59,007 nucleotides of DNA, from the NCBI GenBank assembly GCA_030531905.1, contig JAUNMG010000006.1, positions 1 to 59,007 on the forward strand, in the 5' to 3' direction. Origin of the DNA: a bacterium. Its GTDB lineage: Bacteria; Bacillota_I; Bacilli_A; RF39; UBA660. The translations under genes were made by a program, and so were the position numbers. The stretch's first letter is position 1, and each line of letters begins with the position of its first letter. The notes beneath the pieces were generated by a model. It was not told where the DNA came from, searched no databases, and was given only the letters and a program-made list of their open reading frames with translations. Of this stretch, positions 1 to 59,007 are shown piece after piece.

Positions 1-23
1 TTACAGTATGTAAGAAATTCATC

Positions 24-52
24 TTTACAAAACACTAAAGAAATGTTATAAT
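24..52 (+). promoter_or_regulatory. sigma-A-type promoter of the LCP gene
   Basis: TTTACA (24-29), 17 nt, TG-T-TATAAT (47-52), upstream of RBS GAGGTGG. Confidence 0.6.
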
Positions 53-80
53 ATGCAACGTATTTTGAGGTGGTTTGTAT

Positions 81-1487
81 ATGAAAAAGATAGTGTTAAA
101 AAACACATTAAGTTTAATAAGTTTGGTAACTCTCATATTTCTATTAGTTTCGGTTTTAAAAATTAATATTCTTAGTAATAAGTATTTAATATTATTTATT
201 ATGATTGAAGTAGTTATTAATTTACTAGGAATAATACTAATAAATTTAAAAAAGAAAGTTTTTTTGATACTAGGATTTATATTATTATTGATTATAAGTG
301 TAGTAAATGCATTTGGTTTTTATTACTTAGATAAGACAAATACATTTATAGATAATGGTTTTTCTGATTATGTTGTGGTAAATACTGACTATTTAGTTAT
401 TACTAATACTAATAATCCTATAAATGATATCAAAGATGTTAATAATAAAATTTATTATTATAAATATTCTAAAAGTATAGATTTAGCATTAAAAAAATTA
501 AATAAATACAGATTTGAATCTACTGATAGTATAAGTAGTGTTTTAAATATTATTAATAATGATTCAAATAATTATTTACTTATAAGTCGTAGTAATTATG
601 ATTATTTAATGAGTTCAACTATTTTGTATGATCGTAACAATTATAAAATAATAAAAGAATTTAGTGTTAGTTATAAGGAATTAAAGAATAATACGGTAAA
701 AGATAGTTATACAATTTATTTGAATGGTGTTGACTTTACAGGTGTAATGAGAGATTTTAATATGCTTGTTACAGTTAATACTAAGAGTAGACAAATTGTT
801 TTGACATCTATTTTGAGAGGTTATTATATTGATGTACCAGCCTATAATATTAAAGATACGTTGATGTGTTTGGGTTCACTTGATAGTGATGTCAGCAAAG
901 AGGCTTTAGAAAAATTATTTGATGTAGATATTGACTATACATTTAATGTTAATACTAATTCACTTGTAAATATTGTTGATACTTTAGGGGGAGTAGAGTT
1001 TTGTTCTGATTATGATTTTACAACAACTCATGTTTTAACAACTGATACTTACAATGATAAGAATGGTACTAAATTAAGAGTAACTAAAGGATGTAAAAAC
1101 TATAATGGAAAAGAAATTCTTGCGATATCAAGAGAAAGACTTAATTTAAGAGACAATGAAAGAGGAAGAATAAATAATTGCCGTAAAATTCTACTTAGTA
1201 TAGGTAAAAAAACATTAAATACGTCAACATTATCTAACTATTCAGAAATTTTAAATAGTTATAGTAATTTATATACAACTGATATGAATAAAAAAACAGT
1301 TACAAATTTATTTAAATCTTTAATAGAGAATTATAGCGATTATGAAATAATTGAACAATATCCAGATGGTTCTGATGGTAAAGGAATGGGACATTTAGGT
1401 ACTCAAGAGGTTGGTGTGACAATTCCAGATATGAATCAAGTTAATACTGCTAGTGCAAAAATAAAAGAGGTACTAAAGAATAAATAG
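81..1487 (+). CDS. LytR-CpsA-Psr (LCP) family glycopolymer transferase
   Basis: 3 N-terminal TM segments, then an LCP-like domain (RDFNMLVTVN, SILRGYYIDVP, DIDYTFNVN..VNIVDTLGGV, R-E-R..RGR). ATG 81 follows GAGGTGG; the track start TTG 75 is less likely. Confidence 0.85.
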   Translation: MKKIVLKNTLSLISLVTLIFLLVSVLKINILSNKYLILFIMIEVVINLLGIILINLKKKVFLILGFILLLIISVVNAFGFYYLDKTNTFIDNGFSDYVVVNTDYLVITNTNNPINDIKDVNNKIYYYKYSKSIDLALKKLNKYRFESTDSISSVLNIINNDSNNYLLISRSNYDYLMSSTILYDRNNYKIIKEFSVSYKELKNNTVKDSYTIYLNGVDFTGVMRDFNMLVTVNTKSRQIVLTSILRGYYIDVPAYNIKDTLMCLGSLDSDVSKEALEKLFDVDIDYTFNVNTNSLVNIVDTLGGVEFCSDYDFTTTHVLTTDTYNDKNGTKLRVTKGCKNYNGKEILAISRERLNLRDNERGRINNCRKILLSIGKKTLNTSTLSNYSEILNSYSNLYTTDMNKKTVTNLFKSLIENYSDYEIIEQYPDGSDGKGMGHLGTQEVGVTIPDMNQVNTASAKIKEVLKNK

Positions 1488-1540
1488 CGCTTCTTTTTCT
1501 TTTATGATATAATAAATTTATAAATATCTAAGGAGTTCTT

Positions 1541-2986
1541 ATGAAAAAAAGTTTAAAAAAAGAATACATACTATATTTTTTGTTTTTCTTAGCAATTATG
1601 TGTTTAAGTCCAATTTCTGGTGATGATTGGGGAAATTATTTGGTCGGTAAACAAGGAATAAGACATATGATTGGTAATGCTATTGGTATGTACTTTTCCT
1701 GGGAAGGTAGATTTGTTAGTAGACTATTAATAAATTTACTAACATATAATAAGTGGTTATGGAATATAGTTAATAGCTTTGTAATTGTTTCAATAATATA
1801 TCTGATAAATAATATTTGTAACTTTAAAAATAAAAAATTAACATTAGTAGTGCCCTTAATATTTCTATTTACAAATTTATTTACCTTTTCGCAAGTTATT
1901 GTTTGGATTGCGGGAAATATTACATATCTATTTGTAATATTATTATTACTTTATTATATATCTGAAGTTTATAAACAAAGTGAATTTTCATCTAAAAAAA
2001 CAATTCTTTTGTTAAGTCTAAATATTATAATTCCAATGTTCGTTGAACATATGGCTATTATTCTTATATTAATAAATATTATATTTATAATTATTAATTA
2101 TTTAAAAGATAAGAAGATTAATAAAAAATTAATTATATTTTTAATAATATCAATAATAAGTTTTTTATGTATGTTTTTATCTCCAGGAAATAGTTTAAGA
2201 AGTAGTATGGAAAATAGTGATTTTAATAGTTTAAATTTCTCTCAGAAGATACTATACAATATTCCTAATCTTATATATTATACATATATTATTAATTATT
2301 TTCTTGCTATACTAATGATTATAGGTAATTATTTAATTACTAAAAATGAAATTAAGAATAAACCAGTTAGAATTTTACTTTATATATTTGAATTAATTTC
2401 TATAATACCTATTTTGGTAATTACTTTTAATAATAAATTCTCAAGTTCTAATATTTTTACAATTATATATTTTATATTGTATAGTATCAGTAGCTTTTAT
2501 TTAATCATTAAAAGTAGTAAGAATATAACAACTGATTTAGCAATTTTCTTTTTCTTTATTGGGATTTGTTCTAATGGGGTAATGCTTTTATCACCAACTT
2601 GGGGATATCGTACATCTTTTTCAACATATTTATTTATGGGGATTAGCTATTTAATAATAATTGATAGATATGTACGTATAAATAAATTTTTAAATTATTT
2701 AATAATTATTTGTAATATTATTGGTATGTTAGGATATATTACTTTCTACATAAGTGTTCATTTACAGTATATGGATAATTATGAAATAATAAATAAAGGC
2801 ATTGAAACAAAATCTAAAAATATAGTAATAGTAAGTTATCCAGCTTTCGCACCATGTAACATTAATCCGACTAATGAATATCACATGAAAAAGTTCAAAG
2901 AGTATTATAAAATAGATAAAGATACTGAGGTTACGTTAGTTGATAATAATTGGAAATTTCATCTATTATATAGGAGGCAATCCTAG
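1541..2986 (+). CDS. Multi-pass membrane protein, DUF6056-like (putative GT-C glycosyltransferase)
   Basis: About 12 hydrophobic segments; N-terminal SPISGDDW and W-E-G-R motifs, SPGN later. Confidence 0.55.
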   Translation: MKKSLKKEYILYFLFFLAIMCLSPISGDDWGNYLVGKQGIRHMIGNAIGMYFSWEGRFVSRLLINLLTYNKWLWNIVNSFVIVSIIYLINNICNFKNKKLTLVVPLIFLFTNLFTFSQVIVWIAGNITYLFVILLLLYYISEVYKQSEFSSKKTILLLSLNIIIPMFVEHMAIILILINIIFIIINYLKDKKINKKLIIFLIISIISFLCMFLSPGNSLRSSMENSDFNSLNFSQKILYNIPNLIYYTYIINYFLAILMIIGNYLITKNEIKNKPVRILLYIFELISIIPILVITFNNKFSSSNIFTIIYFILYSISSFYLIIKSSKNITTDLAIFFFFIGICSNGVMLLSPTWGYRTSFSTYLFMGISYLIIIDRYVRINKFLNYLIIICNIIGMLGYITFYISVHLQYMDNYEIINKGIETKSKNIVIVSYPAFAPCNINPTNEYHMKKFKEYYKIDKDTEVTLVDNNWKFHLLYRRQS

Positions 2987-3035
2987 TTCTAAAAATATAA
3001 TTAATTACTAATATTTTGAATATTAAAGAATTATG

Positions 3036-3059
3036 AATAGGGTAATCCCTATTTTTTTT
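3036..3059 (+). terminator. Intrinsic terminator
   Basis: AATAGGG-TAAT-CCCTATT followed by a T run. Confidence 0.7.
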
Positions 3060-3101
3060 CTAATTAAAAGTTTTACAACATATCATTAATTAGGTGATAA
3101 T

Positions 3102-3344
3102 ATGCTTAATAGAATAAAAGACTATATTAATGATAAAGAGTTTAGAATGACTATATTTACAGATAGAATTCATATTATTAATTATTTACAAATTTTATCC
3201 ATTGAAGATGAGCGAGTAGCTTTTTTAACTAATAAAGGAAGAATTATTATAAAAGGTAATAATTTATGTTTAAATAAACTACTAGATGATGAGGTATTAG
3301 TAAGTGGATTTGTTTCTAATATAGAGGTGGATTTCAATGACTAA
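3102..3344 (+). CDS. yqfC: YabP/YqfC family sporulation protein
   Basis: 80 aa, IHIINYLQILSI..I.IKGNNL.LNKLLDDEVLVSG pattern; directly upstream of yqfD. Confidence 0.75.
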   Translation: MLNRIKDYINDKEFRMTIFTDRIHIINYLQILSIEDERVAFLTNKGRIIIKGNNLCLNKLLDDEVLVSGFVSNIEVDFND

Positions 3345-4521
3345 TAAATATAAGTTATTAATAGTAGGTAAAAATCCAAAACGTTTTCTTGATAACTTAA
3401 TTTCTTTAAAAATATCATTGTATGATGTCAAATTAACTGATAAAGAACTAACTATAGTAGTAGATTTAGATGATTATGATAAAATATTAAAGTTAAAAAC
3501 TTCTTATAAAATAAAAGTAATTGATTATTATGGATTAGTTAAGTATGAGAATATTTTAAAAAAATATAATGTTTTTTTTATATGTTTAATTATAGGTTTG
3601 GTTTTAATTAAAGTTTTATCTTCTATTATATTTGATATTGATATAGAACATCCTAAAAGTGAAATTAGAGAACTAGTACTTGCGGATTTAGAAGAGTTTG
3701 GTATTTCTAAATATCATTTTAAATTTAGTTATGATGAAAAAGAAAAGATAATTAAAAAAATTCTTCATAAAGAAACAGATAGATTAGAATGGTTGGAAAT
3801 AGATAGTATTGGTACAAAATATGTAGTAAAAGTAGAAGAACGTATTAAAAATGATCCCAAAATAGATAACACTTTTCAACATATAGTTGCTAAAAAGGAT
3901 GCGATGATACTTCAAATTCAAGCATCTTCTGGTGAAATTAAAGTTAGTAAAAATGACTATGTAAAAAAAGGGGATATTCTAATTAGTGGTTTTATTACCA
4001 AAGATGAAGAAATAAAGAAAAAAGTAAAAGCTATTGGAACGGTTTATGGAGAAGTTTGGTATCAAGCAGAAATAACACTTCCAAAAGTTTATAAAGAAAT
4101 AAAATATACTAAGAATAGTAAGAAGAGATTCCAAGTTAAATTTTTATCACATGATTTTCTATTATTTGATTTTAAACCATATAAAACATATGAAAGTAGT
4201 AATATAACTCTTCTAGAAAATAGACTTTTGCCAATGAGTTTTAATTATTCAAAAGTAGGCGAAACTAAAGAGATAACTAAAAGATATACTGGAACTAAAG
4301 GAGAAAAAGAAGCTTTAAAATTAGCAGAGAAAAATCTAAAGAAGAAACTTAGTGTAAATGATTCTATTATTTCTAAAAAAGTTTTGAAAAAGACAGAGAA
4401 AGATAGTAAAATAATAGTAGATATATTTTTTAAAGTAAAAGAAGATATAACAGATACAGTAAATATCGATAATATAGATATAACAAAACAAGAAGGTGTA
4501 AAGGATGAATCAAGTAACTAA
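3337..4521 (+). CDS. yqfD: Sporulation protein YqfD (stage IV family)
   Basis: One TM near aa 80-100, IVAKKDAMI..I.ASSG...V..GDILISG and V.A.G.VYG.VWY motifs; overlaps yqfC. Confidence 0.8.
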   Translation: MTNKYKLLIVGKNPKRFLDNLISLKISLYDVKLTDKELTIVVDLDDYDKILKLKTSYKIKVIDYYGLVKYENILKKYNVFFICLIIGLVLIKVLSSIIFDIDIEHPKSEIRELVLADLEEFGISKYHFKFSYDEKEKIIKKILHKETDRLEWLEIDSIGTKYVVKVEERIKNDPKIDNTFQHIVAKKDAMILQIQASSGEIKVSKNDYVKKGDILISGFITKDEEIKKKVKAIGTVYGEVWYQAEITLPKVYKEIKYTKNSKKRFQVKFLSHDFLLFDFKPYKTYESSNITLLENRLLPMSFNYSKVGETKEITKRYTGTKGEKEALKLAEKNLKKKLSVNDSIISKKVLKKTEKDSKIIVDIFFKVKEDITDTVNIDNIDITKQEGVKDESSN

Positions 4522-5101
4522 AACAATTCAAGGTGTTATTGATATGGCTTGGCCTATGGTAATTATTTCTATCGTAATTATTGTTTCACTTAGAATAACT
4601 TATCTAATAAAGAATCATCAAAAACTAGTTTTATATAAAGAGTTATTGATGCTTTCTTTTATAATTTATATTTTATGTTTGTTCCAAATTGTAACTTTCC
4701 AAGATGCTGTTACATGGAGCAGTAATAATTTTGTTCCATTTAAAGAAATGTTTAGATATCAAATTGGAAGTAGATTATTTATTAAAAATGTTTTAGGAAA
4801 TATTATTTTATTCTTACCATTTGGTTTTTTTACAGCATATTACCTAGATATAAAAAAGCCTTATTTAATTATAATTTTAACTTTAATTGCCTCTACATCA
4901 ATTGAATTTGTTCAAATGTCAATTGGTAGAGTATTTGATATAGATGATATTATGCTTAATACTATTGGTGGTATAGTAGGTTTGTATTTATTTAGTATAC
5001 TTAGTAAAATAGGAAAAACTCTTCCTAATTTTATGAAAAGTGAGCTGTTTTTAAACTTAATTTCTGTTATAATATTAATCGGAGTAATTGTGCTTATATA
5101 A
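4505..5101 (+). CDS. VanZ-family membrane protein
   Basis: NFVPFKEM, NVLGNIILFLPFG, IEFVQ..IGRVFDIDDIMLNTIGG. Confidence 0.85.
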   Translation: MNQVTKTIQGVIDMAWPMVIISIVIIVSLRITYLIKNHQKLVLYKELLMLSFIIYILCLFQIVTFQDAVTWSSNNFVPFKEMFRYQIGSRLFIKNVLGNIILFLPFGFFTAYYLDIKKPYLIIILTLIASTSIEFVQMSIGRVFDIDDIMLNTIGGIVGLYLFSILSKIGKTLPNFMKSELFLNLISVIILIGVIVLI

Positions 5102-5117
5102 TAGGAGGTAAGTATTT

Positions 5118-5567
5118 ATGAATAATATAGAAATATTTAATCAAACAGAAGAAGAAATTGATGAGTTAGAAACTGTTAGAAAAGTTTTAGATTTTGCGGT
5201 TAAAAAAGAAAATCTAAAAAATGTTGATTTTAATGTAATTATAGTTAGAGAAGACTATATTCATGAATTAAATAAAAATTATCGTAATATTGATCGTGTA
5301 ACTGATGTTATTACATTTGCATTAGAAGATGATGATACAGTACTTAATGCTAGTAACAGAAGAGTTTTGGGAGATGTTTATATTTGTCTTGATAGAGCAA
5401 AATCTCAAGCAATTGAATATCAACATTCATTCTTACGTGAAATATGCTTCTTAGCAGTACATGGTTTTTATCACTTACTTGGTTACGATCATCAAACTAA
5501 GGAAGAAGAAGAAGTTATGTTTACAAAGCAAGAGGAGGTATTAAGTGGTTGTGGTATCAAAAGATAA
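5118..5567 (+). CDS. ybeY: rRNA maturation endoribonuclease YbeY
   Basis: LNKNYRNIDRVTDVITF, LGDVYIC, HGFYHLLGYDH zinc motif. Confidence 0.95.
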   Translation: MNNIEIFNQTEEEIDELETVRKVLDFAVKKENLKNVDFNVIIVREDYIHELNKNYRNIDRVTDVITFALEDDDTVLNASNRRVLGDVYICLDRAKSQAIEYQHSFLREICFLAVHGFYHLLGYDHQTKEEEEVMFTKQEEVLSGCGIKR

Positions 5568-5946
5568 AATAATTAATAAAAAAAAGTTAAGAAACAGTTT
5601 TAAATATGCCTTTTGTGGGGTAATAACAGCTTATAAGGAAGAACAAAATTTAAGGATTCATACTTTGATGGCTATTTTAGTTATGATAGCTTCGTATATT
5701 TTGAAGTTAAATTATATTGAGTTTTCAATATGTTTAATTTTAATTGGACTTGTCTTAATCGCAGAGTTTTTTAATACCGCTATTGAAAGTATTGTGGATA
5801 TGATTACTATAGAAAAAAATCCCTATGCTAAAAAGGCTAAAGATGTTTCAGCGGCAGCAGTTTTAATTTTTTCAATATTTTCAAGTATTATTGGCTTGAT
5901 AATATTCATCCCAAAAATAATAAGTTTTATAAATAATTTAATGTAG
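5545..5946 (+). CDS. dgkA: Diacylglycerol/undecaprenol kinase DgkA family
   Basis: SFKYAFCG, EEQNLRIH, EFFNTAIESIVD, AKKAKDVSAAAV; ybeY-dgkA-cdd-era order. Confidence 0.9.
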   Translation: MVVVSKDKIINKKKLRNSFKYAFCGVITAYKEEQNLRIHTLMAILVMIASYILKLNYIEFSICLILIGLVLIAEFFNTAIESIVDMITIEKNPYAKKAKDVSAAAVLIFSIFSSIIGLIIFIPKIISFINNLM

Positions 5947-5990
5947 AAATAAATCTATAATCTATAATATAAGAAAAGGAGTAATTAATC

Positions 5991-6377
5991 ATGGTAGAAA
6001 AATTAATAGCTTTACAAAAAAATTCATACTCACCATATTCTAACTTTCCAGTTAGTGCTTATGTGGTTATGAAAGATGGAAATGAGTTCGGTGGAGTAAA
6101 TGTTGAAAATGCTAGTTATGGTGCAGGTATTTGCGCTGAAAGAAGTGCTATTGTAAGTGCTATAAGTAAAGGATATAAAAAGGGAGATTTCAAACAGTTA
6201 CACGTTATGGTATCAAGTGGTTCAATTGGAACACCTTGTTTCATTTGTCGCCAAGTAATTTCTGAATTTTTTGATAGTGATGCTTTAATCTATTGTTATT
6301 CTACAAAAGGTGAGGTGGAAACTCACACTGTTAAAGAAATGTGTCCTTATCCGTTTGGAAGTGATGATTTAGTATGA
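5991..6377 (+). CDS. cdd: Cytidine deaminase
   Basis: YSPYSNFPV, GVNVENASYG..ICAE, PCFICRQ. Confidence 0.95.
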   Translation: MVEKLIALQKNSYSPYSNFPVSAYVVMKDGNEFGGVNVENASYGAGICAERSAIVSAISKGYKKGDFKQLHVMVSSGSIGTPCFICRQVISEFFDSDALIYCYSTKGEVETHTVKEMCPYPFGSDDLV

Positions 6378-7261
6378 AATGTGGATTTGTTAGTTTAGTT
6401 GGAAGACCAAACGTTGGTAAAAGTACATTACTTAATAGTATTTTAGGAATAAAACTTGCTATAACTTCAGATAAAGCAGGAACAACAAGAAACGTTATTA
6501 ATGGAATTTATAATGATAAAGATTCTCAAATTATTTTCGTTGATACTCCTGGTATTCATAAACCTAATCATAAATTAGGAAATTTATTAAACAAAAAAGC
6601 CTATAATAATACTGAAGGAGTAGATGTTATCTTATTTTTAGTAGATATTTCTAAAGGATTTGGTAAGGGAGATCAATTTATTTTAAACAAAATTAAAGAT
6701 AAAGATGTTCCAATTATTCTTTTATTAAATAAGATAGACAAAGTTAAAGATAAACAAAAATTATTAAAAGATATTGATGAATTAAGAAAGCTATATGATT
6801 TTGCTGAAATAATTCCAATTTCAGCTAAAGCTCATGATAATGTAGATGTTTTAATTACAAGTATTAAAAAGTATTTAGAAGAACAAGAACGTATTTATGA
6901 TGAAGATGATTTAACAAATGTTTCTACTAAATTTATTATGTCAGAGTTAGTAAGAGAAAAGGTATTAGAACTTACTAAAGATGAAATTCCACATTCAGTT
7001 ACTTGTTACGTTGAAAATTATGAAGAAGATGACAAACTAGTTCATATCCAGGTTTTAATAGTAGTTGATCGTGATAATTTAAAGAAAATTTTAATAGGTA
7101 AAAATGGATCAATGCTAAAACAAATTGGTACCTTAGCACGTCATGATATGGAAGAATTTTTAGGTAAAAAGGTATTTTTAGAGACATATGTTAAAACATT
7201 AAAAAATTGGCGAGATCAAGAAAAGTATTTTGATGAATTAGGTTTAAAAGAAATTGAATAA
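6374..7261 (+). CDS. era: GTPase Era
   Basis: GRPNVGKST, DTPG, NKID, C-terminal KH domain with ILIGKNG. Confidence 0.97.
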   Translation: MKCGFVSLVGRPNVGKSTLLNSILGIKLAITSDKAGTTRNVINGIYNDKDSQIIFVDTPGIHKPNHKLGNLLNKKAYNNTEGVDVILFLVDISKGFGKGDQFILNKIKDKDVPIILLLNKIDKVKDKQKLLKDIDELRKLYDFAEIIPISAKAHDNVDVLITSIKKYLEEQERIYDEDDLTNVSTKFIMSELVREKVLELTKDEIPHSVTCYVENYEEDDKLVHIQVLIVVDRDNLKKILIGKNGSMLKQIGTLARHDMEEFLGKKVFLETYVKTLKNWRDQEKYFDELGLKEIE

Positions 7262-7302
7262 AAAATAAAATAAATCACCACTATATTAATAGAGGTGATT
7301 TT

Positions 7303-7392
7303 ATGAATGAAGTAATTTGGAAATTATTTAAAGAAACAGGAGATATAAAATATTATATTCTTTTAAAAAATATGAATAAAAGAAGTGATTAA
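7303..7392 (+). CDS. yqzL: YqzL-like small protein (29 aa, not in ORF track)
   Basis: RBS AGAGGTG then MNEVIWKLFKETGDIKYYILLKNMNKRSD; W-x-x-F-x-x-T-G-x-I-x-x-Y pattern between era and recO, as in B. subtilis. Confidence 0.75.
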   Translation: MNEVIWKLFKETGDIKYYILLKNMNKRSD

Positions 7393-8139
7393 ATGAAAAT
7401 AGAGGAAGTAGAAGGAATTGTTTTAGGTGAAACTAATTACAGTGAATCTAGTAAGATTCTTAATATTCTAACAAAAGAGTATGGTCTTATTGGTGTAATG
7501 TCCAAAGGAAGTAGAAATTTAAAAAGCAAATTGCGTGCTGTTAGTAGAAAACTTATTTATGGTAAATTTCATATTTATTATAAAGAAAAAGGTCTTTCTA
7601 CATTAATTGGTGTTGATGTTATTTCATCTTTTAATAATATAATTACGGATTTAGAGAAAGTTTCTTATGCTTCTTATATAATAGATTTAACAAATCAAGT
7701 TCTAAAACAAAATGAAGATGAACATATTTATGATTTATTAATAGAAACTTTATTAAAGATGGAAGAGGGTTTATCTTCTTTAATACTTACAGATATTTTA
7801 GAATTAAAGCTACTTGAATACTTAGGAGTAAGTCCTAATCTTGATGGATGTAGTATTTGTGGTTCAACCAAAGATATTATTACACTTTCATCTACTGCAG
7901 GAGGATATCTTTGTAGAAATTGCTATCATGATGAAGGAATAGTAAGTGATAAGGCAATTAAACTAATTAGAATGTTTTACTATGTTGATATTGCAAGTAT
8001 TACAAAACTATCAGTATCTTCTGAAGTTTTAAAAGAAATTAATTTTTTCTTAGATGACTATTATGATAGATATACAGGACTTTATTTAAAAAGTAAAAAA
8101 TTCTTAAAACAATTAGAAAAAATAGAGCAAAAGATGTAG
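7393..8139 (+). CDS. recO: DNA repair protein RecO
   Basis: GIVL..TNYSESSKIL.ILTKEYG OB fold; CSIC..CRNC zinc site. Confidence 0.93.
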   Translation: MKIEEVEGIVLGETNYSESSKILNILTKEYGLIGVMSKGSRNLKSKLRAVSRKLIYGKFHIYYKEKGLSTLIGVDVISSFNNIITDLEKVSYASYIIDLTNQVLKQNEDEHIYDLLIETLLKMEEGLSSLILTDILELKLLEYLGVSPNLDGCSICGSTKDIITLSSTAGGYLCRNCYHDEGIVSDKAIKLIRMFYYVDIASITKLSVSSEVLKEINFFLDDYYDRYTGLYLKSKKFLKQLEKIEQKM

Positions 8140-8148
8140 GTGATTGTA

Positions 8149-8835
8149 ATGTATGAGGATTTAGTTAAACAATTTAATGATAAATATACAGAAGAAGAAA
8201 AGAATTTATTGTTTTTATATAAATCAAGAATTGGTGTTGCGATAAATTGTCTTAATGAGGAAGAAGATAAAGTATATGAAATTTATGAGTATTATAAAGA
8301 AAACTTAAAAGATCCTAAAAATATGTTTATGAGTTTTACTGTATTTAAAGATATTTCGCTAACAGATTTTTCTTCTTTTAAAAAGAGTTTGCAGCAAGCA
8401 AAAGAAAATATTGAACCACTTCTTTCAAGATTAGAACTAATATCTTCTATGACAGTTTATAGAATGGTATCAGTACAAAAAGGTGCTAATAATGAATTTT
8501 TATCAAAACAAAATATAGTTTCTACAAGTGTTGATATTAATGAATGTCTTAAATTTTGTATCAATGATGATGACTATGAACATTACTTATATCAAATCAA
8601 TCTTGAAAAAGGAAGTAAAGTTGCAATATGTCCCTATGCAGTAGTTACCAATAATTTAACTGGACAGTTTAATCTAACAACTAAGAAAGATCAAAAAGAA
8701 CTTATTCTAGACAAGAAAAATTATGAGTTTAGTTGTAGCAGTGAAAGAAAAATAATTTTAGCTGATTCAACAGAGATAAATTTTGTTACTGTTAATGCTC
8801 ATACTAAAGAAACTGTGAAAGATTTTTCTAGATAA
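8149..8835 (+). CDS. Putative ADP-ribosyltransferase (R-S-E clade)
   Basis: VYR, VSTS and Q-K-E-L-I-L motifs in the expected order; ATG 8149 follows AGGTG. Confidence 0.6.
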   Translation: MYEDLVKQFNDKYTEEEKNLLFLYKSRIGVAINCLNEEEDKVYEIYEYYKENLKDPKNMFMSFTVFKDISLTDFSSFKKSLQQAKENIEPLLSRLELISSMTVYRMVSVQKGANNEFLSKQNIVSTSVDINECLKFCINDDDYEHYLYQINLEKGSKVAICPYAVVTNNLTGQFNLTTKKDQKELILDKKNYEFSCSSERKIILADSTEINFVTVNAHTKETVKDFSR

Positions 8836-8840
8836 TAAAC

Positions 8841-8869
8841 TTTACATTTTCTTAAATATATGGTATAAT
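8841..8869 (+). promoter_or_regulatory. sigma-A-type promoter
   Basis: TTTACA, 17 nt, TG-G-TATAAT. Confidence 0.65.
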
Positions 8870-8894
8870 ATGCACTCGTAAGAGGGGTATTGGT

Positions 8895-8993
8895 ATGATT
8901 AAGAAAATTAAAGAGCTTATTTTAAAAAATAGAAAACAAGATGGATATTATGTTTACATTATTGGAAAAAAATCGATTGTTCATCTTGACTAA
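8895..8993 (+). CDS. Small hypothetical protein (32 aa, not in ORF track)
   Basis: RBS GAGGGG and upstream promoter; MIKKIKELILKNRKQDGYYVYIIGKKSIVHLD. Confidence 0.45.
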   Translation: MIKKIKELILKNRKQDGYYVYIIGKKSIVHLD

Positions 8994-9021
8994 TTAAATA
9001 AATATTAGTAGTATATATTTA

Positions 9022-9160
9022 TAAGTTGCGATGACTGAGGTGGAAACTCAAACAGCAGTATAATTAAAGTGATTCTTCTAGAATAAATAAGGTGGAACCG
9101 CGGAAATATTTATTTTCGTCCTTATATATATTCTAGAAGTTTTTCTTATTTTAGGAGGAA
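9022..9160 (+). promoter_or_regulatory. T-box leader (Gly, atypically short)
   Basis: T-box AATAAGGTGGAACCGCG (9086-9102) with partner CGTCCTTA (9117-9124); GCGATGAC and GGTGGAAA Stem I motifs; upstream of GlyRS. Confidence 0.8.
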
Positions 9161-9164
9161 TTTT

Positions 9165-9716
9165 ATGAATGTATTTATAGGTTGTGGTTCTGAAATAGTA
9201 GATGATAAATTTTATAAAAATAGTTTATCATTAGTTGCAAAACTAGCGGCAATTGAAGATATCAATCTAGTATTTGGTGCTTACCATAATGGTTTAATGG
9301 GAAGTTGTTATGATATTTTTAAAAATCATAACAAAAAAGTCTGCGGAGTAACCCTTAAAATTTATAAGGATCAACTTGATGATTTGGATTTAGATGAGAC
9401 AATTATAGTAGAAACATCAATGGATAGAATGAGAGAAATTTATCAAAAAAGTGATGTTTTACTATTTTTACCGGGAGGACTTGGAACTTATACAGAAATA
9501 CTATCTTCTATTGAAGAATCTAGAACTAAAGAAGATGATAAATTAATTATTTTATATAATGATGATTTTTTCTATTCACCACTTATAAAAGAAATGTTTT
9601 GGTTATATGAGAAAAAATTCGCCAAAAAAAGCATTGGTGAGTATGTTAGAATAGAGAGTAAAGAAGAAGAGATTGTTAAATTAATCGAAAAGGAGAGAGA
9701 ATTATGGAACAATTAA
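9165..9716 (+). CDS. LOG-family nucleotide phosphoribohydrolase
   Basis: [28 protein letters not shown] signature. Confidence 0.85.
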
Positions 9717-11080
9717 CAATGGAAAAATTAGTAAATTATGCTAAACAATATGGATATATCTTTCAAGGAAGTGAAATATATGGAGGACTTGCAAATACTT
9801 GGGATTATGGTCCATTAGGAAAAGAATTAAAAGATAATATTAAAAATGCATGGCATAAAAAATTTATTCAAGAAAATAGATATAATTATGGATTAGATGC
9901 TGCTATACTTATGAATCCAGAAGTGTGGGTAGCAAGTGGACATGTCGCAAGTTTTTCTGATCCTTTAATAGATTGTAAAAATTGTAAAACACGTCATCGT
10001 GCAGATAAATTAATTGAAGAATTTACTAAGGGTGAAGAAACAGGTGATGGTTGGAGTAATGAAAAATTAGAAGAATTTATCAAAGAAAACAATATTACTT
10101 GTCCTCATTGTGGTAAGAGTGATTTCACATCAATTAGACAATTTAACTTATTATTTGAAACTCATATGGGTGTTACTAATGATAGTCAAAGTAAAGTTTA
10201 TTTAAGAGGAGAAACTGCTCAAGGAATATTTGTTAACTTTTCTAATGTATATCGTTCTATGAGAGCAAAATTACCATTTGGTATTGGACAAGTTGGTAAA
10301 GCATTTAGAAATGAAATTACTCCTGGTAACTTTATTTTTAGAACTAGAGAATTTGAACAAATGGAATTAGAATTTTTCTGTAAACCAGGAACTGATTTAG
10401 AATGGTTTGAATACTGGAAAAAATATTGTCTTGATTTTTTGAAAAGCTTAGGATTAAGAGAAGAAAATTTAAGATATAGAGATCATGAAAAAGATGAATT
10501 AGTATTCTATAGTGCTGCAACTACTGATATTGAATATAACTATCCAATGGGATGGGGAGAATTATGGGGAGTAGCAGATCGTACTAATTATGATTTAGGT
10601 GTACATGAGGCACATTCTAAGGCTGATTTAAAATACTTAGATCCAGAAACTAATGAGAAATATTTACCATATGTAATTGAACCATCTGTAGGAGTAGATA
10701 GACTTTTATTAGCTGTTTTAGCAGATAGCTATCACGTAGAAGAGTTAGAAAACGATACAAGAGAAGTATTAAAACTACATCCAGCTTTAGCGCCATTCAA
10801 AGTAGCTGTTTTACCACTTGTTAAAAAATATCATTCAGAAAAAGCAAATGAAGTATATCAAACTTTATCAAAATACTTTATGACTAGTTATGATGAGGCT
10901 GGTTCTATTGGAAAAAGATATAGAAGATGTGATGCTGTTGGAACACCATTTGCAATAACAATTGATGATGAGACAATAAATAATAATACAGTTACTGTAA
11001 GAGATAGAGATACTATGGAACAAATAACTCTAAACTTAGACGAAGTAGTAAAATATGTAGAAGAAAAGATTAAATTTTAG
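9704..11080 (+). CDS. glyQS: Glycine--tRNA ligase (homodimeric alpha2 type)
   Basis: [58 protein letters not shown], anticodon-binding domain. Confidence 0.97.
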
Positions 11081-11086
11081 GAGGTT

Positions 11087-11821
11087 ATGATGAAACCAGT
11101 AATTGGGGTACCATTGAGATATGAGCACTCTAAAGAAGGAAAGTGTATTCTTTATGTAACAGAAATGGTAAGAAGAACACTTCAAAAAGCAGGAGGAGAT
11201 GTTTTTGTTATACCTCCAGTTCAAGATGTTAACTATATGGATACAAGAGGTAATGAATTTGCCGAACTTACTTTAGAAGAGAAAAAAATAATTAATGATA
11301 ATTTAAATAAATGTGATGGATTATTTTTACCAGGAGGAGTTAAATTTACTCCCTATGATAGATATATGCTTGAATGCGCTATTGAAAAAAAGATACCAAC
11401 ATTAGGTGTTTGCTTAAGTATGCAAATGATGAGTTGCTATCAAGAAGATGTAAAAACAGAAATTAATGAAACAGAAATAAATCATGATCAGGAAAATTAT
11501 GATATCTTAACTCATAAGATATATATAAATGAAAATTCTAAACTTTTTGAAATTGTTGGTGAAACAGAAATTATGGTTAATAGTTTTCATAAATATCATG
11601 CTTTAGAAAATCACATTTATAAAACAGTTGCAACAAGTGAAGATGGATTAATAGAGGGAATAGAATATCCAGCAAATTTTTTCAATATAGGTTTACAATG
11701 GCATCCGGAAATTAGCTATGACTTTGATGAAAATTCAAAAAAAATAATAGATTATTTTATTAACGAAACTGAGAAATTCCAGCTAAAAAGGATAGATTCT
11801 ATTAAAGAAAAAGCAGTGTAG
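11087..11821 (+). CDS. Peptidase C26 / gamma-glutamyl-GABA hydrolase family glutamine amidotransferase
   Basis: [16 protein letters not shown] nucleophile, VNSFH, GLQWHPE. Confidence 0.9.
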   Translation: MMKPVIGVPLRYEHSKEGKCILYVTEMVRRTLQKAGGDVFVIPPVQDVNYMDTRGNEFAELTLEEKKIINDNLNKCDGLFLPGGVKFTPYDRYMLECAIEKKIPTLGVCLSMQMMSCYQEDVKTEINETEINHDQENYDILTHKIYINENSKLFEIVGETEIMVNSFHKYHALENHIYKTVATSEDGLIEGIEYPANFFNIGLQWHPEISYDFDENSKKIIDYFINETEKFQLKRIDSIKEKAV

Positions 11822-11931
11822 AGTAATAAATGATTACAAAAAGGTTAGTTAAATAATCAATCTTTTTTTGCTTAAAATTTGATAGAACATAATTATATGC
11901 TATAATATTCGCTAACGAAAGGAGGTTAATT

Positions 11932-12735
11932 ATGTCAAATTTTAATATGTCATTAAATGCAACAAGTGCATTATTAGATATAAATGAAAGATTAAAAAAC
12001 AAAGAAGTCGATAATAATAATTTATTAACTGGTCATCGAATTAATCATAAAACTGATTTAGAACAATTAGATACAGCAAAGGTAGTATTTAGTGAGCATG
12101 CATTTAAAAAAATTATTGATTTTATGAATAAGACAATCAATAATGATTTTACAGAATTCGGCACATATTTTTATGGAAAGGTATTGAATAATATATTATA
12201 TGTTGAAGGATATTTAACTGATTTTGAACATTCGGATGGAATATATGAATCAGGTGCAGTAGAAGTTACTGATGAAAATCTTAAAGAATTAGACTTAATG
12301 ACAGAAAAAACTGATGAAAATTCCAATCCTTTTGATATTGTTATGCATTTTCATACTCATCCAGACCATGTCAAGGATAAAAATGGAAATATTATAACTC
12401 CTGCATCACTATTATATTCAGAAAATGATTTATATTCATATGCATATCATCAAAAATATTTACAACCAAATTCTAATAATAGTGTTATATTTTTAGGCTG
12501 TTTACTTCCTGCAAATAATGGATATCCTCAAATCAACTGCGTATATTATGATACAATTAAGGAAAATTTTGTTAATATTCCTAATATTTATTATATGTAC
12601 AAAAATGATGTACATAAATTCAATAATAATCAAATAGATGATAATATTATAATTTCAAAAGAAGAAGCACAAAAAATAAAATCAAAAGTAAAAAAATATA
12701 GAGAAAATACAACAAAAAAAATAAATACTATCTAA
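11932..12735 (+). CDS. Putative JAB/MPN (JAMM) metallo-isopeptidase-domain protein
   Basis: VFSEHAFKKI, EFGTYFYG, MHFHTHP and S-E-N-D motifs in MPN order; strong RBS AAAGGAGG and own extended -10. Confidence 0.6.
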   Translation: MSNFNMSLNATSALLDINERLKNKEVDNNNLLTGHRINHKTDLEQLDTAKVVFSEHAFKKIIDFMNKTINNDFTEFGTYFYGKVLNNILYVEGYLTDFEHSDGIYESGAVEVTDENLKELDLMTEKTDENSNPFDIVMHFHTHPDHVKDKNGNIITPASLLYSENDLYSYAYHQKYLQPNSNNSVIFLGCLLPANNGYPQINCVYYDTIKENFVNIPNIYYMYKNDVHKFNNNQIDDNIIISKEEAQKIKSKVKKYRENTTKKINTI

Positions 12736-12992
12736 ATATAGAAAAACAGAAAAATACAAAAAAGTTAGTTTAATAGTTAAATGCAATTTGTATTAAATTA
12801 TTGATATTTAAGGGTATAATGCAATTTATAACTTTATTTTTTATGAAAATATGTATAATAAATAGTGAAAAAGGAAATTTATTGCACTATGAAAACGAGT
12901 TTACATTTTTATTTTCAAATTAAATGCAACTTTTAGAAAAGATAAATTATAACTTGCATTTACTTCTTTAAACAACAAAAAATAGAAAAAAC

Positions 12993-13021
12993 TTGACTTT
13001 TATAATCATTTATAGTATAAT
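12993..13021 (+). promoter_or_regulatory. sigma-A promoter
   Basis: TTGACT, 17 nt, TATAAT. Confidence 0.75.
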
Positions 13022-13049
13022 GTGTATACATTTTGAGGGGGAATATAAA

Positions 13050-13892
13050 ATGGTAAAATATAATTTAAAATTAGTTGATTCTAAAAATATTTATGGAACC
13101 ATGAATAGTGGAACTATTAAATTAAGTAATATTACAAATGACGATAAAGATATGCTTTTGTATAAAAATGATTTAAGACCTAGTGAGTTAGACACTTATC
13201 AGTTTACAAAATCTGATAAAAGTATGATATTTGCAAATCATAGGAGATCTTTTGCAGAAGCAAATGGATTTGATTGGCGCAAGATGTTTATGGCTGATCA
13301 AAAAACTAAAGATGGTAGTTACTTTGAAATAACTAAAGACTATGTTGAAGCTAATCCAAATGGATGGACTGATATTGATGAAGATATTTTAATTATTACT
13401 GATAAAGTTCCAGGAGTAGTTGTTGGACATCCTGTAGCAGATTGTCCTGTTGTTGTTATGGAAGACAGAAGCAAAGGTGTTACAGCAGTAGCTCACTGTT
13501 CTGCAGATTTAATTGATAAAAAAATGCCAATGATGGTTGCTGATGCATTAAAAGAAGCTTATAACAGTAAAGATGAAGATATTATTGCTTATGTGTCTGC
13601 TTGTGCTGGTGATAGTTGGACTTATGATACATATCCTTCTTGGGCTACAGATAAGAAATTATGGGATAAAGGCATAATCGAAGATAAAAATGGAATTTTC
13701 CATATTAATTTAAGAAAAGCAATTCAAGAAGAGATGAGAGAAAGAAATATTCAAAATGTAACATATAATAAAAATGATACTATTACTAATCCTGAATATT
13801 ATTCTAATAGTGCAGCAAGTCCTTATGGTTTAAATGATCAATCTAAATTTGGACGTAACTTCTGTGGTGCATTCTACAAAGTTAAAAAATAA
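13050..13892 (+). CDS. YfiH/PgeF (polyphenol-oxidase/laccase-domain, purine nucleoside phosphorylase) family
   Basis: ADCPVVVMED..AVAHC, YYSNS, GRNFCGA; ATG 13050 follows GAGGGGG. The track start at 12993 is the -35 box. Confidence 0.75.
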   Translation: MVKYNLKLVDSKNIYGTMNSGTIKLSNITNDDKDMLLYKNDLRPSELDTYQFTKSDKSMIFANHRRSFAEANGFDWRKMFMADQKTKDGSYFEITKDYVEANPNGWTDIDEDILIITDKVPGVVVGHPVADCPVVVMEDRSKGVTAVAHCSADLIDKKMPMMVADALKEAYNSKDEDIIAYVSACAGDSWTYDTYPSWATDKKLWDKGIIEDKNGIFHINLRKAIQEEMRERNIQNVTYNKNDTITNPEYYSNSAASPYGLNDQSKFGRNFCGAFYKVKK

Positions 13893-13904
13893 AATAATTA
13901 TAAC

Positions 13905-13932
13905 AAAAATCCATTTTATGTGGATTTTTTTC
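13905..13932 (+). terminator. Intrinsic terminator
   Basis: AAAAATCCA-TTTTATG-TGGATTTTT followed by T. Confidence 0.65.
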
Positions 13933-13986
13933 TTGTTCATTAGAATTAAATTTGGTATTATATATGGTAATTATTGAGGTGAAAAG

Positions 13987-15207
13987 ATGAGAGAATTAGA
14001 AGAAAAATATATTGAATTAATTTTAAGAAAATGTCTTAATTTTGATGATAGTAAATCTTTAATGATAAATTGTGATTTTAAAGAACATATTCCTTTCGCA
14101 TTAAGGGTTAAAGAAAAAGCAAATGAGATGGGAATATTTGATGTTTGTATAAATGTTAATGATTTAGATGAAATTCATGATTATTTAAAGAATACTTCAG
14201 TTGAAGATATAAAATTGAATCCACTTATCGATAGAACAAATTGGAATACTTATGCCTTAAAAGGAGGTTCTTTGTTATTCTTAACTTCTACAGTTCCAGG
14301 TTTAATGAATGATATTGGTGAAGATAAAATAGCAAAATGGGTAAGTGAAAGAGAAAAAACCACACCATATTATAGAAAAAATGTCAGTAAATATACTTTT
14401 CCTTGGACAATAGTTGCCCTTCCTAATGAAAGATGGGCTAAGACAGTCTTCAAGGATGATGATGAAGCATATCAAAAATTATTCTATATGATTATGGAAA
14501 TGTGTATGGTTGATAGAGATGATCCTATTGCTGCTTGGGATGAATATATAGAAACTAATAACAAGTATAAAGAAAAATTAAATAATCTTAACATTAGAAA
14601 GATGCATTATACAAATTCACTTGGTACAGATTTATATATCGAGTTACCCGATAAAAATATCTGGATGAATTTGGATAAGCAAAATGATTTAGGAAGATCT
14701 TTAATTGTAAATATGCCAAGCTATGAAATATTTACTTCACCTGACTATAGAAAAACAAATGGAATTGTCTATGCCAGTAAACCTTTATATTATAATGATG
14801 TTTGTATTAATGATTTTTACATAGAGTTTAAAGATGGCAAGGCTGTTTCTTGCTATGCAAAAGAAGGACAAAAGACTTTGGAAAAAATAATCACCTCTGA
14901 AGAGAAAGCAGCTTATTTAGGAGAAGTAGCATTAGTTGCATATGATTCACCTATATCTAATATGGGTTTAGTCTTTAATAGAACATTATTCGATGAAAAT
15001 GCTTCATGTCATCTAGCCCTTGGGGGAGGTTTTGTTAAAAGTATATATAATAGCAAAAACTTAAGTGAAGAAGAATTAATTAAAAAAGGCTTAAATATAT
15101 GTGCTACTCATGTTGACTTTATGATAGGAACAAGTGACTTACAAATAGAAGCTGAAACGAATCAAGGTAAGAAATTAATTTTTAAAAAGGGAAATTTTAA
15201 TCTCTAA
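13987..15207 (+). CDS. Aminopeptidase, M29 family (AmpS/PepS)
   Basis: NMPSYEIFTSP, LGEVALV, LFDENASCHLALG, HVDFMIG. Confidence 0.93.
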   Translation: MRELEEKYIELILRKCLNFDDSKSLMINCDFKEHIPFALRVKEKANEMGIFDVCINVNDLDEIHDYLKNTSVEDIKLNPLIDRTNWNTYALKGGSLLFLTSTVPGLMNDIGEDKIAKWVSEREKTTPYYRKNVSKYTFPWTIVALPNERWAKTVFKDDDEAYQKLFYMIMEMCMVDRDDPIAAWDEYIETNNKYKEKLNNLNIRKMHYTNSLGTDLYIELPDKNIWMNLDKQNDLGRSLIVNMPSYEIFTSPDYRKTNGIVYASKPLYYNDVCINDFYIEFKDGKAVSCYAKEGQKTLEKIITSEEKAAYLGEVALVAYDSPISNMGLVFNRTLFDENASCHLALGGGFVKSIYNSKNLSEEELIKKGLNICATHVDFMIGTSDLQIEAETNQGKKLIFKKGNFNL

Positions 15208-15222
15208 AATATGAAAAAAGTG

Positions 15223-15251
15223 TTGACTTTTAATAGCTTTAAGCATATAAT
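15223..15251 (+). promoter_or_regulatory. sigma-A promoter of the infC operon
   Basis: TTGACT, 17 nt, TATAAT. Confidence 0.8.
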
Positions 15252-15257
15252 TATATC

Positions 15258-15385
15258 AGTCAAGAAAAAGGAAAGCGATTTATATCCACCTGAGTAGCGA
15301 ATAGCACTAGGTAAAAAGCCAATTAATATAATTAAAATTATAGGTTTTTAAGTGGGTATAAATTTATATCCACTTTTCTTATTTT
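15258..15385 (+). promoter_or_regulatory. L20 leader (infC-rpmI-rplT attenuator)
   Basis: ATTTATATCCAC occurs twice, so AAGTGGGTATAAAT can pair with either copy (antiterminator versus terminator plus T run); CACCTGA motif; position before infC. Confidence 0.75.
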
Positions 15386-15400
15386 ATGGAGGTGTTAGTT

Positions 15401-15931
15401 ATCGCAAACAATAAAGATAACATGCTGATCAATGATCAGATTAAAGCTCGAGAAGTTTTAGTAATTGGGCCAAATGGTGAACAAGTAGGAGTAAAGTCTA
15501 TTGAAGATGCTAAGACTTTAGCAAATTATGCTTCTTTGGATTTAGTTCTTATTAGTCCTAATGCTAATCCGCCTGTTTGTAAAGTAATGGATTATAATAA
15601 GTTCCGTTATGAAAAACAAAAGAAAGCTAAGGAAGCATTAAAAAAACAAAAGGCTAATATGTCTGAGTTAAAGGAATTTCGCCTATCACCTGTAATTGAT
15701 ATTGGAGACTTTGAAACTAAACTTAGAAATGCTACTAAGTATTTACAAAAGGGTGACAAAGTTAAATTAACAATTAGATTCAAGGGTAGACAAATGGCTC
15801 ATACCGAATTAGGAAAAGAGGTTTTATTACGCTTTGCTTCAAAAGTAGAGAACTATGCTGAAGTAGGTGAAATGCCTAAGCTTGACGGTAGAACTATGAC
15901 AATGATGTTATTACCAAAGAAAGAAAAATAG
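15401..15931 (+). CDS. infC: Translation initiation factor IF-3 (probable ATC start)
   Basis: INDQIKAREV, PPVCKVMDY, KEFRLSP, FKGRQMAH; GGAGGTG lies 6 nt before ATC 15401. Confidence 0.95.
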   Translation: MANNKDNMLINDQIKAREVLVIGPNGEQVGVKSIEDAKTLANYASLDLVLISPNANPPVCKVMDYNKFRYEKQKKAKEALKKQKANMSELKEFRLSPVIDIGDFETKLRNATKYLQKGDKVKLTIRFKGRQMAHTELGKEVLLRFASKVENYAEVGEMPKLDGRTMTMMLLPKKEK

Positions 15932-15946
15932 TAGGAGGAAATAATT

Positions 15947-16135
15947 ATGCCAAAAATTAAAACACATAAAGGTAGTGCAAAAGTTTTTAGAACAAATAAA
16001 AACAAAGTTGTTAAAATTGGAAAACCAGGAAGTAGACATAATACTGGTTCTAAATCATCAAACTTCAATAGAAGTTGTAGAAAGGGATCTACTTTATCTA
16101 AAGCAGATTACAACAGATTAAAAAATATTATTTAA
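15947..16135 (+). CDS. rpmI: 50S ribosomal protein L35 (divergent)
   Basis: MPKIKTHKG start, 62 aa, between infC and rplT. Confidence 0.9.
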   Translation: MPKIKTHKGSAKVFRTNKNKVVKIGKPGSRHNTGSKSSNFNRSCRKGSTLSKADYNRLKNII

Positions 16136-16161
16136 TTTAGAAGTATTAAGGAGGAAATAAA

Positions 16162-16758
16162 ATGGCAAGAGTAAAGAATGGAGCTGTTACAAAAGCTCGT
16201 CATAAAAAAGTATTAAAACAAGCTAAAGGTTACTTTGGTAGTAAACATAGATTATATAAAACTGCTAAAGAACAATTAATGCATTCAGGTCAATATGCAT
16301 TTAGAGACAGAAAACAAAAGAAGAGAGATTTCAGAAAGTTATGGATTACAAGAATCAATGCTGCATGTCGTCAAAATGACATTAGTTATTCAAGATTTAT
16401 TGAAGGATTAACTAAAGCTGGTGTTGAAGTAAACCGTAAAATGTTATCAGAAATCGCTATCAGCAATCCAGAAGCATTTACTGAATTAGTAAAAGTTGCT
16501 CGTGATGGAAAAGCTGGAAAAGCAAAAGCAAACAAAACTGAAATTTTAAAAGAAGTTACTATTGAAGGAACAAAAGCAGTTAAGAAAGCTGATACTAAGA
16601 AAGTAGAAGCAAAAAAAGAAGAAAAGAAAGAAACTAAAAAAGAAGCAACAGATTATTCAAAAATGACAGTTGCAGAACTTAAAGAAGAAGCAAAAAAACA
16701 AAATATTAAAGGTGCTTCAACAATGAAAAAAGCTGAATTATTAGAAGCTTTAAAATAA
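16162..16758 (+). CDS. rplT: 50S ribosomal protein L20 with C-terminal K/E linker and Rho-N-like domain
   Basis: [43 protein letters not shown]; about 80 extra C-terminal residues. Confidence 0.95.
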
Positions 16759-16759
16759 T

Positions 16760-16850
16760 AAACATATTAGCGAATTTATCTACTTCGTGCCTTAAGGGTT
16801 GTAGGTATTAGAAACTAATAGAAGATGAAACGAAAAGGAGAAATTAAAAA
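16760..16850 (+). promoter_or_regulatory. Probable structured rpsB (S2) leader
   Basis: ATCTAC...GTAGGT stem enclosing CCTTAAGG, GAAGATGAA element, RBS AAAGGAG; no terminator visible after rplT. Confidence 0.4.
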
Positions 16851-17822
16851 ATGACAGTAATATCAATGAATTATTTATTAGAAGCTGGTGTACATTTCGG
16901 ACACCAAAAAAGAAGATGGAATCCAAAAATGAAGGAATACATCTATACAACACGTGATGATATTTATATTATCGATTTAGCTAAAACAGTTAAAAAATTA
17001 GAAGAAGCATATGAAGCTTTAAAACAAATCGCTACTGATGGTGGAAAGGTTTTATTTGTTGGAACTAAGAAACAAGCTCAAGAAGCAGTAGAAGAAGCTG
17101 CTGTTAGAACTAACATGTATTTCATGAATGAAAGATGGTTAGGTGGAACTTTAACTAACTTCAAGACAATAAGAAGTAGAATTAAAAGATTAGATGAAAT
17201 TGAAAAAATGGAAGCTGATGGTACTTTTGATTTATTACCTAAAAAAGAAGTAGTTAATATCAAAAAAGAATATGAAAAATTAAATAAAAACTTAAGAGGA
17301 ATCCGTGAGATGAAAAAAGCTCCACAAGCAATGGTTATTGTTGATCCTCGTAAAGAAGAAATCGCAATTAAAGAAGCTCATATTCTAGGAATCCCTGTAT
17401 TTGGTATAGTAGATACTAACTGTGATCCAGATGTTGTTGATTACGTTATTCCAGGAAACGATGATGCAGTTCGTGCTGTTAAATTAATCATAGGAGCACT
17501 TACTAACGCTATCGCTGAAGTTAATGGTAATGAAGTAATTGATTACGTAACAGAAGATGAAAAAACAAAAGATTTCAAAAAGAATTCAAAAAAATCTTTC
17601 AAAGAAGATAAGAAAGAATTCAAAAAAGAAGTAAAAGAAGAAAAAAAAGTTGTTAAAGAAGAAAAGAAGGAAGTAGAAGAAGTTAAAGAAATTTCAAAAG
17701 AAGAAACTACTGACTTATCTAGTCTTACTTTAGCTGACTTAAAAGCAAAAGCAAAAGAAGCTGGAATTAAAGGTTATTCTACTATGAAGAAAAGTGAATT
17801 AGTAGAAGCATTAAATAAATAA
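16851..17822 (+). CDS. rpsB: 30S ribosomal protein S2 with C-terminal K/E linker and Rho-N-like domain
   Basis: [39 protein letters not shown]; long C-terminal extension. Confidence 0.97.
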
Positions 17823-17846
17823 GGATAATTAATAATTGTCCTTTTT
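17821..17846 (+). terminator. Terminator/attenuator hairpin between rpsB and tsf
   Basis: AAGGATAATT-AAT-AATTGTCCTT followed by TTT. Confidence 0.5.
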
Positions 17847-17868
17847 CTAAATATAAGGAGGATTTAAA

Positions 17869-18741
17869 ATGTATAAAGCAAGTGATGTAAAAGAATTAAG
17901 AGAAAAGACTCAAGCTGGTATGCTTGATTGTAAAAAAGCTTTAGAAGCATGTGAAGGAGATATGGATAAAGCAATCGACTGGTTACGTGAAAAGGGTATC
18001 TCTAAAGCTGCTAAAAAAGAAGGAAGAGTAGCTGCTGAAGGTGTATGCCAAATTATAACTTCAGGAAATGAAGCTGTTATCTTAGAAGTTAACTCTGAAA
18101 CTGATTTCGTTGCAAAAAATGAAGAATTTACTAAATTCGTTGATTATGTAGCAAATCTTATTTTAAAAAATGATTTCAGTGATGTTGATTCATTATTAAA
18201 CTATAATGATGAAGGAACAACTGTTAATGACAAATTAATTAACATTATTTCAACTATTGGAGAAAAAATAAGCATTAGACGTTTTAAGAAGGTAGTTAAA
18301 AACGATAATGAAGTGTTTGGAGCATACAAACATATGGGTGGTAGAATTGGTAGTTTAGTTGTTTTAGAAAACACTACTGAAGAAGTTGCTAAAGATGTAG
18401 CAATGCATGCTGCTGCTATGAATCCAACTGCTATAACAAGAGAAGAAGTTCCAGCTGAAATGGTTGAACATGAAGCTCACGTTATCAAAGAACAAGTTAT
18501 GCAAGAAGGAAAACCAGCTGAAATAGCTGAAAAAATGGTTACTGGTAGATTAAATAAATTCTATAAAGAAATTTGTTTAGAAGAACAACCATTTGTTAAA
18601 GATAGTGGTATGACAGTTCTTGATTATGTTAAAAATAATGGTGGTAAGATTGTTTCAATGACTAGATTTGAAGTAGGAGAAGGAATCGAAAAGAAAGAAG
18701 AAAACTTTGCAGAAGAAGTAATGAACCAAATTAAAGGATAA
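17869..18741 (+). CDS. tsf: Elongation factor Ts
   Basis: VKELREKTQAGMLDCKKAL, EVNSETDFVAKN, MHAAA, RFEVGEG. Confidence 0.97.
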   Translation: MYKASDVKELREKTQAGMLDCKKALEACEGDMDKAIDWLREKGISKAAKKEGRVAAEGVCQIITSGNEAVILEVNSETDFVAKNEEFTKFVDYVANLILKNDFSDVDSLLNYNDEGTTVNDKLINIISTIGEKISIRRFKKVVKNDNEVFGAYKHMGGRIGSLVVLENTTEEVAKDVAMHAAAMNPTAITREEVPAEMVEHEAHVIKEQVMQEGKPAEIAEKMVTGRLNKFYKEICLEEQPFVKDSGMTVLDYVKNNGGKIVSMTRFEVGEGIEKKEENFAEEVMNQIKG

Positions 18742-18744
18742 TTA

Positions 18745-19287
18745 ATGAAAAAATTAGTAGTAATTTTTCTAATACTTATTATATTTACAACAGGTTGTTC
18801 TGTTAAAAAAGTAGAAGAATTAACAGATAGTGAAAAGTTTGCTAAAGAATATAATGTTAGTAAAAATAATCCATTTGTTTATTCTAGTTATAAAGATATA
18901 GTTACTATTTTAGAAAGTGGAACAGGACTTATTTTACTTGCTAATTCTGATGATGAAGGAAGTATAGAAGCTGTAGGACTAATAAATAGTGAAGCTAAAA
19001 AATTATCTATTAAAGAAATTAATTATTATAATCTTGATACTTTAAAGAATAAAGAAAAAGGTAAATATAAAAGACTAAAAATGGAACTAAAAGAAGATAT
19101 TTCTGATTTTGATTTTGAAATTCCTCTTTTAGTTGCTGTTAAAGATGGTAAGATAATAAACTACAGTAATTGTTTTTCAAAAGAAGAGGAATTATCTAGT
19201 GAATATCTTACTAAGAAAAGATTAAAAAGTATTAGAGAAAAGTATTCTGAAATATTGAGTTATAAAGAGAATTCTAAAAATGAGTAG
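18745..19287 (+). CDS. Lipoprotein with a thioredoxin-like fold lacking CxxC
   Basis: Lipobox (IFTTG-C), NPFVY..Y..I...L.SGTG and IP.LVAVKDGKII; no Cys pair at the expected site. Confidence 0.5.
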   Translation: MKKLVVIFLILIIFTTGCSVKKVEELTDSEKFAKEYNVSKNNPFVYSSYKDIVTILESGTGLILLANSDDEGSIEAVGLINSEAKKLSIKEINYYNLDTLKNKEKGKYKRLKMELKEDISDFDFEIPLLVAVKDGKIINYSNCFSKEEELSSEYLTKKRLKSIREKYSEILSYKENSKNE

Positions 19288-19362
19288 AATTCTTTTTTCT
19301 TGCTATTTTTTATCTTTAATTATATAATGTAGTTATATTAAGAAGATAAGGAGTTGTTATGT

Positions 19363-20406
19363 ATGAACAAAGATGATGAAATGAGTAATACATTTGTTGC
19401 TGAAGTAGGCCAAAAGTCAGCAATATTTAATCCAGAAAACAATGAACCAATAGAAAGTTTGGAAGAAACTACCTTTCCAGAAGTTAAAATTGATCCACCA
19501 AAGGATATGCCTAGTGTTTTAGAAAATGATAAACCAGATTTGACAGAAAAAGAACAAGAATTAGAAAAAAGTGATAATAATAATGATGAGGAGGATGATG
19601 AATTTCTAGAATCTAAGAAAAAGAAAAAAAATAAAAAGAGAAATCCATTTATAACATTTCTAATTATAATTGTTTGTTTAGCTTTGGGAGCTTTTGGAAG
19701 TTATTATTATTTTGAAATTTTTAATAAAACTAGTGATGATAAAACTTCAACAGAACAAAAAAATACAAATAATAGTGTGGTTCAAAAAGAAGATACAGAA
19801 GAAATTTTACCAACAAGCACTTATATTGAAAAGTTAATTGAAAAATATGATACAACTGAAACTCAATATAAACCAGTTATTTATCAAAATTTATATTCTA
19901 AAGATAAAATTATGGCTTCTGATTTAGATAATGAATATGTTCAAAAATTAGGTGTTGCTAATATAAGAAATAGTTTCTATTTTACTGAGGATGAACTAAA
20001 TAACAGTTTAGCTGAATTATTTGGAAAAGATAAATTTAAGGCAGTAGAAAAGGAAATAGAATTTACAAATGATTGTAGCACTTATAAATATAATAATAAA
20101 TCATATACACTAGAAGTTAATACTGGATGTGGTGGAACATCTACTTTAACAATGAAAAGAAAAATAGTTAAAGCAGAAAAAAAAGATAATAATTTGTATG
20201 TTAATGTAGCAGTTGCACTAACAGATGGAAATAAAATTTATAAAGGTTATGATGGAGAAAAAGCAACAGATGAACTTGCAGATTATACATACCAAACATT
20301 TGATATTGAAAAAGATTATGCTAAATTAAATCAATATAAATATACTTTTGATTATGATAAAGATAATAATAATTATTATTTAGAAAGTATAGAATTAGTT
20401 AAGTAG
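19363..20406 (+). CDS. Single-pass membrane protein of unknown function
   Basis: Acidic N-terminal region, KKKKKNKKR, one TM, then a soluble domain with a C..C pair. Confidence 0.6.
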   Translation: MNKDDEMSNTFVAEVGQKSAIFNPENNEPIESLEETTFPEVKIDPPKDMPSVLENDKPDLTEKEQELEKSDNNNDEEDDEFLESKKKKKNKKRNPFITFLIIIVCLALGAFGSYYYFEIFNKTSDDKTSTEQKNTNNSVVQKEDTEEILPTSTYIEKLIEKYDTTETQYKPVIYQNLYSKDKIMASDLDNEYVQKLGVANIRNSFYFTEDELNNSLAELFGKDKFKAVEKEIEFTNDCSTYKYNNKSYTLEVNTGCGGTSTLTMKRKIVKAEKKDNNLYVNVAVALTDGNKIYKGYDGEKATDELADYTYQTFDIEKDYAKLNQYKYTFDYDKDNNNYYLESIELVK

Positions 20407-20424
20407 AAATTATTTCTACTTTTT
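20401..20424 (+). terminator. Intrinsic terminator
   Basis: AAGTAGAAAT-T-ATTTCTACTT followed by TTT. Confidence 0.55.
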
Positions 20425-20469
20425 CTTTATTTTATAATTTTAATATATTATAATAATACTTAAGGAGAG

Positions 20470-21021
20470 ATGAAAATGAATGAAACAATTATTTCTTTAG
20501 CAAAAGAAAAAATGAATAAAACAATAGAATCATATGAACAAAGACTTAGAACAGTAAGAGCAGGAAGAGCTAATCCTTCAAGTTTAGATGGTATTGTTGT
20601 ATCTTATTATGGATCTATGACTCCACTTAAACAGTTAGCAACAATTTCTGTACCTGAGGCTACACAATTATTAATAAAACCATTTGATAAAGGATGTTTA
20701 AAAGATATTGAAAAAGCAATCTTTGAATCAAATTTAGGTTATACTCCAAACAATGATGGAGAATCAATTAGAATTGTAATTCCAGCACTAACTGAAGAAA
20801 GAAGAAAAGAATTAACAAAACAGGTTAAAGCTATGGCAGAAGATGCTAAAGTATCAATTAGAAATGCAAGACATGATGGTTTAGATGAAGCTAAAAAACA
20901 AGAACTTCCAGAAGATTTAGAAAAACAAGTAGAAAAAGATATTCAAGATTTAGTAAATCAATATAATAAGAAAATAGAAGAAATTTTAAAAGCAAAAGAA
21001 CAAGAATTATTAACAGTCTAA
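20470..21021 (+). CDS. frr: Ribosome recycling factor
   Basis: RTVRAGRANP, YYGSMTPL, NDGESIR..IPALTEERRKEL. Confidence 0.97.
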   Translation: MKMNETIISLAKEKMNKTIESYEQRLRTVRAGRANPSSLDGIVVSYYGSMTPLKQLATISVPEATQLLIKPFDKGCLKDIEKAIFESNLGYTPNNDGESIRIVIPALTEERRKELTKQVKAMAEDAKVSIRNARHDGLDEAKKQELPEDLEKQVEKDIQDLVNQYNKKIEEILKAKEQELLTV

Positions 21022-21067
21022 AAATACTAGTAAATTTGTACTTTTTGTGATATAATACAGCTATCGA

Positions 21068-21292
21068 TGTTGATTAAGAAGTAGTAATATAATGATTATT
21101 TTTAGAGAGTCTGTGGTTGGTGGAAACAGATAATATAATTATATGAATTCGTCTTAGGAGTCCTTATTAATAGTAAGCGTAATTCTTGCGTTAAAAGAAT
21201 ATAAGTGTATAGTAAGTAATAAATAACTATAAACTAAGGTGGTACCGCGATAATTCGTCCTTAGATTATAGTTATTTTTTTTGTAAGGAGGA
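21068..21292 (+). promoter_or_regulatory. T-box riboswitch (Phe, specifier UUC)
   Basis: AGAGAG and GGTGGAAA Stem I motifs, TTC at 21148-21150, T-box AACTAAGGTGGTACCGCG with partner CGTCCTTAG; upstream of pheS. Confidence 0.92.
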
Positions 21293-21297
21293 TATAT

Positions 21298-22356
21298 ATG
21301 AAATATGAACAAGTAGAAGAAGTTAAAAAACTATTAGAAAAAGATATGGATACTATTTCTAATATGGATGAACTTAATGAGTTAAAAGTAAAGTATTTAG
21401 GTAAAAAAGGACTTATAACTAATCTCAATCAATTAATAAAAGAAATTCCAAATGAAGAGAAAAAAGAGTTTGGAGGAAGTGTCAATGAAGTTAGAAGTGT
21501 TTTTACAGAATTTTATGAAAATAGAAAAAATGCTTATGAAGAAGAGATTCTTAATAAAAAATTAGCAAGTGAAGCTATTGATATATCACTTCCTGCTACT
21601 AAAGTAGCAAGTGGTGCTCCTAGTATCTTAGAAAAACTAGTAGAAGAAGTCGAAGAAGTTTTTATGTCTATGGGATATGATGTAGTGGATGGACCTGAAA
21701 TAGAACTTGATAAATATAACTTTGAAATGTTAAATATTCCAAAGGGACATCCAGCTAGAGATGCTCAAGATACATTCTATATAGAAGGAGAAGAAGTTTT
21801 ACTTAGAAGTCAAACTTCACCAGTTCAAGTTCGTACAATGTTAAAAGGAAAAGGAGAAGTTCCAATTCGTGTAATTTGTCCTGGAAAAACTTATAGAAGA
21901 GATGATGATGATGCAACTCATTCACATCAATTTATGCAAATAGAAGGATTATTAGTTGATAAAAATATTTCTTTATCAGACTTAAAAGGTACAATCGATG
22001 TTTTAGTAAAAAAATTATTTGGACCTGAAACAGAAACACGTCTTCATCCAAGTTATTATCAGTTTACTGAACCATCTGTAGAAGCAGATATTAGTTGTTT
22101 TAACTGTCATGGAGCAGGATGCAATATTTGTAAAAATACAGGTTGGATTACTGTAGCAGGAGCAGGTGTAGTTCATCCAAATGTTTTAAAGATGGGAGGA
22201 TATGATCCCGAAAAATGGAGTGGTTTTGCTTTCGGATTTGGATCAGAACGACTTGCAATGTTAAAATATGGAATCAATGACTGTAGAGTTTTCTATAATA
22301 CAGATTTAAGAGAAGAAAAAGTATTTGATAGAAAGGAGAAAGATTTAAATGATTAG
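21298..22356 (+). CDS. pheS: Phenylalanine--tRNA ligase alpha subunit
   Basis: HPARDAQDTFY, LRSQTSPVQ, YRRDDDDATHSHQF, FTEPS, GFAFGFG. Confidence 0.97.
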   Translation: MKYEQVEEVKKLLEKDMDTISNMDELNELKVKYLGKKGLITNLNQLIKEIPNEEKKEFGGSVNEVRSVFTEFYENRKNAYEEEILNKKLASEAIDISLPATKVASGAPSILEKLVEEVEEVFMSMGYDVVDGPEIELDKYNFEMLNIPKGHPARDAQDTFYIEGEEVLLRSQTSPVQVRTMLKGKGEVPIRVICPGKTYRRDDDDATHSHQFMQIEGLLVDKNISLSDLKGTIDVLVKKLFGPETETRLHPSYYQFTEPSVEADISCFNCHGAGCNICKNTGWITVAGAGVVHPNVLKMGGYDPEKWSGFAFGFGSERLAMLKYGINDCRVFYNTDLREEKVFDRKEKDLND

Positions 22357-24721
22357 TTTAGAGTGGGTAAGTGATTACATTGATATATCAGACCAAGATT
22401 TAAAAGAATTAGCTGTAAAAATTACACAATCAGGTATTAATGTTGAAAAAGTAATTACTAATCATATTGATAACTTAGTTATTGGAGAAGTAATCTCTTG
22501 TGTTGAACATCCTGATAGTGATCATTTACATGTATGTATGGTTGATGTTGGTAAGAGTGAAGCTATTCAAATAGTTTGTGGAGCACCTAACGTACGTGAA
22601 GGATTAAAAGTAATCGTTTCTCTTCCAGGAGCAGTTTTACCAGGTGATTTTGAAATTAAAAAGGGTAAAATTCGTGGAGTAGAGTCAAATGGAATGATTT
22701 GTGCTTTATATGAGTTAGGTTTAGAAGAAAAAAATGATGAAACTTATGCCAAAGGAATTGAAGAATTAGATAGTAGTGCTAAAGTAGGAGAAGATCCTTT
22801 AAAATATTTAGGACTTGATGATACATTATATGAATTAGATATTCATAAACATAGAAATAATGATTGTTATTATCATATTGGTTTTGCTTATGAAATAGGG
22901 GCTATTCTAAACAGAAAAGTTAAGCTACCAGAAGATAGTTTCAAAGAAAGCGATGACTCTATTAATAATCATTTTAGTCTAGATGTTGAAACAGAAAAGT
23001 GCCCTTACTATACAGCAAGAATGGTAACTAATGTTAAGATTAAAGAAAGTCCAGATTTCATTAAAAAAAGACTTGTAAGAGCAGGTATGAGACCTATTAA
23101 TAATGTTGTAGATATTTCTAATTATGTAATGTTAGAATATGGACAACCACTTCATTTCTTTGATAAGAAAAAATTAGGAGATAAAATCTTAGTAAGAGAT
23201 GCTAAAGAAGAAGAAAAAGTAATTACTTTAGATGGAAAAGAAAGAGTTTTATCACCTTCAGATATAGTAATAACAGATGGAGAAAAACCAGTTTGTATCG
23301 CAGGAGTAATGGGTGGAGAAAATACAGAAGTAGATGATAATACAACTGATATCTTAATCGAAGCAGCAATCTTTGATCCTGTTAGTATTAGATACACAGC
23401 TTCAAAACTTGATCTTAGAAGTGAAGCTTCAATTAGATATGGTAAAGGACTTAGTTTTGAATACACTGATAAAGCTTTAAATCGAGCTTGTCATTTACTT
23501 GAAAAGTATGCTGATGCTGAAGTGCTTACAGATGTTGTTAAATATGATAAAGTTGATAAAAGTGTTAAAACAGTAGAATTTAGTCCAGAAGATATTAATA
23601 AATTACTTGGAATCAAAATAGATGAAGAAGATATGAAAGTTGAACTTGGAAGATTAGACTTTGATTATGGATATAATGATGGTAAGTTTAAAGTTACAAT
23701 TCCAAGAAGAAGATTAGATATTGATCCATATGTTAATGATATAGCAGAAGAAATTGGAAGACTTTATGGATATCAAAATTTAGTTTCAACACTTCCTGTT
23801 GTTCCTATTAGAAGAGGAGATTATATAGGAGATGTTAAGTATCGTAAAGAAATATCTAAAAGACTTAGAAGATTAGGTTTAAATGAAGCTAAAACTTATA
23901 CTTTGGTTTCACCTGATATGGCTAAATTATTTGACTATGAACATAAAGAAAAAGTAATTTTACCAAATCCAATGAGTATAGATAAGAGCGTTGTAAGAAC
24001 ATCAATTATTCCTTCACTTCTAAATGTATATACTTATAATAAAAAACGTAAGGTTAAAGATATCTTACTTTACGAAGTTGCTAAAACATATGATAAATCA
24101 TATAATGAAGAAAGTAAAATTGCAGGATTATTAGCAGGTAATTATATTTCTAATGGTTGGGACTTTTCAAAAAAAGTAGATTTCTATTTAGTAAAAGGAA
24201 TCGTAGAAGATTTACTTGATTATATGGGATTTAAAAATAGATATAGTTTTGTTAAAGAAAAAGTAGATGACTTACATCCAGGAATTAGTGCTAAAATCTT
24301 ATTAGATAGAAAAGAAATTGGTGTTATTGGTCGAGTTCATCCTAAAGTTTTAAAAGATGAAGTATATGTATTTGAACTTTCTTTACAAGCTTTAATGTCT
24401 AATATAAAACCATTAAAATATAAGGAAGCTTTAAAATATCCTGGTATTGAAAAAGATATGGCTTTCATTTTAGATAAAGATATTATGGCAGATAGTGTTA
24501 CTTCAACAATCAGACATGCTGGTGGAAGACTTCTTTCAGATATTAAAGTATTTGATGTTTATACAGGAGAAAATGTAGGTAAAGATGAAAAATCAATTGC
24601 TTTTTCTTGTATGTTTGAAGATAAGAGTAGAACTTTAACAGATGAAGAAGTAATGACTGTATTTAATAACATCATAGAAAAAGTAGAAAATACTCATAAT
24701 GCTAAATTAAGAGATAAGTAA
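22349..24721 (+). CDS. pheT: Phenylalanine--tRNA ligase beta subunit
   Basis: HPDSDHL, IVCGAPNV, RGVESNGMIC, YVMLEYGQPLH, C-terminal FDX-ACB domain. Confidence 0.97.
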   Translation: MISLEWVSDYIDISDQDLKELAVKITQSGINVEKVITNHIDNLVIGEVISCVEHPDSDHLHVCMVDVGKSEAIQIVCGAPNVREGLKVIVSLPGAVLPGDFEIKKGKIRGVESNGMICALYELGLEEKNDETYAKGIEELDSSAKVGEDPLKYLGLDDTLYELDIHKHRNNDCYYHIGFAYEIGAILNRKVKLPEDSFKESDDSINNHFSLDVETEKCPYYTARMVTNVKIKESPDFIKKRLVRAGMRPINNVVDISNYVMLEYGQPLHFFDKKKLGDKILVRDAKEEEKVITLDGKERVLSPSDIVITDGEKPVCIAGVMGGENTEVDDNTTDILIEAAIFDPVSIRYTASKLDLRSEASIRYGKGLSFEYTDKALNRACHLLEKYADAEVLTDVVKYDKVDKSVKTVEFSPEDINKLLGIKIDEEDMKVELGRLDFDYGYNDGKFKVTIPRRRLDIDPYVNDIAEEIGRLYGYQNLVSTLPVVPIRRGDYIGDVKYRKEISKRLRRLGLNEAKTYTLVSPDMAKLFDYEHKEKVILPNPMSIDKSVVRTSIIPSLLNVYTYNKKRKVKDILLYEVAKTYDKSYNEESKIAGLLAGNYISNGWDFSKKVDFYLVKGIVEDLLDYMGFKNRYSFVKEKVDDLHPGISAKILLDRKEIGVIGRVHPKVLKDEVYVFELSLQALMSNIKPLKYKEALKYPGIEKDMAFILDKDIMADSVTSTIRHAGGRLLSDIKVFDVYTGENVGKDEKSIAFSCMFEDKSRTLTDEEVMTVFNNIIEKVENTHNAKLRDK

Positions 24722-24746
24722 AAGGTACAATTAAAGTACCTTTTTC
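24721..24746 (+). terminator. Intrinsic terminator
   Basis: AAAGGTAC-AATTAAA-GTACCTTT followed by TTT. Confidence 0.65.
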
Positions 24747-24833
24747 TTTGTAAAGTAGTTATTTTATGTGTTCTTTGTTATTTACAAAGCAAGATAAATC
24801 AGCTATAATTTTAGCTAGAATGGATGTGTTTTT

Positions 24834-25427
24834 ATGAAAAAGAAACAAGCAAAAGATCTAAATAAAAAGATAAATAAATTGGGTTTGTGCGTATTAATAT
24901 TAAGTATAATTATTTGTGTGTTTGCAGTAAGTTATGCTATATGGACAAAAGTTTATGAAGGAAAAAAAGTCAATTTAATTGAAACAGCAACGCTAATATT
25001 GACATTAGATGAATCCTTAGATAATGCTATATCACTAGTAAATGCAGTTCCAGTGTCAGATGATAAAGGTCTTACTTTTGATGCATATACATTTAAACTT
25101 AAAAATTCTGGTACAGTTGGTGCTAATTATCGCTTAATGATTGTGAATGATACGGATACATATCAAAAAGATGGATGTATTAATAGCAAATTGGATTGGT
25201 CAAATATAAGATATTCATTTCAAAAAAATAATGAAGCTTCTATCAAAGGAACTTTAGCAGATACTGCTGGTATCTTAGATTTAGGTGAAATTGCAAAAGG
25301 AGAGGTCAATTCTTATTCATTAAAACTTTGGATAAAAAGCAGTGCTACTAATGAAATAATGAATCAACATTTTCATGGAGTTATTAAAGTAGAGGCAATT
25401 CAAGAAGATCAAAAATTGGAAGATTAA
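24834..25427 (+). CDS. Exported protein with a SipW-type signal (TasA/CalY-like), paralog of 33169-33738
   Basis: Basic N-terminus, hydrophobic stretch ending SYAIW; beta-rich body with Y.F.LKN.G and Y.LKLWI. Confidence 0.5.
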   Translation: MKKKQAKDLNKKINKLGLCVLILSIIICVFAVSYAIWTKVYEGKKVNLIETATLILTLDESLDNAISLVNAVPVSDDKGLTFDAYTFKLKNSGTVGANYRLMIVNDTDTYQKDGCINSKLDWSNIRYSFQKNNEASIKGTLADTAGILDLGEIAKGEVNSYSLKLWIKSSATNEIMNQHFHGVIKVEAIQEDQKLED

Positions 25428-25499
25428 AACTATGCAATATCTTCTTTTTTTTCTAAAAATAACATAAAATTATGATATAATGATATAGGACGTGATAGA

Positions 25500-26582
25500 A
25501 TGAAAGTAGTTATCTGCGCTGGAGGTACAGGAGGACATATTTATCCTGCTTTAGCAATAATTAATAAAATTAAAGAAAAAGAACCACTTAGTCAGTTTTT
25601 ATATATAGGTACAACAAATAGAATGGAAGCAGAATTAATTCCAAAATTAGGCATAAAATTTGTTGGAATTGAAATGGAAGGCTTAGATAGAAAGAATGTA
25701 TTTAAAAATATAGGAGTTTTTATTAAATATAAGAAAGCAATCAAAGAAGCAAAAAAAGCAATTAAAGAATTTGATCCTCATATAGTTATTGGAGCTGGTG
25801 GATATATTACAGCACCAGTTTTGATAGCGGCTCATAAACTAAAATATAAAACTCTAATTCATGAGCAAAATTCAGTGCCAGGAGTTTCTAACAAATTGCT
25901 ATCAAGATATGCTGATAAAATTTGTGTTTCTCTACCTAGTACGGTAAAGGATTTTCCAAAAGATAAAGTTATTTATACTGGTAATCCTAGAAGTGAAGAA
26001 ATTATTTCTACAAAAAAGATAGACAAAGAACAGTTTGGGTTAAATAAAGATAAAAAACTAGTAGTTATCGTTATGGGTTCTCTTGGTTCTACTACTATGA
26101 CAGAAAAACTAAAGCAATTAATTCCCGCTTTTAATAATAAAAATTATCAAGTTATTATTATTACAGGTAAAAAATACTATGATTCATATAATAATATTTC
26201 TATTCCTAAGAATGTAGCATTGCTTCCTTTCTTAGATAATCTTATTGGACTTTTGAAATCAACTGATTTATTAATTTCAAGAGCAGGAGCATCAACTATT
26301 GCAGAAATAACTGCAATAGGATTACCTTCAATACTTGTTCCTTCTCCTTATGTAACTAATAATCACCAATATAAAAATGCCAAAGAACTAGAAGAATTAG
26401 GAGCTGTAGAGTTAATAGAAGAAGATGATTTTTTTTATACAAGTATTATTCCTAGAATTGATGCTATTTTAGAAAATAAAGTTTTATATAATAAAATGAA
26501 AGAAAGTTCTTTGAAATTAGGGGTTAGAGATTCAGCTACTAGAATTTATCAAGAAATTAAGAAAATTGTTAAGGATGATTAG
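25500..26582 (+). CDS. murG: MurG glycosyltransferase
   Basis: GGTGGHIYP, GAGGY, HEQN, GNP, GSLGS, RAGAST. Confidence 0.96.
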   Translation: MKVVICAGGTGGHIYPALAIINKIKEKEPLSQFLYIGTTNRMEAELIPKLGIKFVGIEMEGLDRKNVFKNIGVFIKYKKAIKEAKKAIKEFDPHIVIGAGGYITAPVLIAAHKLKYKTLIHEQNSVPGVSNKLLSRYADKICVSLPSTVKDFPKDKVIYTGNPRSEEIISTKKIDKEQFGLNKDKKLVVIVMGSLGSTTMTEKLKQLIPAFNNKNYQVIIITGKKYYDSYNNISIPKNVALLPFLDNLIGLLKSTDLLISRAGASTIAEITAIGLPSILVPSPYVTNNHQYKNAKELEELGAVELIEEDDFFYTSIIPRIDAILENKVLYNKMKESSLKLGVRDSATRIYQEIKKIVKDD

Positions 26583-26585
26583 AAG

Positions 26586-27491
26586 ATGAGTGAATGGTTA
26601 ACAGATTTAAAACAACTTAATATAGGGAAAATTGAAACAGATACTTCCTTAAAAAAATTTACTACTTATAGAGTAGGTGGAAAAGCCAGATGTGTTATTT
26701 ATCCTAAAAACACAGAAAATCTAGTTAAGTTAATGAAATTTATTAGATCAAGAAATATAAAATATAAGATGTTAGGAAATGGTTCAAATTTGATTTTTAG
26801 TGATGATTTATTTGATGGCATTTTAATTAAACTAACTGAATTTGATAATATTGAAGTAACTAATAATAAAATTAAAGTAGGGGCAGGTTATTCTTTAATG
26901 AAGCTTTCTCGTGTTGCTTTAAAAAATTCATTAACAGGACTAGAGTTTGCTGCTGGTATTCCTGGAACTGTTGGAGGAGCAATATTCATGAATGCAGGTG
27001 CTTATAAAAGCGACATGGGTTATATTGTCCAATCAGTAAAAGTTTTAACAAAAGATTTTAAAATAGTAGAACTTGAAAATAAAGAAATGAATTTCCATTA
27101 TCGTACATCTTTCCTTCAAAAACATCCAGATTATATTTGCTTAGAGGCAATTATTCGTCTAGAAAAAGGAAAGAAAGATGCAATAGAAGAAGTAATGAAA
27201 AGTCGTTTAAAAAGAAGAGTAGAGTCTCAACCCCTTAATTATCCAAGTGCAGGAAGTGTTTTTAGAAATCCAACTGGTATGTTTGCTGGAGAACTAATTG
27301 AAAAGTGTGGTCTAAAAGGATATAAATTAGGTGGGGCTATGATAAGTGATAAGCATGCTAACTTTGTTATTAATACGGGTGATGCAAAAGCATCTGATGT
27401 AAGAGATTTAATTAATATAGCAAGAGAAAAAGTAAAAGCAGAATATAATGTTGATTTAAGAGTAGAACAAGAATTTGTAAATTGGGAGTAA
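26586..27491 (+). CDS. murB: UDP-N-acetylenolpyruvoylglucosamine reductase
   Basis: LGNGSNL, GIPGTVGGAIFMNAGAY, PSAGSVFRNP, HANF. Confidence 0.96.
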   Translation: MSEWLTDLKQLNIGKIETDTSLKKFTTYRVGGKARCVIYPKNTENLVKLMKFIRSRNIKYKMLGNGSNLIFSDDLFDGILIKLTEFDNIEVTNNKIKVGAGYSLMKLSRVALKNSLTGLEFAAGIPGTVGGAIFMNAGAYKSDMGYIVQSVKVLTKDFKIVELENKEMNFHYRTSFLQKHPDYICLEAIIRLEKGKKDAIEEVMKSRLKRRVESQPLNYPSAGSVFRNPTGMFAGELIEKCGLKGYKLGGAMISDKHANFVINTGDAKASDVRDLINIAREKVKAEYNVDLRVEQEFVNWE

Positions 27492-27496
27492 GCTAT

Positions 27497-28186
27497 ATGG
27501 CAAAGAAACTAGTGAAAAAGAAAAAATTAAGAGTATTTAGATTATTTCTAGGTCTTTTGATACTAGCTTTTTTTGCTTTATTAATATATTTGTTACTACA
27601 TACAAAAATAAAAAATATTATTATTAAAAACACTAATTATTTAAATGATGATTATATTATAGAACTTGCAGATATTAAAGATTATCCATCGTTTTTTCTA
27701 ACTAGAAGTAGTTTGATTGAAGAAAAATTAGAAAAAAGCCCATACATAAAAAAGGCAACAATTAAAAAGAAATTTTATAATGTCTTAGAAATAGATATAG
27801 AAGAAAATACTCCCTTGTTTAGCTATGAGGTTAATCATACTATTATCTTTGAAAATAAAAAAAGTATAAAAGAAGATGAAGAAGTAACTTTATTTAGAAT
27901 TCCAAGACTTATGAATTATGTACCAGATACTAAGTATGATATGTTAATAAAAGGATTAAAGAAAATAGATAAAGATATTCTAGGAAAAGTATCAGAAATA
28001 ACATATACACCTAATGAATTTGATAAAGATAGATTTTTATTATATATGGATGATGATAATAGTGTTTATTTAACTCTAACTAAATTCAGAATGTTAAATT
28101 ACTACAATAAAGTATTAACTCAATTAGATGGGAGAAAGGGTGTATTATATTTAGATAGTGGTAATCATTTCCAAATAAAAGAATAG
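27497..28186 (+). CDS. divIB: Cell division protein FtsQ/DivIB
   Basis: Basic N-terminus, TM, POTRA-like domain; GVLYLDSG at the C-terminus; between murB and ftsA. Confidence 0.8.
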   Translation: MAKKLVKKKKLRVFRLFLGLLILAFFALLIYLLLHTKIKNIIIKNTNYLNDDYIIELADIKDYPSFFLTRSSLIEEKLEKSPYIKKATIKKKFYNVLEIDIEENTPLFSYEVNHTIIFENKKSIKEDEEVTLFRIPRLMNYVPDTKYDMLIKGLKKIDKDILGKVSEITYTPNEFDKDRFLLYMDDDNSVYLTLTKFRMLNYYNKVLTQLDGRKGVLYLDSGNHFQIKE

Positions 28187-28285
28187 GAAGATACTGATAG
28201 AATGTATCTTCTTTTTAGTATAAATTAATCTTGTTCTAAAAATTAATTTATAGTATAATAATATTGTTAAGATTGGAGTGATAAT

Positions 28286-29527
28286 ATGAATGACTATTAT
28301 ACTAGTATTGAGCTTGGTACTGATACTATTAAGATACTAGTTTGTCAAAAGGTAGATGATGATTTTCATGTTATTGCCCAAGTGTGTGAAAAATCACAAG
28401 GAATAAAAAAGGGAATTATTGTTGATACGAAACAGGCTATAACATCTGTAAAAAAGGCTCTTAAAAAGATAAATGAAATGCTTCAGATAAAAATTACTAA
28501 GGCAATAGTGTGCATTCCTGCAATTGACTGTAGAATGGATATTGTTGTAGGAAGTTGTGATGTTATTGACTATCAAGAAATAACTGGTGAAGATGTTTCA
28601 AATGTTTTAAAAGATGCTTTAATAGGTCATGTCTATGATGATGAAGAACTTATTACTGCAGTACCAATAAGTTTTAAAGTAGATGAAGAAGATAATATAA
28701 AAGATCCTAAAGGAATGGCTGGTAAATCTATTGAGACAAGAGTTTTAATGACAACTTCTCCTAAAGATTTAGTATACAAAATACTTGAAGTATTAAAATT
28801 AAGCGGTATTGATGCAATTGATGTTTGTTATTCTACTACTGGGGATTATTTTGCTATTAGAAATGATAATCTTGACAAACAAGTAGGAGCAATTGTTAAT
28901 ATTGGAGAAGATAAGACTACTATTTCTGTTTTTAATAAAGGGATTATGATTAAAAATAAAGTTATCAGTGTTGGAAGTAGAAATATAGATAATGATATAT
29001 CTTATATTTACAAAACAAGTAAGGAAGATTCTAGATTTTTAAAAGAAAATTTTGTTGTGTCTTCTGCAAGGTATGCAGATGTTAACGAAACTCACAAAGT
29101 TAGGTTAGATACTGATGAAATAAAAGAAATTAGTCAACTAGAATTGTCAAAGGTAGTAGAAGCAAGACTAATAGAAATATTAAATTTGATAAAAAATGAG
29201 TTAAAAAACTTAACAAAACGAGAAATACGTTATATAATTATAACAGGTGGTGTATCAGAACTTGCAGGATTCCAATATTTATTAGAAGATGAGCTTGGTA
29301 TAAAAGCAAGAGTATGCAATATGACTACCATGGGAATTAGACATAATAAATATAGTAGTGTTTTTGGAATTATTAAGTATTTTGATACTAAACTTAATTT
29401 ACGTGGAAAACAAACTAATATGTTGAGTGAGTCTGATATAGAAAGTTTAATAACAATTAGAGAAACAAAAGGAAGTAATGACAATAATATTATAAATAAA
29501 GTATTCGGTCGTTTTTTTGAAAATTAA
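28286..29527 (+). CDS. ftsA: Cell division protein FtsA
   Basis: IELGTDTIK, GIKKGIIVD, VNIGEDKT, IITGGVSELAG; directly before ftsZ. Confidence 0.9.
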   Translation: MNDYYTSIELGTDTIKILVCQKVDDDFHVIAQVCEKSQGIKKGIIVDTKQAITSVKKALKKINEMLQIKITKAIVCIPAIDCRMDIVVGSCDVIDYQEITGEDVSNVLKDALIGHVYDDEELITAVPISFKVDEEDNIKDPKGMAGKSIETRVLMTTSPKDLVYKILEVLKLSGIDAIDVCYSTTGDYFAIRNDNLDKQVGAIVNIGEDKTTISVFNKGIMIKNKVISVGSRNIDNDISYIYKTSKEDSRFLKENFVVSSARYADVNETHKVRLDTDEIKEISQLELSKVVEARLIEILNLIKNELKNLTKREIRYIIITGGVSELAGFQYLLEDELGIKARVCNMTTMGIRHNKYSSVFGIIKYFDTKLNLRGKQTNMLSESDIESLITIRETKGSNDNNIINKVFGRFFEN

Positions 29528-29539
29528 GGAGGAACAGGT

Positions 29540-30685
29540 ATGATAGGCGGATTAGAAATGGATCAGTTAGCCAAGATTAAGGTAATAGGTCTTGGTGGTG
29601 GTGGCGGTAACGCTATCAATAGAATGGTTGAATCTGGTGTTAAGGGAGTAGAATTTATTGCAGCTAACACAGATTTACAAGTATTAAACAGTTCTAAAGC
29701 AGATGTTAAAATCCAAATAGGAGCATCTCTTACAGATGGATTAGGAGCGGGAGCAAGACCAGAGATTGGTAAAGAAGCTGCTGTTGAATCTAAGAAAGAA
29801 ATAGAAGATGCTTTAGCAGGAGCAGATATGGTATTTGTTACTTGTGGAATGGGTGGAGGAACCGGAACAGGTGCAGCTCCAGTAGTTGCAGAAATTGCTC
29901 AAGCTTTAGGCGCACTTACAGTAGCAATTGTTACTAAACCTTTCTCATTCGAAGGTAAGAAGAGAATGCAAAATGCTTTAGAAGGATTAGAAGAATTAAA
30001 GAAACATGTAGATACTTTAATCGTTATTCCAAATGATAGATTAAGAGAAATTATTGATAAAACAACACCAATGCTTGAAGCATTTAAAGAAGTTGATAAC
30101 GTATTACGTCGTGGTGTTCAATCAATTTCTGATTTGATTGCTGTAGTTGGACTTGTTAACCTAGACTTTGCAGATGTTAAAGCAGTAATGGAAAAGAGTG
30201 GTCATGCTATTATCGGTATTGGTATCGGTATGGGAGAAGATAGAGCAATAGAAGCTGCTAAACAGGCAGTATCATCACCACTACTTGAAACATCTATTGA
30301 AGGAGCAACTGATGCAATTATTAATATTACAGGTGGAGTTAACTTAACATTATTTGAAGCAGAACAAGCAGCAGAAGTTGTACGTGCAGCAGCAAATACT
30401 GATATTAACACAATCTTTGGTTCTGTTATTAATGAAAACTTATCTGATGAGGTAATTGTTACCGTTATAGCTACAGGTTTTGATAAAAAAGGTAGAGAAA
30501 TAGAAAGTAGCCAGCCTGTATATAGCAATGTTCAACAAACAAGAAGAACTCAAAGAGTTGAACCAGAAATGGTATATCAATCTACACCAACTAGTGAAGT
30601 TTTAACACCAATTGGTGATGATGATTCTTCATCAGATGATTCAGAATTTGATTTACCTCCGTTTTTAAAGGATAGAAATTACTAA
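29540..30685 (+). CDS. ftsZ: Cell division protein FtsZ
   Basis: GGGGGNA, GGGTGTG tubulin signature, NLDFADV, C-terminal DLPPFL. Confidence 0.98.
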
Positions 30686-30688
30686 TAT

Positions 30689-30717
30689 AAATCAAGCAAA
30701 ATTTGCTTGATTTTTTC
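30689..30717 (+). terminator. Intrinsic terminator
   Basis: AATCAAGCAA-AA-TTTGCTTGATT followed by TTTT. Confidence 0.7.
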
Positions 30718-30885
30718 TTTTCTAGTGAGAACTATAATAAAATTAGCACTTGTTAATAGTAATTATAATTATTACTTGTTGATATTCTTAGAATGTATAC
30801 AAAATAATTGGTTTAAGCCTAATACTTTTTTCTTTGAAATATTATCTTTTAGTGTTATAATTTTTATAGATAGGAGTAAGATATA

Positions 30886-33135
30886 ATGGCAAAGAAAAAG
30901 AAAAGAAAAGAGTCTAAGAAAAGTTTTGAGCATGCTGCTGAATTATATGGAATTTTACTTGTATTAATTGCTATATTAGGACTTGGAAAATATGGTGTAG
31001 TAGGTAGATTTATAACTTCATTTTCAATTTTTCTATTTGGTTCAATTTATATGCTATTTTTAGTTTCTGTTTTAATAATAGGTGCATATTTAGTAGTTAA
31101 AAGAGAGTGGCCTGACTTTTTTACAACTAAACTTATTGGAATATATGTATTTACATTAGGACTGTTAATTCTAATGCATCAAGGTTTTATAGAAAAAGAA
31201 AGTAATATGATGAGTATTTTTAAAGAAACAATTAACGAGTTAGTTGGTGGTTTTAATAGTATTATGAATACTGGAACACTTACTGATCTTACGGCTGTAG
31301 GGGGAGGAATCATCGGTGGAGTTTTTGCAATCCTTTTTGATGCTTTATTTTCATATACCGGAATGCAAATAGTATCATGGACCTTAATTGGCTTAGGTTT
31401 CTTATTATTTGTTGGTTTCTCTTTATTTGATACTTTAAAAGAAAAATATAAAAATAGAACCCCAAGAGAGAAGAAGGAAAAAGTTAAAGATAAATCCAAA
31501 GGTGTTATCATCAAAGATGGTACAGAAGAGATTACTACTGAATTAAAAGATGAAGGAAAACATATAAAAATATCTAGTATCGATGAAATAACTAAAGTAG
31601 AACAAACAAAATCTTCTGAAGAAAGTATTACTGATTCTAAGACAGAGGCTAAGTCTTCTACTAATAAAGCTTATAAATTACCGACTATTGATTTGCTTGA
31701 TAAACCTAAGAAGAAAAACAAAGCTACAGATAATAGTGTAATAGAAAAAAATATTGAGACTTTAGAGAATGTCTTAAAAGATTTTAAAATTAGTGGTAAA
31801 GTAGTTGAAGTCCATATTGGTCCAACAGTTGTTCAATATGAACTTAAAATTGCTAGTGGTACAAGGGTTAATAAAATTACAAGTATTAATAGAGAAATTT
31901 CTTTAGCTCTTGCTAAAAAAGACGTTAGAATTGAAGCCCCAATTCCTGGTAAGGATACTGTTGGAATTGAGTTTGCTAACGATACACCATCACCAGTTAG
32001 TTTTTATGAAATCATGGATAGTCCTAAAATGAAAAGTTCTGGTGATAAAAAACTTATGGTACCACTTGGTAAAAGTATTATGGGGGACATTGGTGTTTGT
32101 GAAATTAATAAAATGCCGCATCTGCTTATAGCAGGAACTACAGGTTCAGGTAAATCTGTTTGTGTTAATGGAATTATTTGTTCAATTTTAATGAGAGCAA
32201 AACCAGAAGAAGTAAAACTTGTTATGGTAGATCCTAAGGTTGTTGAACTTTCAGTTTATAATGGAGTTCCCCATCTATTAAGACCAGTTGTCACAGATCC
32301 TAAACAAGCATCAATTGCCCTTGCTAAAATGGTTGCTGAGATGGAAAGAAGATATCAAGTGTTTAGTGAGTCTAAAACAAAAAACATTGAAGGATATAAC
32401 GCTTATATTGAAAAAGAAAATGCTAAAATTACAGATGTTGAAGCTAAAAGAGAAAAAATGCCATATATAGTTATTATTATCGATGAGTTAGCTGATTTAA
32501 TGATGGTTGCTGCAAAGGAAGTAGAAGATTCAATTTTAAGAATTACTCAAAAAGCACGTGCTGCTGGAATGCATTTAATAGTTGCAACACAACGTCCATC
32601 AACTGAAGTAATCACAGGATTAATTAAAGCTAATATTCCATCACGTATAGCATTTTCTGTTGGATCTGGAATTGATTCTAGAACGATTCTTGATCAAACA
32701 GGGGCAGAAAATCTTTTAGGAAAAGGAGATATGTTATTTTTACCAATTGGAATGAACTCTCCACTTCGTATTCAAGGTTCATTTATTACAGATGATGAAA
32801 TAAAAAGAATAATTGACTACACAATTTCACAACAAAAAGCTCAGTATGATGAGTCTATGATGAATTTGGATGTTTCAAGTAGTGATAAAAGTGCATCTCA
32901 AATAGAAGATATGAATCAACAAGAAGAATATGATGACCCATTATACAATGATATTGTTGAATTTGTTATAAGTACGCAAAAAGCAAGTGCCTCACTTTTA
33001 CAAAGAAAATTTAAACTAGGATACAATCGCGCCGCAAGAATTATAGATTTATTAGAAGAGCGAGGAATAATAGGACCATCTAATGGCTCAAAACCTCGTG
33101 AAGTTTTAGTTCAATTAAATAATAATGAAGAATAG
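30886..33135 (+). CDS. ftsK: DNA translocase FtsK/SpoIIIE
   Basis: N-terminal TMs, PHLLIAGTTGSGKS, IDELADLM, ATQRPS, gamma domain LQRKFKLGYNRAARI. Confidence 0.96.
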   Translation: MAKKKKRKESKKSFEHAAELYGILLVLIAILGLGKYGVVGRFITSFSIFLFGSIYMLFLVSVLIIGAYLVVKREWPDFFTTKLIGIYVFTLGLLILMHQGFIEKESNMMSIFKETINELVGGFNSIMNTGTLTDLTAVGGGIIGGVFAILFDALFSYTGMQIVSWTLIGLGFLLFVGFSLFDTLKEKYKNRTPREKKEKVKDKSKGVIIKDGTEEITTELKDEGKHIKISSIDEITKVEQTKSSEESITDSKTEAKSSTNKAYKLPTIDLLDKPKKKNKATDNSVIEKNIETLENVLKDFKISGKVVEVHIGPTVVQYELKIASGTRVNKITSINREISLALAKKDVRIEAPIPGKDTVGIEFANDTPSPVSFYEIMDSPKMKSSGDKKLMVPLGKSIMGDIGVCEINKMPHLLIAGTTGSGKSVCVNGIICSILMRAKPEEVKLVMVDPKVVELSVYNGVPHLLRPVVTDPKQASIALAKMVAEMERRYQVFSESKTKNIEGYNAYIEKENAKITDVEAKREKMPYIVIIIDELADLMMVAAKEVEDSILRITQKARAAGMHLIVATQRPSTEVITGLIKANIPSRIAFSVGSGIDSRTILDQTGAENLLGKGDMLFLPIGMNSPLRIQGSFITDDEIKRIIDYTISQQKAQYDESMMNLDVSSSDKSASQIEDMNQQEEYDDPLYNDIVEFVISTQKASASLLQRKFKLGYNRAARIIDLLEERGIIGPSNGSKPREVLVQLNNNEE

Positions 33136-33168
33136 TTAATTTTGATTATAAGGAATAGGAATAATAAT

Positions 33169-33738
33169 ATGGATAATAAAAATATAGAGAGTATAAATAA
33201 AAAACGTAAAATTACTTTAGTCATTAGTATTTTACTATTGTTGATTTTAATTATAGGTAGCACATATGCTTGGTTTAAACTTAAAGTCACTAGTGCAACT
33301 TCTAACATAATTAATGCTGGTGGGATCCAAATTGAATTAAAAGAGTTTGATGATAATACAATTCTTTTACAAAATCAAGTACCAATAAGTGATACTAGGG
33401 GTTTACAAACAAAAGAATATATATTTGAATTAAAAAATACTGGTAGAGATAAAAGATACACTATTTACTTAGATGATTTAGCTCTTAATACAAATGAAGT
33501 AAGAATGGATGATAAGAATGTTAAATATAATATCATGAAAAATAACCAATCATTAAAAACTGAATTATTATCCTTAACAGGAACAAATCCTAACCGTATT
33601 ATTGAAACAGGAGTTATTAGTAAAGAAACTATTAATTATAAACTAAGATTATGGATAGATAAAAATGCTTCTAATGATGTTATGGGTACTGTATTTTATG
33701 CAAAAATTAGAGTGGAAGCAGTTGATGTAGCCGCTTAG
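33169..33738 (+). CDS. Exported protein with a SipW-type signal (TasA/CalY-like), paralog of 24834-25427
   Basis: TM ending GSTYAWF; Y.FELKNTG, YKLRLWI, F.AKIRVEA. Confidence 0.5.
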   Translation: MDNKNIESINKKRKITLVISILLLLILIIGSTYAWFKLKVTSATSNIINAGGIQIELKEFDDNTILLQNQVPISDTRGLQTKEYIFELKNTGRDKRYTIYLDDLALNTNEVRMDDKNVKYNIMKNNQSLKTELLSLTGTNPNRIIETGVISKETINYKLRLWIDKNASNDVMGTVFYAKIRVEAVDVAA

Positions 33739-33809
33739 TGATAAAAATATTAAATCAGAAAATTAATTTTTTCTGATTTTTTTTCATATATTTATAATAG
33801 GTGAGGAGT

Positions 33810-34166
33810 ATGTCAAAGGAAACATTTAAAAAGTTTGTTAGAAATTATCCTGAATTAGGTAGTAGTGTAATGGAAAATAAAACTACTTGGCAAAAATTGT
33901 ATGAACTATATGAACTATACGGTGAAGACAATAGTGTATGGGAAAAATATATCAAAAAAAGTCCTAAAACAAATACCATAGATACTAGAGATTCATCATT
34001 TTCAGAACTTATAAATATGATTAAAAAAGTGGATTTGGATTCTGTTCAAAAAGGTGTTAACAATCTTCAAAAAACAATAGGATTACTTCAAGATATTGGA
34101 ATAGGTTCGAAGACAAAAGTTCCAACATATGAACCAAGACCAATGTATAAGTATTTTGATGACTAA
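33810..34166 (+). CDS. ylbD: YlbD-like spore coat protein
   Basis: FKKFV..YP.L......TWQ.LYE.Y.LYGED..W pattern; ylbD-E-F-rsmD order. Confidence 0.7.
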   Translation: MSKETFKKFVRNYPELGSSVMENKTTWQKLYELYELYGEDNSVWEKYIKKSPKTNTIDTRDSSFSELINMIKKVDLDSVQKGVNNLQKTIGLLQDIGIGSKTKVPTYEPRPMYKYFDD

Positions 34167-34387
34167 TGGATATTAAGACTCAAATAATAGTTAGGTCTAA
34201 TCCTAATATATATAGATTTTTAAGAGAAGAATCTTATTGGTACAAATATTTAAATAGAGATCCTAATTCAATTAAAGATTTAGAAAAGGCTATGAAAACT
34301 AAATACAAGTTAACAACAGAAGATAAATTAGAAAAAATAAATCAAAGTATGAGTTTAATTCATAGTTTTATGGATGTTTTAAAATAG
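34166..34387 (+). CDS. ylbE: YlbE-like protein
   Basis: FLREESYWYKYLNRDP motif, 73 aa, coupled to ylbD. Confidence 0.7.
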   Translation: MDIKTQIIVRSNPNIYRFLREESYWYKYLNRDPNSIKDLEKAMKTKYKLTTEDKLEKINQSMSLIHSFMDVLK

Positions 34388-34439
34388 AAATTAATTCTAT
34401 TTTTTTCTTTTATATGATAAAATATCATTGGTGGTAGAA

Positions 34440-34733
34440 ATGTCTTATATTTACGATAAATTAGAAAATGTAGAAGAAAATTTAAATTCTTTAGAACTGT
34501 TTAATAACTTAGATAAAGCTTTTTTAGAAGTAAAACAGAATCAAGAATTATTAGAAAAAATAAAAAAATATAATAAAGAACCTAGTCAAAATTTGAAAAT
34601 AGATATTTATAATTACGAAGAAATCAAAAAATATAAATCACTTGAAAATGAAGTTAATTTTTTAATACTTCATATTAATGAAAAATTAAAAGAAATTGAT
34701 TCTATTAGGAGTTGTAAGCATGAAAATAATTAG
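34440..34733 (+). CDS. YlbF/YmcA-family regulator-like protein
   Basis: Short helical protein with EIKKYKSLENEVNFLILHIN; position between ylbE and rsmD. Confidence 0.55.
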   Translation: MSYIYDKLENVEENLNSLELFNNLDKAFLEVKQNQELLEKIKKYNKEPSQNLKIDIYNYEEIKKYKSLENEVNFLILHINEKLKEIDSIRSCKHENN

Positions 34734-35259
34734 TGGGAGTTTAAAAGGTAGATCATTGGATGGGTTCAATTTAGAAGGTACAAGACCAACAATGGATAGA
34801 GTAAAGGAATCTTTATTTGCGATGATTCAAAATAACTTAGATAACAGTATTTGTCTTGATTTATTTTCAGGAAGTGGTAATTTAGGGATAGAAGCTATTA
34901 GTCAAGGAGCAAATAAAGTATATTTAGTTGATTCTAATAAAAAAGCTATTCAAGTAATTAAGAATAATTTAAATAAATTAAATATTGCAGATAAATGTAG
35001 TGTCATATTAGGAGATTTTAAAAAAGTTTTAAATCAATTAAATGTTAAATTTAATATTATATTTTTAGATCCACCGTATAAGACTAATTATATAGAAGAA
35101 TCTATTAATTTTATTACTAAGAATAATTTACTAGAAAATAATGGATTAATAATTTGTGAAAGTGATAGTTTAGAAAAAATAGTTTATTCTTTAGATTATA
35201 GACCAATTAAGGAAAAGAAATATGGAGATAAATATATAGTAATACTTGAAAAAATATGA
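34720..35259 (+). CDS. rsmD: 16S rRNA m2G966 methyltransferase RsmD
   Basis: MKIISG..KG, TRPTMDRVKESLF, LDLFSGSG.LGIEA, FLDPPY. Confidence 0.95.
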   Translation: MKIISGSLKGRSLDGFNLEGTRPTMDRVKESLFAMIQNNLDNSICLDLFSGSGNLGIEAISQGANKVYLVDSNKKAIQVIKNNLNKLNIADKCSVILGDFKKVLNQLNVKFNIIFLDPPYKTNYIEESINFITKNNLLENNGLIICESDSLEKIVYSLDYRPIKEKKYGDKYIVILEKI

Positions 35260-35286
35260 TACCATTATAGTAATAATAGAAGGTTA

Positions 35287-36192
35287 GTGATGATAATGAA
35301 AAAAATGAATAATAAAGGGTTTGCTGTATCTACTATGCTTTTTGGATTATTAATAATTATTGTTTTAACTATAGGGGTTACTATTAGTATAATGGCCTTT
35401 AATCGTAAAAATAGCAAAGAATTTTCACAGACTATAGTTGATGAATTAGAAAGTAGGAAGATAGTAAATTTTAAAGTAGGGGATTATATAGAGATGACAC
35501 CAACAAGGACCAATGCTAGATTAAGTACGGAAATGACAGGCTATATCAGTGACCAATCTATTAACCCTAGTAATTTGAATACATGGATTGTTATGAAAAT
35601 TAATGATGATAAAACAATAGATTTAATATCTAAAGATGCTTCTAATGAAAAAATATACTTTGGTGGTATTAATGGATATCAAAAATATATTGAAACATTA
35701 AATGATATAGCTAATTTTTATCAAAATAATAAATATACAGTTGGAGCTAGATATCCGGGATATGATATTAATGGTAAACAAACAGAAACTATAACTGACA
35801 CTTCATTATTCAATTTAAATAAAGCTCCAAAAGAATCATCAACTGATGATAATATAACAGAAGAAGAAGAAAAACAAGGCTTGGGGGATGTTGGCTATAA
35901 AAGTGATTTAGAAATTCTTAAAACTTTAGTGAACACCACTACCATTCCTAAGTCATATTGGTTAGCTTCTCGTTATTATAAATATTTATCTAATAGTCTT
36001 GGTAGTATATGGTACTTTCAGGGTCGCTATTATGATGGTGAGGTTAATTCTCTTAGTTTTCATTATTGTGGTACATCGGAGTGTCATGATAGTCATATGA
36101 GTAAATCTGTCCGTCCGATAGTTATTATAAACTCATCTGTTAAGGTTAAAAGTGGAACTGGAACTGGTAACGATCCATATAAGTTAGATTAA
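35287..36192 (+). CDS. Surface protein with a prepilin-like (class III) N-terminus
   Basis: MKKMNNKG/FAVSTMLFGLLIII; C-terminal VRPIVII..GTGTGNDPYKL. Confidence 0.5.
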   Translation: MMIMKKMNNKGFAVSTMLFGLLIIIVLTIGVTISIMAFNRKNSKEFSQTIVDELESRKIVNFKVGDYIEMTPTRTNARLSTEMTGYISDQSINPSNLNTWIVMKINDDKTIDLISKDASNEKIYFGGINGYQKYIETLNDIANFYQNNKYTVGARYPGYDINGKQTETITDTSLFNLNKAPKESSTDDNITEEEEKQGLGDVGYKSDLEILKTLVNTTTIPKSYWLASRYYKYLSNSLGSIWYFQGRYYDGEVNSLSFHYCGTSECHDSHMSKSVRPIVIINSSVKVKSGTGTGNDPYKLD

Positions 36193-36215
36193 AGATGTTA
36201 TCCATCTTTTTTTTA
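36193..36215 (+). terminator. Intrinsic terminator
   Basis: AAAGATG-TTATC-CATCTTT followed by a T run. Confidence 0.65.
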
Positions 36216-36223
36216 AAATAAAA

Positions 36224-36250
36224 TTAGCAAAAACTGTTGACAAGTGCTAA
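36224..36250 (+). promoter_or_regulatory. Degenerate CIRCE element overlapping the hrcA -35
   Basis: TTAGCAAAA-N9-AAGTGCTAA; TTGACA at 36237-36242 and TATAAT at 36261-36266. Confidence 0.6.
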
Positions 36251-36270
36251 TTAATAGTCATATAATGTAT

Positions 36271-36297
36271 TTAGCACTCGTAGAATATTAGTGCTAG
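36271..36297 (+). promoter_or_regulatory. CIRCE element (HrcA operator)
   Basis: TTAGCACTC-N9-TAGTGCTAG versus consensus TTAGCACTC-N9-GAGTGCTAA. Confidence 0.9.
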
Positions 36298-36310
36298 GAG
36301 GTAGTTGTTA

Positions 36311-37300
36311 ATGTTAACGAAACGTCAGGAAAATATTCTAAAGCTGATAGTTGAACATTATGTTAAACTTGCAAAACCAATTAGTTCAAATTCAATTTGT
36401 AAGAAATTAAAGTGTTCTAGTGCAACAGTAAGAAATGAGATGGTATCCTTAGAAGAAGCTGGTTTACTTGAAAAAACTCATACTTCTTCAGGAAGAATTC
36501 CTAGTGAGAATGGTTATCGTTATTATGTAGATAATCTTATGGAATTAAAAAAAATGAATGCTGAAGATATGTTAAAGCTTCAAATAATATTCCATAATAA
36601 TCAGTTACCATTATCTGATTGTATTACAAAGAGCTTGCAAGTTATTTCTGATATGACTAGTTATGCTACTATTGTTTTAGGTTCATCTTCTCATGATAAT
36701 ATGCTTAAGCAAATAGAAGTAGTTCCAATTGATGATGTTAGTATGATTGTAATAATTGTTACTGATAAAGGTCATGTAGAACATAAAGAAATAAGATTAG
36801 AAGGTGTTTCATTAGATGATATTAAAAAGACTGTTGTTCTAATTAATAATTTAATTATAGGTACACCAATAGATGAAGTTAGTACTAAACTAGAGTATGA
36901 AATTAAACCAATTATTGGTCGCTATGTTACTGAACATGAAAGACTTTATAATGCTTTCTATAATGTATTTAGTGATTTTTCTACAAATGATATTAATGTA
37001 GTAGGACGTACTAAATTCTTGGAACAACCAGAGTTCACTAGTGTTTCAAAAATCAAGAATATCTTTGAAAAGCTAGATGATGAGGAAACACTTCGTGAAA
37101 TAGAAAAAGACGATGATAACAACATTAAAATCTATATTGGAAAAGAAAATAATATTGATGAAGATGTAACAGTCATAAAGACAAAATTTAAAAATGGAAA
37201 TGAGGAAGGAACTCTTGCTATCGTTGGTCCTAAGAGAATGGACTACGAAAGAGTTGTATCAATGCTTGAATTTATTAAAGATCAAGTAGAAGATAATTAG
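36311..37300 (+). CDS. hrcA: Heat-inducible transcription repressor HrcA
   Basis: LTKRQENILK.IVE.Y, SSATVRNEM, HTSSGRIPS..GYRYYVD, GPKRMDY. Confidence 0.96.
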   Translation: MLTKRQENILKLIVEHYVKLAKPISSNSICKKLKCSSATVRNEMVSLEEAGLLEKTHTSSGRIPSENGYRYYVDNLMELKKMNAEDMLKLQIIFHNNQLPLSDCITKSLQVISDMTSYATIVLGSSSHDNMLKQIEVVPIDDVSMIVIIVTDKGHVEHKEIRLEGVSLDDIKKTVVLINNLIIGTPIDEVSTKLEYEIKPIIGRYVTEHERLYNAFYNVFSDFSTNDINVVGRTKFLEQPEFTSVSKIKNIFEKLDDEETLREIEKDDDNNIKIYIGKENNIDEDVTVIKTKFKNGNEEGTLAIVGPKRMDYERVVSMLEFIKDQVEDN

Positions 37301-37304
37301 AAAG

Positions 37305-37916
37305 GTGATGCAAATGACAGATAATAAAGAAGAAGTTAAAGAAGAAATAAAACAAGAAGAGAAACATGAAGATTGCAAATGCAAAGAAAATGATAAAAAA
37401 TGTTGTCATGAACATAAAAAGCATAATCATGATAATAATAAATTAAAAGAAAAAGAAGCAGAAATTGAAAAATTAAAGAAAGAGTTAGAAGAATCTGTTA
37501 AGAAGGTACAATATGCTCAAGCAGAACTTGTAAATTATCGTAAAAGAAAAGATGATGAAGTAGCTAGTTATAAGAAATATTGTAATCAGGATTTAATTAC
37601 AGAACTGATTCCAATAGTTGATAACTTTGAAAGAGCAATTAGTCTAGATGATAATAATTTAACTGATGAGTTATCAAAATTCTTACATGGATTTAAGATG
37701 ATGTATGCATCTCTAACTGAGGTTTTAAGAAAGTTTGGAGTTGAAGAAATCTCACGTGCTGGAGAAGTATTTGATTCTAATTTAGAAGAAGCATTAATGA
37801 CTGATAATATTGATTCTGTTGATGATGATATCGTAACAGAAGTATTATTAAAAGGTTATAAATTGAAAGACAGGGTAATAAGACCTGCTTCAGTAAAAAT
37901 AAATAAAAAAGATTAA
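37305..37916 (+). CDS. grpE: Nucleotide exchange factor GrpE
   Basis: AEL.NYRKR, LIPIVDNFERA, GY.L.DRVIRPASVKI. Confidence 0.95.
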   Translation: MMQMTDNKEEVKEEIKQEEKHEDCKCKENDKKCCHEHKKHNHDNNKLKEKEAEIEKLKKELEESVKKVQYAQAELVNYRKRKDDEVASYKKYCNQDLITELIPIVDNFERAISLDDNNLTDELSKFLHGFKMMYASLTEVLRKFGVEEISRAGEVFDSNLEEALMTDNIDSVDDDIVTEVLLKGYKLKDRVIRPASVKINKKD

Positions 37917-37933
37917 TTATAAAGGAGAGATAA

Positions 37934-39760
<1,827 letters not shown>

Positions 39761-39776
39761 TAATTAATAATACAAG

Positions 39777-39802
39777 TGAAGTTCTAGGAAACTAGAACTT
39801 TG
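39777..39802 (+). terminator. Hairpin after dnaK (terminator or stabiliser)
   Basis: AAGTTCTAG-GAAA-CTAGAACTT; weak T tract. Confidence 0.5.
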
Positions 39803-39830
39803 CTTTGTAAATAATGATTAAGGAGACACT

Positions 39831-41630
39831 ATGCAAAAGTATAAAAATAGAAATGAAGTACCAGAAAAATATAAGTGGGATTTAACAGAACTATATAAAG
39901 ATGAGCAAGAATTTTTGGAATCATATCAACAAGTTGATTATCAAATAGATGAATTAAAAAAATATCAAGGATGCACTAATAACCCTGAAATATTATATGA
40001 ATACTTACAAAAAGAACTAGATACTGATACTAAATTGGAAGATTTATTATGTTATGCATATTTAATGGCTGATCAGGAATTAGATAATCAGGAAGGACCA
40101 AAAAGAAAAAATAAGGTTATCGTTTTAATTTCTAAAATAGAATCAAACACAAGCTTTTTTGCACCAGAATTACTAAAATTAACACATGAAGAATATGAAG
40201 ATTTATACAAAAAAAATGAAAAGTTAAACGAATTTAGGGCTAACTTAGATGATATATATAGAAGAAAAGAGCACACCTTAACAGAGAGTGAAGAAAAAAT
40301 AGCATCAGAATTGATTAATTCAATGAACCATTACAATGATATGTCATCTGAATTATTAAACAGTGAACATGATTATGGAACTGTTACTTTAGATGATGGT
40401 GAAGAAGTTGTAATTGCAAATAATAATTATGGTAATTTATTAAGAAATAAAAACGAAGATATTAGAAAAAAAGTATATTATTCTTTTAATAAAAAATTAC
40501 AACAATATAGTATGAGTTCTGCTAGTTTTTTAAATTGTTATGTAAATATGAATCAAACTAATTCAAAAATTCATCACTATAATAATGCCTGGGAAAGAAG
40601 ATTGTTTAATCTAAGATTAAGTGATGATGTATTTAAAACTTTGGTAAATACAACAGAAAGTAGAATAGATTCTCTTCATAACTATTATAAGCTAAGAAAG
40701 AAGGTTTTAGGTAAAGACAAGTTATATCCTTATGATTTAGCTTTGGATTTATCAGAACAAAAAGATGAATATACAATAGAAGAAGCTCAAGAATTAGTTT
40801 TAAACTCTATAAAGCCATTAGGAAAAGATTATTATAACAAATTTGAAAAAATAATTAAAAATAGAAACATTGATTATTGTCAATATAAAGGAAAGTGTAG
40901 TGGAGCATATTCATATTCTGTAGGTACACATGATTCTAAAATTTTAATGAATTTTAATGGCAACTTATCTTCTGTATCAACAATTGCTCATGAAGGTGGA
41001 CATCATGTTAATTATCAATATATTAATGAATTTAATCCTTTACAATATCGCTCATCATCTAATATAGTTGCAGAAGTTGCTTCTCTTACAAACGAATGTT
41101 TATTATCTAATTATATTTCAAATAATGCTAAAACAAGGGAAGAAAAGTTAGTTGGTCTTGAAAATATTATAGAAGTAATAGTATCCAATTTATTTGGCGC
41201 AGTAAGAGAAGGTAAAATTGAACAAGAAATGTATCAATATGTATTAGAGGGGAATTCTATTACAAATGAATATATGGATAAGTTAAGTATGGAATCACTT
41301 AAACTTTATTATGGTGATGAGGTAGAAATAGATAATTTAGTTACAACAAATTGGATTAGAAGAAGGCATTATTATAGAAATTTTTACTTATATAGTTATG
41401 CGATTTGCATTAGTGTTGCTTGTAATGTAGCATCTAAAATACTAGAAAATGACTCAAAAATGTTAAATGATTATTTAGAATTTTTAAAAGTAGGTTCTAA
41501 TAAAACTCCACAAGAGGCTTTTGATGTTTTGGATGTTAATCTAGAAGATAAAAAAATTTATGAAACAGCAATTGATTATTTTGATAAACTAGTTGAAAGA
41601 TATAATGAAATTTTAGATAAGGAGGTATAA
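39831..41630 (+). CDS. pepF: Oligoendopeptidase F (M3B)
   Basis: [20 protein letters not shown] (HExxH), [16 protein letters not shown]. Confidence 0.92.
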
Positions 41631-41632
41631 AA

Positions 41633-42772
41633 ATGGCAGATAAAAGAGACTATTATGAAGTGCTTGGAGTCTCTAAAAGTGCAACTAAAGATGAGATAAA
41701 AAGTGCTTTTCGTAAGAAAGCTAAGCAATATCATCCAGATTTAAATAAAGATAATCCAGATGCAGCTGAAAAGTTTAAGGAAGCTCAAGAAGCTTATGAA
41801 GTTTTATCTGATGAACAAAAACGTAAAATGTATGATCAATATGGTCATGCTGGTGTGTCAGGTTCTGCTGGTGGAGGTTTCTCTGGATTTGGTGGTGCTG
41901 GATTTGACGCTAGTGATTTTGATTTTGGTGATATCTTTGATAATATATTTGGAGGTGGTTTTGGAGGGTTCTCATCTTCCTCATCATCTCGTAGTAGAGC
42001 AACACGTGGTTCGGACTTATTAATGGGTGTAAAACTTACTTTTGAAGAGGCTGTTTATGGTTGCGAAAAAGATATAAATATTGATGTTGTTGAAGATTGT
42101 AGCGATTGTGGTGGAAAAGGCGGTCATGGTGAATCTACTTGTGATAGATGTCATGGTAGTGGTACAATAACTTCTGAACAACGTACTATTTTAGGATCCT
42201 TTATGTCTAAAACTACTTGTCCATCATGTGGTGGAACAGGTAAGACATATGAATCTAAATGTAGTACTTGTCGAGGTAAAGGTAAAGTCAAGAAAAATAA
42301 AACAATCACTGTTAATGTTCCAGCAGGAATTGATACAGGTGATAGACTTCGTGTTTCAGGAAAAGGTAATCCTGGAAGTAATGGTGGACCAAATGGAGAC
42401 TTATATTTAGAATTCCAAGTAAGTGAACATGAGTACTTTAAAAGAGATGGTGATGATATTTATCTAACCGTTCCAATCACAATAACAGAAGCAATATTAG
42501 GTTGTAAAAAAGATATTCCTACTTTATATGGTAATGTAAAATTAACAATACCAGCTGGTAGCGATTCTAATGATAAACAACGTATTAAAGGCAAGGGTAT
42601 TGATAACAAGAGTAGAAGAACTAAAGGAAATATGTATATTATTTTAAATGTTGTTACTCCTAAAAAATTATCACGCGAACAAAAGAAATTAATTGAAGCT
42701 TTAGCTAAAACTGATCTAGATGATACAGTTATAGAAAAATTTGATAAATTTACAAAGAAAAATGACAAGTAA
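41633..42772 (+). CDS. dnaJ: Chaperone DnaJ
   Basis: J domain with HPD, G/F-rich region, four CxxCxGxG repeats. Confidence 0.98.
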
Positions 42773-42788
42773 TTTTGTCATTTTTTAA
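42760..42788. terminator. Bidirectional terminator between convergent dnaJ and rnhC
   Basis: AAAAATGACAA-GTAATT-TTGTCATTTTT. Confidence 0.7.
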
Positions 42789-43690
42789 TATATCATCGTA
42801 TGAAGAATTCTTTCAGTATTTTTGAAATTTAATTTAGCAACATCCTTTAGTTTTTCTTCTCCATATTTTTCAACTAATTCTTCACCAATCTTATCAACAT
42901 CTTTAGAAGCTCCTTTTAATAAAGGTAGTGAAACTTCATCACATAATTTATCGAATTCTTTTAGGAAAATATAACGACTTATAATAGAAGAAGCTGCAAC
43001 TGCTAAATTTTTATCTTCTGCTTTAGTCATAAAAGTAATACCTCTTTGAATATCATTAATTCCATTTAAATATTCATAGTATCTTTTTTCTTTAGCAAAT
43101 TCATCAATTATAATATAATCATATTTAGGATTTTCTTCATGAATTAATTTATATAAAGCTTTATTATGCATAATTGATTTAATTTTATTCATATTTACAT
43201 CTTTAGTATATTTTTCATTGTACTCTCTATTGTTTAAAATAATACTTCTGTATTTAATTTTTTTAGCAATTTCAGGAGCGATTTTTTTGATTTTTTCATC
43301 AGTTAATTTTTTAGAATCAGTAACACCAAGTTTTTCTAGAAAGGAAACATCTTCTAGTTTTACATAAGATGCAGTAACAACAATCGGTCCAAAATAGTCA
43401 CCAGTTCCAACTTCATCAGAACCAACAGAAGAGCAGTTATGGTAAATACTTTTTGAATTATCTGTATTTTTTTCTTTTGATTGTTCAGAAACTATTCCCC
43501 ACATTGATGCATCAACATCTGCAGAAGTTCCTTGAAACATAACTTTACCAGATTCATACATAGTAATAACCGTATCTTCGTCTTGTGCTTGAAAAACTAC
43601 ATATGGAATTACTTTATCGCGTTTTTTATCTTTATAATATTCAATCATCTTTTGTTTAACTTCATCATTAACTTTAATTACTACGTTCAT
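42785..43690 (-). CDS. rnhC: Ribonuclease HIII
   Basis: VGSDEVGTGDYFGP, IIIDEF, KAE..NLAVAASSIISR. 43681-43690 CTACGTTCAT reverse-complements to ATGAACGTAG, so the gene is on the - strand (track label is wrong). Confidence 0.95.
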   Translation of the reverse strand: MNVVIKVNDEVKQKMIEYYKDKKRDKVIPYVVFQAQDEDTVITMYESGKVMFQGTSADVDASMWGIVSEQSKEKNTDNSKSIYHNCSSVGSDEVGTGDYFGPIVVTASYVKLEDVSFLEKLGVTDSKKLTDEKIKKIAPEIAKKIKYRSIILNNREYNEKYTKDVNMNKIKSIMHNKALYKLIHEENPKYDYIIIDEFAKEKRYYEYLNGINDIQRGITFMTKAEDKNLAVAASSIISRYIFLKEFDKLCDEVSLPLLKGASKDVDKIGEELVEKYGEEKLKDVAKLNFKNTERILHTMIY

Positions 43691-43762
43691 TTTTTCACCT
43701 CTATATTATTATAGCATATTTTTAAATTTTAAGTTATAATTATAGTAGGAGTGTGATAGAAA

Positions 43763-44467
43763 ATGAATATATTTGATATTGTAATTATTCTTTTGATTTT
43801 ATTGTCAGGAGTTACAGGACTTAAACAAGGATTGTTAAAATCAGGAATTAACTTAATTGGAACAATTCTTATTTATATTATTGCCTTTAAAATGAAAGAT
43901 AGTATAGGATTGTTTTTATGTAAAGTATGTCCATTCTTTAAGTTTAATGGATATATTACACTAAATATTTTAGTTTATCAGTTAATAGCTTTTGTTTTAA
44001 TAGCGTCAATTTTGTTTAGCGTTTTTGCTATTGTTTTAAAACTTACTGGTATTGTTCAAAAATTAGTAGACTTAACAGTAATACTTACAATACCTTCTAA
44101 AATCGGTGGATTTATAATAGGATTATTAGAAGGATATGTAGTGATGTTTATCATAATTTTGATATTATCTGTACCATTAAGAAATGTAGAGTTGTTTTCC
44201 CAATCAAAACTTGTAGATAAAATGATTAATAATACTCCAATTTTATCATCAACCCTAGATGGAGTAGGTGATGTTATATTTGATGTTTTTCATATTACAA
44301 GTGAAGTTAAAGAAGGAGAAAATGAAAATACTAAAGTAAATATTGATATTATGAAAACATATTTAGATTATAAAATTATAAGTAAAGAAGATGCGATAGA
44401 CTTGGTCGATATGGGTAAATTAAATTCAATAAATGGAATGAGAACATTTGTTGATAATTATCAATAA
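43763..44467 (+). CDS. CvpA (colicin V production) family membrane protein
   Basis: DIVIIL..LLSGVTGLKQGL, SKIGGFIIGLLEG, SKLV..M..NTP; divergent from rnhC as in Bacillus. Confidence 0.85.
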   Translation: MNIFDIVIILLILLSGVTGLKQGLLKSGINLIGTILIYIIAFKMKDSIGLFLCKVCPFFKFNGYITLNILVYQLIAFVLIASILFSVFAIVLKLTGIVQKLVDLTVILTIPSKIGGFIIGLLEGYVVMFIIILILSVPLRNVELFSQSKLVDKMINNTPILSSTLDGVGDVIFDVFHITSEVKEGENENTKVNIDIMKTYLDYKIISKEDAIDLVDMGKLNSINGMRTFVDNYQ

Positions 44468-44498
44468 TTTTAACAATGTGTAGTTATATATCGAAAAA

Positions 44499-44527
44499 TT
44501 GCAAAAATAGAAATATTATGATATGCT
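44499..44527 (+). promoter_or_regulatory. Promoter of putative antitoxin RNA, copy 1
   Basis: TTGCAA, 17 nt, TG-A-TATGCT. Confidence 0.5.
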
Positions 44528-44532
44528 GTATG

Positions 44533-44646
44533 TAGCAAGTATTCTTGCATAAAATAAAAAAGGGAACATTCAGTTTTTCCAAGTTGAATGTCTACCCAAA
44601 TGTTTGGATTTGACACTTATCTTTGCGGATGAGTGTTATTTTTATT
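44533..44646 (+). ncRNA. Putative antisense antitoxin RNA, copy 1
   Basis: Starts after the extended -10 and ends in hairpin GACACTTATC-TTTGCG-GATGAGTGTT plus ATTTTTATTT; antisense to the toxin 3' UTR. Ends are approximate. Confidence 0.55.
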
Positions 44647-44657
44647 TATAGGATTTA

Positions 44658-44741
44658 CTACTTCAAGATAATGAAGAGTAGGCTTATAAGTAAAATGATA
44701 ATAATAAGTAAGATAGAAATTAAAAAATCTTTCTTTCCCAT
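44658..44741 (-). CDS. Putative type I toxin peptide (27 aa), copy 1
   Basis: RBS AGGAGGT; MGKKDFLISILLIIIILLISLLFIILK then TAG TAA; single TM helix. Confidence 0.7.
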   Translation of the reverse strand: MGKKDFLISILLIIIILLISLLFIILK

Positions 44742-44806
44742 ATATCAAAGACCTCCTCTCTTTCTAGATTAGAGGTAGACACTCAACAACTAAATGTTCC
44801 AAGAAA

Positions 44807-44836
44807 AATATAACACGTGTTCGATAAAATAAACAA
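44807..44836 (-). promoter_or_regulatory. Promoter of toxin mRNA, copy 1
   Basis: On the - strand TTGTTT, 18 nt, TG-T-TATATT; predicted +1 near 44800, where the fold-back helix begins. Confidence 0.5.
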
Positions 44837-44844
44837 GAAAAAAC

Positions 44845-44873
44845 TAGAAAAAATAGAAAGAGTATGTTATCAT
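44845..44873 (+). promoter_or_regulatory. Promoter of putative antitoxin RNA, copy 2
   Basis: TAGAAA, 17 nt, TG-T-TATCAT, built across the unique spacer. Confidence 0.45.
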
Positions 44874-44878
44874 GTATG

Positions 44879-44992
44879 TAGCAAGTATTCTTGCATAAAA
44901 TAAAAAAGGGAACATTCAGTTTTTCCAAGTTGAATGTCTACCCAAATGTTTGGATTTGACACTTATCTTTGCGGATGAGTGTTATTTTTATT
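44879..44992 (+). ncRNA. Putative antisense antitoxin RNA, copy 2
   Basis: Same sequence as copy 1. Confidence 0.55.
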
Positions 44993-45003
44993 TATAGGAT
45001 TTA

Positions 45004-45087
45004 CTACTTCAAGATAATGAAGAGTAGGCTTATAAGTAAAATGATAATAATAAGTAAGATAGAAATTAAAAAATCTTTCTTTCCCAT
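45004..45087 (-). CDS. Putative type I toxin peptide (27 aa), copy 2
   Basis: Same sequence as 44658-44741. Confidence 0.7.
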   Translation of the reverse strand: MGKKDFLISILLIIIILLISLLFIILK

Positions 45088-45257
45088 ATATCAAAGACCT
45101 CCTCTCTTTCTAGATTAGAGGTAGACACTCAACAACTAAATGTTCCAAGAAAAATATAACACGTGTTCGATAAAATAAACAAGAAAAAACTAGAAAAAAT
45201 CTTGCAATACTATGCTATAATTAGTTTGGTAATAAGAATTGAAAGATTGGTGTTTTT

Positions 45258-45848
45258 ATGAATTGTCCTAAATGTGGAAAGTCTAATTTTAAAGATTATT
45301 GTATAGTTTGTGGATATATGAAAAATGGAAACTATATTGGTAAAACAAAGGGTGAAAATAGTGACTTAGAAATTATGTTAGGGTATGAGTATGATGATAT
45401 AATACATAATACTAATAATTTAAAAGTATTTTTACTTGGAGGACTATACTTTTGTTACAGAAATTGTTTCTTTGTTGGATTTTTTCTTGAACTATTAAAC
45501 ATATTATTTGTTTACTTTAACGCTTATATTGGTAGTTTTATTGATTTAGGATTTTTTAACTTTTCCGATTTCTTTTTTCTTTTATCAATTATTATTGAAA
45601 AAACATTTTGGGTAATGTTTGCTAATCAATTATATATAAAATGTGCAAAAAGAAAATTAAATAGATGGAAGAAGAAATATTCTTTAGATGAATATAAAAT
45701 GAAAATTGCAAATCAAAATATTAAAAAATTTTTACTACCAGTATTTGCAGTGTTACTATATATTTTTATATTATTTATAGTAGTAATTATTTATAGATAT
45801 CAGAGACATAATCTTCTTAAATGTTTGTTTAAAGTATTTGTTTTATGA
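45258..45848 (+). CDS. Membrane protein with an N-terminal zinc ribbon (DUF2628-like body)
   Basis: CPKC..CIVC, then FLLGGLYFCYR, several TM segments and FANQLY. Confidence 0.55.
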   Translation: MNCPKCGKSNFKDYCIVCGYMKNGNYIGKTKGENSDLEIMLGYEYDDIIHNTNNLKVFLLGGLYFCYRNCFFVGFFLELLNILFVYFNAYIGSFIDLGFFNFSDFFFLLSIIIEKTFWVMFANQLYIKCAKRKLNRWKKKYSLDEYKMKIANQNIKKFLLPVFAVLLYIFILFIVVIIYRYQRHNLLKCLFKVFVL

Positions 45849-45896
45849 TATATTAAATATATGTAAGATTAACTTTTGATAAGAGGGTGAAAAGAT

Positions 45897-48800
45897 ATGG
45901 CTTGGACAAAAGAACAAACTGATGCGATAAACTTAGACCATAATAATATTATCGTTTCAGCAGGAGCAGGTAGTGGTAAGACAGCCGTTCTTACCGAAAG
46001 AGTATTGAGAAAAATTAAAAGTGGAGTTCATATTGATGAATTATTAATTATGACATTTACTAATGCTGCTGCTAAAGAAATGAAAGATCGTATTAGAAAA
46101 AAATTAAAAAAAGAAAATATGATATCAGAACTTGATTTAATAGATTCAGCATATATAACAACATTTGATAGCTTTTCTCTAAGTATTGTTAAAAAATATC
46201 ATTATTTACTTGGTCTAGATAGAAATGTTGGAATTAGTGATGATGCTTTAATTAATATCTATAAGAAAAAATTAATGGATGAAATCTTTGATGAGTATTA
46301 TGCAAGTGGAAGTATAGAATTTAAGCGTTTTATTAAAGATTTTTGCTATAAAGATGATGAACAATTAAAAGCATTACTCCTTAAGATTAGTGATAAGTTA
46401 GATATGAAGATAGATAAGAAGAAATATCTTAACACTTACCTTGATACATATTACAATGATGAATTTATTGATAAAGCCGTTTCTTCTTATTTTGATGTAA
46501 TCGAAAAATACAAATCTTACATTGAAGAAGATATAAAAAGCTTATCCTTATATTTAGATTCAAAGTATATGGAAAGGCTCAATCAAGTAATTAGTCCTTT
46601 ACTTAAAGCAAGAGATTATGATGAGGTAGTTAAATCTATTGAATTTAGATTACCTAATATAGATAAAGATGCTGATACTGAGGCTAAAAATATAAAAAAA
46701 GAAATATCAAGTATCATTGCTAACATTAAAAGTTTATGTGTTTACGAAAATACAGAACAAATAAGAGAAGAAATATTATCAACTAAATCTAATATGGGAT
46801 TAATTATTGAAATACTTAATTTATTTGATGATAACTTTTCAAAAATAAAACAGGAAAACAACATGTATTCCTTCAATGATATTAGTAGGTTTGCTATAAA
46901 AATAGTAGAAGAAAACTTGTCTGTTAGAGATGAGTTAACAAATAAATTTAATGAAATAATGGTCGATGAATATCAAGATACTAACGATATCCAAGAATAT
47001 TTTGTTTCTTTAATAAGTAAAAATAATGTTTACATGGTTGGAGATATTAAACAATCTATCTATAGATTTAGGAATGCAAATCCTAATATCTTTAAAAACA
47101 AATATGATTTATATGCAAATACAGATAGTGGTATAAAAATAGATTTACTTAAAAACTTTAGATCGAGAAAAGAAGTTTTAGATAATATTAATTTAGTATT
47201 CAATAACTTAATGTTTGATGATTTAGGAGGAGCTGCTTATAGAAAGTCACATCAAATGGTATTTGGTAATAACACTTATATTGAAGAGGGTAAAACTAAT
47301 CAAAATTATGATTTTGAAATCTTGACTTATAAAAAAGAAGACGCCAAATTTAGTGATACAGAAAAAGAAATCTTTGCGATAGGAAAAGATATTAAAGAAA
47401 AAATAGAAAATAATTATTTGATATTTGATAAAGATACTTTAATACTAAGAAAAGCAGAGTATAGTGACTTTGTAATTTTACTTGATCGAACTAGAGATTT
47501 TGATTTATATAAGAAAGTATTTGAATACTTAGGAATTCCTCTTACCTTGTATAAAGATGAAGAAATTAAAAGCAGTAGTGATATCTTAATTATTAAAAAT
47601 ATTTTAAAATTAGAAGAAGCTATTGATAAAGAATCTTTCGATAATAGTTTTAAATATGCTTATTTATCCCTTGGTAGAAGTTTCTTATTTGAACTTTCTG
47701 ATGAAGAGTTATTTCATACAATAAAAACTGGTAATTATAAAGATACAATTATTTATAAGAAATGTGAAGAATTATATAATTATTATTATGAGGCTTCTCC
47801 TAAAGTATTTTTCTTAAAATTACTTGAAATATTTAATTATGAAGAAAATTTACTTAAACTTACTGATGTCAAAGTAGGAAGAGTAAGATTAGAATATTTT
47901 TACAATTTACTTAATGATTTTGAATCTAATGGGATGACTATATCTGATTTTGTTGATTACTTAGAAAATATTTTTGAAAACGATACAAAAAAAACATTTT
48001 CTCTTAATACCTCAGAATCAAACTCCGTAAAAATTATGACTATTCATAAATCAAAAGGTTTAGAGTATCCTGTTTGTTACTTTGCTGGGTTTACTAAGAA
48101 ATTTAGTTTTAGGGAATTAAATGATTCAATTCTTTTTAGTAACAAATATGGTTTAATTATTCCTTATTTTAATAATTATCAGAAAGATACTATTTATAAA
48201 ACTTTGTTAAAGCTTGATACAAAAGAAGAAGAATTATCAGAAAAAATTAGATTATTGTATGTAGCACTTACTAGAGCAAAAGAAAAAATGATAATAGTTA
48301 TGCCTGAATTTGATAGTGAAAAACTAATAGAAAATCCAAGCAATTATCAAAAGAATATGATGACTTCATTTAAAGATATGATGTATTTTACTTATAATTA
48401 TATTGAAGAATATATTAAAAAAATAGAAGTCGATTGTACTAAAGATTATCTTATTAATAAAAGTAGTTCTGATAATAATAGTTTATTAGTTGAAGATAAT
48501 TTAAAAGTTTTAGAAAAATCTTTTTCTAAAGAAGTCTTAAAAGAAGAACACTTTTCTAAAAATGTTGTTAGTCTAAATAGTCTTGAAGATATTTCCAAGA
48601 TGAAGTTAGGTACAAAAATTCATGAAATATTTGAACTTATTGATTTTAATAATCCAGATTATGATGTTATTTCAAATAAAGAAAAAGAATTAGTAGAAGC
48701 TTTCCTTAATCAAAAAATCATTAAAGATAATTTGAATTCTAAAATGTATAAAGAATACGAATTTATTTATCAGAAAGATAATGAATTTAAGACAGGAATT

Positions 48801-48986
48801 ATTGATTTGATGATTGAAAATATTGATACTATTATAATAATTGATTATAAATTAAAGAATGTTTTAGATGATGCATATACTAAGCAATTAGAAGGTTATA
48901 GAGAAGCTATTAGTAAAAGAACCAATAAAAAAATAGAACTATATTTATATTCTATTTTAGATAAAGAATTAAAACCTATTAACTAG
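45897..48986 (+). CDS. addA: AddA-like ATP-dependent helicase/nuclease (UvrD family)
   Basis: SAGAGSGKT, MTFTNAAAKEM, VDEYQDTN, VGDIKQSIYRFR, MTIHKSKGLE, LYVALTRAK, C-terminal G.ID...IIDYK nuclease. Confidence 0.85.
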   Translation: MAWTKEQTDAINLDHNNIIVSAGAGSGKTAVLTERVLRKIKSGVHIDELLIMTFTNAAAKEMKDRIRKKLKKENMISELDLIDSAYITTFDSFSLSIVKKYHYLLGLDRNVGISDDALINIYKKKLMDEIFDEYYASGSIEFKRFIKDFCYKDDEQLKALLLKISDKLDMKIDKKKYLNTYLDTYYNDEFIDKAVSSYFDVIEKYKSYIEEDIKSLSLYLDSKYMERLNQVISPLLKARDYDEVVKSIEFRLPNIDKDADTEAKNIKKEISSIIANIKSLCVYENTEQIREEILSTKSNMGLIIEILNLFDDNFSKIKQENNMYSFNDISRFAIKIVEENLSVRDELTNKFNEIMVDEYQDTNDIQEYFVSLISKNNVYMVGDIKQSIYRFRNANPNIFKNKYDLYANTDSGIKIDLLKNFRSRKEVLDNINLVFNNLMFDDLGGAAYRKSHQMVFGNNTYIEEGKTNQNYDFEILTYKKEDAKFSDTEKEIFAIGKDIKEKIENNYLIFDKDTLILRKAEYSDFVILLDRTRDFDLYKKVFEYLGIPLTLYKDEEIKSSSDILIIKNILKLEEAIDKESFDNSFKYAYLSLGRSFLFELSDEELFHTIKTGNYKDTIIYKKCEELYNYYYEASPKVFFLKLLEIFNYEENLLKLTDVKVGRVRLEYFYNLLNDFESNGMTISDFVDYLENIFENDTKKTFSLNTSESNSVKIMTIHKSKGLEYPVCYFAGFTKKFSFRELNDSILFSNKYGLIIPYFNNYQKDTIYKTLLKLDTKEEELSEKIRLLYVALTRAKEKMIIVMPEFDSEKLIENPSNYQKNMMTSFKDMMYFTYNYIEEYIKKIEVDCTKDYLINKSSSDNNSLLVEDNLKVLEKSFSKEVLKEEHFSKNVVSLNSLEDISKMKLGTKIHEIFELIDFNNPDYDVISNKEKELVEAFLNQKIIKDNLNSKMYKEYEFIYQKDNEFKTGIIDLMIENIDTIIIIDYKLKNVLDDAYTKQLEGYREAISKRTNKKIELYLYSILDKELKPIN

Positions 48987-48996
48987 GTTTTTTCTT
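48971..48996. terminator. Bidirectional terminator between addA and the M23 gene
   Basis: AAAACCTA-TTAAC-TAGGTTTT with flanking A/T runs. Confidence 0.55.
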
Positions 48997-49587
48997 TTAA
49001 TAAAAATTTAAAGGATTGATAGATGAAGAGTGTTGATAGGGATATCCAGACCAGATAGAGAAGTGAAGATGAACACCAGTTGCAAGACCAGTTTTACCCA
49101 TAGTACCAATAACTTGACCTTTATTAACTCTATCTCCTTCATTTACTTTTTTATCAGATAAATGACAATACAAACTGTAATAACCATTGTCTTGTTTTAA
49201 CACTAAATAATTTCCACCATCCCATTTATAACTAGAAGTAACAATATAACCACTTGATGCAGCATATATTTCATAGTTTCCATCAGTAGGGACAATATCT
49301 ATTGCTGGATGATATGAAGAATAACTTGATGAAATATAGTAATTTGTAGTAGCGGGAAATTTCCAGGTAGTATCTTGAATGTAGGTAGCATCATTTGATA
49401 ATGGATCTATAGTATCACTATATACAGTATCAACTTCATTCATACTTAAATTAAGTCCCGTTAAATTTCCATCAAATATACTATAAAGTCCATTACCAAA
49501 CTCTAGAATTATTCCTGTTGAAAAAAGAATAATCCCTAAAATAAAGTTAATTTTCATCATTTTTTTCTTCTTCAATTTTCTCACCAC
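48997..49587 (-). CDS. M23-family metalloendopeptidase, membrane anchored
   Basis: N-terminal TM; HPAID, YCHL, ATGVHLHF. Confidence 0.9.
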   Translation of the reverse strand: MVRKLKKKKMMKINFILGIILFSTGIILEFGNGLYSIFDGNLTGLNLSMNEVDTVYSDTIDPLSNDATYIQDTTWKFPATTNYYISSSYSSYHPAIDIVPTDGNYEIYAASSGYIVTSSYKWDGGNYLVLKQDNGYYSLYCHLSDKKVNEGDRVNKGQVIGTMGKTGLATGVHLHFSIWSGYPYQHSSSINPLNFY

Positions 49588-49711
49588 CTATACCTGAGGT
49601 TTTGCCTGCTATTATAACAAAAATCTATTAGAGTGTAAATAAAAACTAGACGGTATTTATTTTTAGTGCTACTATAGAGTGTAAGAAAAATTACTTAGGA
49701 GGAATTTTATA

Positions 49712-50866
49712 ATGATTGAAGAATTAATAAACTTAAAAAATAAATTGATAGAAAGAAAAAAAGAACAAGTACAATTAAATGATATGACAACTGTTGATTT
49801 GAATACTAAAGTAGATGACTTTATTGATTGGCATTTTAAAACTATGATTAAGGGACATTATATTGATATTGTAGAATTTTCTAAGCAAAATGATATGAGA
49901 AACTTTATCGAAAAAATGGCTGTTTGGTATGAGCTAAGATATCCTGAGTATGAAATTAATAGATTAATGCCAGGTACTGGTGAAGAACCAACAGAAATAA
50001 ATGATGTGATGTTTAATAGTAATAAATACATAAATTATTTATTTGATGAAGATGCGGATATCAGAGCATTAGATTGGAGTGATTTTTATAATCCAAAAGT
50101 TTTTATTAATTCGTTACCTTCTAATGAAAGAAATCTTCTTCAAAAAGTAAAATATCAATCTAAAGTATATTTTGATATACCTAATAGCAGTGCTTGTTTT
50201 CATCTAACAGCTAATGGCTTTGTTGAAGAGGCTAAAAAGGTTGAAAATTTCACAAAAAATAAGATTATGGATACTGAGTTGGAAGGCATGCATATTAAAG
50301 ATGTCGTAAATCTTTTTAAGGAAAAAGGTATTGAATTACCAAAAGATAATAAATTAGAAAGAGTAATTAGATGTTTTGAAAATGGAAACTATCAAAAAGA
50401 GGAAATGCTTAACTGTGTTATGTATAGAATAATTGAACGTGGAGGAGTAAGAATTGGTCCTAGAAGAGCCTTTCTATTTGCAAAAGAATTTGGAAGAAAT
50501 ATTGATATTCCTATGATGTATGTGATTGATTATACTGATCCTGGGTTAAGAAATTTTATAAATGACTATATTAAAGCTGGTGGCTCAAAAGATTTAGTTT
50601 GTTATAGGGGATACTTTTCAAGAAAAAGTAAAAATGAAAAATTAGATACCATATCTATTCAAGATTTACTGTTAACTGTTAGTAATAATGCTTTAACATT
50701 TTATACACCAGAAGAAAAAGGTTTGCATCAAAGATTAGTTAATGCATTATTTAATGGAATAAATCTAGAAGAATTAAAGCAAAAAGAAGCAGAAAAAAAT
50801 AAAGAAACTGTAAAGGAATTAAGAATAGAAAGAAAACTAGAAAAAAGTAGAAAAGCTAAAAATTAA
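49712..50866 (+). CDS. Hypothetical cytoplasmic protein
   Basis: 384-aa ORF with RBS AGGAGG and its own terminator; no family recognised. Confidence 0.7.
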   Translation: MIEELINLKNKLIERKKEQVQLNDMTTVDLNTKVDDFIDWHFKTMIKGHYIDIVEFSKQNDMRNFIEKMAVWYELRYPEYEINRLMPGTGEEPTEINDVMFNSNKYINYLFDEDADIRALDWSDFYNPKVFINSLPSNERNLLQKVKYQSKVYFDIPNSSACFHLTANGFVEEAKKVENFTKNKIMDTELEGMHIKDVVNLFKEKGIELPKDNKLERVIRCFENGNYQKEEMLNCVMYRIIERGGVRIGPRRAFLFAKEFGRNIDIPMMYVIDYTDPGLRNFINDYIKAGGSKDLVCYRGYFSRKSKNEKLDTISIQDLLLTVSNNALTFYTPEEKGLHQRLVNALFNGINLEELKQKEAEKNKETVKELRIERKLEKSRKAKN

Positions 50867-50892
50867 TAATCTGAAACAAGAAATGTAATTAG

Positions 50893-50924
50893 GAAGTAAA
50901 CTAGTATAATAGTTTACTTTTTTT
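50893..50924 (+). terminator. Intrinsic terminator
   Basis: AAGTAAACTA-GTATAA-TAGTTTACTT followed by a T run. Confidence 0.65.
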
Positions 50925-51042
50925 CTCATTAATAATTAATATAAGTATTTATAAATCATTTAGTATAGTTTCTTTACTAAAATCATTTTTTTTCTAAAAT
51001 ATATATGATATAATCATTTACGTAGAAGAAAGGAATGATTAT

Positions 51043-52659
51043 ATGAAAACAATGATCTTTGGTCATAAGAAACCAGATTCAGATTCAGTTATGTCAGCTA
51101 TTGGGCTATCATATTTAGAAAATGAATGTGGTAATAATACAGAACCTAGAGTATTAGGTAATATTAATAAAGAAACAAAGTATGCAATTGATTACTTCAA
51201 TCTAGAAGAACCAGCATACCTAAATGATGTTAAATTACAATTAAAGGATGTTAATTATCATAAAGGTTTCTTTATGAAGGAAAATGATTCTATTTATGAA
51301 GGTTATCAATATATGTTAAATGAAAATTTAACTGGATTACCTATTGTAAAAGAAGATGATATTTTCTCAGGACTTATTACAATGAAAGATTTATCTCGTA
51401 ATATGTTAAATGATGATACAGAAAAGTTGGAAACATCTTATCAAAATGTTTTAGATGTTTTAGGTGGAGTTGAAATATTAAAATTCGATGAAGAAATAAA
51501 GGGTAATATTTTAGCTGCAGCATTTGATAGTGCAACTTTCTTGAAAAATATCAAATTAAGTGAAAATGAAATTTTAATAGTAGGTAATAGACAAGATATT
51601 ATTGAATATGCTATTTCAAGTAAAATTAAATTATTAGTTGTTACTGGTGGAGGTGCAATTAATGAAGATTTATTAGAAAAAGCTAAAACTAATAAAGTTA
51701 ATGTTGTTGGAACAGATTTAGATACATATCATGTAGCAAGATTAATATCTTTAGCTAACTATATTAAAACTATGGTAAGTAGTTATAATCCTACTAAATT
51801 CTTAGATACAGATTATGTTGATGAAATTATGGATATTAATAATAAGTTAAAACATACTAACTATCCAGTAGTAGATAAAAATAATAAATGTTTAGGTTTA
51901 TTTAGAATTACAGATTTATCTGAAAAAAATCCAAAACAAGTTATTTTAGTTGATCACAATGAAAAGAAACAAACTGCTGATGGTATTGATGAAGCAGTTA
52001 TTAAAGAAATTATTGATCACCATAATTTAGGTAGTATTACAACATCAGCTCCAGTTAACTTTAGAAATATGGCAGTTGGTTCTACTTGTACAATTGTTTA
52101 TACTATGTTTATGGAACGTGAAATAAAAATTCCTAAGAATATAGCAGGAGCTCTACTTTCAGGAGTTTTATCAGATACTTTAATCTTAAAGAGTCCAACA
52201 ACTACTGAACGTGATAAGGAAGCAGTTAAAGATTTAGCACGTATAGCAGAAGTTAACTATGAAGAATATGGTATGGAAATGTTAAAAGCTGGTACTGCAC
52301 TTGATGGTATGAGTAAAGAAGATGTACTATATAATGATTTTAAATTATATACTGTAGGAGAAGATACATTTGGAGTTGGACAATTCTTTACTATGAATTT
52401 TGATGAAATTGAAAAAGAAATGGATGAATACGTTAAAGTATTAGATTCTATTGCTGAGGCTAATAACTATAGTTTCTTAGCTTTATATGTAACAGATATA
52501 ATTAAGAATGGTTCTTATGTTTTATATAATACAAAAGCTCAAGATAAAGTAGAAATCATGTATGCTAATCTAGATGTAGTTGAAGGATTCTTTGTAGATA
52601 AATGTGTATCTCGTAAGAAAAATGTTATTCCACTAGTTATGGAATTATTTGAAAACTAA
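51043..52659 (+). CDS. ppaC: Mn-dependent inorganic pyrophosphatase with CBS-DRTGG insert
   Basis: FGHKKPDSDS, LVDHNE, IIDHH, SDTLILKSPTTT, SRKK; central CBS/DRTGG region. Confidence 0.92.
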   Translation: MKTMIFGHKKPDSDSVMSAIGLSYLENECGNNTEPRVLGNINKETKYAIDYFNLEEPAYLNDVKLQLKDVNYHKGFFMKENDSIYEGYQYMLNENLTGLPIVKEDDIFSGLITMKDLSRNMLNDDTEKLETSYQNVLDVLGGVEILKFDEEIKGNILAAAFDSATFLKNIKLSENEILIVGNRQDIIEYAISSKIKLLVVTGGGAINEDLLEKAKTNKVNVVGTDLDTYHVARLISLANYIKTMVSSYNPTKFLDTDYVDEIMDINNKLKHTNYPVVDKNNKCLGLFRITDLSEKNPKQVILVDHNEKKQTADGIDEAVIKEIIDHHNLGSITTSAPVNFRNMAVGSTCTIVYTMFMEREIKIPKNIAGALLSGVLSDTLILKSPTTTERDKEAVKDLARIAEVNYEEYGMEMLKAGTALDGMSKEDVLYNDFKLYTVGEDTFGVGQFFTMNFDEIEKEMDEYVKVLDSIAEANNYSFLALYVTDIIKNGSYVLYNTKAQDKVEIMYANLDVVEGFFVDKCVSRKKNVIPLVMELFEN

Positions 52660-52673
52660 TTAAAGGAGAATTT

Positions 52674-53537
52674 ATGAAAGATAATTTAGTATTAGTTGTT
52701 AAGGGGTTCATTATGGGTATTGCTAATATTATTCCAGGAGTTTCAGGTGGGACACTTGCCTTAATATTAGGAATTTATGAAGATTTTATAGGGGCAATAA
52801 GTCATTTCTTTTCTAACTTTAAGAAAAATATTTGTTTTTTAGCTCCTATTGCTATTGGTATTTTACTTGCGATAGCATCACTTAGTAGAGTAATTGACTA
52901 CTCATACAAACATTATCCAATTCCTACTAGTTTATTCTTTGTAGGATTAGTAATTGGTGGAATTCCAATGCTTTATAGTAAGGTAAAAGGTAAAAAAGAA
53001 GTAAAGCAAGCATCTAGTTATTTAATCTTTCTTTTAACATTTGCTTTAGTAATCTTTATGGCTTGTTCTAGCCTTATCTTTGGTGAAGGCTTAAAGGTTA
53101 GTCTAAGTAATATGGGATTTGTTAATTATTTATTGTTATTCTTAGTAGGTGTTATTGCAGCAGCTACTATGGTTATACCAGGAGTAAGTGGTTCACTTGT
53201 ATTAATGTTACTTGGATATTATTATCCAGTAATTGCTGTTATCAAAGAATTTACATCTTTAAAAAATATAGGTAGTAACATCCTTATCTTAGGAGTATTT
53301 GGTATAGGGGTATTATTAGGAATTGTTTTAATATCTAAATTAATTGAATTCTTATTTAATAAATATGAGACAAAAACTTATTTTGGAGTATTAGGATTTA
53401 TTATAGCATCAATTATTGCTATTCCTATATCTACAATGCTTAATATTAAAGTTAGTTTTGATATAATCCAAATCTTAATAGGAATTATTTTCTTAGTATT
53501 TGGTTATACAATAAGTTATAAATTAGGAGAAAAGTAA
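52674..53537 (+). CDS. DUF368 family membrane protein (putative undecaprenyl-phosphate translocase)
   Basis: GFIMGIANIIPGVSGGTLALILGIYE and the internal repeat MVIPGVSGSLVLMLLGYY. Confidence 0.9.
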   Translation: MKDNLVLVVKGFIMGIANIIPGVSGGTLALILGIYEDFIGAISHFFSNFKKNICFLAPIAIGILLAIASLSRVIDYSYKHYPIPTSLFFVGLVIGGIPMLYSKVKGKKEVKQASSYLIFLLTFALVIFMACSSLIFGEGLKVSLSNMGFVNYLLLFLVGVIAAATMVIPGVSGSLVLMLLGYYYPVIAVIKEFTSLKNIGSNILILGVFGIGVLLGIVLISKLIEFLFNKYETKTYFGVLGFIIASIIAIPISTMLNIKVSFDIIQILIGIIFLVFGYTISYKLGEK

Positions 53538-53538
53538 A

Positions 53539-54375
53539 ATGAAAGAGTTGATTGAATATATTTTACTAGGTATTATGCAAGGAATTACAGAACCAATTCC
53601 TGTATCTAGTAGTGGACATGTCTTAATACTTCAAACTATTCTTTCTAAAATAAATAGTGGTATCGATATAGACTTTGGAACTTTAGCAACTATTACTAAC
53701 TTTGGAAGTTTAATTGCAATCATAATTATATTTTGGTCTGATATAGTTAATCTTATAAAATCATTCTTTAGTTTTATTTTTAACAAAGAAAGTAGAAAAG
53801 ATAAAGAAGTAGGTTTAGACTTTAAGTATTGTTTAAAAATAATAATTGCAACAATTCCAGCAGGAGTAGCAGGACTTATTGCAACAAAGTTAGGACTTTT
53901 AGATGCACTAGAAGAAAATGTTAAATTTGTAGGAATAATGCTTCTTCTAACTGCTGTGTTCTTATTCTTGATTAAAGATTTCAAAGGAAAAAAGAATCGT
54001 GATGATATCAGCTTTAAAGATTCTATAATCATCGGACTTTGTCAAATGATAAGTATTATTCCTGGACTTAGTAGAAGTGGGGCAACTATTGTAGGTGGAA
54101 TGTTTAGAAACTTAAAAAGAGATGTAGCTTTTAATTTCTCATTTATCTTATATATTCCAATATCAATTGCAACATCAATTCTAGGTATTAAAGATTTACT
54201 TGAATTATCAATTTCTAGTAGCACTTATATCTTATATATAATTGCAGCTATTTTAGCAGGAATATTTACATATATCTTTACTAAATGGTTTGCTAAAATT
54301 GTTAAAGAAGGAAAACTTATTTATTTTTCAATTTACTGTTTAGTTTTAGGACTTGTTGTAATCTTATTTTTATAA
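53539..54375 (+). CDS. uppP: Undecaprenyl-diphosphatase UppP/BacA
   Basis: QGITEPIPVSSSGH and PGLSRSGATI motifs. Confidence 0.93.
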   Translation: MKELIEYILLGIMQGITEPIPVSSSGHVLILQTILSKINSGIDIDFGTLATITNFGSLIAIIIIFWSDIVNLIKSFFSFIFNKESRKDKEVGLDFKYCLKIIIATIPAGVAGLIATKLGLLDALEENVKFVGIMLLLTAVFLFLIKDFKGKKNRDDISFKDSIIIGLCQMISIIPGLSRSGATIVGGMFRNLKRDVAFNFSFILYIPISIATSILGIKDLLELSISSSTYILYIIAAILAGIFTYIFTKWFAKIVKEGKLIYFSIYCLVLGLVVILFL

Positions 54376-54377
54376 TT

Positions 54378-54407
54378 AAAGGCACTATCTTATGAAGTGC
54401 TTTTTTT
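54378..54407 (+). terminator. Intrinsic terminator
   Basis: AAAGGCACT-ATCTTATGA-AGTGCTTT followed by TTTT. Confidence 0.6.
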
Positions 54408-54461
54408 GACAAATTATCTTAAAAATGATATATTTCTTAATAGTTACTTAGATAAGAGTAG

Positions 54462-55214
54462 GTGAAATTCATGTTATATAATATATGCTATTTATTTTTA
54501 ATGTTTTTAGTGTATTCGGTGATTGGTTATTTAGCAGAAGTTTGCTTTTGTTCCTATCACTCTAAAAAGTTAGTTTTGAATAGGGGGTTTTTAATAGGAC
54601 CATGTCTTCCTATATATGGAACAAGTGTTGTTTTAATGTATATATTTTTATATAAATATAAAAATGATGTGATGGCATTATTTATAATGAGTTGTTTTAT
54701 ATGTTCTGTTATGGAGTATTTTACAAGTCTTATTATGGAAAAAATCTTTAAAGTGCGTTGGTGGGACTACTCTAAACAAAAATTTAATGTTGATGGAAGA
54801 ATTTGTCTTTTAAATTCACTATTATTTGGTCTTGGTGGAGTAGCAATATTCTATTTATTAAATCCTTTAATTTTACCAGTTTTTGATATGATGAGTAAAA
54901 AAACATTAATAATTGTAACAATAGTCTTAATGGCAATTTTTCTAGCTGACTTTATTACATCAATAGTAGTTTTAATTCAATTAAAAGTTTCATCTAGAAA
55001 TTTTGCTAAAAAAGATGTTTCAGAAGAAGTAATTAAACTTCGTAATGAAACCTTAAGAAAACAATCATTCTTACTTAAGAGATTACTTAATGCTTTCCCT
55101 AAAATCGAAGGACATGACAAGGAAAGAGTTATTGGATTAAAGAATAAAGTTAATGAAATTAGAGAATTAATGAAAGAGGCAAGAAAAGAAAGAAAATATA
55201 AAAAAACAAATTAA
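54462..55214 (+). CDS. Putative ABC transporter permease (CmpB/PF06541-like)
   Basis: YS.IGY..EV, NRGFL.GP.LPIYG, EYFTS..ME.IF..RWWDYS..FN.DGRICL. Confidence 0.8.
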   Translation: MKFMLYNICYLFLMFLVYSVIGYLAEVCFCSYHSKKLVLNRGFLIGPCLPIYGTSVVLMYIFLYKYKNDVMALFIMSCFICSVMEYFTSLIMEKIFKVRWWDYSKQKFNVDGRICLLNSLLFGLGGVAIFYLLNPLILPVFDMMSKKTLIIVTIVLMAIFLADFITSIVVLIQLKVSSRNFAKKDVSEEVIKLRNETLRKQSFLLKRLLNAFPKIEGHDKERVIGLKNKVNEIRELMKEARKERKYKKTN

Positions 55215-55241
55215 AAGTATGATTAATAGTCATACTTTTAA
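55214..55241. terminator. Bidirectional terminator
   Basis: AAAAGTATGA-TTAATAG-TCATACTTTT between convergent genes. Confidence 0.65.
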
Positions 55242-55886
55242 TTTGCCACTGACTAGTTGAAAAGCAACATCAACATGTTCTTTGACAGCTTTCGAATGAG
55301 AAATTATAATTACACATTTATTTTCTTTATGAGCAATTTCAACCAATAGATTAATGATTTCTTCTTCCATTTCAGGATCTAAGTTACCAGTTGGTTCATC
55401 AGCAAGAATTATTTCTGATTCATAGGACAGGGCTCTAGCAATCGCAACACGTTGTTGTTCACCACCAGATAATTGTAAAACAGGACGATTAATTAAATCT
55501 TCTGCTAGCCCAACTTTTAATAATAATTCTTGAGCTTTTTTATATCGATCTTTTCCTTTAATATTACTAATATCCATTGATAAAATAACATTTTCAATAG
55601 CACTAAATTGAGGAAGAAGATTATAACTTTGAAAAACAATTCCAATTTCATTACATCTATATTTATCAAGATTCATCTTAAATAAATCATTATCTTTATA
55701 ATAAATATGTCCGTACTTAGAAGTTTCTAAACCAGCCATTAGAGAAAGTAGAGTACTTTTACCAGCTCCACTTCTTCCAAAGATACCATATACTTTTCCT
55801 TTATCAAATTCCATATTAATATCTTTTAAAACAAATTTTTCTTTATCATATGTAAAACTTAAATTATCTATTTTTAATATACTCAT
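55230..55886 (-). CDS. ABC transporter ATP-binding protein (LolD/MacB type)
   Basis: GRSGAGKST, VFQSYNL, LSGGEQQRVAIARA, LADEPTGNLD. Confidence 0.95.
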   Translation of the reverse strand: MSILKIDNLSFTYDKEKFVLKDINMEFDKGKVYGIFGRSGAGKSTLLSLMAGLETSKYGHIYYKDNDLFKMNLDKYRCNEIGIVFQSYNLLPQFSAIENVILSMDISNIKGKDRYKKAQELLLKVGLAEDLINRPVLQLSGGEQQRVAIARALSYESEIILADEPTGNLDPEMEEEIINLLVEIAHKENKCVIIISHSKAVKEHVDVAFQLVSGKLKV

Positions 55887-55895
55887 TGTAACCTC

Positions 55896-57383
55896 CTATA
55901 ATCTATTTTGTAGTATTTTATTTGGACTATATTTATTTATAATTAAAGATACTGTAATAACACTAGTAGCAGTTAATAAGATACATACACCAAATAATTC
56001 TATAATAGTTAAGATATCAATATGAACCTTCAAACTATCTACATAATCTATATTTCTATTAACTTTAGGTTTATCTTTTTTAATACTATTATCCTTCATA
56101 CTTTCACTAGGTCTTTGGAAATTATTATCTTTAAAATTATTAGTAGTATTTTCAACTTCCTCTTTATAAGAGTTTATTTCATTTTTAAGCATGTAGTTAG
56201 TAAAAGGTTGACTAGAAATTATTCCAACTGCAGTACCAATAATTAGTGATGCGAAAGCTACAAAGAAAGTTTCTAATACTAATTGAAGTGTAACTTTAAA
56301 TTTACTCATTCCAATAGCACGTAAGACACCAATTTCATATTTTCTATCTCTTATATTTAAGAAATTAATAATAGTTAAAACTACGATACCAATAATTATG
56401 ATAACTATTAAGAAATTAATTGAGAATGTTGAAATATTTTGAATAGGTTTTAATGTTTCTAAAATTTCATTTTCATTGGTATTAACTTCATAATAACTAC
56501 TTAATCCTTTTTTTCTAACTTCTTTTTCAAACTTTTTTAAATCACTATTTTTATTTAGATAGAATTTAGCAGTTAAACCATTATTTCTTATAAGCTTATT
56601 TTCATCATTACTACTATTATCATCTAAGACTTTTTGAACACTATTTAGATTAGCATATATTTGGTTAGCGCTATTTAAAACATTCATATCCATAAAATTA
56701 GATGTAGAAGAACTAGCTTCATTTTCATAAATTCCTACAATTTTAAAAGTATAACTTTTTTCATCATCACTTGGATTTGTAAAAGTGATTTCTTGATTAA
56801 GTTCTAAATTATTTTCATCTTTTAAGTCTTTAGAAATAACTATTTCATTACTATCACTATCACCAGTAATCATTTTACCTTCAATGATTTTTTTATTACC
56901 TGTTGTAAAATCATCTAAGTAAGCAAAGTTAGAATAAGCTGTTAATCTAAAATTACCCATATTTGAATTATCAAATTTTTTATGATTATCATCTTTTATT
57001 TCGTTGTTATTATAATTATCCGTATTTGGTTTTTTATTATCTTCAATAGCTGTAACATCATTACTATTTATGCTTGTCTCTAAGGTGTAGTAATAATCCT
57101 TTACAAGATTACTATCACCATAAGATTTGATATTATCAACTGTTAGTGACTTAAAATTTTCTTTTTCACTATCAGTTGTGCCTCTTAAATTTGCCATATC
57201 TAGATTGAAACTAACTTCTAATGGATTCTTAGTTTTATAACTATTAACTAAGTTAGAAGCAGCTTTATTTATCGCAAGTGAAATACAAGTACATGTTGTT
57301 ACTACAGTAATAATAATTCCAATCAAAATATTTTTTCCTTTACTTCTTGTAATATTTTTAAAAGCATTTTTAAATAAGTACAT
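55896..57383 (-). CDS. ABC transporter permease (FtsX/MacB type)
   Basis: N-terminal TM, large extracellular domain, RKYEIGVLRAIGM, 3 C-terminal TMs; ATG 57383 follows GAAAGGAG. Confidence 0.9.
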   Translation of the reverse strand: MYLFKNAFKNITRSKGKNILIGIIITVVTTCTCISLAINKAASNLVNSYKTKNPLEVSFNLDMANLRGTTDSEKENFKSLTVDNIKSYGDSNLVKDYYYTLETSINSNDVTAIEDNKKPNTDNYNNNEIKDDNHKKFDNSNMGNFRLTAYSNFAYLDDFTTGNKKIIEGKMITGDSDSNEIVISKDLKDENNLELNQEITFTNPSDDEKSYTFKIVGIYENEASSSTSNFMDMNVLNSANQIYANLNSVQKVLDDNSSNDENKLIRNNGLTAKFYLNKNSDLKKFEKEVRKKGLSSYYEVNTNENEILETLKPIQNISTFSINFLIVIIIIGIVVLTIINFLNIRDRKYEIGVLRAIGMSKFKVTLQLVLETFFVAFASLIIGTAVGIISSQPFTNYMLKNEINSYKEEVENTTNNFKDNNFQRPSESMKDNSIKKDKPKVNRNIDYVDSLKVHIDILTIIELFGVCILLTATSVITVSLIINKYSPNKILQNRL

Positions 57384-57522
57384 TTTATATATCTCCTTTC
57401 TGTACATAATAAGTTTATTTATTTTTTGTGAAGATAGAGTGACGTTAAGTTGTAAATTTAGTGAAATTAATTGAAATCAAATTTAAAATAAAGTATACTT
57501 TAATTATAATGGAGGAGAGAAA

Positions 57523-58896
57523 ATGAAGATAAAGGAAAACATAAATAAAAATATATTTAGAGGGTATGATATTAGAGGAATTTATCCTACTGAACTTGAT
57601 GTTGATACAGCCTATACTGTTGGGCTTGGGTTTGGTAGTTATATAAAAAGTATTGGCAAGACTACTTGTGTAGTTGGACATGATAATAGATTATCAAGTA
57701 ATGATTTATATACTGCTTTAATGAAAGGTATTACTGAGACTGGTATTGATATTATTAGTTTGGGTTTATGTACAACACCAATGTATTATTATGCTTGTTT
57801 AAAACTTAAAGTATATAGTGGAGTAATGGTTACGGCTAGTCATAATCCTAAAGATGATAATGGCTTTAAGTTTGCTTTTGATGAAAGTGGTAATTGTAAA
57901 GGACAAGAAATTCAAGACTTTTTAGCTTACATCTTAAAGAAAGAATTTTCTAGTGGAGAAGGAACTATCAAAGATTATGATATAACTGATGAGTATTTAA
58001 CTTTATTTAGAGAAAATCTACATTTTGGTTCTAGACGTGTTAAAGTAGTTTTGGATCCAGGAAATGGAACTACTAGTATTATAATGAAAAAGTTATACAG
58101 TATGTTTCCTATAGATATTGTTTGTATAAATGATGTAAGTGATGGATCTTTTCCAAATCATCATCCAGATCCTTGTGTTGAAGAAAACCTTGAGCAATTA
58201 AAGAAAAAGGTATTAGAAGAAAACGCCGATATTGGACTTTCTTTTGATGGCGATGGTGATAGAATGGGAATGGTTTCAAATACTGCTAAGTTTATTCCAA
58301 CTGATAAGTATATGATTATAGTAGTTAGAGATATTATTAATAAAGTTTCTAAAAAAGAATTCTTATGTGATGTAAAGTGCTCTAAATCATTTAGTGATGA
58401 AGTAGAAAAATTAGGTGGAAAATGTATTACTTATCGTACAGGAAACTCTTATACTAAAGCTGCTGTAAGAGATAATGATTTACCATTTGGTGGAGAGTTA
58501 TCAGGACATGTTTATTTTAGAGATAGATGGTTAGGTTTTGATAGTGGTTTGTATGCGGGACTTAGAATGTTAGAAATTTTATCTCATACTGATAAAAATG
58601 TTGAAGAACTACTTTCAGGTATTAATGAATATTATTCAACTGAGGAATTGAAGTTTGCATCAAATGATGATGTTAAGTTTGAAATTGTTTCTAAAGTAGG
58701 TGAATATGCTAAAGAAAAAGGATATAAATTCTTAGATATAGATGGAATCAAAGTTTTATTTGATGATGGATGGGCTCTTGTGAGAGCAAGTAATACTGGT
58801 CCTAATTTAACTGCCAGATTTGAAGCTAGTAGTGAAGAAAGACTAGAAAGTATACAAAAAGAATTTACTGATTTAATCAATGAACTAAATAAGTAA
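57523..58896 (+). CDS. Phosphomannomutase/phosphoglucomutase
   Basis: IFRGYDIRG, VTASHNP phosphoserine loop, FDGDGDR, GELSGH, RASNTGP. Confidence 0.93.
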   Translation: MKIKENINKNIFRGYDIRGIYPTELDVDTAYTVGLGFGSYIKSIGKTTCVVGHDNRLSSNDLYTALMKGITETGIDIISLGLCTTPMYYYACLKLKVYSGVMVTASHNPKDDNGFKFAFDESGNCKGQEIQDFLAYILKKEFSSGEGTIKDYDITDEYLTLFRENLHFGSRRVKVVLDPGNGTTSIIMKKLYSMFPIDIVCINDVSDGSFPNHHPDPCVEENLEQLKKKVLEENADIGLSFDGDGDRMGMVSNTAKFIPTDKYMIIVVRDIINKVSKKEFLCDVKCSKSFSDEVEKLGGKCITYRTGNSYTKAAVRDNDLPFGGELSGHVYFRDRWLGFDSGLYAGLRMLEILSHTDKNVEELLSGINEYYSTEELKFASNDDVKFEIVSKVGEYAKEKGYKFLDIDGIKVLFDDGWALVRASNTGPNLTARFEASSEERLESIQKEFTDLINELNK

Positions 58897-58937
58897 AAAA
58901 TTAAGGAAAAAATCCAATTAAAAGACAATAATATTAT

Positions 58938-58968
58938 AGAAGGAAAAATGCTTTCCTTCTATTTTTTG
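58938..58968 (+). terminator. Intrinsic terminator
   Basis: TAGAAGGAAA-AATGC-TTTCCTTCTA followed by TTTTTT. Confidence 0.7.
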
Positions 58969-58996
58969 TTTTGGATAAAGGAAAGGATGTGATAAA

Positions 58997-59007
58997 ATGT
59001 CTGAAAC
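58997..59007 (+). CDS. 5' end of a CDS truncated by the window edge
   Basis: GAAAGGATGTG RBS region then ATG TCT GAA. Confidence 0.4.

Follow-up and report, generated by a model that had tools for sequence, protein, structure and literature searches.

Why should one protein of the large ribosomal subunit and one of the small subunit end in what appears to be the same small domain? The question is raised by two adjoining forward-strand genes in the window (the whole 59,007-nucleotide stretch of DNA analysed here): rplT at 16162–16758, encoding a bL20 of 198 residues, and rpsB at 16851–17822, encoding a bS2 of 323 residues, each composed of a core, a linker and a tail. Both cores are complete, as originally predicted, because the Ribosomal_L20 and Ribosomal_S2 Pfam models are matched end to end ahead of the extensions: bL20 residues 1–117 (16162..16512) cover positions 1–107 of 107 in PF00453 (E=2.7e-48), and bS2 residues 1–232 (16851..17546) cover 1–215 of 216 in PF00318 (E=2.8e-100). 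Orthologues of bL20 that lack a tail terminate near residue 117–120. Gene context agrees with both identities, infC and rpmI (15386..16135, forward strand, NCBIfam infC and rpmI) lying in the same cluster directly 5′ of rplT in an infC–rpmI–rplT arrangement, and tsf (encoding EF-Ts; 17869..18741, forward strand, NCBIfam tsf, E=3.9e-103) lying directly 3′ of rpsB. A tail-profile search found no match in infC, rpmI or tsf, and a six-frame search of the window with a profile of the two tails recovered only the bL20 and bS2 copies.

The tails occupy 16648..16758 in bL20 (36 residues plus stop codon; coding part 16648–16755) and 17709..17822 in bS2 (37 residues plus stop codon; 17709–17819), both on the forward strand, with reading frames and positions exactly as first proposed. 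A recount of that first alignment returns the same 22 identical residues out of 36, and BLASTP, as one single comparison, gives 24 of 40 identical (E=3e-11). The proposed resemblance to the Rho N-terminal domain is borne out by Pfam Rho_N (PF07498), whose gathering cut-off of 24.9 bits is passed by both whole proteins (L20 30.7 bits, S2 39.3 bits) and by the tails alone (35.8 and 46.0 bits). SAP (PF02037; gathering score 23.9) is reached by L20 (24.1 bits for the whole protein, 29.0 for the tail) and is borderline for S2 (16.5 and 24.8 bits), with Rho_N outscoring SAP for both proteins; HeH/LEM (PF12949) is missed, the tails reaching 16.9–23.3 bits against a gathering score of 28.9. Among PDB sequences, the tail profile aligns with residues 58–89 of Mycobacterium tuberculosis Rho and with a second Rho, and matches the SAP domain of Ku70 (1jjr, E=9e-6); tails and Rho_N have in common the motif L..L...A...G....M(K/R)K.(E/D)L(I/V).AL.

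Structure prediction is consistent with the helix-extension-helix fold that had been suggested. AlphaFold2 models the bS2 tail at pLDDT 89, with helices at 8–18 and 28–36, and the bL20 tail with helices at 170–179 and 190–197 (pLDDT 81–83). In Foldseek the tail model is matched best by 2a8v, the N-terminal domain of E. coli Rho (TMq 0.82, rmsd 0.9 Å; the same values for 1a8v; the Rho overlay spans 34 positions), with the DNA-bound SAP domain of FAN1 superposing at 0.8 Å (31% identity) and the SAP-like domains of CDNF/MANF bound to BiP also among the neighbours, all at E-values above 1, which for a query of 37 residues carry no significance; the fold assignment therefore rests mainly on sequence profiles. 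Taken together, profiles and models place both tails in the Rho_N/SAP/HeH superfamily, as a helix-extended loop-helix of Rho_N/SAP type in bL20 and of Rho_N type in bS2. By profile they are homologous to the N-terminal subdomain of Rho, whose helix-extended loop-helix geometry they are predicted to reproduce, but that domain is N-terminal on a helicase, whereas here it is C-terminal on ribosomal proteins, isolated on a long disordered tether. Neither protein is itself a Rho factor: besides Rho_N, SAP and HeH, the Pfam scan returned only Ribosomal_L20 or Ribosomal_S2, with no Rho_RNA_bind (OB-fold) or ATPase domain.

Might such a repeated ending have been produced by assembly error, frameshift or read-through? 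The repeated tail does give rise to chimeric short contigs in public assemblies, and to one internally duplicated S2 (P0001, 524 residues) that we reject as a misassembly. At this locus, however, the open reading frames are continuous in the window, gene calls on independent contigs of other samples give the identical 198-residue L20, and contigs from four independent runs span the tail of L20 and the core of S2 with no coding indel, their sole indel being intergenic at 16845. The architecture is also kept in dozens of species-level genomes, and linkers change length in frame. These results refute an artefact, one of the outcomes that the original prediction had named as fatal to it.

Tailed L20 and S2 are real and are conserved in hundreds of relatives of this uncultured gut bacterium, which is present in samples of pig or human gut, and the appendage is lineage-specific, as had been supposed. 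At least 53 species-level genomes, spread over gut Bacilli, Acholeplasmataceae and Izimaplasma, have a tailed L20, and the clade that carries the tails is a large one, made up of Bacilli and Mollicutes relatives with small, low-GC genomes. PF07498 accompanies PF00318 in 120/120 of the best S2 homologues, whose 49 distinct tails are near-invariant (overall identity 76–100%), and is present in all 120 L20 homologues listed on the Acholeplasmataceae side; every protein in both sets has a single C-terminal tail. The two genes adjoin here, as the prediction stressed, but the tails do not depend on this adjacency, since S2 and L20 are also found with tails in places where rplT and rpsB lie apart; in Acholeplasmataceae and Izimaplasma, rpsB is not near rplT.

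The association with these two hosts is near-exclusive in the metagenome ORFs and flanking DNA that were sampled. Of 108 tail-bearing ORFs from 80 metagenome loci, 101 are S2 (68) or L20 (33), the remaining 7 being fragments or chimeras, and in the flanking DNA of 80 genomes, about 1.3 Mb in all, no ORF other than S2 and L20 bears the tail. A word-index homology search with a 44-residue tail query gave 6 candidates; an exhaustive search of representatives with the tail profile gave 5330 proteins at E<=1e-3, the best 150 of which are multi-repeat Rho_N/SAP proteins and short ORFs, with no ribosomal family found in a Pfam scan of 95 of those 150. Ten short apparent fusions (for example, TopA-like or GpsA-like N-termini joined to the tail) are singletons on contigs of 569–1190 bp, and are rejected as chimeras. 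Two apparent third hosts, L109 (with a membrane-protein N-terminus) and L125, are judged to be chimeric S2 genes because they lie directly 5′ of tsf, where rpsB is expected.

Between core and tail, bL20 has a linker of 45 residues (16513..16647, forward strand) that is rich in K, E, T, V and A and net positive, and bS2 has one of 54 residues (17547..17708, forward strand) that is K/E-rich and roughly neutral. In orthologues their composition is constant (K+E content of about 49% in L20 linkers and 57% in S2 linkers) while length and sequence vary, from 11 to 55 residues in L20 (53 orthologues) and from 35 to 102 in S2. The bS2 linker is encoded by imperfect AAG/GAA-rich tandem repeats (17601–17690, period 21/30/33 nt), and a strain variant has lost 21 residues of it in frame, with core and tail unaltered. 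A comparably K/E-rich stretch occurs in only one other ORF of the window, at its N-terminus (37305–37916). We considered whether the linkers might form a rigid spacer of the ER/K single α-helix type, and rejected this, since the helix that AlphaFold2 predicts at bL20 residues 125–154 has a pLDDT of only 42–63, proline is frequent (22/49 L20 and 17/22 S2 linkers in orthologues), and V and T are plentiful. The linkers are better described as disordered polyampholytes, in keeping with the flexible Lys/Glu-rich tether first envisaged.

Extensions of this kind could be a tolerated, drifting accretion with little specific function, such as a solubility or charge-balancing tail spread by recombination. 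The linkers evidently evolve by repeat slippage, gene conversion can keep sequences similar without selection, and some relatives have lost the L20 domain or carry a purely basic, low-complexity K/T/A-rich tail in its place, a replacement that fits a charge-based role and indicates that the fold is dispensable on L20. Mean pairwise identity nevertheless separates tail from linker: core, linker and tail stand at 0.77, 0.33 and 0.60 in L20 and at 0.84, 0.36 and 0.58 in S2, so that tails are conserved at 0.58–0.60 against 0.33–0.36 for the linkers. S2 orthologues have nearly invariant tails, every linker indel in the orthologue comparison preserves the frame, and the architecture has persisted across gut Bacilli, Acholeplasmataceae and Izimaplasma. 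The far better conservation of the tail, its single C-terminal copy and the in-frame indels argue at the sequence level for selection on it, and we regard functionless accretion as improbable.

What the domain might do is suggested by the position of its hosts and by other carriers of the fold. bS2 lies on the solvent side of the 30S subunit, beside the mRNA exit and the bS1 docking site, and bL20 lies at the 50S surface; as both hosts are on ribosome surfaces, each subunit would carry one small mobile domain. We propose that bL20 and bS2 each gained a two-part C-terminal module, a disordered K/E tether followed by a domain of 36–37 residues, which would sweep a radius of about 10–15 nm. By analogy with other isolated domains of the Rho-N and SAP types, this one would bind nucleic acid with low sequence specificity, raising the local affinity of the ribosome for mRNA, nascent RNA or nucleoid DNA. 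SAP domains of the Ku70 C-terminus, FAN1 and the PIAS/SAF-A type resemble the tails by profile match and by the FAN1 superposition, and that of Ku70 likewise hangs from a flexible C-terminal linker; unlike bL20 and bS2, these carriers are eukaryotic, work in DNA repair and chromatin, and bind double-stranded DNA. RHON1 of Arabidopsis chloroplasts has a Rho-N motif of about 40 residues at the extreme C-terminus of an otherwise unrelated protein, preceded by a charged stretch, and acts in bacterial-type organellar gene expression (PMC3458557). The isolated motif shifts several RNAs, including fragments of 16S and 23S rRNA (PMC3458557). The comparison made here covers the shared domain; RHON1 occurs only in plants, is not ribosomal, works with RNase E and has an acidic upstream stretch. 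On these analogies the tails probably bind RNA or DNA; for the fuller proposal, that each subunit is tethered to a nucleic-acid-binding module of low specificity, we would put the chances at about even.

Several observations temper this proposal. The net charge of the tails, about +1 to +2, is modest for a nucleic-acid binder and weakens the reading, as does the use of the same small fold in protein–protein contacts (CDNF/MANF with BiP); counting against it also, Rho makes its main RNA contacts through the adjoining OB fold rather than through the helical subdomain, and some relatives do without the fold on L20. The tails might instead be protein–protein adaptors, recruiting one shared partner to both subunits (an RNase, helicase, RNA polymerase or Nus factor, chaperone, or hibernation/dimerization factor) or binding each other and so linking ribosomes. 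Besides the CDNF/MANF precedent among the structural neighbours, a tail surface that is strongly conserved despite its modest charge favours such a role, as does the example of RHON1, the nearest analogue to carry a Rho-N motif at its C-terminus, which complexes with RNase E (PMC3458557).

The relationship between the two copies bears on this choice. The L20 tail resembles the S2 tail of its own genome more closely than those of other genomes (identity 0.70 versus 0.59, permutation p<=1e-4), and in several genomes the two are near-identical, as would be favoured by one partner common to both. In one relative (L001) the 3′ ends of the two genes are identical at 175/188 nucleotides, extending into the linker. 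Such identity at the nucleotide level, reaching into the linker, points to gene conversion and not to selection for a common interface. Six genomes (L003, L004, L006, L011, L014 and L019) pair two distinct variants, with L20 ending in ...INVTGMKKAEIIEAL and S2 in another 16-residue sequence, so tail identity is not required, and the neighbourhoods examined showed no candidate partner, either with the domain or next to it. We hold the adaptor role to be possible but somewhat doubtful. Judged from these alignments, the tails have been homogenized repeatedly and evolve in concert within genomes, an aspect that is new beyond the original prediction, and adjacency of rplT and rpsB goes together with this exchange of tail sequence. 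Since within-genome tails are the more alike, and given the L001 3′ ends, the two copies may be functionally interchangeable.

Operon structure raises a further alternative, in which the tails serve ribosome biogenesis or autoregulation by capturing nascent rRNA or leader RNA, rather than acting on mature ribosomes. In model bacteria, bL20 and bS2 are autogenous regulators, translational or transcriptional, each binding the leader of its own mRNA; bL20 also acts early in ribosome assembly. Upstream of infC lies an L20-leader-like element (15267..15387, forward strand; Rfam RF00558, E=3.4e-6, with a score of 41 bits that is below the gathering score of 58.7), preceded by a promoter-like site (15223–15251) and containing a terminator-like hairpin (15350–15375). 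No terminator-like site was found in the rplT–rpsB spacer, and the element is a probable autoregulatory attenuator of an operon that now extends into rpsB. The binding of rRNA precursor regions by the RHON1 Rho-N motif would also accord with a biogenesis role (PMC3458557). Against this, a tail shared by two proteins with different RNA targets speaks for a generic function, the tails are kept where rplT and rpsB belong to separate operons, and a long flexible tether would be unnecessary for a site already recognized by the core; we consider the biogenesis role unlikely.

A bolder reading, to which we give a probability of roughly 0.3, is that throughout this large clade the tails physically anchor translating ribosomes to mRNA or nascent transcripts, or else to the nucleoid and the machinery of transcription, as a built-in substitute for bS1-type mRNA capture or as a coupling device, with gene conversion keeping the copies interchangeable. 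bS1 is a flexible RNA-binding arm of low specificity that captures mRNA from its site on bS2 by the mRNA exit. An RNA-binding bS2 tail would sit in the same place, a comparison of how the two would work and nothing further, for bS1 is a separate protein of OB-fold S1 domains with no kinship in sequence or fold to the tails; we know of nothing comparable to bS1 docking for bL20.

To our knowledge, folded accessory domains are rarely gained by bacterial ribosomal proteins. Our searches of the literature for bacterial ribosomal proteins bearing a Rho-N, SAP or helix-extension-helix domain brought up RHON1 and nothing else of relevance, and those for bL20 or bS2 extensions no relevant paper; coverage was incomplete and absence is unproven. 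One preprint reports 'distinct extensions of ribosomal proteins' in small-genome relatives of Bacilli such as Mycoplasma pneumoniae (bioRxiv 10.1101/2021.12.18.473270). Those extensions, too, are termini added to conserved ribosomal proteins (bioRxiv 10.1101/2021.12.18.473270); compared with them as described there, the present tails differ in forming a recognizable folded domain, in occurring on one protein per subunit and in exchanging sequence between copies.

For metagenomics, the repeated tail has a practical consequence, in that it generates chimeric contigs in assemblies while automatic annotation gives the proteins no label beyond L20 and S2. In their concerted evolution, the two copies offer a small, clean example of essential genes undergoing gene conversion with each other. 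Across a broad and mostly uncultured group from gut and environment, one protein of each ribosomal subunit carries the same small domain; should these tails prove to bind RNA or DNA, they would constitute a new link between the ribosome and its template or the nucleoid in small-genome organisms, and a naturally occurring instance of a ribosomal protein with a recruitment arm.

The rplT (16162–16758, + strand, 198 residues) and rpsB (16851–17822, + strand, 323 residues) genes of the window encode L20 and S2 proteins well over the usual size. They sit in a run with infC (15386–15931), rpmI (15947–16135) and tsf (17869–18741, directly downstream of rpsB), all on the + strand and all without a tail. 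Pfam core models are matched end to end (Ribosomal_L20, 1–107 of 107 profile positions; Ribosomal_S2, 1–215 of 216), and the additional residues are therefore appended to cores that are already complete; L20 orthologues without a tail, among those recovered, stop at about residue 117–120. Re-reading the ORFs returned exactly the C-terminal tails and coordinates of the original prediction (L20, 16648–16758; S2, 17709–17822), and a recount gave the same 22 of 36 identities between them. BLASTP of the two C-termini aligns 24/40 identical residues (E = 3e-11), and a profile built from both tails finds no further copy in a six-frame translation of the window.

A frameshift or read-through origin, against which the original prediction asked to be checked, is refuted by independent data. 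Three other samples yielded independent contigs that encode exactly the same 198-residue L20, and the two that reach past rplT continue into a tail-bearing S2; contigs of four independent sequencing runs span the L20 tail and S2 core, the sole indel being intergenic, at 16845 (a 1-nt insertion polymorphism in the rplT–rpsB spacer, present in 3/4 runs examined). All of the best 120 S2 homologues (76–100% identity) carry Rho_N plus Ribosomal_S2, with tails close to invariant, and in a strain variant (L161, 4436–5344) S2 has 302 residues, its 21-residue deletion confined to the linker and its core and tail 100% identical to those of the window. The tail repeat and low-complexity linker do yield chimeric contigs in public assemblies, but with the same L20 on independent contigs and no coding indel in four runs, the chance that the tails are an artefact is vanishingly small.

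Both tails match Rho_N, as had been predicted, beyond the Pfam gathering cut-off of 24.9 bits, in whole proteins (L20, 30.7; S2, 39.3) and alone (35.8 and 46.0). The L20 tail also passes the SAP model, for which S2 is borderline, and both score under the cut-off for HeH/LEM. Searching solved structures with a nine-tail profile retrieved the Ku70 SAP domain (1jjr), Mycobacterium tuberculosis Rho residues 58–89 (7oqh) and a second Rho (8hsj). An AlphaFold2 model of the S2 tail (pLDDT 89) is a helix–extended loop–helix (helices 8–18 and 28–36), a shape repeated in the full-length L20 model (pLDDT 81–83). Its top structural neighbour is the Escherichia coli Rho N-terminal domain (2a8v, 1a8v; TMq 0.82, 0.9 Å rmsd), followed among others by the DNA-bound FAN1 SAP subdomain (31% identity, 0.8 Å) and the C-terminal SAP-like domains of CDNF and MANF, though with a query of this length none of these matches reaches a significant E-value. 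Assignment to a Rho_N/SAP-type domain is thus well supported by sequence and consistent with the predicted structure. The tails resemble the N-terminal domain of Rho, but Pfam finds neither its OB-fold RNA-binding domain nor its ATPase in L20 or S2, and we therefore rejected these proteins as Rho factors. A 31-residue database entry (P0272, MTVAELKEE...LEALK) on a 59,007-base contig corresponds to the L20 tail translated from a methionine within it (16666–16758); it looks like a gene-calling by-product and gives no evidence for a separate small protein.

The tail is conserved in relatives and lineage-specific, as anticipated. Among 80 loci found in species-level genomes with L20 of the window as query, at least 53 have an L20 that ends in the tail; their records are named as uncultured gut 'Bacilli', 'Erysipelotrichaceae', 'Tenericutes' or 'Mollicutes' MAGs, and include Clostridium sp. 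CAG:433, Candidatus Ventrenecus avicola, an Acholeplasmataceae MAG and a Candidatus Izimaplasma MAG. Ordinary Bacillales, Paenibacillus, Peptoniphilus and Erysipelotrichaceae have an L20 of canonical size (about 118 residues) that lacks the tail. With an Acholeplasmataceae L20 as query, each of the best 120 homologues has exactly one C-terminal tail; among them are proteins of Acholeplasmataceae, Izimaplasma, and 'Tenericutes bacterium MZ-XQ' and 'MO-XQ', annotated by NCBI simply as '50S ribosomal protein L20'. A tailed S2 directly follows the tailed L20 in 24 of the 53 loci, and six further loci have a tailed S2 beside an untailed L20. Five of these six (L025, L035, L036, L043 and L057, where the adjacent S2 keeps the domain) and two further relatives (L048 and L054, in which no tailed S2 was detected) give L20 a long basic extension, rich in K/T/A and lacking the domain (ORFs starting near 10001), ending in low-complexity sequence such as ...KKTTTKKTTKKEDK; in the sixth locus, L024, the C-terminus of L20 is a short stub rich in K/E/V. 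The gene adjacency seen in the window is no precondition for the tails: some S2 tails have no L20 gene in roughly 3 kb upstream, and rpsB is not near rplT in an MZ-XQ-type genome.

The source organism occurs in pig and other gut metagenomes. Its murG, murB, LCP-family transferase and ftsA/ftsZ genes, together with one for a YqfD-like sporulation protein below the family cut-off (75–1487, 3337–4521, 25500–27491 and 28286–30685), indicate a walled cell and not a classical mycoplasma; related records bear 'Tenericutes' or 'Mycoplasma' labels though this organism is low-GC and walled. G+C in the window is about 21–32%, GC skew is strongly positive and the + strand holds most genes.

In an unbiased survey of JGI/ENA metagenome contigs, the motif [VI]KG[YA]STMK recovered 108 tail-bearing ORFs in 80 loci: 68 S2, 33 L20 and seven others, five of them cut off at contig ends. 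Two loci, L109 and L125, were rejected as third hosts: they lie just upstream of tsf, the place of S2, with unrelated N-termini (a membrane protein in L109), and are most simply assembly chimeras. No other tailed ORF lies in about 1.3 Mb flanking L20 in 80 genomes. As a whole, the Rho_N/SAP family is large, an exhaustive representative search giving 5330 members at E ≤ 1e-3; top matches to the tail profile were multi-repeat proteins or short singleton contigs, and the search added no credible third host. Judged from these sequences, only bL20 and bS2 host this tail subfamily within what was sampled. In public metagenome assemblies, the tail and linker are joined to unrelated N-termini, or S2 is internally duplicated (P0001, P0179, P0181, P0200, L109 and L125); P0001 is an S2 with an internal duplication, and unrelated N-termini on short singleton contigs comprise TopA-like, GpsA-like, EF-Ts-fragment and membrane-protein sequences. 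The repeated tail and low-complexity linker evidently cause such chimeras.

The flexible Lys/Glu-rich tether proposed at the outset is borne out by comparison of 53 L20 and 31 S2 orthologues, with linkers of 11–55 residues (K+E about 49%) and 35–102 residues (about 57%), respectively. Where the core could be delimited (49 L20, 22 S2), mean linker net charge is about +3 for L20 and about −1 for S2, and mean pairwise identities of core, linker and tail are 0.77/0.33/0.60 and 0.84/0.36/0.58. Across these alignments the tail proves more constrained than its tether; we consider near-neutral accretion of the tails improbable. A rigid single α-helix is disfavoured, the predicted helix in the window L20 linker being of low confidence (pLDDT 42–63) and proline common (22/49 L20, 17/22 S2 linkers); a disordered polyampholyte tether fits better. 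In the DNA of the S2 linker (17601–17690), imperfect tandem repeats rich in AAG/GAA recur at periods of 21, 30 and 33 nt, so linker length changes by slippage, though only in multiples of three.

Two tail variants exist, the second one residue shorter and reading ...INVTGMKKAEIIEAL; some genomes pair this variant on L20 with the first on S2, others have it on both, and in several the L20 and S2 tails are almost identical. Among 25 genomes with both tails (24 relatives plus the window), L20 tails compare at 0.70 with their own S2 tail and at 0.59 with those of other genomes (permutation p ≤ 1e-4). In five (L001, L005, L010, L015 and L022), whose L20 cores are 90–97% identical to those of other genomes, the L20 tail resembles the S2 tail of its own genome more closely than it does any other L20 tail compared. 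In L001, rplT (3' end about 10380–10564) and rpsB (3' end about 11370–11577) share 175/188 nt over a tract that starts within the linker and ends at the stop codon, and tracts of 100–150 nt at 81–91% identity occur in L005, L009, L010, L015 and L016; tails of the window have diverged (61% residue identity gapped, 22/36 ungapped; best DNA tract 46/57). This pattern, read from sequence, indicates repeated gene conversion between two essential genes about 1 kb apart, and would mean that the L20 and S2 tails are functionally interchangeable.

Upstream of infC, a promoter-like site (15223–15251, 11/12 matches) precedes a sub-threshold Rfam L20_leader match (15267–15387, 41 bits, E = 3.4e-6) and a terminator-like hairpin (15350–15375); 15223–15387 probably acts as a Firmicutes-type attenuator that responds to L20. 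We found no terminator-like site in the 92-nt rplT–rpsB spacer (16759–16850), so the infC–rpmI–rplT and rpsB–tsf units appear joined. The leader-like element and the joined units would suit tails that act in assembly or autoregulation, which we think unlikely. Nearby, a 406-aa ORF without NCBIfam match (13987–15207, between a PgeF-like gene and infC) is uncalled in two otherwise collinear contigs with an identical L20 (L161, 2135–2970, and L162), where the gap is shorter and contains a 48-aa ORF, a pattern suggestive of gene loss or truncation between strains. Downstream of tsf, the usual place of pyrH (18745–20406) holds two ORFs, of 180 aa (lipoprotein-like N-terminus, MKKLVVIFLILIIFTTGC) and 350 aa (acidic N-terminal part, then a hydrophobic segment), neither matching any NCBIfam family and both also called in L161 and L162; frr, a T-box leader (21061–21265, 115.6 bits) and pheS–pheT follow.

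Neither the Rho_N family nor the addition of lineage-specific extensions to ribosomal proteins is new, and precomputed Pfam annotation already shows Rho_N together with the L20 or S2 family in these proteins; full-text searches of incomplete coverage found no paper that reports or interprets a Rho_N/SAP domain on bacterial ribosomal proteins. bS2 lies on the 30S solvent face, next to the mRNA exit and bS1 docking site, the globular part of bL20 is on the 50S surface, and DNA is the ligand of SAP domains, as in the solved structure of the FAN1 neighbour. In RHON1, where the Rho-N motif is likewise C-terminal and binds RNA, 40 such residues shift several RNAs, rRNA fragments included (PMC3458557). 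These precedents, of little sequence specificity, suggest that the tails are a pair of tethered nucleic-acid-binding modules, to which we give a probability of about 0.5; the plain basic tail that replaces the L20 domain in some relatives fits a nucleic-acid-directed role. Against this, tail net charge is modest (about +1 to +2) and the same fold can bind proteins, as CDNF and MANF among its neighbours attest; recruitment of a shared protein partner is a less likely alternative. On tethers of 45–55 residues, each of the putative nucleic-acid-binding modules would sweep about 10–15 nm. Paired Rho_N tails on L20 and S2, conjectural in role, appear both surprising and easy to test, and one such module per subunit may give the ribosome a firmer hold on mRNA, nascent RNA or nucleoid DNA.

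Follow-up and report, generated by a model that had tools for sequence, protein, structure and literature searches.

The window is the whole stretch of DNA analysed here, 59,007 nucleotides in length. A short module lies in it twice in tandem, on positions 44503-45200, with a period of 346 bp (2.0 copies by TRF). The sequence-only reading of this DNA had already described a tandem module, and that part stands; its unit of 328 bp does not, as this is the length of the part in which the copies are 100% identical (44527-44854 equals 44873-45200, by base-by-base comparison). A look-up by the flanking proteins returned one contig, which ends at the repeat. The features are as follows.

44503-45200, both copies: tandem duplication of the module (TRF, direct-repeat search, base-by-base comparison)
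44499-44527, plus: antisense sRNA promoter, copy A (-35 TTGCAA 44499-44504, TGa 44519-44521, -10 TATGCT 44522-44527)
44532-44650, plus: predicted antisense sRNA, copy A, about 120 nt (terminator scan, fold z of -4.0, HP1 covariation), with HP1 44535-44548, A-rich linker 44549-44561, HP2 44562-44597, and by terminator scan a terminator stem 44611-44638 and U tract 44639-44650
44549-44800, minus: predicted mRNA of the peptide (candidate toxin), copy A, about 250 nt (fold z of -7.3, RNA contig)
44562-44597, either strand: shared hairpin HP2 (folds and pattern search), the central sRNA hairpin on the plus strand
44658-44741, minus: 27-aa peptide ORF, copy A (MGKKDFLISILLIIIILLISLLFIILK, stop TAG; ORF translation, homologues at the same offset, frame test)
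44752-44757, minus: Shine-Dalgarno (SD) AGGAGG, 10 nt 5' of the ATG; GAGAGGAGG is nearly invariant in the family
44771-44775, minus: anti-SD CCUCU, sharing two bases with the 3' end of the 5' element and pairing with the SD in every predicted state
44774-44800, minus: 5' element GGAACAUUUAGUUGUUGAGUGUCUACC, 27 nt, pairing with both arms of the 3' hairpin (inverted repeats, folds, family conservation)
44807-44836, minus: peptide mRNA promoter, copy A (-35 TTGTTT 44836-44831, TG 44815-44814, -10 TATATT 44812-44807)
44845-44873, plus: antisense sRNA promoter, copy B (TAGAAA, 17 nt, TATCAT, TG upstream; promoter scan)
44878-44996, plus: predicted antisense sRNA, copy B, terminator stem 44957-44984 (terminator scan, copy identity)
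44895-45146, minus: predicted peptide mRNA, copy B (inverted repeats, copy identity, pattern search), with 5' element 45146-45120, SD 45103-45098 and 3' hairpin 44943-44908
45004-45087, minus: 27-aa ORF, copy B, its peptide identical to that of copy A
45153-45182, minus: peptide mRNA promoter, copy B (copy A plus 346, identical in sequence)

The peptide gene and its convergent antisense RNA

The two identical minus-strand ORFs, 44658-44741 and 45004-45087, encode MGKKDFLISILLIIIILLISLLFIILK, a peptide with a basic N-terminus, a hydrophobic core of about 18 residues and a C-terminal Lys, which is predicted to be a single-helix membrane peptide. The ribosome binding site and the 27-aa ORF of the sequence-only reading were thus located in both copies, the SD of copy A at 44757-44752. 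An overlapping ORF of 43 aa (MIYGKERFF...) was rejected, since its frame is not kept in the subfamily with 30-aa peptides. The extended -10 promoter (TTGTTT, then TGtTATATT) stops 7 nt short of 44800, in agreement with the earlier placement of +1 near 44800, and the family alignment shows its TTG and TGnTAnnAT positions to be conserved. The transcript is predicted to start near 44800 and to end within the U tract 44561-44549; the earlier length of about 245 nt, closing in a U run, becomes about 250 nt here. As a 252-nt RNA it folds at -71.6 kcal/mol (z = -7.3). On the minus strand HP2 is the 3' hairpin of this mRNA, where it forms the terminator stem and is also what the 5' element pairs with. 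As a terminator of the mRNA it is weak, and transcripts may continue into the sRNA promoter region.

A convergent antisense RNA had so far been assumed. On the plus strand there is now a terminator at 44611-44638 with a T tract, together with the promoter TTGCAA/TATGCT. The copy A promoter begins slightly outside the interval given before (44527-45200), and the copy B promoter differs from it at 5 positions. The last 100 nt or so of the peptide mRNA have their full complement in the predicted sRNA, so that the overlap is on the 3' side, and in the type found in the window it stops short of the ORF. A duplex of 101 bp is predicted for the two RNAs, at -203 kcal/mol versus -105 kcal/mol for the separate molecules.

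Is the module transcribed? In metatranscriptome data, given as unstranded assembled contigs which may contain DNA and whose depth is blurred by related copies, one contig of 129 nt spans 44532-44657, the interval of the predicted sRNA, and another covers 44628-44803 at a depth of 113 and ends at the mRNA 5' end. Coverage is zero just beyond the module. At a related locus (L075), rumen RNA-seq contigs, likewise unstranded, lie inside the predicted mRNA and end at the predicted +1. The RNA-seq word matches at that locus were rejected as a signal of the module, being mostly from an adjacent tRNA gene.

The predicted fold-back of the mRNA and its conservation

The 5' element of the mRNA pairs with both arms of the 3' hairpin, so the full-length mRNA would close on itself. 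At the DNA level this appears as two inverted repeats, 44563-44578/44785-44800 and 44583-44596/44774-44787, and a pattern search for them found none in 100 shuffles. The sequence-only reading had proposed the two helices with one mismatch each. Both helices are borne out by the inverted repeats and the mRNA fold; the mismatches are not, as they are G.U wobbles in the minus-strand RNA and the helix is therefore continuous, with 27 pairs at -36.4 kcal/mol versus -28.3 when the other strand is read. On the nascent RNA the 5' element can form a local hairpin instead of the fold-back, by prediction, and a hairpin of anti-SD and SD is predicted to form once the SD is transcribed. The upstream ACCTCT, earlier proposed to pair with the SD, does so in the predicted mRNA fold through CCTCT at 44775-44771. 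Since the SD is paired in every predicted state, the complex with the sRNA included, the sRNA is not predicted to act directly on translation.

How far does the module extend beyond the window? A scan with the 3' hairpin pattern gave at least 120 loci in species-representative MAGs, and an independent SD-anchored pattern gave 77 further metagenome loci. About 170 related modules from other genomes were collected among the matches listed. Their carriers are uncultured, host-associated, low-GC gut Bacilli (MAG labels Bacilli, Tenericutes or Erysipelotrichaceae), of lineages with pigs, ruminants, rabbits, chickens, mice and humans as hosts. Hydrophobic ORFs of 27 and 30 aa are found at the conserved offset in other modules. 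Frame 0 is free of stops in 144 of 157 modules, versus 0 and 45 for the other two frames, and has a mean hydropathy of 2.33; variation is lowest at codon position 2 and highest at position 3. Among 97 distinct peptides, 80 end in KK and one contains proline. The anti-SD occurs as CCUCY or UCUCU. ORF, SD, 5' element and mRNA promoter are all kept in about 85% of the modules, and in the alignment both promoters and both terminators are conserved across the family. For the sRNA, a promoter-like site was found in 99 of 113 modules and the T run in 112 of them. HP1 covaries, and it lies outside the overlap with the mRNA. As the main genome set was itself chosen by a fixed 3' hairpin pattern, conservation of HP2 was read from an unbiased set, where its stems are nearly invariant and its loop is hypervariable. 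Antisense pairing by itself would not require such strong conservation of the stems, which suggests a further constraint.

The fold-back is also kept. The minimum-energy fold has at least 19 5'-3' pairs in 77 of 81 modules, and in 74 of the 81 most of the SD window is paired. Note that RNAalifold on plain MAFFT alignments recovered the inner fold-back helix and HP2 only; since indels shift the register in these alignments, we used a trimmed alignment with named pairs, explicit examples, and tests of cognate pairing and strand asymmetry. Explicit compensatory changes are seen at several fold-back positions. By statistics that ignore kinship among the modules, the named pairs are paired in 90.5% of cells versus 26-47% with the partners slid, and double-sided changes occur in 20 cells versus 5.9 in shuffles, none of 500 shuffles reaching the observed value. 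Cognate 5' and 3' segments bind better than non-cognate ones (p = 0.002). Of 77 combinations, 75 give a stabler duplex when read as mRNA than when read from the other strand (-33.0 versus -26.2 kcal/mol), a strong strand asymmetry of the G.U pairs. The conservation of ORF and helix in homologues, with covariation, which the sequence-only reading had named as its check, was thus found.

A probable type I toxin-antitoxin module

What kind of module is this? It carries a hydrophobic single-helix ORF of less than 60 aa with its own SD and a conserved frame, an antisense gene that has a promoter and a terminator of its own and is complementary to the candidate toxin mRNA, and an mRNA structure which is predicted to bury the SD. 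In the Gram-positive type I families the antisense RNA lies on the 3' side and partly overlaps the mRNA (T1TAdb, PMC8594479). On the sequence evidence, each 346-bp unit is probably a type I toxin-antitoxin-like module of this 3'-overlap architecture, of a new family, with the peptide as candidate toxin. The hallmarks invoked before (a transmembrane peptide, SD sequestration, fold-back and a convergent sRNA) are all present as judged from sequence, and are conserved in the approximately 170 modules listed. A search of Rfam at E<=10 with the window region and a majority-type module gave chance-level matches only (tsr26 at E = 2.2 and others), and a Pfam and NCBIfam profile search with four peptides gave nothing meaningful, with no Pfam match at E<=10. 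As no known toxin or antitoxin family is matched in these collections, the earlier wording of a possibly new type I family claims neither too much nor too little.

The closest architecture is that of TxpA/RatA, BsrG/SR4 and BsrE/SR5 of B. subtilis, which share the convergent genes and a 3'-side sRNA overlapping by about 100 nt (PMC8594479). They also share a small single-helix toxin and an SD buried in mRNA structure, and by analogy duplex-directed decay would be the natural mechanism here. However, there is no sequence, Rfam or Pfam similarity to them, the module peptide is shorter (27-30 aa) with another charge pattern, the window-type sRNA stops before the ORF, and the module sRNA targets the same hairpin that closes the 5'-3' fold-back. 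Fst/RNAII (par of pAD1) and SprA1/SprA1as are alike in convergent promoters, an mRNA of about 230-250 nt, a peptide of about 30 aa, and complementary hairpin loops as the likely first contact. In these systems too a 5' stem-loop hides the SD and an intramolecular helix hides the extreme 5' end; the corresponding elements are called 5'-SL and 5'-UH (PMC7472228). The module peptides differ from theirs in lacking PXXXG (proline in 1 of 97) and an acidic C-terminal tail, and gave no match to the Pfam family of the Fst toxin at E<=10. Unlike Fst/RNAII, the module has no shared bidirectional terminator, its mRNA ending after HP2 and its sRNA after a separate hairpin. Nor are there direct repeats through which the sRNA could pair with the translation initiation region; its pairing is confined to the 3' 100 nt or so of the mRNA, and the 5' element is of the same sense as the sRNA hairpin, not its complement.

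The Gram-negative systems hok/Sok and AapA1/IsoA1 resemble the module in the long-distance 5'-3' pairing of the full-length mRNA, an inhibition which keeps the toxin mRNA inert (PMC8594479, PMC6733600), and in the metastable local hairpins on the nascent RNA, which are predicted for the module. Yet their antisense RNA is directed at the 5' region or the ORF and that of the module at the 3' region, and activation in those systems is by 3' trimming. The module has no sequence similarity to them and no mok-like leader ORF, and no conserved leader ORF was found in the modules. Ibs/Sib, Ldr/Rdl and Zor/Orz of E. coli share very short hydrophobic peptides and tandem units with a cognate antisense RNA each, but they are not homologous to the module and differ from it in gene layout and hosts. 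Cognate specificity in these systems is believed to come from short variable segments.

Could the peptide instead be a small membrane protein with no toxic effect, for example an accessory or regulatory subunit, whose expression is only tuned by a cis-antisense RNA, with no addiction or killing? The peptide is under purifying selection for hydrophobicity, which would hold for any membrane protein, and with the SD locked in all predicted states the peptide output may always be low. We consider this reading unlikely, as it does not fit the genomic habits of the module. There is no conserved partner gene, and placement is dispersed and non-syntenic, the flanks seen in the window being common to only 2 of the about 120 genome loci listed. 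The modules form tandem multi-copy arrays, and some have ORFs that are frameshifted, truncated or deleted with the sRNA gene kept. Arrays, dispersal and ORF decay with retention of the sRNA are habits of toxin-antitoxin modules, not of housekeeping subunits.

The same retention might suggest that the plus-strand sRNA is the main functional product, for example a trans-acting regulator or protein-binding RNA, with the peptide gene a common passenger that can be lost. No part of the module is better conserved than the sRNA gene, and it persists without the ORF in about 24 modules (24 of 31 modules lacking an intact ORF retain the sRNA promoter-like site and T run); the nearly invariant hairpin stems and the covariation of HP1 outside the overlap point in the same direction. 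On the other hand, about 85% of the modules retain the mRNA parts, and the 5' element and the hairpin covary as parts of the mRNA strand, which is intelligible only if the mRNA matters. Orphan antitoxin genes are moreover a known end state of decaying toxin-antitoxin loci. We regard an sRNA with a passenger peptide as quite improbable.

A selfish, MITE-like dispersed repeat, in which the ORF and the promoters are incidental, would account for short (about 350 bp), multi-copy, non-syntenic units with a 27/34-nt inverted repeat, and for 49 of 173 modules there is a tRNA gene no more than 600 nt away. It is nevertheless very improbable: the inverted repeats are internal, with both conserved promoters outside them and conservation reaching outward to the promoters, the pairing is better as one-strand RNA with G.U pairs than as DNA symmetry, one hydrophobic frame is open in the 144 of 157 modules noted above, and neither a transposase nor a target-site duplication turned up. 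On viral contigs there were 0 matches to the hairpin and SD patterns, and a distant blastn against plasmids and phages gave none, so an origin from phage or plasmid is not supported either. A secreted peptide acting on the membranes of other cells, like a leaderless bacteriocin or a PSM, would likewise be short, cationic-ended, hydrophobic and multi-copy, but it is hardly credible given a core that is uniformly hydrophobic rather than amphipathic, the lack of conserved immunity, transporter or modification genes nearby, and the tight control by antisense RNA and SD sequestration that is typical of self-toxic products.

Proposed mechanism and significance

For a type I module of this build, the following scenario may be proposed. 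The closed mRNA, its two ends protected, would form a stable pool that is not translated. Pairing with the sRNA would start at the complementary loops of the shared hairpins and zip into a duplex of about 100 bp, displacing the 5' element. A double-strand RNase might then cleave the duplex, much as RNase III acts in TxpA/RatA and BsrG/SR4, and in this way synthesis of the peptide would be prevented. When the sRNA level drops, some mRNA would be opened or processed and then translated, and the peptide would insert into the membrane and arrest or kill the cell. The near-invariant hairpin may thus have three roles, as mRNA terminator, as lock for the mRNA 5' end and as antitoxin target, from which we propose that the antitoxin works by competing with the mRNA fold-back. 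The hypervariable HP2 loop between its stems would set the recognition between sRNA and mRNA and could be a specificity code among paralogous copies, and the orphan sRNA genes might serve as spare antitoxins. Taken as a whole, a type I family so far unrecognised and confined to these Bacilli, with a triple-role hairpin, an antitoxin competing with the fold-back, a loop code and spare-antitoxin sRNAs, is a tentative reading, to which we give somewhat less than an even chance.

Type I systems are notoriously overlooked by annotation. The 24 families of T1TAdb all come from genomes already reported in the literature (PMC8594479), and our literature search, which was not exhaustive, found no type I system reported for reduced-genome gut Bacilli. 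Here a conserved gene for a peptide of 27-30 aa has been systematically dropped by gene callers, and an exact look-up of 10 of the peptides in a collection of 15 billion proteins found none present. The approximately 170 variants listed are a ready comparative data set on the silencing of toxin mRNA, with the HP2 loop as a candidate natural specificity code. The module is further a marker for multi-copy, strain-variable loci in abundant uncultured gut lineages; tandem arrays like that of the window are also found at four other loci (L012, L051, L092 and L093).

A tandem module with two convergent predicted RNAs

The window is an AT-rich segment of bacterial chromosome (~26% GC), and its sequence is present in pig-gut metagenome runs. 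Tandem Repeats Finder gives a single long repeat in it (44503-45200): 2.0 copies of a 346-bp period, matching at 98%. Positions 44527-44854 equal 44873-45200 over 328 bp without differences, and five differing positions lie in 44514-44526. As the copies are identical over just 328 bp while the period is 346, the "328-bp unit" of an earlier sequence-only reading stands as the length of the identical stretch and not as the period.

Features of the module in the window (copies A and B)
44658-44741, minus strand: peptide ORF of copy A, encoding MGKKDFLISILLIIIILLISLLFIILK
45004-45087, minus strand: peptide ORF of copy B, encoding MGKKDFLISILLIIIILLISLLFIILK
44499-44527, plus strand: predicted antisense sRNA promoter of copy A (TTGCAA, 17 nt including TGa, TATGCT), ~110 nt upstream of the terminator
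44535-44548, plus strand: sRNA hairpin HP1
Between HP1 and HP2, plus strand: A-rich linker of the sRNA
44562-44597, plus strand: sRNA hairpin HP2, complement of the mRNA 3' hairpin
44611-44638, plus strand: sRNA terminator hairpin

The Shine-Dalgarno sequence (SD) AGGAGG lies 10 nt 5' of the ATG with CCTCT further upstream, and a promoter, TTGTTT / TGtTATATT, ends 7 nt before 44800 (minus strand). The ORF with SD and promoter that had been proposed for each unit was found in both copies, the promoter being read near 44800. For the predicted mRNA of 252 nt the fold energy is -71.6 kcal/mol (z = -7.3); its first 27 nt are paired to its last part and the SD is paired to CCUCU, as the same reading had it. 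Inverted repeats I5 and I11 are its two pairs of arms, and a pattern capturing them has 4 matches in the window and 0 in 100 shuffles. The arms hold; the "one mismatch each" does not, the positions being G.U pairs in a continuous minus-strand RNA helix (27 pairs, -36.4 kcal/mol vs -28.3 on the opposite strand). On the plus strand, the terminator-like hairpin followed by a T tract is the sole site type in the region above shuffle expectation; with the promoter, it locates in the sequence a candidate for the convergent antisense RNA that had been assumed. The predicted sRNA (~120 nt, fold z = -4.0) shares ~100 nt with the 3' end of the mRNA, ending 8 nt short of the ORF.

How might the two RNAs act together? 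Folds of the growing transcript predict a local 5' hairpin, an anti-SD/SD hairpin there by 60 nt, and replacement of the local hairpin by the fold-back after synthesis of the 3' hairpin. The sRNA:mRNA duplex is predicted at 101 bp and -203 kcal/mol, vs -105 for the separate RNAs, with the 5' element back in its local hairpin. Because the SD stays paired in the predicted complex, decay of the duplex is favoured over a direct block of translation. The fold-back would stabilise and silence the mRNA and compete with the sRNA.

Extent and placement of the family

Between 44522 and 44595, metagenome contig depth exceeds that of the flanks 5-10x, and a large number of contigs diverge into unrelated sequence, which indicates many related copies. 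A first scan of species-representative genomes, with the pattern GGAACATTYAG-N(3-25)-TGARTGTCTACC that fixes the 3' hairpin, gave at least 120 loci. Among the matches listed, the carrier MAGs bear the labels uncultured Bacilli, Tenericutes, Erysipelotrichaceae or Firmicutes and come from rabbit, ruminants, chicken, mouse and human; the median GC of the loci is 0.27. An independent SD-anchored scan of metagenome contigs added 77 further loci, the majority with the same hairpin. No module copy was found in the viral contigs, phage records and plasmid records searched. Of the matches listed, just two, L013 (Firmicutes bacterium CAG:582) and L105, share the RNase HIII-CvpA neighbours of the window, so the modules are dispersed rather than syntenic. 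Between the window (44480-45200) and these two loci, its nearest relatives, nucleotide identity is 79-83% in the module, higher than in the adjacent RNase HIII gene (65% to L105).

A tRNA gene lies within 600 nt of 49 of 173 modules in loci L002-L198, e.g. L075:2911-2987 (Leu 13, His 7, Ala 6, Met 6, others), which we judge to be far above random placement; the window contains no tRNA gene. Some modules lie in MAGs labelled Muribaculaceae (L002, L025, L043, L064, L067) or Clostridia (L028, L029, L057, L080), likely by mis-binning or mislabelling; most of the loci retrieved are low in GC. Locus L119 is at 50.7% GC and has an orphan sRNA gene, and could therefore be either a transfer or a chimeric contig.

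Conservation of the fold-back, the peptide and the sRNA

Of 81 intact-ORF modules, 77 have at least 19 pairs in the minimum-energy fold that connect the 5'-most 32 nt to the 3'-most 60 nt; most of the SD window is base-paired in 74, and the start codon in 75. Because the first scan had fixed the 3' hairpin, the SD-anchored set was used for covariation. The strict hairpin pattern is absent in 26 of its 64 modules, and several of those combine an altered hairpin with a 5' element changed to match it. Compensatory changes are GGGAAU/GUUCCC to GGAAAU/GUUUCC (L124, L135, L146), CAG/CUG to CAA/UUG (L138, L160, L165, L180, L187), AGUU/AACU to AAUA/UAUU (L155) and GGAAC/GUUCC to GGAGC/GCUCC (L131). 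In an alignment trimmed to the 5' element and two hairpin arms (77 distinct rows, treated like the following statistics without correction for relatedness), 90.5% of cells hold a standard pair, vs 26-47% with slid partners, and both-sided change affects six pairs (20 cells) vs 2.9 pairs (5.9 cells) in shuffles, 0 of 500 reaching 20; cognate 5'/3' pairs reach -31.5 vs -30.2 kcal/mol for non-cognate ones (rank 0.34, p = 0.002), and the duplex is stabler in the mRNA sense in 75/77 combinations (-33.0 vs -26.2 kcal/mol). The helix covariation that the earlier reading proposed to look for in homologues is present, as compensatory changes and double-sided pairs, and statistics and explicit examples together lend support to RNA-level selection for the predicted fold-back.

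In most modules a constant distance separates the hairpin from GAGAGGAGG and the small ORF after it. The dominant peptide is of 30 aa, MKTKTFIIKVLKLIAIILFLLIIMIVVIKK, with variants including MKKREYNIKLLRYISLILLLLTLLVLVIKK and MSKRLFIIKVLKHIIIILSLLIIMIIVIKK; the 27-aa type of the window, alignable with it, also occurs in L013, L033, L053, L071 and L105. The ORF is conserved: its frame is stop-free over 26 codons in 144 of 157 modules (other frames 0 and 45), frameshifted or truncated ORFs being a minority. Residues 9-26 have a mean hydropathy of 2.33, each of the 97 distinct intact peptides carries 1-4 Lys/Arg among its six N-terminal residues, 80 end in KK, and codon variation is lowest at position 2 and highest at position 3. 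A Pfam and NCBIfam profile search with four peptides gave no match, and none of 10 peptides looked up exactly was present in a 15-billion-protein collection. Judging from these coding patterns, we take the peptide gene to be real. In 30-aa modules (e.g. L009:5106-5346) a near-invariant CUCCUU in the ORF (Phe-Leu-Leu codons) is SD-paired in the minimum-energy fold and would be a second anti-SD beside the upstream CCUCY; the KK codons (AAAAAA) are complementary to the sRNA terminator U tract, and the TGA stop lies within the terminator stem.

A promoter-like site for the sRNA stands where expected in 99 of 113 modules (commonest TTGnnn, 14-16 nt, TGn, TATTAT), and a T run lies 3' of the sRNA terminator in 112. 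Compensatory variants occur in HP1, outside the overlap (GCAAG/CUUGC, AUGAAG/CUUCAU, AUGAGA/UCUCAU, UCAGGA/UCCUGA). In the unbiased SD-anchored set the HP2 stem arms are identical in 53/58 and 43/58, and the loop has 32 variants. Promoter and terminator are retained by 24 of 31 modules without an intact ORF, several with a 3' ORF stump, which have the appearance of decaying toxin-antitoxin loci. Majority-type modules such as L009, L016, L020 and L044 bear an extra covarying hairpin and T run overlapping the sRNA -35, just upstream of the -10 (e.g. GGAACTTgaaaaAAGTTCC-TTTTT, AGAACTT/AAGTTCT, CGACTT/AAGTCG); it is absent from both window copies, and could end peptide-mRNA read-through or insulate the sRNA promoter. 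In L010, L019 and L079 another hairpin of ~20 nt (GTGCCATAAGGCA) is inserted, separating HP2 from the terminator hairpin of the sRNA.

Known systems and RNA evidence

Gram-positive type I families have the antisense RNA on the 3' side with partial mRNA overlap (PMC8594479), and the module shares this layout. Its 5' stem-loop and 5'-end helix resemble those of par/Fst (PMC7472228), but the PXXXG motif, shared bidirectional terminator and direct repeats of par/Fst are all absent. The 5'-3' lock is like that of hok and aapA1, whose antisense RNA, unlike that of the module, acts at the 5' side. An Rfam search with the window region and a majority-type module matched no antitoxin family. By its predicted features the module is filed as a putative new family within a known class, type I toxin-antitoxin. 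The earlier observation is in essence correct, computational evidence backs its type I interpretation to the limit of what such evidence can show, and a functional peptide-plus-antisense module of this character, with a putative toxin, seems to us the probable reading.

In one metatranscriptome, a 129-nt contig covers 44532-44657, matching the predicted sRNA, and a 176-nt contig of depth 113 (44628-44803) stops where the mRNA is predicted to begin; 44457-44494 has depth 0, and cvpA has ~32. Three rumen RNA-seq runs have contigs related to L075, another module locus, inside its predicted mRNA (3055-3300), one ending at 3300 with zero coverage beyond. These RNA contigs, which carry no strand, may include DNA and sum depth over related copies, are supportive of the predicted mRNA and sRNA but not decisive.

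A T-box leader (RF00230, 115.6 bits) at 21061-21265 (plus strand) is the sole Rfam family above gathering threshold window-wide. The gene adjoining the module, 45258-45848 (plus strand), encodes a 196-aa protein with a zinc-ribbon-like N-terminal CxxC...CxxC start and hydrophobic segments and has no Pfam hit; an identical protein occurs in one public contig only, which is broken at the tandem repeat.
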